From NCBI GenBank assembly GCA_040437565.1, contig JBDOQK010000030.1:248001-312000 (forward strand): a stretch of DNA of 64,000 bases, in the 5' to 3' direction. The notes under the pieces were generated by a model. It had not been told where the DNA came from. It did no database searches and worked only from the letters and a program-made list of their open reading frames with translations. The position numbers and the translations under genes are program-made. Source of the DNA: Albugo candida (lineage: Eukaryota). Positions 1-64,000 of this stretch are shown here, piece after piece. Position 1 is the stretch's first letter, and each line of letters opens with the position of its first letter.

Positions 1-1137
1 TTTGACGATCCTTTGGTCATTGCTGGACAAGGGACAATTGGATTAGAAGTCTTACAGCAAGTCAGAATGATACCATCCGATGCGTTCGGACGAGAAACCA
101 GTGGCTCGGATCGTCAGCTCGATGCAATTTTCGTCTGTTGCGGTGGAGGAGGAATGTTGGCGGGTATCGCTGCTTGGATCAAACAGATTCGACCGAGTGT
201 TCGGGTTATCGGTGTGGAAGCGATTGATGCTCCTGGAATGACAACTTCGCTTGCGGCTGGGCGGAGAATTGCTTTACCGCATGTGGGGCTTTTTGCGGAT
301 GGTGCGGCAGTCAAACTTGTTGGAGAGGAGACATTCCGATTGTGTCAAAAGTATGTCGACGAAATGATCACAGTATCGACTGATGAAATCTGTGCGGCTA
401 TCAAAGCAACGTTTCAAGACACTCGAGTGATTTTAGAGCCGGCGGGAGCATTGGCAGTAGCTGGCGTTACGCAATATGTCAAAAGTAGAGCGCTGACTGG
501 GTATACATTCTGTGCGATTACTTCTGGAGCGAATATCGACTTTACTCGTCTTCGATTCGTATCGGAGCGTGCGGACTCAAAGGAGACTTTGGTCTCTGTG
601 GAAATTGATGAAGCTCCAAAAGCGTTGCAAATATTGCATGAGCGACTGCAACAAGCAAATGTTCGAGTGACTGAATTCAGTTATCGATATGTGAACCCTC
701 AGATCCGACCTCAAGCACTTGTGTACATGTCGTTTCGAGCTTCTTCTTCGACGGATGCAAAACAAGTCATATCTGAAATGGTGAAACACTACAAAGTCAT
801 CGACTTGTCTACGAATGAATTGGCCAAAGTGCATACACGTTACCTTTTGGGTGGGAAGGCAGCACCACCACATTCAGAGCTGCGTGAGTTGTTGTATCGA
901 TTTGAGTTTTCGAATATCAGCGACGGACTTTCCAAATTTCTAAAATCACTTTCAGCCGATTGGAATATCAGTCTCTTCCATTACCGCAATTACGGAGCGG
1001 ATATCGATCGCGTTCTTGTGGGGTTCCAAGTTCCTCATTTCGAGGAGAAGAAGTTTTGTCGATTTTTGGATACGATCAAATGCGTGTACTACGAAGAAAC
1101 AGATAATTGTACCTATCGAAATTTCTTTTTGCCATAA
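1..1137 (+). CDS. ILV1: Threonine dehydratase (biosynthetic), 5'-truncated by window edge
   Basis: Open frame from base 1 (FDDPLVIAGQGT); motifs CCGGGG, FADGAAVK, EPAGAL, SGAN; two C-terminal regulatory ACT-like domains (EFSYRY, WNISLFHYRN). Confidence 0.95.
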   Translation, partial: FDDPLVIAGQGTIGLEVLQQVRMIPSDAFGRETSGSDRQLDAIFVCCGGGGMLAGIAAWIKQIRPSVRVIGVEAIDAPGMTTSLAAGRRIALPHVGLFADGAAVKLVGEETFRLCQKYVDEMITVSTDEICAAIKATFQDTRVILEPAGALAVAGVTQYVKSRALTGYTFCAITSGANIDFTRLRFVSERADSKETLVSVEIDEAPKALQILHERLQQANVRVTEFSYRYVNPQIRPQALVYMSFRASSSTDAKQVISEMVKHYKVIDLSTNELAKVHTRYLLGGKAAPPHSELRELLYRFEFSNISDGLSKFLKSLSADWNISLFHYRNYGADIDRVLVGFQVPHFEEKKFCRFLDTIKCVYYEETDNCTYRNFFLP

Positions 1138-1193
1138 CACAAAATTGGAATATAAACAAAAAGTGTATTGAGTTAGGACTGTACGTCGGTTGA

Positions 1194-2965
1194 CTACATT
1201 CCATCATCGTCTTCGGTGAAGCCACGAGATGGGAGGAAGCCACGAGGACTCTTGGCTGCTGCTACTTGAGCAGGGTGCATGTTGGGACTATCTAAGCAAT
1301 CTTCGGAAAGTAGCGCTTGATCTTCCATCGGCATGTATTCGGCCAAAATACTGCGTACTTGCTCTCGCATTTGACTTTGTGTACGACGCCAGTATGCGTA
1401 TCCAGCGACAGCGACCGTTCCGCAGATAAATATCATAAGACCGAGGACTGATGTGAACGACATACCACTGTAACTTCCACCAGCTAAAGAGATTTTCGAG
1501 ATACCTCCACTTCGAATGCATTCCATGATTGTGGGCATTGTCTGGCTACCACACGTACAAACGGCTGGTGGATCATGAGGACCAAAACCGGCACAGATCA
1601 TGTGTAAAATATTGGGAAGATCGATGCGACCACGAGCGTGAACACCATCAACGTATAGTGCCGGAAGTCGAAGGATTTCAAGGGCAGTCTGTTCTCGAAG
1701 TTCTTCTTCTAGTAGTGGATTGATTTCATTGATTCGGATTCCGTATGGTTGCATGCATTTGTCGATAGCATTGACATCAATGTTCAAGCTCTTCATAACG
1801 TTTTCAGCACAAGTATGGTCACGAAATCGAATCTCATCTTGGCCACATGCTTGACCCGACTTTCTCACGTATGCCCACCACTTTTTAGCCATTCCTCCAT
1901 CTTCCTTTGATACATGCTTCCATAAGCATTTCCGTCGTAAGTTTTCGATAACAACGTCAGCACCCGACGCGCCACTTTCCGTGTCGTGCATTGGGGATGG
2001 ATCCAATAGACAATATCTACCTCTGTTTAGACACATATTGCCACATACTGTGTTGTAAAAACTATCGGACGATTCTTCATCGTCATGGCATCCGAGACTT
2101 GATCCATTGTACATGACAAAACGTGGGGTCATTGACGCTCGTGAACCCAGTGCGAGAACCAGATCTTCCAACTGGTCTAGTGCTACCATGGACTTGCCAT
2201 CCCATGCACTTTGCCACATGACCCATTCGACATGCCTGTCGGGCGCTGGAACCTTCCATTCCATCTGTATAATCGTGTTGCTCGAGCTTTTCGATAGCTT
2301 CATCTCCTTCCTGATACGTCCTCCATCCGCCTTGCGGATGAGCATTGACGGAATGAGTATATCATCAGTGGAGCTGTCACTCACCTAAATTAGTTGAAAA
2401 CATAAATATCAAATACAGTTTGCCAAAACTCAAAATTGAAGGGAGTACCATATAGGGGAGAATTGTTTCACACATTGCATCACCCGTATCGTCCATACAT
2501 TGAGTGTCGGAACACAGACAGGTGTTGTCGACGATAACAATGGCACTCGCACGTGCTGCCTGCGCATTACGGACTTTTTTGGCGAAGGGACAATCCCCTC
2601 GATCCACAAGCAAAGCAAATGGAGTCGGTTGATCAGTCAGCGTTGTGAATGGCTCACAGCCGCTACTGTTGGACTCAATGAGCTGAACTTGAAGGGATCC
2701 AGTCATGTACGCAGGATGCCCGAAAAATGCATCTTTGTGTAGGTATCCACCGTCTTTCTTGAGCGATTTTGGTAATAACACTTGAAATGAAGAATCCGCC
2801 TCCTGAAAATGATATTATAATTTTTGACAGATACAGCGAAAAGAGAAATGGTACCTCTTTAGAAGGCCATGTGTTCACTTCAGTGGACCCGACGTCCAGG
2901 CTGTGGTTGGAGAGGGCAATGAGACCCACGGCTGTCAGCGCGTTCTTCTTTTCGTACAACCTCAT
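1194..2965 (-). CDS. VSR: Vacuolar sorting receptor (PA domain, type I membrane)
   Basis: Exons 2965-2855, 2802-2449, 2384-1194 with GT-AG introns; PA motif LVDRGDCPFAKKVRNAQ, CLNRGRYC, WWAYV, TM helix and QVRSILAEYMPM cytosolic tail. Confidence 0.92.
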
Positions 2966-3353
2966 CGGTGGAAAGTAGGACTTTGGTTCGAAAAGGTAAA
3001 TTTCAGAATGATGGAATGTTGAAAGACAATGAAAGAAAAGATCGGGTTCGAAGAGACGGTCCATGGAGAGACAGGATACGTCATTACCCTTTTTCTTAGG
3101 AAAAAGCAGTAAGGGAAGGGGTTACACCTACCCCTCTGCCATACTTTAAATTCATTTAGCCGTTTCACTCCTCCTACCTAATCAATTAAAAACCTGGAAT
3201 CAAACGCGAGTGTAAGAAAGAAACAGGACTTTGCGAAAGGCAGACGGAGGGTAGAAGAAAATTTAAACATAGTGTATCCAGGTTGTCTTTAAACATGTCT
3301 TTTATTACCTGTCTGAAATAATAAAAAAGGCAATATATAAGGAAAGAGAGTGC

Positions 3354-4195
3354 TCACACGTCCACACTTTGAGCCAAACTTCCCGTAGAAGTTGTGGTAG
3401 AGTCCTCCGAATTGTGTTGATTTGCATCTCCTGAATCATCCGGATTGATCGCAGTCGAGTTCTGCATTGTTTGCATTTGCTGTTGTAACTGCTGTAACAT
3501 TTGTTGTTGAAGCTGTGGATTCGTCCACGGCATCTGACTTGTATTGCCAGTTTGTATTTGCTGCTGCAGCAATTGCTGCAGCATAAATGCTTGTTGTTGT
3601 TGCAGTTGTTGCTGGAAAACTGCTTGACTGTCCGCGGGAGCCTACGGTGGAAATGGAAATATATCACGATAGTAAACGTACAATATTGATATTTAACAAA
3701 CCTTTTTAGAAGCCCCTTTGCTGAATTCGTCACGAGGAACTATATCGATAAGGAAATCAAACATATCCGATTTTGCTAAGGCCGCAGCAATATCACTTCG
3801 CTGTAATGTTCTCCGTTTGTTTTCCTCCGTATGTGTCCATGATCTCATACTCAATTCTTGTATGAACATTTCGCAAGCTTTTGCGAATAAAACGGGTGCT
3901 TCGGCGCTGATCATCTGAATGCAGATACGGTGCGTAAAGTACGTTTGTTGATAGTACGCAATACGAAACGTACCCTCACATCTTCATCAGCTTTCATAAT
4001 TTTTTTTATTCTCGCCAATGGTAATTGATGCGTTTTGAAGTCGAATGTGTACGGATTGATTTGTGATATCTCGTGAATTTGACTCTGCCAGAACGCGTTC
4101 AGCTGCAATTGTTGCTGCTGCATTTGAGCGCGTTGAGCTTCCAACTGTAGCTGCATTTGGACCCCGCTAGATGCCGACGTGTCTTCACTTGACAT
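3354..4195 (-). CDS. NFYC: Nuclear factor Y subunit C (HAP5, histone fold) with Q-rich tail
   Basis: Exons 4195-3974, 3914-3702, 3641-3354; [35 protein letters not shown]...[10 protein letters not shown]. Confidence 0.96.
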
Positions 4196-5023
4196 TGCTT
4201 ACTAAGCACAACGCACAACAACGAGCACATGGAATTTAAACATATTTTGACGGATTGGTGGAAAAATGCTGCTGTGATTTAATTGGTGCCTACCTTTGCT
4301 TCTTGCTTTCTCGTTGGACGGTGCTTTTGACGGTGTTTTTTGGTTGGCTGGTTTCTCAGAGTGACTTCTTCGTGCCGCCGAGTTAAAAAGACTAACCATT
4401 TAGTGGACCATAGGTTGACACGTTGATATCCGATACACTAACTTATCATGCAGTCTAATTATCACTATTTCAAACCTATATCAATTTATATCAGAAGTAA
4501 GATGTAACCACCATTACTGCGTCACATTACATGACTTCCGTCAATACTGGTTCTTACAGTTGATCAATAGTGAAGTTGAAAAAATCGAATGTGCCTACCC
4601 TATCACTAATCGGAACGCAATGCACTGAGCCAAGATGTTCTTGGGCCATATGTCGATCAATGTGAGACATGTCATAGTAAACACTAAATTCATGCGCTCT
4701 TGAGACTCCGTCTGTGACGAATGAAGTCAGCTTTTCATCATACAATATGCAAGTATAAAATCATACTAAACATATGGATTTGAATCGATCAGCTAAATTT
4801 TCAAAGCGTCCAAGACACCAGCGTGACATTGAGTCCACTAGCAATAGAGCTACTTTTATGAAGGCGATCTGATGTGTGAATCGCAGTCCATTATATCCAC
4901 TGGCATGAACTTTCGTACGACATCATGCTTATTTCATAAAACTTGAACCCGACAGCCGACTCAGCATTTTGATTCATTCAACAAAAACCACTGCTTCGGT
5001 ACTTAGCACCATAATTTAAAAAC

Positions 5024-5450
5024 GGGAGGGTACTTTCATTCTGTGGAATAATTGTCTCCGACTGTTACCTTCTCACCAGCACTACGGATTCTACTCATTC
5101 ACGCCACTGAAAGCCACTTACGAAAATATACGTTCGCTTGATTGGCACTCCGTCTACTGTCCAAGTAAACGGAGGACGTTCTAGTGATCTCATCGAACCC
5201 CTAAAATCAAGTTTGGTCTGAGTAACGTCGGACATTGGCATGTGATGGATGACTAATCGCCTAATGCATGTGCCAGATGTCGGTTGTCGCAGTCAGATTT
5301 AAGTGGGTAGGGCGTGTACGCTTGATTAGCGTGATGTGGCAGGGATTGATGGCACAGCAGATAGTCGACGCACATGGTACTGTCAAGCGATTGAACTCGC
5401 TCGTGCTTGAACATAGCATAAGAAAGGCTTTAATCGCTCTTTCACCGTGT
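5024..5450 (+). ncRNA. Candidate structured ncRNA (possible telomerase RNA)
   Basis: Nested helices read by eye: 5059-66/5360-67, 5101-05/5311-15, 5114-20/5300-06, 5215-21/5293-99, 5231-44/5267-81, hairpin 5148-74; AACCCCTAAAA at 5196-5206 lies outside these helices; G-U pairs favour the + strand. Confidence 0.35.
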
Positions 5451-5702
5451 GATCTTGCTAGTTACAGTTTCTAAGTTTTCACTACCTGATTTCGCGTTAA
5501 GTTTGTAAGTATTCTCTTTTTATACTTATGATCTCATCAGCTTATCTCATATTATAATATTGTAGAGAAACGAGTTAATTTGATATGTCGCACGATAACG
5601 AAACTCTGTTTGAGGTACCCCTTGAACTCCGCTTAGCACACATTTGTATTATACTTCAACATGACATGATGAAAGAGTGGCTTCTAATTACAAATAGTGA
5701 TG

Positions 5703-5934
5703 GAGGTATAGCTCAACGAAGAGGTGATTTATCTCGGTGCGAGGTGTAATGTACAATTTAATTCGTTCGAGCTATTCTTATCTTTTGGCACAAATCGACC
5801 GTCTTCACCACGCCGTCGACTCATCGCAATTGTATGACGCAACGGGTAGGATGGTTTATTGGACCAATTACGATGCTCTCGTTTTTTTAGCCAACGCGCG
5901 ATTCGTGCTTTCTTCTCTTCTGAAGAATACGGTT
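5703..5934. repeat. 232-bp duplication of 6035-6266 across N-gap (assembly overlap artefact)
   Basis: Same sequence on both sides of the 100-N gap 5935-6034; duplicates the CCT-domain 3' end. Confidence 0.85.
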
Positions 5935-6060
5935 NNNNNNNNNNNNNNNNNNNNNNNNNNNNNNNNNNNNNNNNNNNNNNNNNNNNNNNNNNNNNNNNNN
6001 NNNNNNNNNNNNNNNNNNNNNNNNNNNNNNNNNNGAGGTATAGCTCAACGAAGAGGTGAT

Positions 6061-7576
6061 TTATCTCGGTGCGAGGTGTAATGTACAATTTAATTCGTTC
6101 GAGCTATTCTTATCTTTTGGCACAAATCGACCGTCTTCACCACGCCGTCGACTCATCGCAATTGTATGACGCAACGGGTAGGATGGTTTATTGGACCAAT
6201 TACGATGCTCTCGTTTTTTTAGCCAACGCGCGATTCGTGCTTTCTTCTCTTCTGAAGAATACGGTTTTGGAAGTATGACACAACCTTTACCTGTCCCAGT
6301 GAAGGATTTTATATCTTGCGGAAACACTCGCCCTGTCTCAAGGCCATTCGGTACCTTGGTCAGCCCTGGTGCGGATCCAGAAAATGAAGGTACCACAGAA
6401 TGTCCAGAGGAAATTTCCGTTAAGCTATACCGCGTGTTGCCTCTTGGATATACATAACTGTAAGGATCTGTGATTTCAGAATGCGAGGATTTGAAGTGGT
6501 CCACAGCTGTTACCGGCTTCCCTGGGTACGGTGTTGGTATACACTTATTCGGGAACCAAACGTTTGTTGTGGCGTATACATATCTAGAGGAATCAGATAC
6601 TTGTGAAGCCGTTAAGTACGGAGATACATCAATAAGTTCATGGTTGTGTGAGGTATGATGCTCATCAAATAGCGTCCGTCGAGTGCTTGTAATATCAGTT
6701 AGTGAGTCAAGCGGCTGAGGCGTAATCTAAAATGTGATCCGAATGTGTGAGAACACTCCCTCAGATGTCAACATCGACTCACCAATGCGCCATCAAAGGC
6801 TTCGACGATGGAATCTGTATACATGAAGGATGATGAGCTCGTATCATTTTTCAGCTTCGAGATCTGGAACTGGTGCCAATGCGTCAGAAATAGATCCGCA
6901 TTTCCAGTTTCCTGAAAAATGAGTAGCGCATTTTCTAATGCCGGGGATTGATTCGTCAAAATCAGATGCCACAAAGTGTCTTTATCAATCGAAGAGATGA
7001 CACCATATTCCAATAGCAATTTGATGGCTTTGATTTTGGCTGAAATGCTACGATTTCGTTTTGTGATGTTTTGTACCTTACTAAGATTTGGCGTATTTCT
7101 GTGTGGAGAGATGAAGACTGGATAATTAAAGCTATCCGACGGAATTTTAGCTGCTTTTATTGCGTCCCACTCGGGTGTAGACTTTGATGCAACATTTACG
7201 GAATCTTCACCAATTAAATTGTGGCTCTTAGCTGTCCGTGAATTGCTAAATCTGACTACCAAATGATCATTTTCACGAAGTCCCCAGCGAATTGAACGTG
7301 AATTTAGCTACAAAAGATGTTTAAGTGCGTTCTATAAATCAGATGCGTGTACCTCACCTTTGCGAGGAAGCCGTCGATGGACAAGTATACTTGAAGTGTG
7401 CGAAGAAATGTATCGTGATCGATGGTGGCACCATTTGCAACAAATAATTGATGCATCGCGTTGATGGTTGATAGCCAGTTAAGAGGATGTGGTGTAAGCT
7501 TGATGCGATATTCGTCCGTAATGAACGCGTCATCGAAATGCCTCACATACACATGAATTCCTGATGAAATACTCAT
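6061..7576 (-). CDS. CCT (CONSTANS/CO-like/TOC1) motif protein
   Basis: Exons 7576-7358, 7307-6783, 6726-6061 in frame with GT-AG introns; C-terminal YSSEEKKARIARWLKKREHRNWSNKPSYPLRHTIAMSRRRGEDGRF matches the CCT consensus. Confidence 0.85.
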
Positions 7577-7728
7577 TTCTGAATCGAGTGACTGACTCAA
7601 TTCCGGTAGCGAATCAGAATGCACAACAAGACTTTTAACCAGTAGAAGCGATAAGGATAAATTCCACGATTATACATTGACTTCTCGCTATTAAGTTCGA
7701 CTCGATTTCATTGGTTCCGTCGCAAAAT

Positions 7729-8815
7729 ATGACTCGAGTAAACAAGCAAGCAAAGAATTTGAGAGTAACGCGCCCGAAAAAACAAAAACAGCACGTGATA
7801 CGAGCGTTGAAGCATAAGGCTCCTAAGCTTGTTGAAAACACAAAAAATGTATTGATTTTACGTGGAAAGAAAACAAGCTCCACCATCACACAGTTATTAC
7901 GCGATCTGGTGCGTAGTATTGCTCCGTCTGAATAATCACACCAACAGGCTATGTAGAGAATGATCAATTCATTGCATTCCAAGATGCTAAACAAACGGAA
8001 CGATTTCCATGCGTTTGAAAATGAGTCACATATTGAGTTTTTGACCCAAAAAAACGATACGAGTTTGTTCCTTGTGGGATCACATACGAAAAAACGACCC
8101 CAAAACTGTGTGCTGGTACGTTGTTCCACCCAAGTAGACATCCACTAACACTATTCCAGGGAAGAACTTTTGATGGTCACGTTTTAGATATGATGGAGCT
8201 TGAGATTTCTAATTATAAAGCGATGGCTACATTCACTAGCAATCGTAAAAAAGCAATTGGATCAAAACCGTGTTTTATATTCACCGGATCGGAATGGGAT
8301 TCGATAGAAACTTATCAAAAACTGAAAAACTTGTTGCTCGATTTGTTTCGTGGTACAGTCGTCGAAGGGATCAATGTCAATGGATTGGATCACGTAATTG
8401 TGTGTACATCATTCCAAAATAAAGTGGTGTTCCGGTGTTACTCGATCACCCTTACCAAATCCATAGACAATGTGGGTCACATCTCAATACAGCAACTATG
8501 AATTTTCATAATCTCTTCTTGTAGCGTCCGCGGGTAGATTTGAATGAAATGGGACCTCGATTTGATATTGGGTTTCGTCGCCAGAAATTCGCATCTGCAG
8601 ACTTAATGAAAGCTGCAACCAGAAAGCCCAAGGAGCTTGCACCCAAGAAGCTCAAGAACGTCTCGCGCGATGATCTCACTGGTGACAAATTGGGACAGAT
8701 TCACTTGGACAGACAGGATATTTACTCTATGCAAACTCGACGTGTGAAGGCACTACGAAAAACTCCCGGAAATTTGAAGAAGGCACAAGTTGCACAACCT
8801 CAAGATGAATCGTGA
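7729..8815 (+). CDS. RPF2: Ribosome biogenesis protein RPF2 (Brix domain)
   Basis: Exons 7729-7908, 7957-8115, 8160-8471, 8525-8815; PKLVENTK, GSHTKKRPQN, GRTFDGHVLDMMEL, EMGPRFD. Confidence 0.95.
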
Positions 8816-9498
8816 TAAGAAGGGTTGAATTCTCTACTTCATACCTTGGTTGATTGGGATTGCTTCAATCTGTTGGACGATTGTAGATTAGAGGTTATAA
8901 AAGAAGTCGTTATTTCTTCAAATAATGGACTCTTACTGCATGTTGATTTTACTGATCTATTAGTACAAGCGCTTAGCTTAAGGAGCAGTATGCCCTGATA
9001 CTCGTAACGACTCGCCTTGAGAGAGGGTGCTCCTATTTATGTACACGGAGCCATCCCTCTCGCTCTACTTTTTGGGGTTTGACTCAGATTCTTACACAGT
9101 CGATGCCTTCTGAATCAATCAACCATTTAGCCAAAGTGTACACGGCTGATATTTAGACAAGTAAGATCAATGATGACGCGCATTGCAGTGAGGTCAAAAG
9201 TTAAAGCTGTACCCCCAACTCGCCCAATTCACGGATTGCTTGGCGTTTGAAATGACTTGCACAAGACTTTCAAAAGGTTAACAAAAGGTGGGAGTGGCAC
9301 TTGCTGTAGCAATTGTCATACGTACGTAATCATTTTCTCAAACAATCTAAGATTGCCAACTTTCTCCACACGATATCTTCCTGACTTCTGATTGTACTGA
9401 ACCTGATCTAAGTGGTCAAATACGAGCCACATAAAAAACGAACAGTGCATCGGATCCTCTATTCTCATTTATGATTGGGTAATATTCACTAATGCACG

Positions 9499-11210
9499 AT
9501 GTCGTCCTGTTTTGGGTGCAAGCAGAATGCAAACGAGAAATCCGAGGACCAGCGACGTTTGCTCGAGCATCAATATGGCGATTCTGACCGTGAATATGAA
9601 GTGCCAAAGTCACATCTAGAGGAGGTAGCTACGTACGAAGATTTCCAGCACGCTGTTGGATCATTTTATGCAGTGGTCGCTCCCGTTACACTTACAATGC
9701 TTCTCGCGAGGTAGGCACTCAAGACGCTATAATATCACGTACTTAGCGTGTTATAGCCTATTTAGTATCGAAATTGCGGATCCAACCACCGCACAGGAAG
9801 TTGCAAAGTACGTTCTGTCCGGAAACTTCACTACGTTTCACTCATGCGACCTTTTTAAGTACGTATCTGGTCTATAAACCGCAGAAAGCTTCCGCACAAA
9901 CAAATGGCATGAAGATGGAAGAAGCAATGGTGAATGCGATCGTAATAGTGTCTTTTTTCCTGGTCGCCACTTTCGGTATTGTATTTTGTTACAAATACAG
10001 ATGCACGAATGTAAGCCAATTTCTTTTCCGATTATGATTATTCAAAATCCATAGACTCTTCCGATTAGATTTTGATTGTTTATATGATGGTGTCTTCGAT
10101 GATGTTACTCGGTTTTCTCGGTGGACATTTGTTACTTCTGACGCTAACCCAGATCGGCATCTTGACGGACATACCTTCATTCCTTTTCCTTGCTTATAAT
10201 TTCGCGGTGGCTGGCGTCTTGAGCATTTTCTACCAGAAAGGATTATCGATGAAAATCACTCAGTCGTATCTTATTTGCACTTCAGTTATTATGGCTTGGC
10301 AATTTGGTCAGCTTCCAGAATGGACGACATGGGCACTCGTTACTGTGCTCGCATTCTATGATTTGTGTGCTGTACTCACTCCTTATGGTCCCTTGCGATG
10401 TCTTGTGAATTTGGTACAAGAAGAAGGTCGTCCACTTCCAGGTTATATAACATGTTTTCAAGCATTCAACGCAAGTCCATGACTTGTTATATAGGTCTTT
10501 TATATGAAGCAGATGTAGGACACTCTTCGCTCGGTACGAATGGCATTCTGGAAAGTGAATTGCATACCGCCGCGCAAGAAGCAAACTCACCGGAAACAAA
10601 AGCGATCAATAGAAACAGCTACTATCAATGTGATAACGAACATACAATTCTCACAGTGCGACGTGAAAGATCCGATGATGCGGAAGAGCGCATGAAAAAA
10701 CGACTTGTGTCTTTCTTCAAGAGAGTCGATCCGGCTTCTTTAAGAAATGTCGATGCGCTTGTGTGGAAATACCGCGGGCGAGAGACTGATCTTTGGAAAG
10801 AACTGACGAAGAGATATTTGATGGAGGAAGGTAAGCAAGCGAAGATTTGCTGATTCAGACTTATAAAGTGTGTTGGAGCAGAGGAGAGCAATACAATCAA
10901 GCTTGGTCTAGGCGATTTTGTCTTTTACAGCGTATTAGTATCGCGAGCGGCGAGATACGATTTATGTGCGATGATTGGCTGCATATGTGCGATTCTGGTG
11001 GTAATGTACTTATTCTCGCCATCGGATTGGATGATGATCAAGTATGTCCAATAGGGTCTTGGAGGTACTCTATATCTACTGGGATTGTATAAAAAAGCGC
11101 TACCTGCACTTCCCATTTCCATTCTTTTAGCGGTGGGTGTGTATTTTTGGGTCAGGTTGGCTTATATCCCATACGCGAATTTGCTTCTCAGTGCCGGTGT
11201 ATTTGGATAA
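9499..11210 (+). CDS. PSEN: Presenilin (gamma-secretase catalytic subunit)
   Basis: Seven exons (9499-9710, 9757-9807, 9860-10010, 10069-10441, 10495-10830, 10882-11000, 11055-11210); LPEWTTW, catalytic YD (FYDLCAVL) and KLGLGDFVFYS, PAL motif. Confidence 0.95.
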
Positions 11211-11576
11211 GTATTTATCACTAAAATGAAATACCATGAAAAATTACGGTTTAAATTTAAACATTTGAATCTCAATTATCATCTATTTTGAAATAAATAG
11301 CAGTATAATTTTTGTCCACGGTTCAATCCGGATATGTGGTTACACTAATAACCTTGCACTTTGAGTGGCTCGTATTACTTGGCGCTTATTTCGAAATTTA
11401 AAAATACACCACGTCAATTACGGTTTTTTTCTTGCGATTGTAACGCCACATACAAATTGTAAGTACTCTCTCCAGAAGAAAAACAAACCAGTCACTAAAA
11501 TCCTCCACTCCAGGCAACCCCTCACTGATTCCTGTCCCTTCCCGAGCCGTCGCGTGGTCTGGTGCTGATTAGTTAG

Positions 11577-13064
<1,488 letters not shown>

Positions 13065-13268
13065 CAAGAATCGTAATCGATTCTTTGGATTTCAACATTT
13101 TCAATATTAGCTCTTTGTTTTTGTTTTCTACAATAAAAGCTCCTTCAGATTAGAAGTGTTTATTTTTAGCCAATCATGTCTTTGTATTTTTTTGCACGAT
13201 ACGATTGGCTAATCTTATGTGCTTGCGATGGAGCAGTATGCGCAAAACGGAAGAAGCGTTATTGTGCG

Positions 13269-14096
13269 ATGACACCACATAATCCGCGTAGACACGAGAA
13301 TGGGAAGAAACGATATGATTCATTTCGAAGCACTATATTTGATGAATGTACGCATTCAGGCTTTCCAAAGGTAGATGCAAATAGCAATAAACAATGCAGC
13401 CCGTCCAATGACGCTTTATGGAATTCTACTGCACCTCTGATAAGCTCTCGTCAACCGAAAACAGCGATGGGCAGCGGCTCAGCGTTCCGAACGCAAAGCT
13501 TGGATCGAATGTATACGAACTTGAGTCCGACTATTGGCTATAATGTTTACAGTAGGTTTACTATTACGGATTTTTTAGACGCATGACGAAATGTTGTTTC
13601 CAGAATCATTGCGATTTTCAAGCTTGCAGAGCAAATCGAAGAGATTCCAGACTGTGCGTGCGAATCTACTGCTGTAGCTACGATACCGTCTAATATTATT
13701 AAGTAGCCATCATCAGCAACAGCGCTTATAGGACCAGGATATTACAATTATGATCCACCGACAAAACCGATGAGAACGAGATTACCGGTACATTATCGTG
13801 CCCGAATATTTGTAAGGCACAGTAAGATACAAGTCTAAATGTAGGACGAAAGTCGTTGTAAGGAACGCTTTGAGAGACATATGCCATTGGAAGCAGACAA
13901 TCGTAATTTAACTGACGGAGAGGGGTGGAGATCAACAAAAGCGGCTACAAAAGAGTACTCATTTCAGAAGGCTGCCAGGAAAACATGGATTGAAGATAAC
14001 CCGCGAACTCAAGACAATTTGATAAAATCGCCTACAAATAAAATGCCCTGCTTCTTACGCGGACGAAATCCCACTTCCAAGATTACCCAGAGCTAA
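13269..14096 (+). CDS. Hypothetical multi-exon protein with PG-rich (SHIPPO/STPG-like) motif
   Basis: Probable 4 exons joined by GT-AG introns giving ...SPTIGYNV...SKSKRFQT|PSSATALIGPGYYNYD...; start and junctions approximate. Confidence 0.45.
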
Positions 14097-14113
14097 CACA
14101 AATTCGAGGCTAT

Positions 14114-14648
14114 CTACGAGGCTCGAACCAATGATTTGGCTCGTTTAATCGGATGTCGATTCGGCACCTAACGTTGATACAGAAGTGAGATCAACTTTAT
14201 AACCGTTATGACATTGTACACGTACCCAAATGTCATCGTTGTTAGGATCCTTGGTCCAACTCAGATTGCTGACGTTATACGCCTCTTTGAATAACATTGT
14301 AAACTCACCTACACGCTCTAACTTTCCGCTTGCGCTCCATAAGTAAATACGAGATTTCTTCATCACAACTTGAACTTGATAAAACTGAATAATGTCTCCC
14401 ACACGAATATGCTGCGCAAAGTACTGGGGAATCACCAAACTGATGCATCCTGTTTCATCGCCGATCAAAAGTGTCGCATTGTTTGACGAGGATTGTGACC
14501 CAGATGCTGCTACGGCTTCGCCTGAGGCTTGCGGTTGTTCATCTTTTGCGTTAGACTCCATAACAATTGCCTTGAGGTTGATCTCTTTTTCTGCAACATG
14601 CGGTCCAATGTCCTTAATTCGAGTCAGCAAGATTTTTTTTCTCGACAT
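14114..14648 (-). CDS. NABP: SOSS complex subunit B (OB-fold ssDNA-binding protein)
   Basis: Exons 14648-14226, 14167-14114; IKDI...NLKAIV, GDETGCI, GDII, RVGEFTMLFKE. Confidence 0.85.
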
Positions 14649-14743
14649 ATTGATGACTGTATGTATTAATGCACTCTCCAAATACATTATCCGCATAATG
14701 TAATACCTCTACCATCGATCGAATCAAGAATTGTTGTAAAAAC

Positions 14744-15597
14744 ATGTTTTCACATGGAAAAATACNNNNNNNNNNNNNNNNNNNNNNNNNNNNNNNNNNN
14801 NNNNNNNNNNNNNNNNNNNNNNNNNNNNNNNNNNNNNNNNNNNNNNNNNNNNNNNNNNNNNNNNNAAACATGTTTTCACATGGAAAAATACTTCCTATAT
14901 TGACGGCGTTGGGCACCGCAGTAACCACGGCTGCGGTAATTTATCACTATAAACCTAATAGGAAGCTAATAAAGCTCACAAATGAGGAAGGTGACCCAGA
15001 AGACGATCAGTTAGCGCCAGTTAAGACCGAAACGCCCGCTGCTTCTAGTGTCATTGCCACGATCGCGTCTGAGTCCTTGGTATCAGAAGAAAAAATATCA
15101 CATCCCGCGGAAGAAAGCTCTGGCTCTGGCTACGAATGCAGCCCGAAATCCCGCATGTATCGGGCAATGCACGCAACTATGATGCATTTACAGGACGCCT
15201 CTATGGTACAACCTGTATATTGCTGCCTTCTTTCACAGCTAATGAAATCTGTTTATGTCAGCTTTTGATGGTTTTTGGCTTAGGACTGCTATTGATTGTG
15301 TTGTTAGTGTCCCTCGCGATTGTTGGCATGAATGACAAGATCAAATCGCCTGGAGAATTAGCGTTGTTTACTCCATTGATCTCGGTTTCTATGGGAATGT
15401 TTGTTGCCGGAATATTGAATGTTGTTTTCCATTCAAAAAAACGACCAATTCCGATGGCTGCAGGACTCAAACGCAGTGAGTCAGCGTATCAGGCAACTAT
15501 TGACGAAACAAGTATTCAAACTCGTAAGGAAAAGGATGTACTTGGTGTGGAAAAGAGGATGAAAGGTCCATCAAAATGCCCTTTTGGTTACGGTTAA
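14744..15597 (+). CDS. Hypothetical multi-pass membrane protein with C-terminal CPFG motif
   Basis: ATG duplicated across gap (14744/14870); N-terminal hydrophobic anchor, two further TM segments after a short intron near 15210-15240, ends KCPFGYG. Confidence 0.6.
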
Positions 15598-15971
15598 GTT
15601 TGTTTGCAAAATTGTATCATATAATCAAGCACGTATGAATTTTTCGTGCTGTAATATTTCATTGAGCGTCAATCAGAGATTAGAAACGTCACTACAGCAC
15701 GATTTTGAGAAATAACGTAGGTTTGCTAATCTTAGACATATTGAGGGTTTAGCTCGCATCTCTTCCTCGGAGTGTCTATAATGATCAATCGCACCGAAAA
15801 TTACTGAGCGAGTCAGAAGCACTAAGTTCGGCTTATTTTTTGTGTTGATTACTAAGCTACTATGATGAGTATACTTCGTGTAGTATACTTGTGGTTCTGC
15901 AAACGACACAAGTAAACAATTAGCGTGACACCACACTAAAACAGCTCTTTACGCTTGCGAATCAATTGGCA

Positions 15972-17473
15972 ATGAAAAGCTCCTTTGCGCTTCCAAGTGG
16001 CAAACTGGCTTCCTGGGCTGACGAAGATGACGACGATAACATGATTCAGTTTCCGCTCACACCATCTAAAAGGAAAGCTCTTCGCATTTCGTATTGTTCG
16101 GGTTTTAAAACGTTATGATGCAGTGACCCCATCGAATCCGATATTCGGCAGGACGATTCTCGAGAAGAGAATAACGGTCGGTCGCGTACAAATGAAAACA
16201 AAAACAACGACACTCATTTTTTGTGTAGAAGAAGTCAAAGTTTATCCACAAACGCGGCGTGAATCCCGTACTTATCAGTCTACTGAAATACCGCGCGAAC
16301 CACCTTACAAGGTAGAAGAAGCGCGAATATGTTAGTAAACTGAAACAAGTGGCTATCTAGATCCGTGTGGCCAACCTTCCTTCCGACGTACGAGAAGACG
16401 ATTTAGTCGATCTTTTCGGAACAAAAGCGAGATTCCATGTACCAATGCCAAGGAAAAATGGAAGTGGTCGAGGTCGAGTTGCATTTGTTGAATTTGAAAA
16501 CCGCGAGGACGCAGTGAAAGCACTTGATTTCAAGCATCACGTATACAGTACCATCATTCTTGGATCATTAAGTAAATGAGTGTGCGTAGGAAATGCGACG
16601 AAATTGTCTCGAAATAAGTGTAGCTGAAGAAAGGTACAACAGCGGAGGAAGAGGTCGTGGTCGTGGTCGTAGACAGCAGTCTGCTGGTCGTGTGAACACT
16701 TCTTCGTATCGTGGAGACCGAGACTCAGACCGGTTCGTATCTATTGGCTCGGATACGTACTTACCGATTAAAGCACTCTGTTTAGACGTGAGTTACTTCA
16801 AGACATCCCAAAAGGAAGACCAAAATTACATATTCTACCACGGTCGATCGAGAAAGATTCGACAGGAGAACGCACTACAGCTAACAAAAATATTTTTGGA
16901 GACGCCAAAGCGCGTGATGAAATTGCGTTCCAGGCTCGGCAGCAATCTCAGCAGCAATCTCAAGCAGCTGAATCAAGTACCTATAAAATCCAAAAGCGTT
17001 TGAACGCTAAAATTGACGAAACGCAGACCGAAACGGATTCAGAAATAGTAAGTAAATTAGACGATACTACGCTTGATGGCGCCCGACCGCAACGATCACA
17101 GTCTCGTAATAATGAGGGAAGAGGTCGTGGTGGCCGTGGACGAGGAAGTGGTCGGCAGAAAACTGAAGTTGGTGATCGTGATCGTGATCGTGATCGTGAT
17201 CGTGATCATGATAGGAGAGGTCGTGGTCGTGGTCGTGGACGGCATTCGTCTACGGAAAGTGGTCGTGTATATCGACCTCGAAGGGCCTCTGAAGCTTCAC
17301 AGTCGGAAGACGTAGTCCTGCCCACACCGACGGTCCCAGTGTTCGTATCGAAAAATAAGGAACAGAAGAAGTCACTGAAAGCGACTCACAGCAATAAAGG
17401 AAAGCAAAAGACTGGAATCAACGAGAAAAACATATTCAATCTGTTGGGCGCATCCGATTCGGATGCCGTTTAG
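15972..17473 (+). CDS. EIF4B: Translation initiation factor 4B/4H-like RRM protein
   Basis: Multi-exon; SWADE motif, PREPPYK|..VANLPSD RRM with AFVEF RNP1, RPKLHILPR and NIFGDAKARDE motifs, RGG and DR repeats. Confidence 0.82.
17174..17203 (+). repeat. (GATCGT)5 coding microsatellite (DR repeat)
   Basis: Five perfect hexamers inside the last eIF4B exon. Confidence 0.9.
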
Positions 17474-17536
17474 ATACTTAATTGATGTGGCCACATTAAA
17501 TTACATTAAGGATTTGCACTAGAATTTTTGTTAGAT

Positions 17537-18454
17537 ATGTCGCGGCGGTATGATGGACGAACGACCACATTTTCTCCCGAAGGTTTGTGTCACAACGAGA
17601 AGGCGCCTTTGTTTCGCGAAATATACTTTGTGTTTTTGTTTGCTCAGGTCGCTTGTTTCAAGTGGAATACGCGATAGAAGCCATCAATAACGCTGGATCT
17701 GCGGTCGGTATCTTGGCCAAGACCGGAATTATCATTGCGGGTACGGTGCATTCCATTATGTACCGTTTTTCCGGTACTCATCGGTATATTTAGCGGAGAA
17801 GAAAGTCGTATCGAAACTATTGGCACCCACAAAAAACAGCGGGAAAACACTGCGGTTGGACGATCACTTGATCTGCGCAGTTGCAGGTACCTCAAAATGT
17901 ATAATGAAGCGTACTTAATTTGGTTCGCGACAGGTTTGACTGCTGATGCTGATATTCTGATCAATTACGCTCGATTATCCGCGCAACGGTACGAGCTTAC
18001 ATATCAACAAAAGCAGCCATGCGAGCAATTGGTACAAAGTATCTGCACGTACAAACAAGCGTACACGCAATTTGGGGGACAGAGGCCATTCGGGGTGTCA
18101 TTTTTGTACGCAGGATGGGATCGTCACCATGGGCTTCAGCTCTATCATAGCGACCCAAGCGGGAATTATGGAGGGTGGAAAGCTACTGCAATTGGAGCTA
18201 ATAATCGTGCAGCCAAATCACTTCTGAAAAATGAATACAAAGAAGGTTGCTCTATTGAAGAGGCGCTTTTATTGGCGATTAAAGTGATGGGGAAAACTAT
18301 GGATATCTCAGTCCCAAGTGTGGACAAGGTGGAATTAACCGTATTAAGTCAAGATGAGAGCGGAAAAATCACGCAACGTCGTCTTTCGAAAGAGGAAACG
18401 GAAAAACTGGTTAAAGATGCTGAATTAACGAACGCCCAAGCAGATGATATGTAA
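17537..18454 (+). CDS. PSMA4: 20S proteasome subunit alpha3
   Basis: Four exons; [48 protein letters not shown]. Confidence 0.97.
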
Positions 18455-20498
18455 ACATTATCATCAAGCATTAAGTGCGAATACAGTTTTTACATCTTTA
18501 TCAATGCGTGATTCTTGGTTACACGTATTTTATTGCTTCAAATAGTGGCTCAATAGCCAAGATGAGTGCCGTCGTAACGAACTTCTTTACTGATGAAATG
18601 AAGAACTGCTCTTAACAGACGGTAATGGCGCAATTACTCAGTCTAGAGCCAGACTGGGGGTACCATACTTCGAAGTTGCGGTCAGAAATGTGTGAGACGC
18701 AGAAAAAGCTTTTCGCCAAATAGGTACCGCTATAGACTTATAGCAGCACATATGTTCAATGGCCGAAACTGATCATAGTTCATACTAAACTTATATCAGA
18801 ATTGCTTAAAAGAAATTGCGATGACAGATTGATTCCAAGCATCAATGGGTACCAATCCTAACATTTACTTTTGTGCTTAAGTTCGACCCAAAAATCCGCT
18901 ACTCTACGCATTGCAAATGAGATGATATCGGCTCATATGTATATTTTTGTTATCGAAGGCGACAATCACAAAAGGTGTTTGTTCGGATTTCAACGATCAC
19001 ATGTAAGTAATATTGAACGAAGTAACGGTTGCGATAATCACGCGCTTGGTTTGAATCAATTCATCTATATCGCGAACATTACATTGAAAGTTTGTCACTC
19101 CGAAAGGCTACATGACCGAATGTCGGGGTTAGTAGTGGCTACTTTGCCTTTGCTCGAATCGCGCGCTGGTAGTAGCACTTTAGACCTCAAATAGTGCGAT
19201 CGATAGGCCAAGAGCCAACACTTGTTTGCATATCAGTTAACTGTAAATCTGGAATACGTGCATACAGACGTTTTGTGGCTTGTTATTTATATTTGTATGA
19301 TCAGACTTATACGCAAACTGGTACTGCCAGAATTAGTGGCCGCAAACGTAACCCCACCACCAACAAAAGTGAATTACCCGATATTCGAATGGATTGTCCG
19401 GCCTTTGCGAAGATACGGTGCGTGATTCATAGCCAAGTCATATGATTAGGTCAGGGATCATGATTACGTGACTTTCGTTCATGCTCCAGCACGCAATCGA
19501 GCGAAAGGACTGGTTATATTTCCACGTATGTGGTTATATAGTAGGTGAAGTATTCTCATCTTAAACAAGCTTATGTCCCTTCATGAAAAGATATCTACCT
19601 CTTGAGACTACAGTTATCACTGATTCAAGGTTCTTGTGCTCCAACGTTAGCGTGAATTCAATACACATATACGCAAAGAACTAGCAGATATGTCACGTAC
19701 ATTGGAATCAACTGATCACATAAGCAAAACAGGCAAAGTGACATCGGCCAGATCAAACCAAGCGTTTAGTATCATCTCGCAACAAGGCGCTTGAACTTTG
19801 TTTTAAGAGAAATTTTCACATTCGAATACTAGTAGATTTGTAAACTTATACTTGAGGTCAAATTCATTTCGATATTTTGCGTTAACAATAACGGTGCTAG
19901 CAAGATTGCGATTCACGTTCGATGACGTGTCTTTGAGGTATTCTGAATGGAGCAACACAATTATTTACCCGAAACCACGTGTGAGAGTGATCACAATGAT
20001 GTATATTAAAGTATACTTGCGGGCAACAATAGAGCTCCTCACATTAGTGTGCGACATATTACGTGAGGCTGCACGTTTTGTCAGCTCGACATCTGTCGAA
20101 GCCCTAAAACCATACATTACGAGGTGCCACGAAACACTTTCTCACTTTTCACCAATAAAATAGCACCATGATGGCTTTTATGTCCTGGATTGCCTTTCCA
20201 CAGTGCTGGAAGGTTGCAAATGCGCTGTCATAACACGAGCAATGTGCGGCATGATGACGAGGCTAGGGGAATTATGGATTATATACTCATCAGGTGTATA
20301 AGATGTATAGTAGCACCGAAGCCATTACGTGTATGTAACCTCACACAGTAATAAATTCGTGTAGCTTGAGCGAAAGTGCTGTTCCAACCACGTACTGACT
20401 TTGCTAAATTTGCATGTAGCAATCAAATTCTATTTTTCGATCAAACACTCTTATCAATTATATTACTTGGTACCACACATATTTGGGATTCGAATTCA

Positions 20499-21522
20499 AT
20501 GAAATCTTCTATCTTGATGAATCCACTGCGCGCTACAATAGAGCCATTCACGGCTGAATACCAACAAGAACGCACTTTATCTCCGTTTCCGTTCAACGCG
20601 ACAACTCCAAACTGTGTTAAATTACCGTCCCTTGATGGTATTCTAAGTCGATTACATCTGTCCAAGATCGCAAATGGACGTTCACGATGCAAAAGTGAAC
20701 ATCCATATGATCGTGAGATGAAGATGCCACCACTTCGGTCCATCATCGACCCTGCAGTCTCTTTTGGCATACCAAATACCCAGTCTTCCTGCACGTTTCG
20801 TGGACGTCCATCTTCGATACTTTCTTTATCGACCACTTCGTCACCCATCGAATCACAACACTCACCATATTTCGAAAAAAACGCATCTACTGAGTCNNNN
20901 NNNNNNNNNNNNNNNNNNNNNNNNNNNNNNNNNNNNNNNNNNNNNNNNNNNNNNNNNNNNNNNNNNNNNNNNNNNNNNNNNNNNNNNNNNNNNNNNACGT
21001 TCACGATGCAAAAGTGAACATCCATATGATCGTGAGATGAAGATGCCACCACTTCGGTCCATCATCGACCCTGCAGTCTCTTTTGGCATACCAAATACCC
21101 AGTCTTCCTGCACGTTTCGTGGACGTCCATCTTCGATACTTTCTTTATCGACCACTTCGTCACCCATCGAATCACAACACTCACCATATTTCGAAAAAAA
21201 CGCATCTACTGAGTCTCCACGACTATTTGCCAATATGCAACGAGCCATTTCTCCTTCAAAAGGCACACGGAGGCGGGCTTCCAAGTATTGTCGAATCGAC
21301 GGGTGTCCGCGAGTATCCCAACGAAACAATTTGTGCCACAGCCACGGCGGAAAGCGATTATGTAAAGAAGATGATTGTTGCTCCAAAGATCGTGGGAATG
21401 GGTATTGTATCAAGCATGGAGGAGGGAAACTCTGTACTATATTTAATTGCGATAAAAAAGCTCGAAGAAAAGGATTATGCACGCAACACTACCGCAAGAT
21501 GACGGAAGAATGCGAAGTATGA
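20499..21522 (+). CDS. Cys/His HGGG-repeat (WRKY19-like zinc repeat) protein
   Basis: Single ORF once the 219-bp gap duplication (20678-20896 = 20997-21215) is collapsed; three C-x4-C...C-x2-H(GG) units. Confidence 0.8.
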
Positions 21523-21744
21523 GTCAAACACTCTATCTATTGTAACCTAGTATAGCAAGTCAAATTTATCAAATATATGAGTCGATCTATCGCTCTTGTT
21601 TAATGCTATATCGTAATCATGAGCACTATAATCCTGAATTTAATGAGGCATGAGTGCCAGAATCTCAATACAAACTGTGTTGATCCGTGCATCTAGCCTA
21701 ACATTGTGTCGAGCACCCCAATCAGGGTTACCTATCAGAGCTAA

Positions 21745-23385
21745 ATGTCGATGCAAATAGAATCCGACAACTGGGGTTCACTAAGCTTTCTACAATCATT
21801 TGTGCAGAATGAAGGAAAAAATGCTGAGAGCGATAAGAAGCAATCTGATTCCTCAGTAGCTAAGCTCTTAGTATCTGATGAAAAGGGTTTCCAATTAAAA
21901 AAAGCGACTTTAGCGCAATTCGACCAAGTATTAAGCTCGGAATTCTTCGATTTGAGAAAGCGACCCCTTTGTAACCTCATATTACTGTAAGTCTTCAGAA
22001 CCTCGAGTACTTCACATTTTATTGACGTATTTTAACGCTGTACAGGTTCCACAAAGCTGCAAAAATCAAAGTGGAAACCTCAGGATCATCCAAATCAAGT
22101 GCAGTCCCAATCAGGACGGATGGTGCACATTCAGCCGCCATACCCAGCTTCAATCAAAATGATGTTTTGCTTCTCCTACAACAATTCACAGCCTTAAGTC
22201 GACACATTCCACTCGCGATCGCCCTTAAAGAAGCAAAATCACGTATGTCATCGGCCGGTGCATAATGTTATCTGAATGTCGTGTATAGTGTATAAACTAT
22301 GTGGCAATGTTGCTCAAATCGCGTCCGACGCAAAACTTTCAGCCCGAATTCTGTATCCGCTGAAGTCTCTTTTACAACGCTTCCACGACATCGGTTTCTG
22401 TGCGATCACGCCAATACATGGAGATTTCTTCTATCTGTGCATACAGTCCAAGCATTACGCTGCAGCTTTGGATATCGTCGATTTGTAAGTCATTGAATTA
22501 GCAGCCTTGAGCAAGTCTGATTTTTGTGCATGTAGGCCGCTGGTCGAAGTGGAAAAGGAGCATAATGGTATGACAGTTGTCAGCTTTCTCAAATACGGAT
22601 ATTATTCTGGAGTAATTTACCTGAGTCAAAAGCTCATGCGGGAAGCTATAAACGCATTCGTAATGACCATCTCAACTCCCGCCGCAGCGCTGAGCGCCTT
22701 TGTGGTGGAAGCGTACAAGAAACTGATTTTGATCTCGTTGATTGTCCACGGGAGGATACATAATTTACCTCAGTATGTCGCATACGTTGTTTCTCGTCAC
22801 GTTGACAGTCACTGTACGGCGTATATGGAATTCGCACACGCTTTCGAACAAGGAAATTATCGTGATTTGGCTCGACTCGCCCAAGATTATCGAGATAAGG
22901 GTTTTATTAAAGATGGCAATTTCGGGCTCGTGAAACAATGTCTCGTAGCCTTCAAGCAACAATCTCTGATAAATGTTCATCGAATGTACAATTGCATTCC
23001 TCTATCAGACATTCCAGCTATCATCGGACAAAACGTGGAGGACTGGAACGTGAGCAAAGCGGACATCGCGCATCTTTTACAAACGAATGGGAATGCAAAT
23101 CTATCAGCGAAAATCGATCAGGAAAAAAATCTTGTCGTATTTCGATCTGATAGCAATTTTTATATCAACAAGCAGCAACAGCACGAAATCATGGAGTGCC
23201 TAGACAATGGGATGCAGCGACTTTTGTGCATCTCCGAACATTTGAAGAAAGTTGATGCAGAAATAGTTCAGCATCCACGATTCATTGCGCATTTGCAGCA
23301 AGATCGAGAAAAGAGGCAGCCACGTGGACCTTCCTTAGTCGGCTTGGGGCTCGCTGACGATACACGCGATAGCATGGAGGACTAA
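21745..23385 (+). CDS. COPS3: COP9 signalosome subunit 3
   Basis: Four exons; TPIHGDFFYLCI, FLKYGYYSG, VEAYKKLILISLI, DGNFGLVKQC, PCI-like C-terminus. Confidence 0.9.
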
Positions 23386-23494
23386 GGTGGAACAATGACC
23401 TGCATAATATAATAACCCGTACCAATCAATCCTCCTATTTTCGCATAAAATGGAAGGTAGTCACTTTGTGGTCTCCGCGTAGCTTCACTTTCAA

Positions 23495-24531
23495 ATGCTT
23501 TCAAACGTGTATAATGCGCTTGCGATTGCAGGAGGAGCGCTCGTAACTTACGATGTCGCACGATTCCTATGGCTGCTATATGTTTTCTTTCTCCGTCCAT
23601 CTAAACAAGTAAAATCGTTTGGAAAATGGGCGGTAGTAACGGGAGCAACCGATGGAATCGGGAAAGCTTTGGCCATCGGATTGGCGAAACGAGGAATGAA
23701 TGTACTGCTTATAAGTCGAACAAAAGAGAGACTGGAAAACGTTCGTGATGCGATTCTAGCAGATTCTGCAGGAACACAGGTCAAAATTTTAACGGTAGAC
23801 TTCAACTCGATCGAGCAATTGGACGTACAAAAATCCATTCAAACTGCTCTATCAGAGATCGACGACGTCGGCGTCTTGATCAATAACGTCGGCGTATCAA
23901 ATGACTACCCAGAGGTACGTTCATTCTTCTCTTTTGAGCGCTTTTCTCATTGTAATGACTCAGTTCTTCGACCAAATCTCCATGGAGCATCACCTTCGTC
24001 TCCTTCACGTTAATGTCTCGGCGGCCACTATCATGACGAAATTGGTGCTCCCGGGCATGTCGACCCGAAAACGCGGTGTCATTTTGAACCTTAGTTCAGG
24101 TTCTGCAAGTCTGTGTGTGCCACTATTAAGTGTGTATGCGGCCACGAAAAGTTACGTGGAGCACTTGTCAGTGTGTCTCGCGAGTGAGTATGAAGACAAA
24201 AACGTGCACATACAATGTCACAATCCAATGTTTGTATCGACAAAACTGGCTGGTATGCGAAATTCCACGTTTTTTGTTCCGTCTCCAAAGACGTACGCCG
24301 AAGCAGCGCTTGCTAATTTGGGTTATGAAACGGTGTTCTCGCCGTATTGGCCTCACGCGTTGCAATTGTGGGTGTTCAAATGTTTACCGGTCCGTTTATG
24401 GTCCAAGGTACGAAAACACACTTATTCGCAGCAAGTGTCCCTAATTCCTGATTTATTTATAGATGTCGAAAGCCGCACTGCTCTCTACTCGCAAACGCGC
24501 CATGCGAAAACTGGAGAAGAAAGCAAACTGA
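23495..24531 (+). CDS. HSD17B12: Very-long-chain 3-oxoacyl-CoA reductase (SDR, KAR/17betaHSD12)
   Basis: Exons 23495-23914, 23963-24407, 24463-24531; WAVVTGATDGIGK, NNVG, YAATK, PYWPH. Confidence 0.93.
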
Positions 24532-25318
24532 GAGACAAGTGACTTTTTGGAACGTAATGTAAATTCTCGCAGTTGGTTTTTATTTTCAAATACACGTCTT
24601 CTACTGTGACTCACACACTGAAGTGCACGCCAGTTCGCATAGGTGACTGGTGTAGGGTATGTAAAAAGGGCAAGTGACATTCTCTTCGGTTCCCCCGACG
24701 GTCAACGTGGTATACGTCAGTACTTGCGTCACCAATGATTATACTCGGAGACATGTAAAGCGAGCACTGTTGTAATTGGGAACTGGGTTGAGAGCAGATA
24801 CCGCGAGTCTATTATATTTCAAAGGCAATTACGAAATTTTCGTCCTCATAACCCTTTCTATCAAGTCTAATGTTCTGCTACAGATCTTGTCAACATTAAT
24901 AAATTCAGGAACAATTGTGAGAGGTATCAATCATTTACAGGGTCCGCCAACGAATAAGTAGCAGTAGTCGGTCAAAGCGAGGTTAAAATTTGAATACAGA
25001 ACAAAAATGAATTCTGTCCGCAAGACCGTCTCTGACATATCATGTTTCACAGGTACTGGGACGAGAGTCGCGTTAAAGGAGACGCATATGCTTGATCCAA
25101 AAACCCTTTCGTATATACTCGTACACCTAATTGTCGTCGCTACTGGCTATTTCGTATTCGTGATAGCGAATGGAAATTCGAATTCGAAACTCGCGACGAA
25201 AAGGCTGAGAACACCAATACTATTGTTATACATTATATTTCATTCACACCACAAATTTTCCACCAGCGTTCGTACCAGAAAGACTCAAACAGCGTTTCGT
25301 CGTTGAGTGATCAGCATA

Positions 25319-27471
25319 ATGGGCGTTGACGGTCAATCAAGCAGTCGTCGGCCGCCGTCACTGGCGCCACTGACTTTGACTGGTGAGAATAGCGAGAAAA
25401 ACATTCAGGATATTGATAGAGTAGAACAGCACTATGCTGGTGAGGACAAGGAATGTGAAGGACACGCAGAGTCTGGTCTGAGGCACCGGCGGAGAACGTC
25501 ACTACCCTCTGCATTCACCTTCGGAACACAGTCACAAACTCAGGAGCACACTGACGTAAAAGGCGAAGTGCATCCAAAGAGTAACAAATCGGATCAACGT
25601 CGGCCACGAAGCTTTGACTGTGTGGTATCAACCGATTCATCCGCAGACTCCAGCCAACGAGTATCCTGGAAGCGTTTTCTTCGTCCCAGGCGATCACGGC
25701 AAACTGAAGAAGTATCAGATCTGATGCGTCATCCACTTTCCACTACGCTGACTTCCACTTCGATGAAAAGCCTTGATTTGTTGGAGACACGAATTCGATA
25801 CGAGCAAAATCAAGTTTCACAGTGTGCGAATAAAATATGGNNNNNNNNNNNNNNNNNNNNNNNNNNNNNNNNNNNNNNNNNNNNNNNNNNNNNNNNNNNN
25901 NNNNNNNNNNNNNNNNNNNNNNNNNNNNNNNNNNNNNNNNTGCGAATAAAATATGGAAGGTGTCATTCAGTGGTCACTGGTTCAATTCCATGCAATGCGT
26001 ATTATCTTCTCGACGAAAAGAACTCATTCGTGTGAAGAACTTGAGGCTTGTGATCGAAGCTGCTCAAAAGAAACGCTCGTTAGACTTGCTCAATGACCTC
26101 AGACTCTGTGTATTGAGCCTAGAAGACGAAGATGAATTCGGCGCTGACGACAATGAGGAAGACCTTGAGCGGGATAGCGAGAACGACCTAGGAGTCCAAC
26201 GAAAACGCCTTGAAAGTGATTCAGGGGATAATTGTGCACTCGAAGCCGATAAGTTACGTATTTCCAATCGGTACAGCATAACGTCCATCTCCTCGACATC
26301 CAGCAGCAACAGCCAACAGATCTTCGAAGTTGAGGACACCGACACGATGTTGGCATATGATACCTTAGTATACGTCTTGAGATCCCAATCCCAATGGCTT
26401 CGACATTTGATCAAACTACGCAAAAAGAGAAAAACATCCATCAGCAAATTTGGCCTGAATAAGAAAGATCGGATCATCAATGGAGCAAACACTATATCGC
26501 ATCGTGAATCAAGCTCAGAGACCCGTTTGAAAGCTCGACATACTGTTGTTCAGAATTTTCTTGCAAGTTTCCGTGATGTCAATGGATCTATTTCCGTTCC
26601 GTACGCGAGTGATATTCCAACGATTGCATTGGTACAGTTTGAAAAGATTGTCGCAAAATATGAGCTTGTGAAACCCGCAATGAAAGAAGCTCTCGATACA
26701 CTGTACGACGATACATTAAAGTCATTTATTGGGACGGAAGAGACTTTACAGTGTCCAAGTAAATGTACCAAAAGTATGGAACAAAAAAGTCGATCCCAAT
26801 TATTCGACGAGCGTGATCCACGAGATGTCATGGCTTCGATCACACGCGAAATTGTCGACTCGATTTTGGAAATGGCTCAAATTCAAGCGTCCGAGTATCG
26901 ATACACACTTTACCTTTTCGTAGAGCAGATGATATTCAGTCGATTAGCATGTGCGTGTTATCGACCGATTTCTATGGAATTGGACGATTTAAACACAATT
27001 TGGAGGATGCAAGTAGCTAAAGTGCGAACACTCAGTTTGCAGGAAGCCGGTTTTCCCAGCAAAAATCTCGCAGCGTCCACATCCAATTTCTCGAAATCAC
27101 TCGAAGCGGTTAATCAAATGCCGTATTTGGTCCCATCAGCAATTCTATCGGCGTATATGAAAGCGATTCGGCTCGTACACGAAGAAGCAGCCGGTATGTT
27201 GAATGTGTCGAGGAGCTGTATTTCAGCCGATGTGCTATTACCAGCTTTGGTATACATATTAAGCCGATCCGATTTGCCGCACATTCACTCTCAAGTATAT
27301 CTGATGGAGCATTTCTCAGTCGAAACACTCGAATCGTGGCAAATGAATGATTGTCAAGATGCGGGATCCGAGACCGCGTATTATGTGGCATGCCTTCAAG
27401 CAGCGATCGGGTACATTATGAGCTATGATCCGGTAAAAAAGGATGAAAGTTGCATGAATGCTCAAGTTTAG
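25319..27471 (+). CDS. VPS9-domain Rab5 GEF
   Basis: One ORF after collapsing the 16-bp gap duplication (25825-25840 = 25941-25956); ISADVLLPALVYIL and ETAYYVACLQAAIGYI. Confidence 0.85.
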
Positions 27472-27529
27472 TCATCCTGGTTTTGGTCCATAAAAAGGAC
27501 GTGTACACTATATTTCTATCAAAAAGCGA

Positions 27530-28620
27530 TTATTGAAGTGAATGAATCCAATTGCATACATTCGCCATCGCGGTCTCCAAATCTTCAAATACACGAGGAT
27601 TATCGCGAAACGCTTCAACGAAGAAGAACTTACTGACAGCTCCGCATCGAGCCAGCCACGGCGATTCGGATAGCACGTCGGGTAAAATTCGGTCGGACGG
27701 ATTTTTCTGAAGGCAGCAGTGCAAAAACTCGCAAAATTCATGGGAAAAGTACTCGGAGGAAAGCGTTGGCGGATCGGCTTCTAGCACACTTTGGATCATC
27801 TAGAGCGAATAGCGTCAGTGGATTTTGATTTATTCCGAGCAGTTCGAACCTCTATACAGGTTTTGTGAGAGGGATACGGATATACTCCAGTGGCAGCCTC
27901 CATGAGTACAAGACCAAGACTCCACACATCCGACGCGTAGCTGTATGGGGCTCGTTGTATTCTCTCCGGCGACATGTATCGAAATGTTCCTACAAAAGTC
28001 CCGCACATTGCTGCAACATACGTGAGCCACGACTGGAAACGGAAACTCGAGAAAACGATAAACGACCGATTGAACTGCAAAGTTCGGTTGCAATACCGAA
28101 ATCCGAAAGCTTCACTTGTCCTCGACTATTGATCAAAATATTGGGCGGTTTGATATCTCGATGGACTCGTTTGCGCGTTTTGAGGTATGAAAGTGCGTAT
28201 AGAATCTGGTACGCAATGTTTCCAATGACGTTTTCCGGAATTGTTCCGAGTTGATGAATTACATTCTCCAATGATCCACCGTCCATAAATTCGAGTGCCA
28301 GCACGACCGCACTTTGCCGTAAAAATGCGCCGTAAAACGTAACCAAACACGGGCACTAAAATCGGAGTGAGTGTAGGACATAGCGATCAAGTGCGTACAT
28401 TAGAGTCGAATAAAGCGTTTATTTCTCTCATAATTTGCTCACGTTTTCCTTTGTCAAACATATTAATCATTTTAAGTGCTAGCGGAGTGTTTGTCGGTAT
28501 GTGACGCGATCGGATGACGCTACCGCTGCATCCACGACCGATAATGTCTCCGTTCCAATCCAATTCTTCAGGAACGACGCTAAATGCTCTTCCAGTGCCT
28601 TTCATAACGACACCTGTCGA
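27530..28620 (-). CDS. MAP kinase kinase (STE7/MEK family), 5' end lost in gap
   Basis: Multi-exon; [43 protein letters not shown]. Confidence 0.92.
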
Positions 28621-28720
28621 NNNNNNNNNNNNNNNNNNNNNNNNNNNNNNNNNNNNNNNNNNNNNNNNNNNNNNNNNNNNNNNNNNNNNNNNNNNNNNNN
28701 NNNNNNNNNNNNNNNNNNNN

Positions 28721-30274
28721 GGAAACCGGTTCCCACTGATAGCTACCGCGATGATACCGATATCCCATTGTCTCAAGCAAACGATCGCTTTCCATTGGCC
28801 CGCGCGATCCAAAAGGATATTTGATTGGCTGAATTTTCTTTGTCTCAATTTCGTGCAACAATGGCGTGAAGATTCTCCAAGCGGCTCGGAGTTCATCATC
28901 CCGCACAAAAGCAGCTTGTTTGCCTCGGAGAACGTCCAGTATTAGTCTCGTGTACGCCTCAGGAACCTGAGCGCCTGCATATCGCTTCGAATAGGAAAGA
29001 TCCAGCTCACTTGAGATCGTATTGGACCCAAGTCCTGGGCTCTTCACATTGAGCTTCATGTACACCGCTTCATCCGGTTGAAGACGTATGACGAGCTCTT
29101 GTGAGGGAACTTGGATGTTTGGAAACATTTTGGAAACGCCAGGGGGTCGATGGAATTGGATACGAACTTCTGCTTTACGCTCATTCAGCGCCTTGCCGGC
29201 TTTCATAATGAAAGGAACTCCTTCCCAACGAGCATTATTTATTTTTAGAACACATGTGGCAAATGTTGGCGTGATCGAGTCGTCCGGAACAGTGGGATCT
29301 TCTGTGTACCCTGGCTGCTGTAATTCCGAGTCGCCGTCATATTGTCCTAAAACAGACTCATCCAATTTGATTGGGTCGATACAATTGAGTACTTTGACTT
29401 TTTCGTCACGAATATAATCAGTATGATCGTCATTGGAAGCTTGTACTGGCGGTTCCATGGCGATTAAGGACAAGACTTGTAGTAAATGGTTCTGCATTAC
29501 ATCGCGTATGATTCCATAATTGTCGAAATAACCACCACGTCCCTGCGTCCCAATGTCCTCTTTAAATGTGATGAGAACGCTGGATATATACTGGTGGTTC
29601 CATATTGGCTCGAAAATTGTGTTTGCGAATCTCATAATCAGTAGATTTTGTACCATTTCCTTCCCCAGATAATGATCGATGCGGTAGAACTCATCTTCGC
29701 GATATAATGCACTCATATCGCTTGATAACTTGTCAAATGAAATAAGATCATGACCGAATGGTTTCTCCACAATTAATCGATTCCAACCTCTCACACTTAA
29801 TGCGCTTTGCTTGATACTTGATCCAATTGGTACAAAAACACTTGGGGGAATTGCGAAATAAAACAAATGATTCACTTTCAGGGATTGCATTTGTTTGGTG
29901 TGTTCCACATACATATTTTCAATTTCGTTGCTCACTTTGCCAACATCTTGAGCAGAATCGTAATTTCCAGAGCGATACAAGCACACAGATAGGAATTCAC
30001 GCTTCTTGACGGATTCCATGTCACTTTTTGCTTCGATTGATTTGCCAATGTGTCCTCTGAAATCGTCGTCTGTCATTTTGCTTCGAGCGTACCCCACAAT
30101 AATCACATGCTTTGGAAGATAATTTGCGCAATATAAAGAAAATAGAGAAGGATACGTCTTCTTCTTGGCTAGGTCACCGGACGCACCAATGACGAAAATC
30201 GTCAGCCTCTCTGCCAAGTACTCGTCGCACGTTGACGTTTCCATACTTTCCTCTCGAATGGTGGAATCGCTCAT
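28721..30274 (-). CDS. G6PD: Glucose-6-phosphate 1-dehydrogenase, last codons in gap
   Basis: GASGDLAKKK, EKPFG, RIDHYLGKE, GVPFIMKAGK, FGSRGP. Confidence 0.98.
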
Positions 30275-30602
30275 TGTAACTGATTAATGGAACAGCGCAG
30301 CAAAAAAAGAACCACGTGGATGCTCGCTTAATACGATATCCTGTTTGTGATGATGCTATTAATTACTATTTGTGAGAGGTGTCCTTAACGGTTTCTACGG
30401 AGAGAATCCGAAAACGTAAATAGCGTTATAAGCTTATACCCGAAGGCATTTTTGTGCTGTGAGATGTTCCATGGGAGACAGATTTTGCAGTTATGAAAAA
30501 TTGCACTGCTGAAATTAAGTGCGTATCTGTGAAGCGAAAAATAGTCGAAATCGTATGGTCAAAAATATTTGCAATAGTTTACAGAGGCGCATGTCGCATT
30601 AT

Positions 30603-32351
30603 TTATGCAGTCGTTTCATAAAAGGAAACGTCAACAAGCAAAGAAACATGATCCGAAGGGAACGTTGAAGAAGGAAGAGCCACTTCTGATGTGACTTGCT
30701 CTTTCGTAAACATTGGAAACGTCTGAACCACTTGGAGTGTCTTTTTGCTGATGAGAATATAGTCTAGTGTCCCATTGAAATTTTGAACGTAATTTGTGAA
30801 TTCAGGATAACCACATGCACTCGCGAGCTCCAAAGAATGACTGAAAGTTGGCTTCCAACTCCTCTTTCCATTTAAATTGCTCCAATCCTTTCTTTTGTCA
30901 CCTTTCTTTTGCTTCCATCGAAAATACTTTGCGCTTTTCCAGTCTCGATGCGATTGATTGATAGTGCCAGATAATAAGAAGGAAATAGGCGCCGTAGCAG
31001 GTAAAGTATTGTAATCACCAGTCATAACAACTCCAATAAGTTCGTTCTCAAATCTCTCCGATTGAATAATCTCTTCAATTTTGTGTACAATCGGAAGTGT
31101 CTGCAACAAACGACACATATGAGCATCATCGCGGTAAAATAAGTGCGTATTGGAGACCACCAAATACTTTGATTTCTGTGAAGCTGATTGCTCGATTGAT
31201 TGAAGCAACAGTACTTGAGCAACCGATGGGGCTCTTTGCACGCATTTGGCGACTTCAGGGTACATTTGCAAAACATTTAGGACGGAAAATTGAGATGGGT
31301 TTGTAAGCGAAGCCGAAATATTGACAACATGTGATTCCACAATCTTGAAACGATTTTTTTTGACAAAGATGGCACAACCTTCCCTGGTAGATCCCGTTTT
31401 CTCCGCAAATGTCCCAAGGTATCCTCTGAATTCAAATACCGGCAGTAGAATAGTGTGGTAAGTATCCGTTCCAACTTCTTGTAAGCACACCAAATCCGGG
31501 CACATTTCCTGGATTTCCAATATCACTAGCTGTAGTCGATACTCCTCGTTTAATGCAGACGGCGCTGTGTATGGGAAAACGCTAACGTGCCCGGGTACTT
31601 TGGTCGTGTAACCACTGTATAGAATGTTGTAACTCATGACTCGTATTGAGGAAGTCGGTTTCTGTTCGCAACCAAGACGTTTTCTAGGAAGGAATACATC
31701 CCGATTTGGACCAGCGCCGACCGCGGATGTTTGGTATGCATACTTTTCTTGGAGGTAGTGTTGGCCGGGTCGTAAAGACACAGCACAGTTCAAAATAAGT
31801 CGGCTTCCCAAGTCATCTTCGTTAGGTACATAGACTAGACTTTGCGAACATTCCGATGCATAATCATCGAAACCGTCCTTACGCATCCAGACCCATTCAC
31901 AATCTTGTAAAGTACAGAATTCCAGGTTCACTATTGGGACTATAGGAACTCCGACCATAGCAGGCTCCAGTGTGGAGAGACTGAGAATACGAGGCTGATT
32001 TTTGACAACCACGTAGTCAACCTTCCCAAGACGTAAAAAACTAGAATACTTCAGGACATCTTCAACTAGTAAATTGTCTCCTCCAAGCTCACTTTTATCT
32101 TCTCGCAAAAAACTGACAGCTATCCGATCACTTCGATTCGTTGATTTTTCTTGGCGGATGGATGCCGTGTCGTCTGCATGTGCATCCTCCTGTTTCTCTT
32201 CATTTACAGCAAAAAGTCGTATACGCGATAACAGTTGATTCAAGTTTTCGCTCAGATCGCGATAAAGGTGCTTTTTTTCATTGTTCCATATAATATCTAG
32301 TGTGAGGTGATTATCGCCTTCCATGTGGCGCACATGCGCGATGTTCATCAT
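30603..32351 (-). CDS. PDE12: 2',5'-phosphodiesterase 12 / CCR4-like EEP nuclease
   Basis: SYNIL, LQEV, NTHL, GDYN, TLDYI, PSDH; N-terminal PDE12-type extension. Confidence 0.9.
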   Translation of the reverse strand: MMNIAHVRHMEGDNHLTLDIIWNNEKKHLYRDLSENLNQLLSRIRLFAVNEEKQEDAHADDTASIRQEKSTNRSDRIAVSFLREDKSELGGDNLLVEDVLKYSSFLRLGKVDYVVVKNQPRILSLSTLEPAMVGVPIVPIVNLEFCTLQDCEWVWMRKDGFDDYASECSQSLVYVPNEDDLGSRLILNCAVSLRPGQHYLQEKYAYQTSAVGAGPNRDVFLPRKRLGCEQKPTSSIRVMSYNILYSGYTTKVPGHVSVFPYTAPSALNEEYRLQLVILEIQEMCPDLVCLQEVGTDTYHTILLPVFEFRGYLGTFAEKTGSTREGCAIFVKKNRFKIVESHVVNISASLTNPSQFSVLNVLQMYPEVAKCVQRAPSVAQVLLLQSIEQSASQKSKYLVVSNTHLFYRDDAHMCRLLQTLPIVHKIEEIIQSERFENELIGVVMTGDYNTLPATAPISFLLSGTINQSHRDWKSAKYFRWKQKKGDKRKDWSNLNGKRSWKPTFSHSLELASACGYPEFTNYVQNFNGTLDYILISKKTLQVVQTFPMFTKEQVTSEVALPSSTFPSDHVSLLVDVSFYETTA

Positions 32352-33599
32352 GGCATATCGTAACAAATTGTATAACAGTTATCCTGCTTTCATTATCCAA
32401 TCAAGCATGAAGCTAGCTTAACGCTCAAATGTTTTGTCTTAAATGCGGTTCATGTATCTAATGGAGAGGATGCTCCTTGATTTCTTAGGTGTGCATCTAA
32501 TTAAGACACCAACAACAATGCCATTAAAAAGAAGCTCAAAATAGTTTCTGGTGAGTAAGTCTCTGAATTGAACGCTGTTTATTCGCCTTTGAGATCCAGC
32601 TGACAGATAGATAACGCGATACATGAGCGGCTGTCGCAGTTACCTATGCAACGAAGCGACGTAATTTGCTGTTACCACATTTTTTTCGTTCAACTCGCCA
32701 TATGAATTTTCCGATTTCTTGCATACATCTCATACATCAGGACAGTGTTACTATCGTTCAAATTTATTAATTTTCTCCATACTTTAGTATAATTGTGTCA
32801 ACACCCGAAAGTACTATTAACAACTGTTACAAATGTTGTACGAAAGTTCAAGTACACGTACATAAACAACAAATTTACAGATTTTGCTAAATACACGCCA
32901 AAATTGGGTGACTGTATGCGAGGAGAGTCTCCTGTAAAATCTGTGTGAAGGGGAGATCTAATCTGAAACACATCATCGAACGGACTTTATGCGTGCGAAT
33001 GAGCCAATGATGATTTAAGAAACCCATAACAACCAATGTGCGCTCTCATAGCGTATAAGCGCGAGTGTGTACCGACTGGAATACACCAAATTACATGCTA
33101 CATGCTCCACAGGTACTCTACACACTCACTCTCTATGTAGCCATTGTGTACAATAGTCACAAATCTCTTCTAAGATTTCGTAATATCGAGAAAGACGGGA
33201 CATACAAATCCTGCGACATTGGGTAATGCACAAGTATTCTTTAGAGAGCGATGTGTGCAAATAGAGCATTATCTGCAGAGAAGCTATTTCAGCACTTCAT
33301 GCTCGACATGTAAGGACCGGGTTACAGCCAGTTACGTTTTTACAATGGAAATTTGGGAGATGTGAGGTCGACTGAACGATAAATTTTCGTTCGAAAATAC
33401 AATTTACTCTACTTTCACGTCTTCGTGGAATTACTTGGTGCGTCTACCGAAAAAAGTTCTGCACACTACCATCCAAGGTATTTATCAACGCCGTGATCCA
33501 ATCGGAATCGGCGTACACCATCACCGACTCGGCTGATTGATACTCAGTACTCACGAAGACTACTCACCTTCGTACCTGACCCAAGCTCCGACTTATTTC

Positions 33600-34766
33600 A
33601 TGCTCGAGGAAGCTCAACTATTACTTCACAATACAAACTCAACACACATAAGGTTACATTGGATGGCTTCGTCACCCAATACAAACAAGACACGAAAAGC
33701 AAAGGATCAGCATTATAAACAAGAGCAAGCAAAATCGACCGAATTCCATCATACTTCTGTACCATTGGAATCACATACGATGTTCAACACGGATCTCATG
33801 CCGTCGGTAGCGTGCGACCCGCAGATTCGATATAACTCATCAAATGCAAATATAACCCCGACATCAGAACCACACCAAAGTGCTGCGATGCGACTCAGTT
33901 TTATTATCAACGAGGAACCCGACACTGCTACTCCCAAATCCGAACAAGTGTACCCTCAGAAGCCTTTGAAGATTAAGGAGACGTATACTCCGAGGCTCAC
34001 GTATGGACTCAAGATTCAAGGCTTGAGGACTAATGCACTCACAGACTTTGACCCCAACTTGTTTTCCACACACTTGTCAGAAAATAACGCAAACGAAGAT
34101 CGAGTCGCTGTACCGCAGAGCTGTGACTCAGTGACAAGCATCCTTTCTCCGGCAGTCAGTATCAGCACTATAGGAAGCACTAGTGCAAACACAAGAAGTC
34201 GAACGGATCTGGATCTTCTCTTGAACAATATATGTGACAAGGCTGGATGTCATCGAACTGTGCGTGGGCCCCGAGGGACTCGATGTAAATATCACAAACA
34301 GAATCGATTTTGTCGCGCAGATGGATGCCAGAAAAGTGCAAAATCAGGTGGATTTTGTATCGCACATGGTGGAGGAAAACGGTGTTCGTATCCCGAATGC
34401 CCGAAAAGCGCCAAACAAGGCGGCTTATGTATTTCGCACGGTGGTGGTAAACGGTGTAGCGCACTTCATTGCACGAAATCGGCTTTATTGGGTGGATTTT
34501 GCTCCTCTCACGGTGGAGGAAGAAAGTGTCGCGTGGATCAGTGCACCAAAACAGCTTTGTTAGGAGGTACCTGCATCGCGCACGGTGGCGGTAAGCGTTG
34601 TCAAGTGAGCAGCTGCACAAAGAGCGCAGTTGGCGGTTTGTATTGCGTCTCTCACGGTGGAGGAAAGCGATGTCAGGACGTCGGATGCGATAAAGGGGCT
34701 GTTCGTCATGGATTTTGTATCCGACATGGAGGAAAACGGCAGCGCATGCGGCAAGAATTAGGATAA
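33600..34766 (+). CDS. Cys/His HGGG-repeat (WRKY19-like zinc repeat) protein
   Basis: Six 24-aa repeats C-x4-C-x-K-x-A-x5-C-x2-HGG(G) plus one degenerate unit; start codon uncertain (33600, 33663 or 33780). Confidence 0.88.
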   Translation: MLEEAQLLLHNTNSTHIRLHWMASSPNTNKTRKAKDQHYKQEQAKSTEFHHTSVPLESHTMFNTDLMPSVACDPQIRYNSSNANITPTSEPHQSAAMRLSFIINEEPDTATPKSEQVYPQKPLKIKETYTPRLTYGLKIQGLRTNALTDFDPNLFSTHLSENNANEDRVAVPQSCDSVTSILSPAVSISTIGSTSANTRSRTDLDLLLNNICDKAGCHRTVRGPRGTRCKYHKQNRFCRADGCQKSAKSGGFCIAHGGGKRCSYPECPKSAKQGGLCISHGGGKRCSALHCTKSALLGGFCSSHGGGRKCRVDQCTKTALLGGTCIAHGGGKRCQVSSCTKSAVGGLYCVSHGGGKRCQDVGCDKGAVRHGFCIRHGGKRQRMRQELG

Positions 34767-34889
34767 GAAGAATGTGTGATAAGAATCGTNNNNNNNNNNN
34801 NNNNNNNNNNNNNNNNNNNNNNNNNNNNNNNNNNNNNNNNNNNNNNNNNNNNNNNNNNNNNNNNNNNNNNNNNNNNNNNNNNNNNNNNN

Positions 34890-36331
34890 ATGAATGAGAG
34901 AAGTGGAAATGTCGCAGAAGGTTGCGTCAATGAATTCGAAATGATTCCTGATCGATTTAGTGTGTTACCGCACGTGACACAAGGTTGATGCTCACTACTA
35001 TTTATATAAATTCTGACGAGTATCCAATTGTCAGCGTTACGTGAAAATGGACTGAGGAATTGTAATCTGATTATCGGCATTGATTGTAAGATGCGCTGAC
35101 CGCCACGACCACGCTCATAATTGTATCATAAGACACAAAGTCCAATGAATGGAGTGGGAGAAACACTTTTGACCGCAAAAATCTACATGATGTGAGTTGC
35201 TGGAATCCATACAAAGAAGTGATCGATACAATTGGGAAGACATTGCGAGAATTCGGTACAGATGGCAGAATTTGTCACATGTCGATTTCACTCACCTTTT
35301 ACTGCAGATGAAGATGACTGCATACCTTGTTACGGTTTTGGGGATACATTGACGCAGGATCATTCAGTATTTTCATTTGCATCTGATTCCGGACTGCCGT
35401 TCGAGCAGATCCTCACACGGTTTGTCATCTACTTTCTTGATCCTGAGCGATTCTCAAAGTGTAAAAGATACTGTCAACTAGTTCCACATATAAAAATGGC
35501 GGGTCCGACATCTTTTGCTCCAATTGTGCATCAGGCCATTTCCATTGTCAATTCCACTGGAACGTATCATATTTTAGTCATAATTGCGGACGGACAAATG
35601 ACACGATCTGTTGATACGCCTTCCCATTTGCTGAGTAAAAATGAACAGGAGACAGTTGATGCTATCTGCCTGGCGAGTCATTTCCCACTGAGTATCGTGA
35701 TGGTTGGTGTTGGTGATGGACCTTGGGACGCTATGCTCTACTTTGACAATCATTTGCGTGACAGACGATTCGATAATTTCCAATTTGTCGACTTTCATGT
35801 ACGTTTACAATCCGACAAAGCGTTTCTTCACACTCGCTGTTGTAGAAAATAACATCAGAATGCAATACGCCTGGGAAAAGACAGACGCAGTTTGCCCTTC
35901 GCGCGTTGATGGAGATCCCTGAGCAGTATCGTGCGATTGTTCGACTCGGGTATACGAGAAAGGGGTCTAATAATTATGGAAGAGACATCTCGTTTGTTAT
36001 GGTGTACCCCCCGCCGGACACGCAAGCAGACCTCAGTCCTTTTCAATTGGGAGAGAAACACTCAGAGCGACTGTCGGCTCCTTCGGCGCCATCATTGGCC
36101 GATGCAAACTCTCAGTGGGAAGCAGAAAATGTTACATCCCAAGTCACAAGTACTACATCCGATGAGCTCGCGAGCTTGCAGGATCAGCTTTTGTGTTGTA
36201 TATGTGAGGAACGTAGAAAAAATATCGTTTTCCAGTGCGGTCATGAGACCTGTGAGGTCTGCGCCGATCAGCTACACGAGTGTCCCAATTGCCGCGAGAA
36301 GATTCAAATTCGGATAAAGCGGTATTTGTAG
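34890..36331 (+). CDS. RGLG: RGLG-type E3 ubiquitin ligase (copine vWA + RING)
   Basis: Multi-exon; NLIIGIDYTKSNEWSG, GPTSFAP, HILVIIADG, GVGDGPWD, RRFDNFQFV, C-terminal C3HC4 RING; true N-terminus may lie in gap. Confidence 0.92.
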
Positions 36332-38064
36332 TGAAGAGTTTGTCTCGATTTGCGGCTTTACTCTAAAAAAATGTAATTCAATTATGTTGCATTGTGTTTG
36401 GATCGCTTGAATTGACTTTCGGTCAAAATTTGCGTACAGAAAGGTCCAATGAACAAAATTTCGGAAAGGTAATCGCTGGTGCCGTTCCGCACGTTCAAGT
36501 CGTTTGTTCAGCAATATGTATTGGCTGTGAAGTAAGCTTATGCCGCCTCGCAGGCCTCTCGCCCGATTTCTCGAAAGGGTGAACGTACCCGTGTTCACTC
36601 ATCATGTGAAGGATACAGTCTGATTGAACACCTTATTCGCGCTGGCTGTCTGCGGGCGAAAGTTGAGAAATGTGTACAAAAAGAGCCAGCATGCGCTTGT
36701 CCGAGTTGAGACTTTATTGTCCATCATTTTTACTCCATTTATATATAGAGGTCGAGTAAGCTTTAAGGTAGTTCCACTTTTGGTGGGAAAGTACTGTCAA
36801 CGAGTCAGATGTGTAGCCACACATATTCATCGCTTTGGATCCGCTCACAGGGCGTTCTATAAGCTGATGCTTGGTACATAAAGCAGTATAAATGAACAAG
36901 CCAGTGGATAGGAAAACTACCAAAACTGCATTTTGTCGTTTGTGATCCAACACTCTAAACATAGTTTGCCTTTCTACGCTGCCAGTTGCTTTACACTGGA
37001 CAATGGCTCTTCTATGATAAACCAATCTGAGGCTGTGAGGCTTTAAATCGCAAACACTAATCATTCTAATCATTCTGTAGTTCTCCCTCTTGATCGTTAC
37101 TTTTTTTAGTCTATTTAGACGTAAATAACCATAAATGGGTTGGCGATGGTTGTGACTCTGACATGCTACTTTTTCTTGTCAGCAGCCTCTATGGAGAGGA
37201 AAATGTCTGAAGCTTGGAAGCAAGCTGCTTTGATACTTGTAGATGCCACTAGTCAATCGATAAGCGATGAGAATATCAGCTAATGGAATCGGAATTATTC
37301 GCTCCAGTAACCTAGCTAGCAAGTCTTCAAATCCTGGAATAGCGTTGTCGTGCTCAATATCGACTGCTATAGACTGAGTCGCTGTTACATTGAAGCAACA
37401 AATTGTTTCTCGCTAGCTTGCATTTGGAAGTCGGTTCTGATGAATAGTTACTGTCGCGTTCATTCCATTAGCCTTTGATCACGACAGTGTATCACTAAGA
37501 GTACAAAAGATCAATAAAACTTTACTGAACAATGGAACCTGAATCTAACCTGATACGTGAGTGCTCCAAGAGCTCTACAGTTTCGCCGCTGTCGATGAAA
37601 TACGGCGTTGCGGCTAGGTCTAGAGTAGGTGAAGAACCATGAACCCTATTGCCTGGCAGCTTGCGGCAGACGAGGTTTTATCCTGTATCCCTCCCACCAA
37701 TCGTTTTTTTCTATAGTCGACACAGCACAATTCATTGAATTGGAAGAGGGAGAACTTTTCCGAACGGAAAATAACCTCATCTTTTCGACGTGTGTCACCG
37801 GATTACAGCTTTATCATAAAGCACTCGGTCGATCGATTCGCGCCAAAAGAAACAGAGTGCTCGTGTAAACGTATCGCTCCACTCCGCTTTAGTAATCGAG
37901 TATTTCCGTCTGCTTCCTTGTAAGTTACCTCCACTCTTTCTGTCTAATGAGGCATTACTCAAGCTGTACAAATTTAAGGTCACAGTAACCAAGACAGCAG
38001 CACACATTCCGACTTACCAAATCACAATAATTGATCAATAAGACTGCTAGCGGTGTACTTTAGA

Positions 38065-39186
38065 ATGAGCGATTGGATATTTACAGCGCAGGAAGTTGCT
38101 TGCTCTCCCTCAAGAAAAGACGGAATGGGATATCAAGAAGAATTAATCACTCGAAAACAAGCGTGTGACTTTATCGAGAAACTTGCTAAAGCTCTTCAAT
38201 TATCGAAAATCACGCAAATCACCGGCACCACCTATTTGCATCGATTTTACATGCGTCAATCTTTTCTACGTTACGATAAATACATCACAGCGACCTCGTG
38301 TTTGTTTCTGGGTGCCAAAATTGAGGAACAGTCTTTGAGGGCAACTCAAGTGGCGCAAGAATACATCCAAATACGTAAGAGTATCGAAAAAGACAGGGTA
38401 TTTGCTGTACAAAAACACGATCCCACTCAAATCGCGGACAGCATAATATATCTAGAGGGAGTGGTGATGCACACGATGGTATACGATATGACAGTCATCC
38501 ACCCGTATCAGTATATCAACGAAAAAGTGGACGCTGTTATCCGGTTAGCAACAGCTTTATCGGAGCAGGAAAAACGACAAATGAGTGCCAAAATAAAGCA
38601 AGTTGCGTGGAGTGTATTAAACGACAGTGCCTATACGTGCGCCTGTATACGTCAAGAGCCACACAATTTGGCAGCAGGCGCTGTATATCTTGCGGGAATG
38701 TATGAAAATTATGTGTCACTTACGATGCGCTCTACCAACGGTGAGCCTTGGTGGACGGCCTTATCATCGTCTTTTCATACCTTGCAAGGTATCTTGTTAG
38801 CGTCAGATGCAAAACAGAGTGCGGTTTGTGTCGTTGACTCATAAGCATTTTTATCTATAGACGCAGCAACGTTTTTGCTGGAAGCATACACGGAGCCTTA
38901 TATCAATACGCGAGTGCTGCCTGCAGGACTGGCAAAGCTGGTCTACACGTTTCATCCATCTGGTTCGATTCGAGATATCAATGCGATGCAAATCTCTGAT
39001 CTCGATTTAGGACCGTTGGCTCATCAGTCCGTGACGTCTCCTATGGAGTCGATTTGTGTCACTTCACCGGAGAGCAGTAATTTGGATCGTTCACCGGTGG
39101 ATCAGGACTTTGACGCTGATATGAAAACAAAAGAATTTGTAGAAAGCCCAAGGGAACCAGGACATGTCTCCACCTCCATTGATTGA
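38065..39186 (+). CDS. Transcriptional cyclin (cyclin K/T-like)
   Basis: Exons 38065-38788, 38861-39186; SPSRKDG, YLHRFYM, CLFLGAKIEE, HPYQY. Confidence 0.88.
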
Positions 39187-39586
39187 CTAACTGGTCATCT
39201 GCTGAGGCTTGCGAGTTGCTTTCATTGCTTACCATTTTTTCGAGTCAAAAGTATACAAAGGAGCCACCACCGCTGGTACGTTCCAATTGACAAACATGGA
39301 ATGCTCTCTATGATAAAAAAAGTGTCAAAAAAAACATATTTATAAAAACGAATAAAAAAAGGGTCAAGTGGACCACGATTACATGTGTACTACACGTCAG
39401 TCACTCTCAGATAGCTACATGCGTGAACCGAGCGCTTGACTTTGAGTTTCAGGCAGCGTCTTTCAATATGCTGTTGACTGAGATTTCGCAGGTTGCCGAA
39501 AGAATTTAAACGCTGAAATACTTTCGTACGTCAAATATTCTAAATTTCTGATCCACAATCTTGAATCAGACTCAGATCAGAATCAA

Positions 39587-40802
39587 ATGCTTTGGTCGTT
39601 GCTGACATCAGCACGCGGTCGTGTGTCTCGCTTTGTTGCACGACACAAAACGTTTTTCATCGCATCAAGTGTGTCTTGTGCATGTTTAATTGCAGGCGTT
39701 TATTATGTACAACGTCGCCTTTTGCAGAATGCGAATGAAATGACTCAAAAGTGGCAAATGGAAATGCTCCGACGACAACAAATGCGTTTCTTCCTCAAGC
39801 AAACGTGTACCGAAAGTTTACAAACAGTCAAACAGTTTCTTCCACAAATAAAAATCCGATTATACGAAAAATTTGCTTTGGAAAGTGTTGTTAAGAAATT
39901 AAAAGATCCTGAAATCCGTAACGATAAAAAGCGACGTCAATCACTTTGGGAGGAAGCAAAAAACCTCGCTTTTGGTCGTTTTTTCGCGGCAATTCTCGTG
40001 CTTTCGCTATGGCAACTGCTTGTGTTTGCGCAGCTGAGCACAATCGGGCAAGACACATTCCTCAATGAAATTGAGAGCACAGATTTTCAACACGATCCTT
40101 CCAAGAAGAAGGCTTTAAAAGACGAAAAAGATCAACAAGAGCGATGCACAGCTCATCGTCGATTCCTAATGCACGGTATTGAGTACTTTCTCGGGGACGG
40201 AATCGACAAAATCATGTTGTATGTCGAGTCAGCGCTTGCGAAAAATACGTTTTTACAAAGGTTTGTGACATGTTACGAAATGTATCGAGAGTTAGTTTTT
40301 GTATCGTAGCTGGCAAGTGCATCGAAAGGCAAAAGTTACGCAAGAGGAATTCACTCATGTTGTGCACGCAATGAGTGAGTCATTACAGTTGCGTCGTGGA
40401 AGAGAAACGGTCGATACTGTAGCCGACTTGAGAATGTGGCGATCTTTTCTCATATGCGATACACACGACAATCATTCTACCGAAAAATGTGGCGAACATT
40501 TCGATCAATTATCACTTTTACTGCAAAACGATTGCTTTTTACAAGCGCTTGAAAAGACTGTGCAATATGTCAGTGTTTCGAATATTACAGAAATGCACAA
40601 TACGATTTACATGAGCGAGGATTATGAGCCTCCACTGGCGAAACTCATCCCTCAGGTACAGGCGCAGACGTCGCGATTAGTTGCGCTCTATGAAGGAGAC
40701 GACATACTATCTCAAGAGCACTCACAGCACATTATGGAGTTGGATGCCTTCCAGACGTTTTATGAGACAGCTTTCTTCCCAAAGGAATCGGTCGCAGCGT
40801 AA
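39587..40802 (+). CDS. PEX3: Peroxin-3
   Basis: Exons 39587-40260, 40310-40802; N-terminal RHK + TM, LWEEAK..AFGR, PLAKLIP. Confidence 0.8.
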
Positions 40803-40848
40803 GGATAAACATTTGAGTAATAAAAATATCGAGTTGATGATTATCGAG

Positions 40849-41277
40849 TTATAAAACAGATTGAAAGCTGATTGCTGGGTTCATTGCTGGAGACTCGAGT
40901 TCCAAAGACACGATGGTGTCCGTGTTGGCATTTGGCTGAGATTCTTCGCTAATGATAGGAATGATTTGTATCTGTGGATCTCCACCGTCAAAGTCATCAG
41001 TTTCGATGGAAAACAGCTTCGATGGAATGATAGAGCTGACATCGGTTGGCGGATGGAACACTGACGTATCGCTGTTGTCTGAGAGAAACGCGGTTGGACT
41101 TGTTTGAGGGTGTAATGGGATGACTGAAATCGCTGGCTTCATGACAGGCGATACCGATACTTGTGAGTAGTTTGGAGGTAAGGGACTTGCATTCGCACTC
41201 GCGAAACAAAAGATTCCTGCAGCCATTCGCATTGGTGAACGCATTGGCGAGCGCGAAGAGTATGTAAAAGAATGCAT
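40849..41277 (-). CDS. Hypothetical Ser/Pro-rich protein
   Basis: 142-aa ATG ORF filling the PEX3-EMG1 interval; repeated SPxMxPAIS motif. Confidence 0.4.
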   Translation of the reverse strand: MHSFTYSSRSPMRSPMRMAAGIFCFASANASPLPPNYSQVSVSPVMKPAISVIPLHPQTSPTAFLSDNSDTSVFHPPTDVSSIIPSKLFSIETDDFDGGDPQIQIIPIISEESQPNANTDTIVSLELESPAMNPAISFQSVL

Positions 41278-41424
41278 TGATGAGATTGATGGAAATAGAT
41301 GAGTGAGAGCTTTGGAGAAGCCAATGGATTAGACACAGAAGCCTACGCACACCACATAAGACGATGTTGGAATACATTGCATAAGTATTATTTATAGCTT
41401 GCTTTTCTATTTCCATTCTTTGGC

Positions 41425-42228
41425 TCAGAGAATGCCCCAATGTCTCTCAAACGCATTCAGCAGTCGAGTGATTGCCTGAGCGCCACTCAACTACAAAATT
41501 CTATTAGAAGCAGTTGAAAGCGAGAAGAAGAGTACACGTACGGGATACTCAGAGATGGAAATGATTTCATCGACATAATTGGTGTTCTCTTTCGTTATGC
41601 TGCCGTGTGCCATTGCCCCAATCACAAAAACAATCGGTTCATCGATCGGTAGCTTTTCCACGAAATCCCATGGATTTATCAAAGTTCCAGAACACGACAT
41701 TGCTACACAATGCGTTCAATCGGATTCTCTCACAAGTATCGAATTCTTACCGTATTTCTGGCAATTTGCCGGAAGATATCGCGTCACAGGATTTTTAATC
41801 ACGTTGAGAAGAGTCTGATTACCGTCTGAGGATCGTATTTTGAGCGTATGAAGCAGCTGAACTAAACACAGAGCATTCCGTCACGCCGATACAAACCGTA
41901 GAATTCGTAAATACGCACTCATAAGTCCCGCAAATCTTTTGTATGTGCGTGGAATTCGCATTTGTGAGCTCACATCGACGACAATTCCTTTGAGGGTGCG
42001 TATGTACACTTTGACAAGCCCGGCCTTATTCAAAGGCGAGTCCAATAAAGCCATAAGTTCTTGATGCAGAATATCGGGTCGAGATAGCGATGGATCCTTA
42101 TCGTACTTTTTGTGTATCCCTTTATGATCGTCACAATTCAATAATTGATACCCTTTTGCTGTTTTCACTGTCTCCAAAGACGCTTGTTCGAGCACCACAA
42201 TCACTTGTCGTCCATTATTTCCAGTCAT
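41425..42228 (-). CDS. EMG1: 18S rRNA pseudouridine methyltransferase EMG1/NEP1
   Basis: Exons 42228-41919, 41861-41751, 41702-41542, 41490-41425; RPDILHQ, LDSPLNKAG, RIPRT, IGAMAHG. Confidence 0.96.
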
Positions 42229-42397
42229 ACTTTCCACAGGATTATAGCCAATCATCATAGTGCGTACTTAACCGGGGACTCAATGTCCCTTCAAGATCGC
42301 GAAAATGGAGCCTCGAGTCTACTTCCGACATTTTGGACCGCTCCATGACGTCTACGATAGCCTCAAGCGTTCATTAGAGGCCCATGATAGTATCACC

Positions 42398-45300
42398 ATG
42401 TCGATGGCTCACAAAAAGCTCTCTGTGAAGCCGTTGATGATGCTTTCTGGGCTCCTGGGTCTCGTATCGGTGCATGGGATGGTAGCACCGGCAATGCCCA
42501 ATCCTACTCGTGAATCTTGGTGTAATAGCGTCGTCGATCCTCCATGGCCCTTTGCGTACAATGTAAGCTCCATACGGCAGGGGTCAATGACTCGATACAG
42601 CCGTGAATGCTCTGTATATGGAGTCCAAGCCGAGTGTCATCGATGTGAGTCGATTCCATGCGGTCCATCTTTGAACCAGACATGCTCCTATCAGATCCAA
42701 GGAGTTGAATGGACCAGTCTTCCTTCCAACACTCCAACAAACACAAGACAAGTGTGGGCTGTCGGTGGAGCCTTTCGGTATGACTATGCAAATGCTACTC
42801 ATTTTTGCGTCTTCTTATCGGACGGCCAATGCACTTCTCCTTACGCTGACGATTATTCTTCATGCAGCATTCGATGCTGGGGATTTCAAGCTGGCCATGC
42901 TGTACAAATGAAAGAAATCGGTGCAAAATGGGATTCATGGAGCTACCCGAAGAACAATTCCATGACACAGCCACAAGGTTCTGTAGAGACGTTCGCCGGA
43001 AGCGCTCGCGGGCACAAAGACGGTGAGGCTTTCGCTTCTCTTTTCAACAACCCAAAAGATCTCGCAGTTGACCCAAATGGAGTGATTTATATTGCGGATA
43101 CTGGAAACCATTGTATCCGTCGAATCGATCAAAGGAATCGAGTGACCACATTTGCAGGAAATCGCTCTCCGGGCTTCCGTGACGGGTCATCCAATATCGC
43201 ACAATTCAACTTTCCTTCTGGGATAGCTGTTGTGAATGAAAATGATAGCGTCAGTGTGTACGTCTCTGACACTGGAAATCATCGCATTCGGAGAATTCGA
43301 GACGGTCAAGTCACTTGTATTGCAGGTTTATGTGCATCGACTCCACATCCTGGATTCTCTGATGGAAATGCCTCTGAGTCGAGATTTGATACGCCATTGG
43401 GACTTGAAATTGGTATAAATGGAAGAATTTTCGTTGCGGATAGCGGGAACAATCTCATCCGCGTAATCGACTCAACAGGTCTGATAAGGACGTTTGCTGG
43501 TACAATAAGCACAAGTCATGAGGCAGCCATCGCCGGGTGTGTTCCGCCTTGTTTGATCGGTGTCGGAGGGTCGAAAGATGGGACTCTGACTCGAGCACAA
43601 TTCGATTCGCCACGAGATCTCGTAATCGCAAATAATAACTCGATTTTCGTCACGGAAGTAAATCGGATTCGTCAAATACGACACAATTCGCTCAAAGACA
43701 ATTCGGACGATTTCACAGGTAATGTGATGACACTTGATATCTCCCAACTGAAGAGATACGACCGTCGTATCGGCCTGACGGGAATCGCTATGGACGAAAA
43801 TCGACTGTTTGTGGTCGACTCTGTGAGGTGTAAAGTCTTTGTATTTCAAACAACTTCTCAAGTCGCCAAACCAATCAGTTGCTCTACCAAAGCGGTGCAA
43901 GTGATAGTTCCAATTGGATGTTCGTCATACGAGGTAGGGGTCGATGATCTATTCCACAGAGATTCATGTACGTTGGGTAACATCCAGTATGGCTATTTCG
44001 GTGGAAGTTGCGAGCTCACGCCTTGCGTTGGTTCATCCCAAAGGCCGCCGAATGGATTGAATGCATCCAAAGTAGCAATCAAACTTCAATGTCCGGCTAA
44101 TTGCACCACATTCAGTGGGGAAAAAGTATTTGGATCTCACGTGTACGGTGATGAGTCTTCCATTTGTCTCGCTGCAATTCACAACAGCACCATCACTGAC
44201 GCTGGCGGTTTTCTCACGATTCTTATCCAGGAGAAAGATGAGATTGATTCGGAAGCTTTTCAAGGGTCCATATCCAATAGCATTGAGTCACTGAACATGG
44301 AATCTTTTGGAGAAGAATTTGGTTATCGAACATTTTATTTCCTCAATTCTTCGGAGGAATCCCTGCAAGCGCATACGATCGCAGGAGCGGCCTCTGCTCC
44401 ACTTTCCACAAGTTGTGGCTTCCAAGACAGTACACCACCCCAAGACGCTCAATTTCAATCACCAAATGGACTCGCATTTCAACGTGTAGCCACTAACGAT
44501 AAGAATCCAATATTGCTGATGGCAGACTCTGGAAATCATCGAATTCGAAAGATAACCGCTTCATGCTCGAAGATATGTGAAAATGGCGGTAATTGCGCAG
44601 ATTTTGAGACGTGTGCGTGCACAACCGGCTGGAAGGGCGATGATTGCACCATTCCGGAATGTGATGCGTCTTCTGAATGTTTCAAACGACACGGTAGACA
44701 GATATGTGTCGGTCCCAATCTATGTGCTTGTATCCCGGGGTACACGGATCCTCCCACTTGCACGACGCCATTATGCGTCCAACATTGCGCCAATGGAGCA
44801 AAATGTGTCGCACCCGATACATGCGCTTGCGTTGAGGGATGGTACGATGCAAATTGCACGACGCCCGTGTGCGCTCAGACATGTGGAAATGGAGGGAATT
44901 GCACTAGTCCAAACACTTGTACGTGTCCAGAAGAATGGAAAGGTGTGGATTGTCGGGTGCCAGTTTGTACGCAAAAATGCGTCAATGGAGGCTCATGTAT
45001 CGCCCCAAATACTTGCCAATGTGGAGCTAATTGGAGTGGATACGACTGTTCTGTACCAATGTGCTCGCAAGGCTTCTTTGTGGATGAATCGAAAGTAACA
45101 TTACCCAATGATTTCGTGCATTATGTTCCGTGTCAATTTGATCAATTCTGTCGGTCCGTAAACGAATTCGATTGTGAGAATCAGTTGCAAAGCGGTCAGA
45201 GTCGGACAGCTGACATTCCATTCGGACCTCTTGCACGTCGTATCACCGGCCGAAGTGAAGATCCAAAACGTAATGTTTCTGGGAATGCCAGTGGTGACGG

Positions 45301-48300
45301 TCGAATTGGTACATATCTCTCAAGTGATTCTTCAGAAACCACCCCTTTGGGCTGTCTTTTGATCGAATTGGGGACAAATGCTATCACACATTTTCCATAT
45401 CTGACGGAGCAGACAGACAGTCTTCCAACTTTATCTTTTTATCGCTTCTCACCATTGGCGCCATTTAACTCTACGACTCCCTTTAGAAATAACAACCGGT
45501 CTATTTCGATCCATCCTGATCGCCAGCTGGCCATAGTAGAAGCACGAACTCTTGTTCCCGGAAGGTATGCGTGCGCTAATGGTGGGACTTGTATCGCTCC
45601 GAACGTATGTCAATGTGCAAAAGGATGGATTGGATTTGACTGTCGAACCCCAATATGCTCGCAAGGGTACTATGCTCCCACACCGGAATCACTCGACGGT
45701 GTATCAACCTCCACGCTGAATGAAACGATCGAGACGATCTTTTATGATCATGTACACACCGAAATTGCTGTGCAAAGCAGAGCTCATTATGATGGGAGCT
45801 ACACTTGCTCCATGCGATCCATTACGCAGTGGGAAAGACCCACAATGTCGTATCCGACTATTTCCAACGAATTCTACTTCGACCATCCCAATTACGTCTC
45901 TGCGTACATGAATTCTCTCGACGGAACCGATGAAGAGAATGCATCGACATGGAATGTCATGGATTGGCCTCCATTATACCAATTTATAAGCCCAGCGCTC
46001 GACAATACTAAAGAAGGATGGAGACGAGGTGGATATTGGGAGTACGTTCCGGGTACGCACTGGAAGAAAGGATTTTGCCGCATTCAGTTTCGTCGAATGT
46101 GTAGTCATAATGCGTCGTTTTTAGATCTCATTTCTTTGCAGCGGGGAATGCCGGTCGAGGATACCGATGCGTCTTTCCGAGCGAGAACCACGTATTCCAT
46201 CCACAATATCGATCGAATAAATTACTGGAGTCCATCGGTGTACGGAGAATGCACCGACATTGTGCTTGGCGGCTGCTACAATAACGGATCGTGTGTTGCC
46301 CCTGACGTATGTGTATGCGAAGCGGGTTGGAAGGGAAGTAATTGCACTGTTCCAATTTGCGACCAAACATGCTTTCATGGTGGAAACTGTACCCTACCAA
46401 ATCGTTGTACCTGCGAAATTGGTTGGACAGGCTCGGATTGTTCGATACCGCTGTGTGCGCAAGAGTGTCGGAATGGCGGTTTTTGCATAGCTCCAGACAC
46501 ATGTGCATGCGTACAATGGCCATCGACTTGGACAAATGGAAAAGGTCAGCCACTATTCCAACTTCCAAGCGGAACGCCGATGCTCACAGGATTCACAGGA
46601 TACGACTGCAATAATCCAGTATGTGTTCAAGCCGAAACATTTTTGCTCAATTCAGACGGGAGCGATGGAAGGGTTCTCTCGTTAGGAGGGCATGGTAGAT
46701 ACGGTAATCTTTCTTGTACGACACATCGGTGTCCACAATACAACGAGGAAGTTGTCAAGAATGATGGTTTTTCCTTTCAATCGGGTTGCTACAATGGGAA
46801 TCCGTTCCCAAATCCTGCGAGTCAATTCCCACCATCCAAACAACTGGAATTGATACGTAATTATAAAGACCATGAAAATAGAGGAAGGATCTCGGATGCA
46901 CTTTGTGGGAATTTGAAATGGGAACAAGGAGAGTATCCATCGAATCGGACCCTGCGAACTAATTACGTCAACATCACCCGTATCAATGGCACTTTGATGC
47001 ATGGANNNNNNNNNNNNNNNNNNNNNNNNNNNNNNNNNNNNNNNNNNNNNNNNNNNNNNNNNNNNNNNNNNNNNNNNNNNNNNNNNNNNNNNNNNNNNNN
47101 NNNNNGTTGTCAAGAATGATGGTTTTTCCTTTCAATCGGGTTGCTACAATGGGAATCCGTTCCCAAATCCTGCGAGTCAATTCCCACCATCCAAACAACT
47201 GGAATTGATACGTAATTATAAAGACCATGAAAATAGAGGAAGGATCTCGGATGCACTTTGTGGGAATTTGAAATGGGAACAAGGAGAGTATCCATCGAAT
47301 CGGACCCTGCGAACTAATTACGTCAACATCACCCGTATCAATGGCACTTTGATGCATGGAAGTGTCACGTCTGGCGAAGGAATCTACATGTGTCACCATC
47401 GTGGAACTTGTATCAGACCAGATACATGTACTTGCACAGACGGATACAGCGGGTTTGACTGCACTACACCCTTGTGCCGATTCCTGGATGCCAATGGCAA
47501 AGTCTTAATGGGATGTCGTAATAACGGAATTTGTGTCGGAAAAGATACGTGTCACTGCGTCCAAGTTGAATCGTTGCTACATGAGACCAATCCGACAGCT
47601 CCATTGGGCGTAACGGGGTATTTTGGACCAGACTGTGGGATCCCTATATGCATCCAAGGTGAATTTGATCCGTCATGCGACCATGATGGATGCTATCGCT
47701 GCCCAAATGGAGGTCGATGCATCGCTCCTGACGTATGTAAATGTTCTCCAGGATGGAAAGGCTTTGATTGTACGATACCAATATGCACTGCGTCCATAAC
47801 CGATACGATTCAGGACGAATTGGTTACAGTTGATGCACGCAAAATGACTGATTTCATCAATGACCCATGTGGTACAAATGGCGGACGTTGGGGGAAAACG
47901 ATGTTTAATGGTGCACTCGTCGGCCAAGGAAATTGCACTTTACCATCTAAATGCACATGTTTGTGTCGGAAGCGATTCGATAAGGCTGCGTGCAAATCGA
48001 CCGGTGAGAATTGTGAGAAACCTTGGAGAGATCCATTCCATCGAACGCTTCCACCGGGTTTTATATACGGAACCAAAGACTGTGCGGATGGATTTCAGGG
48101 CATGGAAGATACACAAGGTCATTTCTCAAGCTGTCATTTACGTATTTTCGTTCCATCTTTCTTCTTGCGCTATACCGTTGTCTTTGTCGGTGTTGTGGCC
48201 GTTTCCTGTGTCTGTGCTATCGTATTATGGTACTATTTAAACAAAAAAATACGCCGTCGAGAATTAGTTATAAAGGCAAAACGACGAAAATCTCGCCGAA

Positions 48301-48350
48301 ATGTGCGATTACATTCGGAAAGCTATACAAATGATAACAAAACAGAGTGA
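42398..48350 (+). CDS. Giant type I membrane protein: signal peptide, NHL repeats, LCCL domain, many EGF-like repeats, C-terminal TM
   Basis: Intronless ~1865 aa after collapsing the 255-bp gap duplication (46751-47005 = 47106-47360); NHL (IADTGNHCIRRI), LCCL (CPANC...YGDESSICLAAIH), CxNGGxCxxPxxCxC repeats, TM followed by basic tail; upstream in-frame ATG at 42305. Confidence 0.88.
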
Positions 48351-48503
48351 TTTTATGTTTCCGATCAAATAAAAAAGCGATGATTTAAATAGTTTTCCAC
48401 GTTTCTGTGAAAACAGTAGTGATACAGCTCGCATGATATGTTTTACAGGAAGATCCTCCAGCAGCTTCTCGAAGGCATTTTGATTCGGTTGAAGTTTGAA
48501 TGC

Positions 48504-49515
48504 ATGTTTCCTTTCTTTTTGATTGCAGTAAGAAAAAAGCATAATTTAGCCAATCGTAGTCTCCCGATCTTTTCAGTATATATAGCCAATACACGATATT
48601 TTTAGCCATTGCAGCATTTATTTAACGAATCAGCTCACTGTGAGTTTTGCGAGTGTTGGTCATTCCTTCGAAAAGTATCAAAAAAGTCAACTTGCGCGCG
48701 CAATGAATTTCCTTTTGCGATTTGTTTCCATAATAGAAACAGTCGCCAAAGTAGAAAGAGAGCACGTTTACGATCCGAATATTTATCCCCTGCAACGCGT
48801 CCCGCATAGAGACATATCGGAAAGGTATTTTAATGCGATATACCCAGTCGAGGTAGTTGCGCCAAGCGGATCGAACGGCGAAAAGAAAGATTTTGATTTG
48901 TATATATTTTCTCAAAGCTGGCAGCCAGAATTCTGCGCGGGTTTCCAAACGGTGTATCCCGGCTGTCACGACCCACAGCCTTACTGGAAAACGCATATGA
49001 CACTACATGGACTCTGGCCCGAGTATCAAAACGGAGGCTACCCGCAATTCTGCACCACCGAACCGCTCGATGCCGATTTAATTGAAAAAGCCATTGGATT
49101 TGATACATTGGTCAAATACTGGCCAGATGTGAAAATAGCAGAATCTGCGCATTCTTATCCGCAATTCTGGCAACATGAATGGTCCAAACATGGAACGTGC
49201 TCAAATCTCAATCAAACTGCGTATTTCCAAGAAAGTATCGATCTTCTCAAGCTGAATGTGTCCATGACACCCGCAGTGATTCAGCAGCACGTCGGTAAGC
49301 ATCTCAATACCACAACTGCTCGAGCTGCTTACAGTCAAACGGGTGCGATGGATGACGTTGCTTTACAATGTCGCGGTGAAGCTTTATCTGAAATTCATAT
49401 GTGTTGGGCAAAAGATGAGCAGCATCGCCCAAAAAAGCGTATTGTCTGCCCAACGCACGTTCTGAAACGAGATACGTGTCGCTCAAAATTTGTGTTTATT
49501 CGTGCGTTTGCGTAG
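48504..49515 (+). CDS. RNASET2: Secreted ribonuclease T2
   Basis: Exons 48504-48527, 48634-49515; CAS I TLHGLWP and CAS II FWQHEWSKHGTC; signal peptide MFPFFLIA|LTVSFASVG. Confidence 0.93.
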
Positions 49516-49709
49516 TCGTAAGTGGTTCATGTCATCTCATCGTCATAATGAGAACAACCATTGCATTTCAGATATTCCGTATCGGACGAGCTCTAATACT
49601 GGACCCCTTNNNNNNNNNNNNNNNNNNNNNNNNNNNNNNNNNNNNNNNNNNNNNNNNNNNNNNNNNNNNNNNNNNNNNNNNNNNNNNNNNNNNNNNNNNN
49701 NNNNNNNNN

Positions 49710-49905
49710 GATGAGCAGCATCGCCCAAAAAAGCGTATTGTCTGCCCAACGCACGTTCTGAAACGAGATACGTGTCGCTCAAAATTTGTGTTTATTCGTG
49801 CGTTTGCGTAGTCGTAAGTGGTTCATGTCATCTCATCGTCATAATGAGAACAACCATTGCATTTCAGATATTCCGTATCGGACGAGCTCTAATACTGGAC
49901 CCCTT
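49710..49905. repeat. 196-bp duplication of 49414-49609 across N-gap (artefact)
   Basis: Same sequence either side of gap 49610-49709. Confidence 0.85.
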
Positions 49906-49979
49906 ATTCGAGTCTAAAGTCACGCTGCTGCTACAGCCAAAGTCGTGCTGTTTGAACTCGCGTTTGATCCATGAAGTGA

Positions 49980-52589
49980 TTATACGGAACTATGTGATGA
50001 ACTGGACGCATCGTATGATGTCGAGTAGGACGGCGGGTACGCGCTGTACCCCGGAAACTGATTGCGTTGCTGCTGACGAAATGGATCGTTGGGATCACCA
50101 AACAGATTGTAAGCGGAAGAGGCTTGAGAGTTCCATTGGGGAGGCGATTGTGCAACGCTGCTAGAGTGTTGCTGACTCGCGGTCGAAGCTGCCAACTCCA
50201 GCGCCATTGCCTCATCTCGAGCAATCTGATCTTGCTCATCTCTTTGTACGCTCATTCTGTTTAGCTGATCTGCGAATTCAGCATCTTTTTGCAGCATCTG
50301 ATTGTGTCGAATGTGGACTTGAAGATCTTTTCTTTCCAAATCACGAGCCTCACAATGATCTTGAATCATTTGAATCAGCTCATTGATACGCGATAACAAT
50401 TTCTGATAGAACGTTTCGCCCTCTCTGATATGAGACGCAAGCTGATCAAACAATTCGATCCCGTCATTCAAAATTTGCATGAAAGCCTGTGTCTCCTCAA
50501 CCGCAACATTTTTCGATTTTTTCTGTTGGAATTCCTCATTCAAGCATTTGATCTTTTCAATGAGTTCTTTCTCCCTCTGTTTGCAGCTTTGGATCGGAGT
50601 CACGAAGAATTGGTGGAAATGCATCAATTCGCTCTCTTTCACCGTCGCGATCGTTTCGACTGTCAATTTTGCAAAAATGTCAACATTCTCCAAAGCTTTT
50701 CCAAATTGATCCTTCAAGCTGTCTTTCTCATCCATCAGCCGATTCAAATCAATCAAAAGTGTCGACAATTGGTTCACTACTGATTCACAATCCGAATCGT
50801 CAGACACTTCACGTTGTATCACTTCCAGTTCTGCGTCAAGAGCGGCTTTGGGCAGCTTCAATCGCTCCAAACATTTCAAACTGGCGTCCAGTTTATTCTT
50901 TACCAAATGATCGGAATTGCCACCCTCATCAACAAGCCGGGAAAAGCGTGTGATTTCATCTTGGAGCGGTTTGTTCAGTTCTCGTGATGTTGGTCTTGTC
51001 CAAATGATTGCACCGTAATTCAATCGACACGTATTATCATCGGAATCTTCCTGACAAAGACGCATTTCTGCTTGCTTGAGCTTATTTTGGGCTTCTTGCA
51101 GCATTTTGGTGTTTCGTTGCAGTCGATCTTTGAAAAACTCGCATGGCGAATGAAACGACTGAATTGTATGCTGAATTTGCGAGATTTTCCGCCACAGTCC
51201 ATTGGGAAGACCACACGTTTGTCGACTCTGGAAAGCTTCTATGGACGCAGGGAGACCCATCACACTCAATTCTTGCCTGGTCGTAGCTGTCCAATTGTTC
51301 ACAGCTTCAAATGTGGTTTTCATCAAATGTTGCAGCTCATTTCTTATCTCCAATTCTCCATCCAATAGCTCTTTCGATACAAAAACTGAAAACAGATCGT
51401 TCCATCCTTTTTGCAACTCTACCAAGTCTCCATTCTCATTTACGTAGCGAGTATCTTTCATATGCTCCTCATCCACGGAAATGGACTTGACCATCGACAC
51501 TTTGCCAACTGGACCGAGTTCTGAGGCTGAAGGGATTCTTTCCAAGTAGACATTTGCATTGTCTTTTTCTGCCGAGTGTATAGCGTCGTGAATGGCGCTG
51601 ACGAGTGATTTCAACGGCTGATAGATTCCAGAAGGCAATCGAGTCTGTTCTGCGTGTGCTACCGCCTCTTTACCAAACTGAGACGCCAACTTTAACCTTG
51701 TAATCTCCTCGCCGTACCCAACACCCATTTTCAATGCACTCTGTTTAATTGCTCTACTGTGCCAATACTGCGTCGCTGACTTCATCGTAAGCACTTGATA
51801 CTGGAGGTAACTCATCCAAATTCGATCAAGTTTTCCCGTCAAATGTGAACTTTGTGAAAATCCCAATGCTTTCTCATGAAATTCGGCGCTCTGATGGGCG
51901 AGTTTTGCTTTAATGGAATCTGAAAGTGCGTCTTTGATCGCTTTCTCATAGTAACAGGTCTGAGCCTGCGCAAGCATCAATTGGTGTAAAAGCCCCAATG
52001 ATTCAAAGGTGCAATCTGTAGTCAGCGTGAACGATACTTTCGGAAGGAATTGTTCTTTAATGTGTGAGAAACATCCAGCGGCCGCTGTAAAATGATAACA
52101 AGCTTGTTTCAATCCTATGGAGGTCGATCGGTCCGCCTTGACGCCTAATTGAGAGTCCAAGGCGCCAATATTGAACAATACGGCTATTCTCTCATATATA
52201 AATCCGTTCGTATCGCGTTCGGAAGCTTTCACTCGCGGCATAAAAGAATCAAACCACGTGAATATGAATGCATTTAGAGAGACGGGAGGGTCTGTAAATG
52301 AGAGAAAACGACGGGAGAAAGAACTTAATTGGAGGTAGTAATCGATTAAGTGTCGTTTCATTGAGATTGTAGCAATTTCTGTGGTATCGACTTTATGTTT
52401 CAACGAAATGAATCGCTCGATTGCGGAACTTTGTGCGGGCGATAGAGAGCGTGAGAGAAGATTTACGTCATTGGATTTTTGGGAAGGTGGAGGTCGTGCG
52501 CCGTATTGTGGAGCGAGAAAGTTGATTAAGGGTTGTTTGAGCTGTGTGTCGATGGAACAACCGCTTCGTTTATGGTTCACTGCGAGCAT
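49980..52589 (-). CDS. BRO1: BRO1/ALIX-family ESCRT accessory protein
   Basis: FTWFDSF, YERIAVLFNIGAL, MLAQAQ, KDNANVY, V domain (EGETFY), Pro-rich tail. Confidence 0.93.
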   Translation of the reverse strand: MLAVNHKRSGCSIDTQLKQPLINFLAPQYGARPPPSQKSNDVNLLSRSLSPAQSSAIERFISLKHKVDTTEIATISMKRHLIDYYLQLSSFSRRFLSFTDPPVSLNAFIFTWFDSFMPRVKASERDTNGFIYERIAVLFNIGALDSQLGVKADRSTSIGLKQACYHFTAAAGCFSHIKEQFLPKVSFTLTTDCTFESLGLLHQLMLAQAQTCYYEKAIKDALSDSIKAKLAHQSAEFHEKALGFSQSSHLTGKLDRIWMSYLQYQVLTMKSATQYWHSRAIKQSALKMGVGYGEEITRLKLASQFGKEAVAHAEQTRLPSGIYQPLKSLVSAIHDAIHSAEKDNANVYLERIPSASELGPVGKVSMVKSISVDEEHMKDTRYVNENGDLVELQKGWNDLFSVFVSKELLDGELEIRNELQHLMKTTFEAVNNWTATTRQELSVMGLPASIEAFQSRQTCGLPNGLWRKISQIQHTIQSFHSPCEFFKDRLQRNTKMLQEAQNKLKQAEMRLCQEDSDDNTCRLNYGAIIWTRPTSRELNKPLQDEITRFSRLVDEGGNSDHLVKNKLDASLKCLERLKLPKAALDAELEVIQREVSDDSDCESVVNQLSTLLIDLNRLMDEKDSLKDQFGKALENVDIFAKLTVETIATVKESELMHFHQFFVTPIQSCKQREKELIEKIKCLNEEFQQKKSKNVAVEETQAFMQILNDGIELFDQLASHIREGETFYQKLLSRINELIQMIQDHCEARDLERKDLQVHIRHNQMLQKDAEFADQLNRMSVQRDEQDQIARDEAMALELAASTASQQHSSSVAQSPPQWNSQASSAYNLFGDPNDPFRQQQRNQFPGYSAYPPSYSTSYDASSSSHSSV

Positions 52590-52805
52590 TTTCGTATTTC
52601 TTTGGAGAAGAGAGGTACAGTACCCTACCGATTAGAACGCTGAAGGTAGAGCTATTCGAAGTATTTGCGAGAGATGTCAAGCAGTTGACTATCGCACTTA
52701 CTAATAGATCCCGTACGTAAGATGTTACGGCGTTGTTCGAAACTATTCCACAACAAATCTTCCATTTCATCGACGCACAAGTGCTTTGTGACTGAAACTC
52801 GGTAC

Positions 52806-53488
52806 ATGTCTAGCGCAGAAAAAGAACAACCAACAGCTCTGATACCAGTGGTATGTATCTAACAACCTGGTTATCGCTGAAATTAATGTTGAGGGCAGGC
52901 GGATGGGACAGAAGAGATCGAAGCCATCACACTTGCGGACGTGTTGACGAGAGGAAACGTAAAAGTCACAATAGCAAGTGTTGGTAAAAACGAAGAAAAT
53001 ATCGTCCATATGTCGAGAGGCGTTAAAGTACAAGCAGATTTGGCCATCGAAGCGTGTGTGGATCTTCAGTTTGATCTTATTGTTCTGCCAGGAGTACGTC
53101 TCACCCATATCACACAAAAAAGATTTTAATGAACATGTAGGGCCTTCCCGGAGCAAACCATTTACGAGATTGCTCTCTATTGACGAAATTACTGAAACAG
53201 CAAAAACACGAGGGGAAATGGTACGGAGCAATATGCGCTTCACCGGCTGTGGTCTTCTCGGTACACGATTTACTACCAATCAAAGCAACCGGATACCCTG
53301 GTTTTGAAAAAGAGTTTGGAAAATGTGAATTGGTGAATCAGCGTGTCGTTGTGTCAGAAAATTGCATAACTAGCCAAGGACCTGCAACAGCGATGGAAAT
53401 GGGTGTGAAGCTCGTAGAGCTTTTGTGTGGAGAGGAAAAAGCTGCCGAAGTTGCGAAAGGTCTTTTATTCAGCACAAAAAACGGATAA
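52806..53488 (+). CDS. PARK7: DJ-1/PfpI family protein
   Basis: Exons 52806-52850, 52899-53093, 53141-53488; ADGTEEIEA, LPGGLPGA, AICASP, TSQGPAT. Confidence 0.93.
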
Positions 53489-53505
53489 AATAATATTAAA
53501 GAATT

Positions 53506-54522
53506 CTACATTAATGCGCTTCCGTCAGTATCACCTTGCTCCACCTTAACAAAAGACCCATCACGCAAAGTGTCATCTTGATGAATATGGAGTTTGTCGA
53601 CCGGCTGTTGGTGTTGAACACGCTTCTGCACAGCCACCGCCGCGATCCCGAGCACCAGAACGCCGACCATGACCGCTGCGACGGGAAGTGTCGAGAAACC
53701 TGATTTCGATGCTGCCTGCATGGAAATTGCAATTGGTTTCTCCGCGTTCGAAGTCGACATGGCTCGGACTTGCGGTTTGACGGTCAGAGGTTGAACTTGG
53801 AAATCATCGATCGGTACGGCCAAAGCCTCTGTTCGAGAAGGTTGCAAGACTTTACAAGAAATTAGAAACTGATTCTCCTCATTCTTCATCTGCCTGCAAA
53901 GCTGACAATTTGTATTAGCGACACATCCTTCCAAATTTGGCTGAGCATTCCAACATTGTGAGTTGACCACATACGAAATCGATACGAGTCCACTAGCAAA
54001 CACAGCAGAATCACAAGACGTGACCGGTGCCGCTGACGCTGGTACTGGTGCTATACTTGCAGTTGGGGCGGCCACCGGAGCTGGAGTGGTACCCGGACAC
54101 ACAACAAAATTGGCACTTTGAATTGTATCGCGATTTTTACAAAATCGGCAAGGATTTGAATTGGGAAAACAACCGTTCAATGAACTCGTCGTGCACGTGG
54201 GCTCCAAGTATGCAGATATTCCGACATCAGCGTCTCCGCGGGGAACAACATTCGCGCACTCGGAATTGGTCAGCTCTGGTGTTTGAAGTGCACCCGAAAG
54301 CGGGCACTCCATCAAATGTGCAGACTTTGTGGTGTTTTGGAATTTACACAGACGACAGAACGCTGCGAAACATCCTAACCCGCCATTTTGAACGCAAACA
54401 TCGTCATAATACGCAGTGATTCCCACCGCGAAATCGCCAGACGATACGTACGTGGAACACGGATCGCTCGATCTCTGAGCGATTGCATAGGCAATTTGAA
54501 TAGCAAATAATAGAGAACGCAT
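53506..54522 (-). CDS. Cell-surface protein with three Cys-rich repeats and C-terminal TM
   Basis: Signal peptide; repeats C..V.xGD.xVGI.xY...C...(G)LxGC...CR[LF]CK; Pro/Ala linker; TM VAAVMVGVLVLGIAAVAV. Confidence 0.8.
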   Translation of the reverse strand: MRSLLFAIQIAYAIAQRSSDPCSTYVSSGDFAVGITAYYDDVCVQNGGLGCFAAFCRLCKFQNTTKSAHLMECPLSGALQTPELTNSECANVVPRGDADVGISAYLEPTCTTSSLNGCFPNSNPCRFCKNRDTIQSANFVVCPGTTPAPVAAPTASIAPVPASAAPVTSCDSAVFASGLVSISYVVNSQCWNAQPNLEGCVANTNCQLCRQMKNEENQFLISCKVLQPSRTEALAVPIDDFQVQPLTVKPQVRAMSTSNAEKPIAISMQAASKSGFSTLPVAAVMVGVLVLGIAAVAVQKRVQHQQPVDKLHIHQDDTLRDGSFVKVEQGDTDGSALM

Positions 54523-55090
54523 TCAACAAAGAAATTTGGTAATGCGGTTTTGCAGTGAGAAATTGTGATTTTAATTATAGCGCGCATTTGGTATTCTAAG
54601 GGAAGAAAACTATTCAAAGATTTTGAAACTGCTCAGATCAAGTGTTATATGACATCTTAACAGTCAAGAAAATCGATCATCATGGCTGGATTTCCCGCTT
54701 GTTCAAATCGCATGCTCATATCTCTATCGATCACATCAGCATCCGATTTGCACTTGCAATGCAAAAGGGTACCTTCCACAAGAGTCATCGTCATGGCAAC
54801 ACACTGCGGACCATACGCGGAATCGATAGAAAGCACGCTGTATTGGTCAAAACACTTGTGTGATCGCTCAAAGCGGCCTTATGATTCTGCATCATTGTGA
54901 TAAGATAGAGACGTTTCTACACTTTAGGGACTGACTCGTTCAATAAACCTTCTTCGCACTGATGTATGTCATCATAGACGCACGTCTCAAACTTGGCTAA
55001 GTTTTATCATCGTCAATAAAAAAGCGAAAAAGAGCATGCATTTCGTTGGCGGAGGAAATCACAAGTGACATTTCAGTTAAGTGGTTAATA

Positions 55091-56275
55091 TCAGAAATCA
55101 GATCGATTTTCTTCTTCTTTTCTATGAATTCTACCAAGTAATCTGGCTCCTATCCAGGGGTTTCGATGGTCATCTGCGCGTCGGAGATCCTGGAAAACGG
55201 ACGGAGGGGATTGGATGTATCGATCTAATACGTCTTGTGATGGGACCAGTTTCTGGTACCATTCTTTCCGCAGTGACTTGCGCTCGTCAGCTTCCATTTG
55301 ACCTCGTGCTTCTGGACACATGGAGAATATTTGGAATATCACCAATCCTGTTGCCACATTGAGGTTGAGTGAGTCTGTAAATCCATATATTGGCAAGTAT
55401 ACTCGATGTGTTGCTGCTTGGAGCATCGTCTCGCTCACTCCGTCTGTTTCTCGACCCATTACAATTGCCAGTCGATCTGGAACTGACAGTGTGCCGCTTT
55501 GCAGTGATATCGAACGTTGACTCAGATCAGTGGCCCAGACCTAGGATTGTGTGGGCAATCTAATGTATTAGATGGAAACGATGCTTACCTCGTAACCTTG
55601 AGCGAACAGCGCAACGAGACACGCTTCTGAAGTTTTAAATCGTCGAACACTTATCCATTGAGTTGATTGCTACAGCGAGCTGTTGCAGCTCATGATTGAA
55701 AATGGACGTTGAAACTTACACGAGCAATTCGACGATCAGACTTTACTTTTTTGTAGAAGGCTGGCTCTACGATCCAAACGTGCTGCACGCCCAAACATTC
55801 GGCTATCACGACACGGTGATTGAATGGATTAGTCGCTATGTTCAAGCTGTGTACCTGTACGGAGTACTGCTTGCTGGTTGAATATGTCACAACTGGCCTC
55901 CAATACAAGAATGATCCGAGAAGTACGTTGTTGCAACACTAGAGCAACATCACATCGTTGAATGTATTCCGTACTCCAAGGTCAATTAAATACCAGTTTC
56001 TGCCTTTCGAATGCGTCGTGGAACTGCGCTTTCGTCTTCTTTGGAGTCGCTATAAATAAATGTAATCAGATTCGCCATGCCTACATCCAGCATTACCTGA
56101 CAGCGTCCAGTGCTCCTTCCTCTGCAGTTACAGAGTGGTCTTTATCTTTAACCATCGGATGACTCCGGCGATATGCACATCTCCTCCATTGTGCATACAA
56201 AAGAGAGCTTTGATGAAACGCATAAGCTGCAACAAGCGTTCCGGCCACCAGCGCTGCCTCTCGACCACTTAACAT
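55091..56275 (-). CDS. SpoU/TrmH-family RNA 2'-O-methyltransferase
   Basis: Multi-exon; AIVMGRETDGVS, YLPIYGFTDSLNLNVA SPOUT motifs. Confidence 0.88.
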
Positions 56276-56392
56276 GTATGCGCTTCAGTTAAGATGCAAC
56301 CTGCTGTTCGGTGCTATTACTTAAGGTACCGTCAAGTTACATGCACACTAGCCGTTAGCTTTATTTCAGTCAACAACCCTTGAATCCTTATA

Positions 56393-57759
56393 TTATTTGC
56401 TGCGATTGATAGTTGAAGGGAAAAAGCTAAGTAGAGCTGAGAGAACGCCACCAAGAAGCACAGCTGCAATCTCAAGCTGATGGTCGTTTACGAGAGATAT
56501 AAGCGCGTCTACCCGTGCAGGAGTATACTGTCGTTTCCATGCATGAAAGCGCGAGTACTTACGTACATGCGCTCCCATACTGCTCGGAAAAGCCACGCTG
56601 TGTGTGGCAATGTACTTGAAATGCATGCTGACAATTGCATCTACAAGACTGGCATCGATATCAGTGTGTTCATTGGGTCGGATAAGCCGTCGAGCTTCAT
56701 TCTTGCTCACGAGTAAGACCTCATGATACCGCGATTTCAGCTCATTGGCCACAACGACATGCATACCATACTTTTCGAGCGACAATCGCGCTTGTTTCAG
56801 TAATCGATCCCAATTTGTTTCGAGCTAACAGTTAAGTATAAGTTTTTGTGTTATAGAAATAATTTCAACTTACTTTGAACGACACAAAAAAAGCATTTGG
56901 AGCCCATTCATTTCGCAGCACACCAAGCATTTTCGGTGTTGGTAGTAATTCAAGCTTCAGTGCACCATTGCTCGACTCCATCTTGTGCTCGGTGAGCTCA
57001 GTGCTCGGAATGTAAAAATCACTCACTGCAGCGGATAGATAGAATAAGACTCTTTCTCGCCATGGCTTGACGAGCTCACTGACAAGTCGTAACGAAAAGA
57101 GATAGTCGTCGACGGTCTCAAAAGATAGTGCAAGGATACTGTTATTCCTCAAAGCATCACGATACGGTTTGATGGATTTTTCAGCCAAATGATTCATTTC
57201 CTCTTTTTCCAGAGACAACGTAATTTTGGATGGATGGGTTTCTGCACAGAGCATTCAGTCAATGCATTCGAATTAAGGACCTCAACTACCTTCATCAATT
57301 GACAAACACTTCATGAAATGTAAATCCAAATGGTTTGAAAACTCCTTCTAGGGCGCTGTATTAAGATCAGAATTTCAGTAGCGATTCGTACGAAACATAC
57401 CGGAAAGTGTCGAGCGAATGGCGCGATGGATCCAGGACGATAGAGGTAGATTACTGCGTATCCAAGCTTCAAAAGATACCTAGTTCGCGTCTAATAAGAT
57501 TTGATGGAAAATGAGCGTCCGGAAGCTCTGTGACTTACTCAACGGCTGCAGCTCCTCGCGATCCCGTCGAAAAATTGTCAAGAAATCGGACCGTATTGCG
57601 TTCTAATGGAACTGTTGTGCCTCCTGAAGTTACGACCGCAACGCAGTTCCCCGATTTTTTCTGGTTTTGCAAGAACGCATTTATTTGTTCGCTGCGAGCT
57701 GTCCTCCATGAAGGAGACGGAGTGGATAGAAAATATTGCTCAACTGTGTCGAATGACAT
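56393..57759 (-). CDS. PPCS: Phosphopantothenate--cysteine ligase
   Basis: Multi-exon; VTSGGTTVPLERNTVRFLDNFSTGSRGA, YLSAAVSDFY, VSFK|LET, VVANEL. Confidence 0.95.
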
Positions 57760-59798
57760 TATTTAGTGTCTTATTGTGTCTATATAGTAAGTAGCGTCTA
57801 CACGCTATTCAGAACACTAGGCTTCATAGTGAAGTGTATTCTTCTTGATTGGTTGATATACAGCGGTAATGTCAATTTTCATTTCTCAATAATTTATATA
57901 GATATGTGAAAGCTGCCAATAGTTCAACAAGATACCTTGCATGCTTCCGACATCACTTCTCCTAATCATCAGAATGTCAGTTTACAGTGTGTCTAATGTT
58001 TTCTCTTTCTCAGCAATGAACATCTGATTCTAATCGAGCGAATTGGGTTGACTCCCCTGACTCGTTGATTGGTTAGATATAAGAAACCAGTAAGAAAACC
58101 TTACGTCTCACCTGATTGAGATAGTGCAATACGACCGGATCTTATCATTTTCATACTCGTAAACGTAACCTTGTCTTGAATAATGTTCCTCCGCACACTA
58201 TATGAAGGGCGCATGCCGCGAACGCTAAACGTGCGTCATTGTGCTCCCATTTTCTCTATTGCTGTGGCTAACATCACCACTCAATAGCCGCGTTCGAACC
58301 CAGAAATTGCTTCGCATTGGCAGGCAGATACGGACACATCCAGAGAAATCGCAAAAGCTATCGAAGAAGCAGAACGCGGGAATGGTAGTGAGCACTCAAT
58401 CGAGAAAGGAATTCCGGCACTAATGCTGGCCAACATCAAAGAAACCTCATCTGACACTGCTGCAGATCGATGGCTTTCTACCTGCTTTGAGGAATTCGTA
58501 CATATTCGGGCGGATAATTTCGATCACACACCAATACAAACCCAGTTATCTCCCACAGGGCTCATCTCTATAGCTGCAGCAGATCTCGATCAGGAACCTC
58601 AAAGTAACGAGACGCCAGCGAGCCAGCCTTTTCTACAGAGGTTAGCACTCTGGAGCTTTCTGGTGAAATTGTATACTATACTCTCATTTCTGATTTAGAT
58701 TGAAAGACGGTTTATTACGAAATGTCTCGAGATCAACATCTGGTAGACGCAACGGAAGAGAAAATACCGAGGCGTCTTCACAATTGCGATTTTTGTCCAT
58801 TTTGCGAAGAGTGAATGAGCTCTCTTCTAAACATCAAGCGGTTGGAACGAATGTTTTGTACTCGCACAAAAGACTGTTTTGATGAAAGTGTTTGTAGCCG
58901 GACGATTTGGGTGGATTGTCGTACCCTCAGATTTTAAGACTTCCTACGTTCAAGTATAGTATACGTGAAATGGATCATCCAGATAAAACTCCGTGTTGTG
59001 GAGAAACGGATTTTAGCACCCTGTGAGTCATATGTATACCTTGTATACTATTCCGCTAATGCAAAGAATGTAGCTGTGCGATTTGCTGCTACACATTTGA
59101 AGCGGGTGAGGAAGTACGACTACTTTCTTGCTTTCATTATTATCATCGCGATTGCATCGATCCGTGGCTATATCAAAATCGTATGTGTCCCGTTTGCAAG
59201 TATGTCGTAATGGTAACGTAATATTTCAATGTATCAAGCTTTGTTTAAATGTAATTGTGCCCTTTACTGAGAGTCTCACTAAGTGAGCGATTCGACTGAT
59301 GTCGGCAGAAAATCTTACTCAATATTTGAATTTGACTATGTGAAATCAATTAAAAGAATTGCAGCAACCAAGCTCGTCAAATGGTACACTGCCACGTATG
59401 GTATACAGCAATCACATGTGCTAGCTGCCTTTATGGGTTTACTAATGACAATGACGTATTCAGGAATGTATGACTTGTCGCGTAAGAGTATGTACTACTT
59501 GAAGCTGAGTCAATACATGTTGTCGCATGCATTGTCTCATTACGTATTGTCCCCTCTGAATACGATTCCTTCCAACGTGTCGCAGAAGTGTTCAATTGTG
59601 CTACAAAATACTATGCGAAAGTACATAACGTGATCTGATACAAATCAAGTAAATACCCGAGCGATGAGACATAGGACGTGTTTCGTTTGAATGTAAAACG
59701 TTAGCAACAATTAGTCTCATCGCAAAATTAGTGCGTTGAAGTGTTGTCTATGAGAATTCAATCAAGTGAATTTTGTCCCTGCACAATATCTCTTTCAA

Positions 59799-59814
59799 TC
59801 ACTTTTGAATTTAC
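59799..59814 (+). promoter_or_regulatory. Oomycete INR+FPR core promoter element
   Basis: TCACTTTtgAATTTAC fits YCAYTYY + MWTTTNC, ending 15 nt before the ATG at 59829. Confidence 0.7.
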
Positions 59815-59828
59815 CAGTAAACTGAAAC

Positions 59829-60113
59829 ATGAAGCTATCAATCTGCGCACCAATTTTTCTTCTAAGCGTCGCCGTTGAAGGTCTTTCTGATGATATGCAA
59901 CACACGAAAACAATATTGAGAAATCCTCAAAATTATAACGGGGGTAGAATGAAGATGGGCAAGCACAGTAAATCAGACGGAACAGAGATCCATGAGATGA
60001 ATGCCGACATTATGCCTGAGAAGGATAATCGAAACAACAAGGGAGATACCGGGAAAAAACATCGAACACGGTTTGTAAAAGATCGTCAAGGCTCAGGAAA
60101 TACAAACAAATAA
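59829..60113 (+). CDS. Small secreted protein, effector candidate
   Basis: 94 aa, signal peptide MKLSICAPIFLLSVAVEG, charged mature region, INR+FPR directly upstream. Confidence 0.72.
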   Translation: MKLSICAPIFLLSVAVEGLSDDMQHTKTILRNPQNYNGGRMKMGKHSKSDGTEIHEMNADIMPEKDNRNNKGDTGKKHRTRFVKDRQGSGNTNK

Positions 60114-60223
60114 TTCGTAATATACACACTATTTACCTCAATTTATACTGTTTCATTGCACTGGTTGTCTGGTTCTTCAACTATTAGTTTTGAATAGCAC
60201 TTAAGATTTGCTTCAAACAGATA

Positions 60224-60341
60224 TTTTTCAGGCTTTCAGTTCGGTGGGCTCAAACCGCTGCCCCACACCGTGGATCGAACCAACGAACTCCGCCAGAATC
60301 TGCTTGCTCAAACCGTCGGAGCAGGTGCGGTCCCATATAAA
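60224..60341 (-). ncRNA. Structured GC-rich extension downstream of the 5S-like sequence
   Basis: Hairpin 60305-09/60319-23, helix 60238-47/60280-89, 10-mer direct repeat 60248-57 = 60306-15, B-box-like GGTTCGATCC 60272-81, A5 end. Confidence 0.5.
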
Positions 60342-60459
60342 GTAGGCACCACGCGGACTTCCCGCGTGGCCACCCATCCGAGTGGTACCCAAGCTTGAGG
60401 CTGCTTTATCTCGCATAGCAGACGGGATACGGTGCTTTCACCCTAATATGGCCGTCTAT
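60342..60459 (-). rRNA. 5S: Divergent 5S rRNA gene, pseudogene or 5S-derived element head
   Basis: 118 nt ATAGACGGCCATATTAGGGTGAAAGCACCGTATCCCGTC...AAGCAGCCTCAAGC...GGATGGGTG...GGGAAGTCC...GCCTAC followed by TTT; recognisable 5S loop C, box A and box C; helix I has 3 mismatches. Confidence 0.85.
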
Positions 60460-60675
60460 ATATATCGGCACACACCATCTTGTTCTGCAATCATCCGAAG
60501 CTTATAGTACTATTATTTGTGTAATAAACTCATTTTTATGCTGCATATTTGAAAATATCGAGTGTTCGAGTTGCTNNNNNNNNNNNNNNNNNNNNNNNNN
60601 NNNNNNNNNNNNNNNNNNNNNNNNNNNNNNNNNNNNNNNNNNNNNNNNNNNNNNNNNNNNNNNNNNNNNNNNNNN

Positions 60676-60848
60676 GCTTTATCTCGCATAGCAGACGGGA
60701 TACGGTGCTTTCACCCTAATATGGCCGTCTATATATATCGGTACACACCATCTTGTTCTGCAATCATCCGAAGCTTATAGTACTATTATTTGTGTAATAA
60801 ACTCATTTTTATGCTGCATATTTGAAAATATCGAGTGTTCGAGTTGCT
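60676..60848. repeat. 173-bp copy of 60403-60575 (5' half of 5S plus upstream) across N-gap, with one SNP
   Basis: Matches except C60469 vs T60742. Confidence 0.85.
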
Positions 60849-61049
60849 GTAACCGTTCTTAATTATAGTTTGAAGCCATTCGATACAAGTACTTGAATCA
60901 AATACGTGCGGCTAACAGGTCACATGATAGTCAATAAAGCTACAAATGAATCGATTGGATATGGAATGTTGCTCCAATACATGACTGTGTGTTAAAACAA
61001 CATTTATATTCTATTTATTATTATATTTCACATATACTCATATTTGTAG

Positions 61050-62432
61050 CTACAGCTCCAAAGCTTCAAGCTGCTTCTTCATTGCCATATTTTCTTGCAT
61101 TACAATGTCAAGACGTTTGTCTAATTCAGTTGCTAATTCCAACGCTTCATGCGCAACCCCTTCTGCTTCCGAACGCTCCTGGATAGCAATCGTAATCAAT
61201 TCTTTTGCATTTTCTAATTGCATATCTTGATAACTAATGTGCTCATCGAAAACGCAGACCACGCTGTCGATGTCGCCATGCGGCTGGTTGGAACTTTCAT
61301 TGTTCAATTCGGATATTTTCCACGAATCATCGCTTCCCGCCACTTTATTGTCAATGCATTGCTTATCTGAAAATTGTTTGGACCGAATGGGACGCAGAAG
61401 CTTGTCAATCGCTGAGGGAGTCGCTGCCTCTGAGAGTGTTCGTCGGAAAAAACTCAACTGCGGTTTCGTAATCGGACTCATCTGAGAAGTACGATTCTCG
61501 AGGGCAAGATCCCTCGCTCGTTTGTATCTGTCGATCTTCTCTTCAGCTGATTGAATGATTTTTCTGGTACGTTGCTCTACTTGCTCGTGAATAGTATCCT
61601 CTAAAAGTTTCTGCTTGCGATTTTGCTCTGCAGAAATTTCCTCTAATTGATACAATCGTGTTCGAAATCGTTTCAGATCTTCCTCAGATACTCGGACAAC
61701 ATTTGAATTGTTGGACTCAGAAAAGGTAGCTGATTCAGAATCAGAATCGAATTCATTATCCTCATCATCAACTGCAGTCAGTACCATACGTTGAAGCTCT
61801 CGCCGCGCCTGATGAATAGCCAGAGTCGATCCAGAAATGTTGAAATCATTTGCCACATTGTTTCGTATGCGTTCGTCCCGAAGTCGCACGTTCTGACTCG
61901 AAATATCTTCAGCATCTGAGTCCGTACCGGATTTTTGAACGACATATAGCTCTCTGCGTTGTTGTTCGAATGTTGAGTCAGGATGCACGTAGCCAGTTGC
62001 GTGTTTCGATGACTTTTGACTTTTGTATGACATAGAGCAGTGCAAATGACGATAGGAAACGAGCGAATGTTCTCTGAAAGTATCATTGAGATCATGAGGG
62101 AAAGAAGAGCTTCCACCATCATCGCATTGAGTAATGTCGGATAAAAGTGATAAAAACGAGATTTCATCGACAAAATCGGGGCTCTCGTCACTGTCTCGAC
62201 ATTGTATTGGACTGTCACGTCCGGACGTGAAAAAGGCGTTCAGCGATGTTACCGAATCCTTAGACGACGCTACTGTGGAAATAAACGAACTTTTGCTGTT
62301 AAGTCGCTTTTCTAAGTACTTGTACTCGTCCAATTCCGAGTCGTGTGGCTCCAGTTCTTTTGTACACTCTTCTGACTTTAGTGTTCGCGCAACCTTGCGT
62401 CTAAACGACTTTGTACGGTGGATGAAATCCAT
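61050..62432 (-). CDS. Hypothetical coiled-coil protein
   Basis: ~460-aa intronless ORF from ATG 62432; Ser-rich N-terminal half, heptad-rich E/K/Q/L segments. Confidence 0.75.
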   Translation of the reverse strand: MDFIHRTKSFRRKVARTLKSEECTKELEPHDSELDEYKYLEKRLNSKSSFISTVASSKDSVTSLNAFFTSGRDSPIQCRDSDESPDFVDEISFLSLLSDITQCDDGGSSSFPHDLNDTFREHSLVSYRHLHCSMSYKSQKSSKHATGYVHPDSTFEQQRRELYVVQKSGTDSDAEDISSQNVRLRDERIRNNVANDFNISGSTLAIHQARRELQRMVLTAVDDEDNEFDSDSESATFSESNNSNVVRVSEEDLKRFRTRLYQLEEISAEQNRKQKLLEDTIHEQVEQRTRKIIQSAEEKIDRYKRARDLALENRTSQMSPITKPQLSFFRRTLSEAATPSAIDKLLRPIRSKQFSDKQCIDNKVAGSDDSWKISELNNESSNQPHGDIDSVVCVFDEHISYQDMQLENAKELITIAIQERSEAEGVAHEALELATELDKRLDIVMQENMAMKKQLEALEL

Positions 62433-62837
62433 ACTCTTTAAATGTACAATAAGAAGGTGGTTCTCAACACGGTGTAATAATTTGTATACTCTCAAACAGT
62501 GTATTAGATACGCGCTGCGAATTAGATACGGCTGTTAGGTTCCGTGTCAGCCACGCACCTCTATTGTGACTGACGTGTATTGCTTACTGACACTTCTTCT
62601 TTCTTCTCTATGTGAGAATTCAGCTCTAAAAGTAGACAGTGCGGACGCTAACCCTTTCAGCGTTGTACGCCACCAAAGTTTCGAGCCTCTTTTATTTTAG
62701 AATTTGTATAAATAACCTCATTTCGCTCTGAGTTGACCTCTATCAACCAATCCAAACGCTTTCTTAGTCACTCTCTAAGAATAACGCTCGCACGTGGTAT
62801 CAGAAATTTTGTGCTGTGAGTAATTACGACGAATTCT

Positions 62838-64000
62838 ATGAACGACAGCGAAAGCAGTCCGTTACTTTCACCACCACGTTTTAGTGAGTATGTAAAGGTG
62901 TCTTCGATCGAGGAAGACAGGTCGACTCGTACTCAATCCGTTCCGGCACGCAAAAACGTCAGTTCTAATTGGTCAAATTGTTAGTATTTCATGTTGCCTT
63001 CATCGTGGCACTTGATCACCTTTCTATATTGATGTAGTATCTTTTCGACCGATTCAATTTATTTTTCTTGTAGCTATTCTCGTTGGCGTGTTTATCTTTG
63101 CGCTACTTCGGTACACAGATTACCAACGATCGATTGATCCGCTTAGGATCATTGCTTCCAATACGTATTTCGATACGTCCAAGCTAAATTGGAGCGAAGA
63201 ATGGATCACACAGCGTGTGGATCATTTCTCATGGCCATCCACCTACACTAGCTCTCAAGCTCCGTTATTTTATAAACAACGATACTTGATAAATAATCGA
63301 ACATGGGATCCCAATGACCCGAAAGCTCCTATTTTTTTCTACACTGGAAACGAGGCGTCCGATGTGACTCTGTATGCCAACCATACTGGACTCATGTGGG
63401 AGTATGCATCTCATTTTAAAGCGCTCATTGTTTTTGCCGAGCATCGATTCTATGGCCTCTCACAACCGTTTAACTCGTCACAATTAATACCCTCCCAATT
63501 ACGTTATCTATCTCACGAGCAAGCAGTTGCAGATTACGCTGTTCTCTTGAAACACATCCAAGACCGCTTCCATGGAGAACGACATCCTGTGATTGCGTTT
63601 GGTGGAAGCTACGGAGGGATGCTATCGGCCTGGTTTCGGATCAAATATCCGGGTATCGTCCATGGTGCAATAGCTTCCTCGGCCCCCATCTTTGGCTTCC
63701 CTGAAGGCTACCCCACTATCAATGTATCCGACTATTGGAAAATCGTGACACAAAATGCTCAAATCGCTGCTGGATCGGCTGCAAATTGCGTCGAAAATGT
63801 TCGTGAGGCCTGGAGTGTACTCTTTTCATTGGCGGAAACGGTATCTGGACGATCCCAATTGGCTAAAATATTCCATACATGTGGACCGCTTGAAAATATA
63901 TCGGACGTCCATCACCTTGCGCTCTGGTCATTGAATGCATTCAGTGTTTTGTCAATGGGAAATTATCCATACCCATCTGCCTACCTGAGCAACGGAAAAG
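62838..64000 (+). CDS. PRCP: Lysosomal Pro-X carboxypeptidase (peptidase S28), 3'-truncated
   Basis: Missing from the ORF track because it runs off the window; QRVDHF, PIFFYTGNE, AEHRFYG, EQAVADYA, GGSYGGMLSAW; short intron near 62970-63040 and N-terminal TM. Confidence 0.93.

Follow-up and report, generated by a model that had tools for sequence, protein, structure and literature searches.

A probable solitary 5S rRNA pseudogene beside a decayed low-copy repeat in the oomycete Albugo candida

A full-length but diverged copy of the 5S rRNA gene lies on the minus strand of the Albugo candida DNA analysed here (the window, a stretch of 64,000 nucleotides), and a GC-rich tail follows it after 7 nt. 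The pair is probably to be understood as a solitary 5S pseudogene, or 'orphon', beside a decayed copy of a separate repeat that carries remnants of tRNA-like boxes, the two being functionless as a unit. The original prediction, made by a model from the letters of the DNA, had joined them into one composite element, SINE3-like or a new non-coding RNA. The head is homologous to 5S rRNA and diverges from the bulk 5S of the genome; the junction with the tail is single-copy among the contig matches listed, and the tail has a paralogue of its own elsewhere; no target-site duplication flanks the pair, and the tail shows no significant fold. The parts of the locus are these, in coordinates of the window:

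60341-60459, minus strand: diverged solitary 5S rRNA gene copy, a probable pseudogene or 'orphon' (Rfam RF00001, non-standard pairs, differences from bulk 5S)
60335-60341, minus strand: link of 7 nt from the 5S end to the start of the tail unit, TTT (60341-60339) plus ATAT (direct reading)
60231-60334, minus strand: GC-rich tail, apparently one decayed unit of an independent low-copy repeat, with tRNA-like box remnants (GC content, paralogue in run X2)
60306-60315, minus strand: first copy of the 10-mer CGGTTTGAGC (repeat finding, family D1)
60248-60257, minus strand: second copy of the 10-mer CGGTTTGAGC (repeat finding, family D1)
60272-60281, minus strand: B-box-like motif GGTTCGATCC (direct reading; the letters of a paralogous contig differ at 60274, 60277 and 60282)
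60224-60228, minus strand: A5 run, taken by the original prediction as the end of the element (direct reading)

The identity of the head comes from Rfam. Positions 60341-60459 match RF00001 over its full length (model positions 1-120), with 53.5 bits against a gathering score of 38 (E 2.4e-08), and give the sole gathering-level Rfam match in the 64,000-base window. What the original prediction had described is there: a 5S-like sequence on the minus strand that ends in TTT and passes into GC-rich DNA. The GC content of the head is 0.57. Its helices I-V are not intact: of the 34 pairs in the Rfam consensus structure, 8 are non-standard, 3 of them among the 9 pairs of helix I, in keeping with the three mismatches pointed out there before. 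A score that is above threshold but weak, together with these broken pairs, speaks for an orphon. The box C region, GGAUGGGUGGCC, is well preserved in the Rfam alignment, so that transcription by Pol III would still be conceivable. In the region of helices IV and V (60355-60377, minus strand) the energy fold gives a perfect 9-bp hairpin, as against the bulged helix of the Rfam consensus. Head and tail together (the whole 236 nt) fold with z -1.55, a value equalled or beaten by 17 of 200 shuffles. A 62-aa open reading frame at 60228-60416 on the minus strand was judged spurious, since its frame passes through the 5S sequence.

Pol III stops at a run of at least four T placed directly past the gene. 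The 5S copy offers just TTT at 60341-60339, short of that length; ATAT completes the link, and GGG follows at 60334. Direct reading finds no run of at least four T in the 7-nt link, and downstream of the 5S and tail the next such run does not come before about 60083. A scan for terminators of bacterial type found no terminator-like site within 59700-61100. As a ribosomal 5S gene, the window copy is most likely inactive.

The genome's main 5S family was recognised in Logan contigs of four public runs, aligned to 59700-61300 at 80% likeness. A filter left some records out of this contig evidence, and its findings hold among the matches listed. One run, X2, carries the same species label and amounts to 35.7 Mb of contigs; it may be related to the source assembly, and 8 listed positions set it apart from the window. 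The flanks of the locus lie in X2 on one 42-kb contig of depth 124 (124.2). Short X2 contigs with a summed word depth of about 23,000-82,000, as against the 124 of the locus contig, cover only 60348-60458 among the matches listed; such depths are not copy numbers, and serve here only for recognising the bulk 5S family. Window copy and bulk 5S differ at the following positions, given in plus-strand letters with the window letter first and with the share of X2 depth that has another letter than the window:

60407: T to A; 52,950 of 53,559 depth
60409: T to C; 50,340 of 53,559 depth
60410: C to T; 50,340 of 53,559 depth
60416: T to G; 62,084 of 62,208 depth

In X2, contigs that make up 94 to 99.8% of the summed depth disagree with the window copy at these positions. 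The same four bulk changes recur in run X15 (2,656 of 2,660 depth) and in run X20 (all depth), and an X15 contig of depth 2,656 is unlike the window 5S copy in 10 of 93 letters. The box A region takes in three of the four, at positions 50, 51 and 53 of the 5S, and with the bulk letter at 60409, pair 26-52 is C-G instead of the C.A mismatch of the window copy. These runs bear out the earlier judgement that the 5S part is unlikely to be ribosomal. Loose ends behind 60458 in X2 and X15 mark an upstream flank of the bulk copies that is unlike the locus; over 60341-60365, no high-depth bulk contig appears among the matches listed. As the bulk 5S differs from the window copy in sequence, and also in upstream flank, the original prediction's own alternative, in which the bulk genes share this sequence and the tail is their ordinary spacer, does not describe the genome. 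On this evidence, the window copy is a stray divergent one that has decayed from the bulk sequence. Its homology to bulk 5S begins at RNA position 2, and it ends at the T-run. Head and tail are identical in four runs from four studies, an identity that lies within one species and is uninformative on selection.

The tail can be followed on its own. Among the X2 matches listed, from contigs totalling 35.7 Mb, only the single-copy 42-kb locus contig spans the junction 60312-60347. The X2 bin that includes the junction, 60294-60347, has a depth of 170.8; by our accounting this is the 124.2 of the locus contig plus a part of the 130.3 of a second contig, whose match ends at 60311. That second contig, 2,247 nt long and at depth 130.3 approximately single-copy, carries a paralogue: its match to 60246-60311 includes 4 gaps and 9 letters unlike those of the window, the likeness goes on past 60311 as far as about 60334 (16 of 22 letters, by hand comparison), and the sequence beyond is different and not 5S. 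The tail core is thus not joined to 5S in this contig. The upstream part of the paralogue holds a tRNA D-arm-like motif, AGCTCAGTCGG, of which the window has a degenerate version, and a B-box-like motif comes about 42-44 nt beyond it. A further depth of about 57 on the tail has two of the insertions in common with the paralogue, but not the three substitutions; a third copy or an allelic bubble may account for it. Since the paralogue is without 5S and resembles the window to about 60334, the tail is taken to be an independent low-copy unit, with its 5' edge 7 nt past the 5S. The original prediction had named a plain 5S pseudogene with a single-copy tail as the outcome that would overturn it; the locus comes close to this, save that the tail is low-copy and not unique.

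Signs of dispersal were sought in several places. No other copy of head or tail occurs within the 64-kb window. No target-site duplication was found: the longest word common to the flanks is a 7-mer at 60515/60186, off the edges of the pair, and 395 of 1000 shuffles do as well. The metagenome contigs of JGI, a collection that seems to be without this organism, gave 0 matches to a 33-mer of the tail and to a fixed-N pattern. A 994-nt contig of X20 (organism E) has low likeness to 60151-60183 and to about 60268-60291, and was taken as a chance or T-arm-like match.

By composition, the tail stands at a GC content of 0.56 (0.62 for 60231-60334), and three measured flanks at 0.37, 0.34 and 0.31. 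Much of what had been read in its letters is there. The 10-mer does occur twice, at 60248-60257 and 60306-60315, and as a 10-nt direct repeat it exceeds chance, its length being reached in 2 of 1000 tail shuffles. Direct reading finds the 5-bp stem, the arms 60238-47/60280-89 form an inverted repeat that is 90% complementary, and the A5 run is present at 60228-60224; the run is too short for a poly(A) tail and is without a flanking duplication. The description of the tail as 'structured' is not borne out: the tail reaches a minimum free energy of -37.6 kcal/mol where its shuffles average -36.4 (z -0.29), 65 of 200 of these do no worse, and its best stem is equalled in 29 of 300 shuffles.

Type-2 promoters have 30-60 nt between their A and B boxes. 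The adjacent A-box-like and B-box-like motifs of the original prediction lie 4 nt apart; the B-box-like GGTTCGATCC is present, but the pairing of the two as a promoter does not hold at such a distance. A degenerate D-arm-like stretch is found at about 60323, 42 nt ahead of the B-like motif; a better form of this stretch occurs in the paralogue. The tail was rejected as a known RNA, having neither an Rfam family nor a tRNA cloverleaf by ARAGORN. At E up to 10, Rfam gave no match in 59800-61300 or 60205-60345 apart from the 5S and a 14-bit chance match, and none to RF00005 on the tail. ARAGORN called 0 tRNAs at its default setting (whole window) and at the 90% threshold, and gave nothing but malformed calls at 80% and 70%. 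TRF at a minimum score of 30 found no tandem repeat in the tail.

The surroundings of the locus include an assembly artefact that bears on the number of 5S copies. The features concerned, and the nearest reading frames, are as follows:

60576-60675, no strand: 100-N scaffold gap, one of nine such gaps in the window
60676-60848, minus strand: artefactual duplicate of 60403-60575, comprising the upstream region and 5S positions 1-57 (suffix/prefix identity 172/173)
61050-62432, minus strand: 460-aa open reading frame, the upstream neighbour, its stop codon and the 5S start being 317 nt apart without the overlap; no Pfam family
59829-60113, plus strand: 94-aa open reading frame with a hydrophobic, signal-peptide-like N-terminus, convergent with the 5S; no Pfam family

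The 173-nt duplicate that flanks the gap, which had escaped notice earlier, simulates a second 5' half of the 5S at 60676-60732. A second 5S copy or a tandem array across the gap was considered and rejected in favour of an unmerged contig overlap: the identity is 172/173, and the 42-kb contig of X2 spans the join, passing directly from 60575 to 60862 without the window's 13 nt at 60849-60861. There is therefore one 5S at the locus. Suffix/prefix duplicates of 26-255 nt are found at 6 of the 9 100-N gaps (5935, 14766, 20897, 47006, 49610 and 60576); with overlaps left unmerged in this way, repeats or frames that cross gaps in this assembly may be false. X2 and the window have 1 difference in 876 nt over 59700-60575, and 7 in 438 plus a 13-nt indel over 60862-61299. 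The contig joint may have brought different haplotypes or isolates together in the window. The low difference over 59700-60575 could hint at constraint, though on the whole block and not on the 5S and tail alone. Run X10, whose status as RNA is a guess and which may be DNA, has a 1,141-nt contig over 59700-60544 and another from 61050, with nothing between them among the matches listed.

Some other features of the window were seen in passing. The 94-aa frame at 59829-60113 (plus strand) may encode a small secreted protein of a plant-associated oomycete. In a 409-aa frame at 33537-34766 (plus strand), the WRKY19-type zinc-finger domain PF24906 is matched six times (E 2.6e-60). For a BRO1/ALIX protein encoded in the window, the closest named relative is one from Albugo laibachii (73% identity), followed by named matches from Phytophthora and other oomycetes at 31-38%. 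The protein atlas indicates a eukaryote, a stramenopile phylum being the commonest in its top cluster, and the oomycete placement of the original prediction stands.

Dispersed 5S pseudogenes, or orphons, are solitary 5S copies outside the main arrays, and are found in many eukaryotes. The window copy is like them in being full-length and outside the bulk family, with flanks of its own; it diverges by about 11% over 93 nt, its helices are broken and its T-run is weakened. It is unlike them in that a low-copy repeat with tRNA-like box remnants trails it after 7 nt, and in that the edges of its homology are the ends of the RNA. That the 5S and tail have no function as a pair is what we infer to be most likely; the route by which they became adjacent is a deduction of the same kind, and would run as follows. 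A 5S rRNA gene copy would have become separated from the genome's main high-copy family; mutations would then have collected in it, breaking helix pairs, changing three positions of the box A region and leaving only TTT at its end; 7 bases downstream would lie the decayed unit of a separate low-copy GC-rich repeat, with its own 5' edge and remnant A and B boxes of tRNA-like form. In this scenario, 5S and repeat unit would be neighbours in a 5S pseudogene locus, and not one amplified mobile element.

What sits least well with an orphon beside a repeat is the precision of the edges: 5S homology runs from position 2 to the T-run, and the tail comes 7 nt on in the same orientation. Boundaries that coincide exactly with the ends of the RNA fit an RNA-mediated origin, by retro-copy, better than a chance neighbourhood. 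A second reading, unlikely but with these edges in its favour, supposes a one-off chimeric retro-copy: a reverse transcriptase at work on RNA of the tRNA-like repeat switched to the 3' end of 5S rRNA, and the product was inserted as one piece. Template switching from tRNA-derived SINE RNA to 5S rRNA is the published explanation of HaSE3, in the part of PMC3272025 that was available, and the present case would match that proposal, as a SINE with a 5S head at its birth, here never amplified and since decayed. Both units are complete from their own 5' edges, and an A5 run comes after the tail. Against this stand the lack of a target-site duplication, the A5 run that does not convince as a poly(A) tail, and ATAT at the joint, a filler that this reading does not explain; with a single-copy junction, moreover, there is no comparison copy. 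Slightly less probable again is a fuller version, in which the locus would be an oomycete fossil of SINE birth, a single chimeric retro-copy that is putatively still read by Pol III from the internal 5S promoter, past TTT and into the tail.

SINE3, AmnSINE1 and HaSE3 are 5S-derived SINEs, and some of these are chimeras of 5S with a tRNA-derived SINE. The window locus is like them in its 5S head with recognisable A and C box regions, its unrelated body with tRNA traces and its A-rich end; it is unlike them in that the composite is single-copy, without target-site duplications, and without a LINE-like or long A tail. The available part of PMC10946416 places 5S-derived SINEs in reptiles, insects and fish, as well as in mammals, and 5S-bearing Cassandra TRIMs in plants and Ajax in ribbon worms. 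The locus shares with Cassandra and Ajax a 5S-derived sequence outside the 5S arrays; they carry the 5S promoter inside LTRs, whereas the locus is without an LTR pair, and its sole second 5S piece (60676-60732) is the assembly overlap.

A third reading would make the locus functional, as the source of a Pol III transcript: either a variant of 5S RNA, or a transcript of 235 nt or more that is driven by the internal 5S promoter, reads through the 5S end and has been exapted as non-coding RNA. The conserved box C region and full-length 5S architecture point that way, TTT is a weak stop past which readthrough into the tail is plausible, and the element is identical in the four runs from four studies. 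We hold this to be quite improbable. The broken helix pairs (8 of 34) and the bulk differences at box A positions 50, 51 and 53 of the 5S tell against a working gene; the tail fold is not beyond chance; with no run of at least four T until about 60083, the RNA would have no defined 3' end; and the identity between runs, being within one species, is silent on selection.

The nearest case in a compact genome is AfuSINE3 of Aspergillus fumigatus, which the available text of PMC5063351 describes as five related copies of 259-343 bp, two of them transcribed, with A, IE and C boxes that are poorly conserved and a Pol III terminator that is mostly missing, allowing readthrough. As far as that description goes, the element in the window is like it in its low copy number, compact genome, poorly kept boxes and missing terminator; it is unlike it in having one composite copy, at the window locus, among the matches listed, where AfuSINE3 has five. 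For Phytophthora infestans, fifteen tRNA-related infSINE families are cited in the same available text (PMC5063351). By that description, the tail paralogue is like the infSINEs in its D-arm-like motif with a B-box-like motif about 42-44 nt on; it is unlike them in that the tail is without a detectable cloverleaf, and in that about two copies are seen, not a dispersed family. A search by title and abstract brought up no oomycete report of a 5S pseudogene or a 5S-derived element; older work on oomycete 5S genes, such as that on Pythium arrays, lies largely outside the scope of such a search, as does work on the SINEs of P. infestans.

A true dispersed family of SINE3 type, with the composite of 5S and tail at several loci, is highly improbable: a 5S head on an unrelated body does resemble SINE3 and AfuSINE3, and in compact genomes as few as five copies can make a family (PMC5063351, available part), but the junction is on the locus contig alone among the X2 matches listed, the tail paralogue is without 5S, the 64-kb window holds no further copy, target-site duplications are missing, and two exact-pattern scans of JGI metagenome contigs gave 0 matches. 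With no significant fold in the tail besides, the SINE3-like character claimed by the original prediction is not supported. The locus has the head-plus-body layout of SINE3, but fails the tests of repetition and of target-site duplication, and is therefore not classed as SINE3.

The locus is thus most likely an object of an ordinary kind, one more case of a dispersed 5S pseudogene; the chance that it is a fossil chimeric retro-copy is small. In annotation it should be labelled as a 5S pseudogene, and not as a 5S gene or a tandem pair; false duplications are created by the scaffold gaps of this assembly, as at 6 of the 9 gaps in the window. If the chimeric retro-copy should prove true, the range of 5S-derived retro-elements would extend past animals and fungi to oomycetes, and the locus would give a rare view of how 5S composites arise. 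Were the locus in addition a fossil from the birth of a SINE, stramenopiles would have in it their first reported 5S-derived retro-element, at a stage before amplification.
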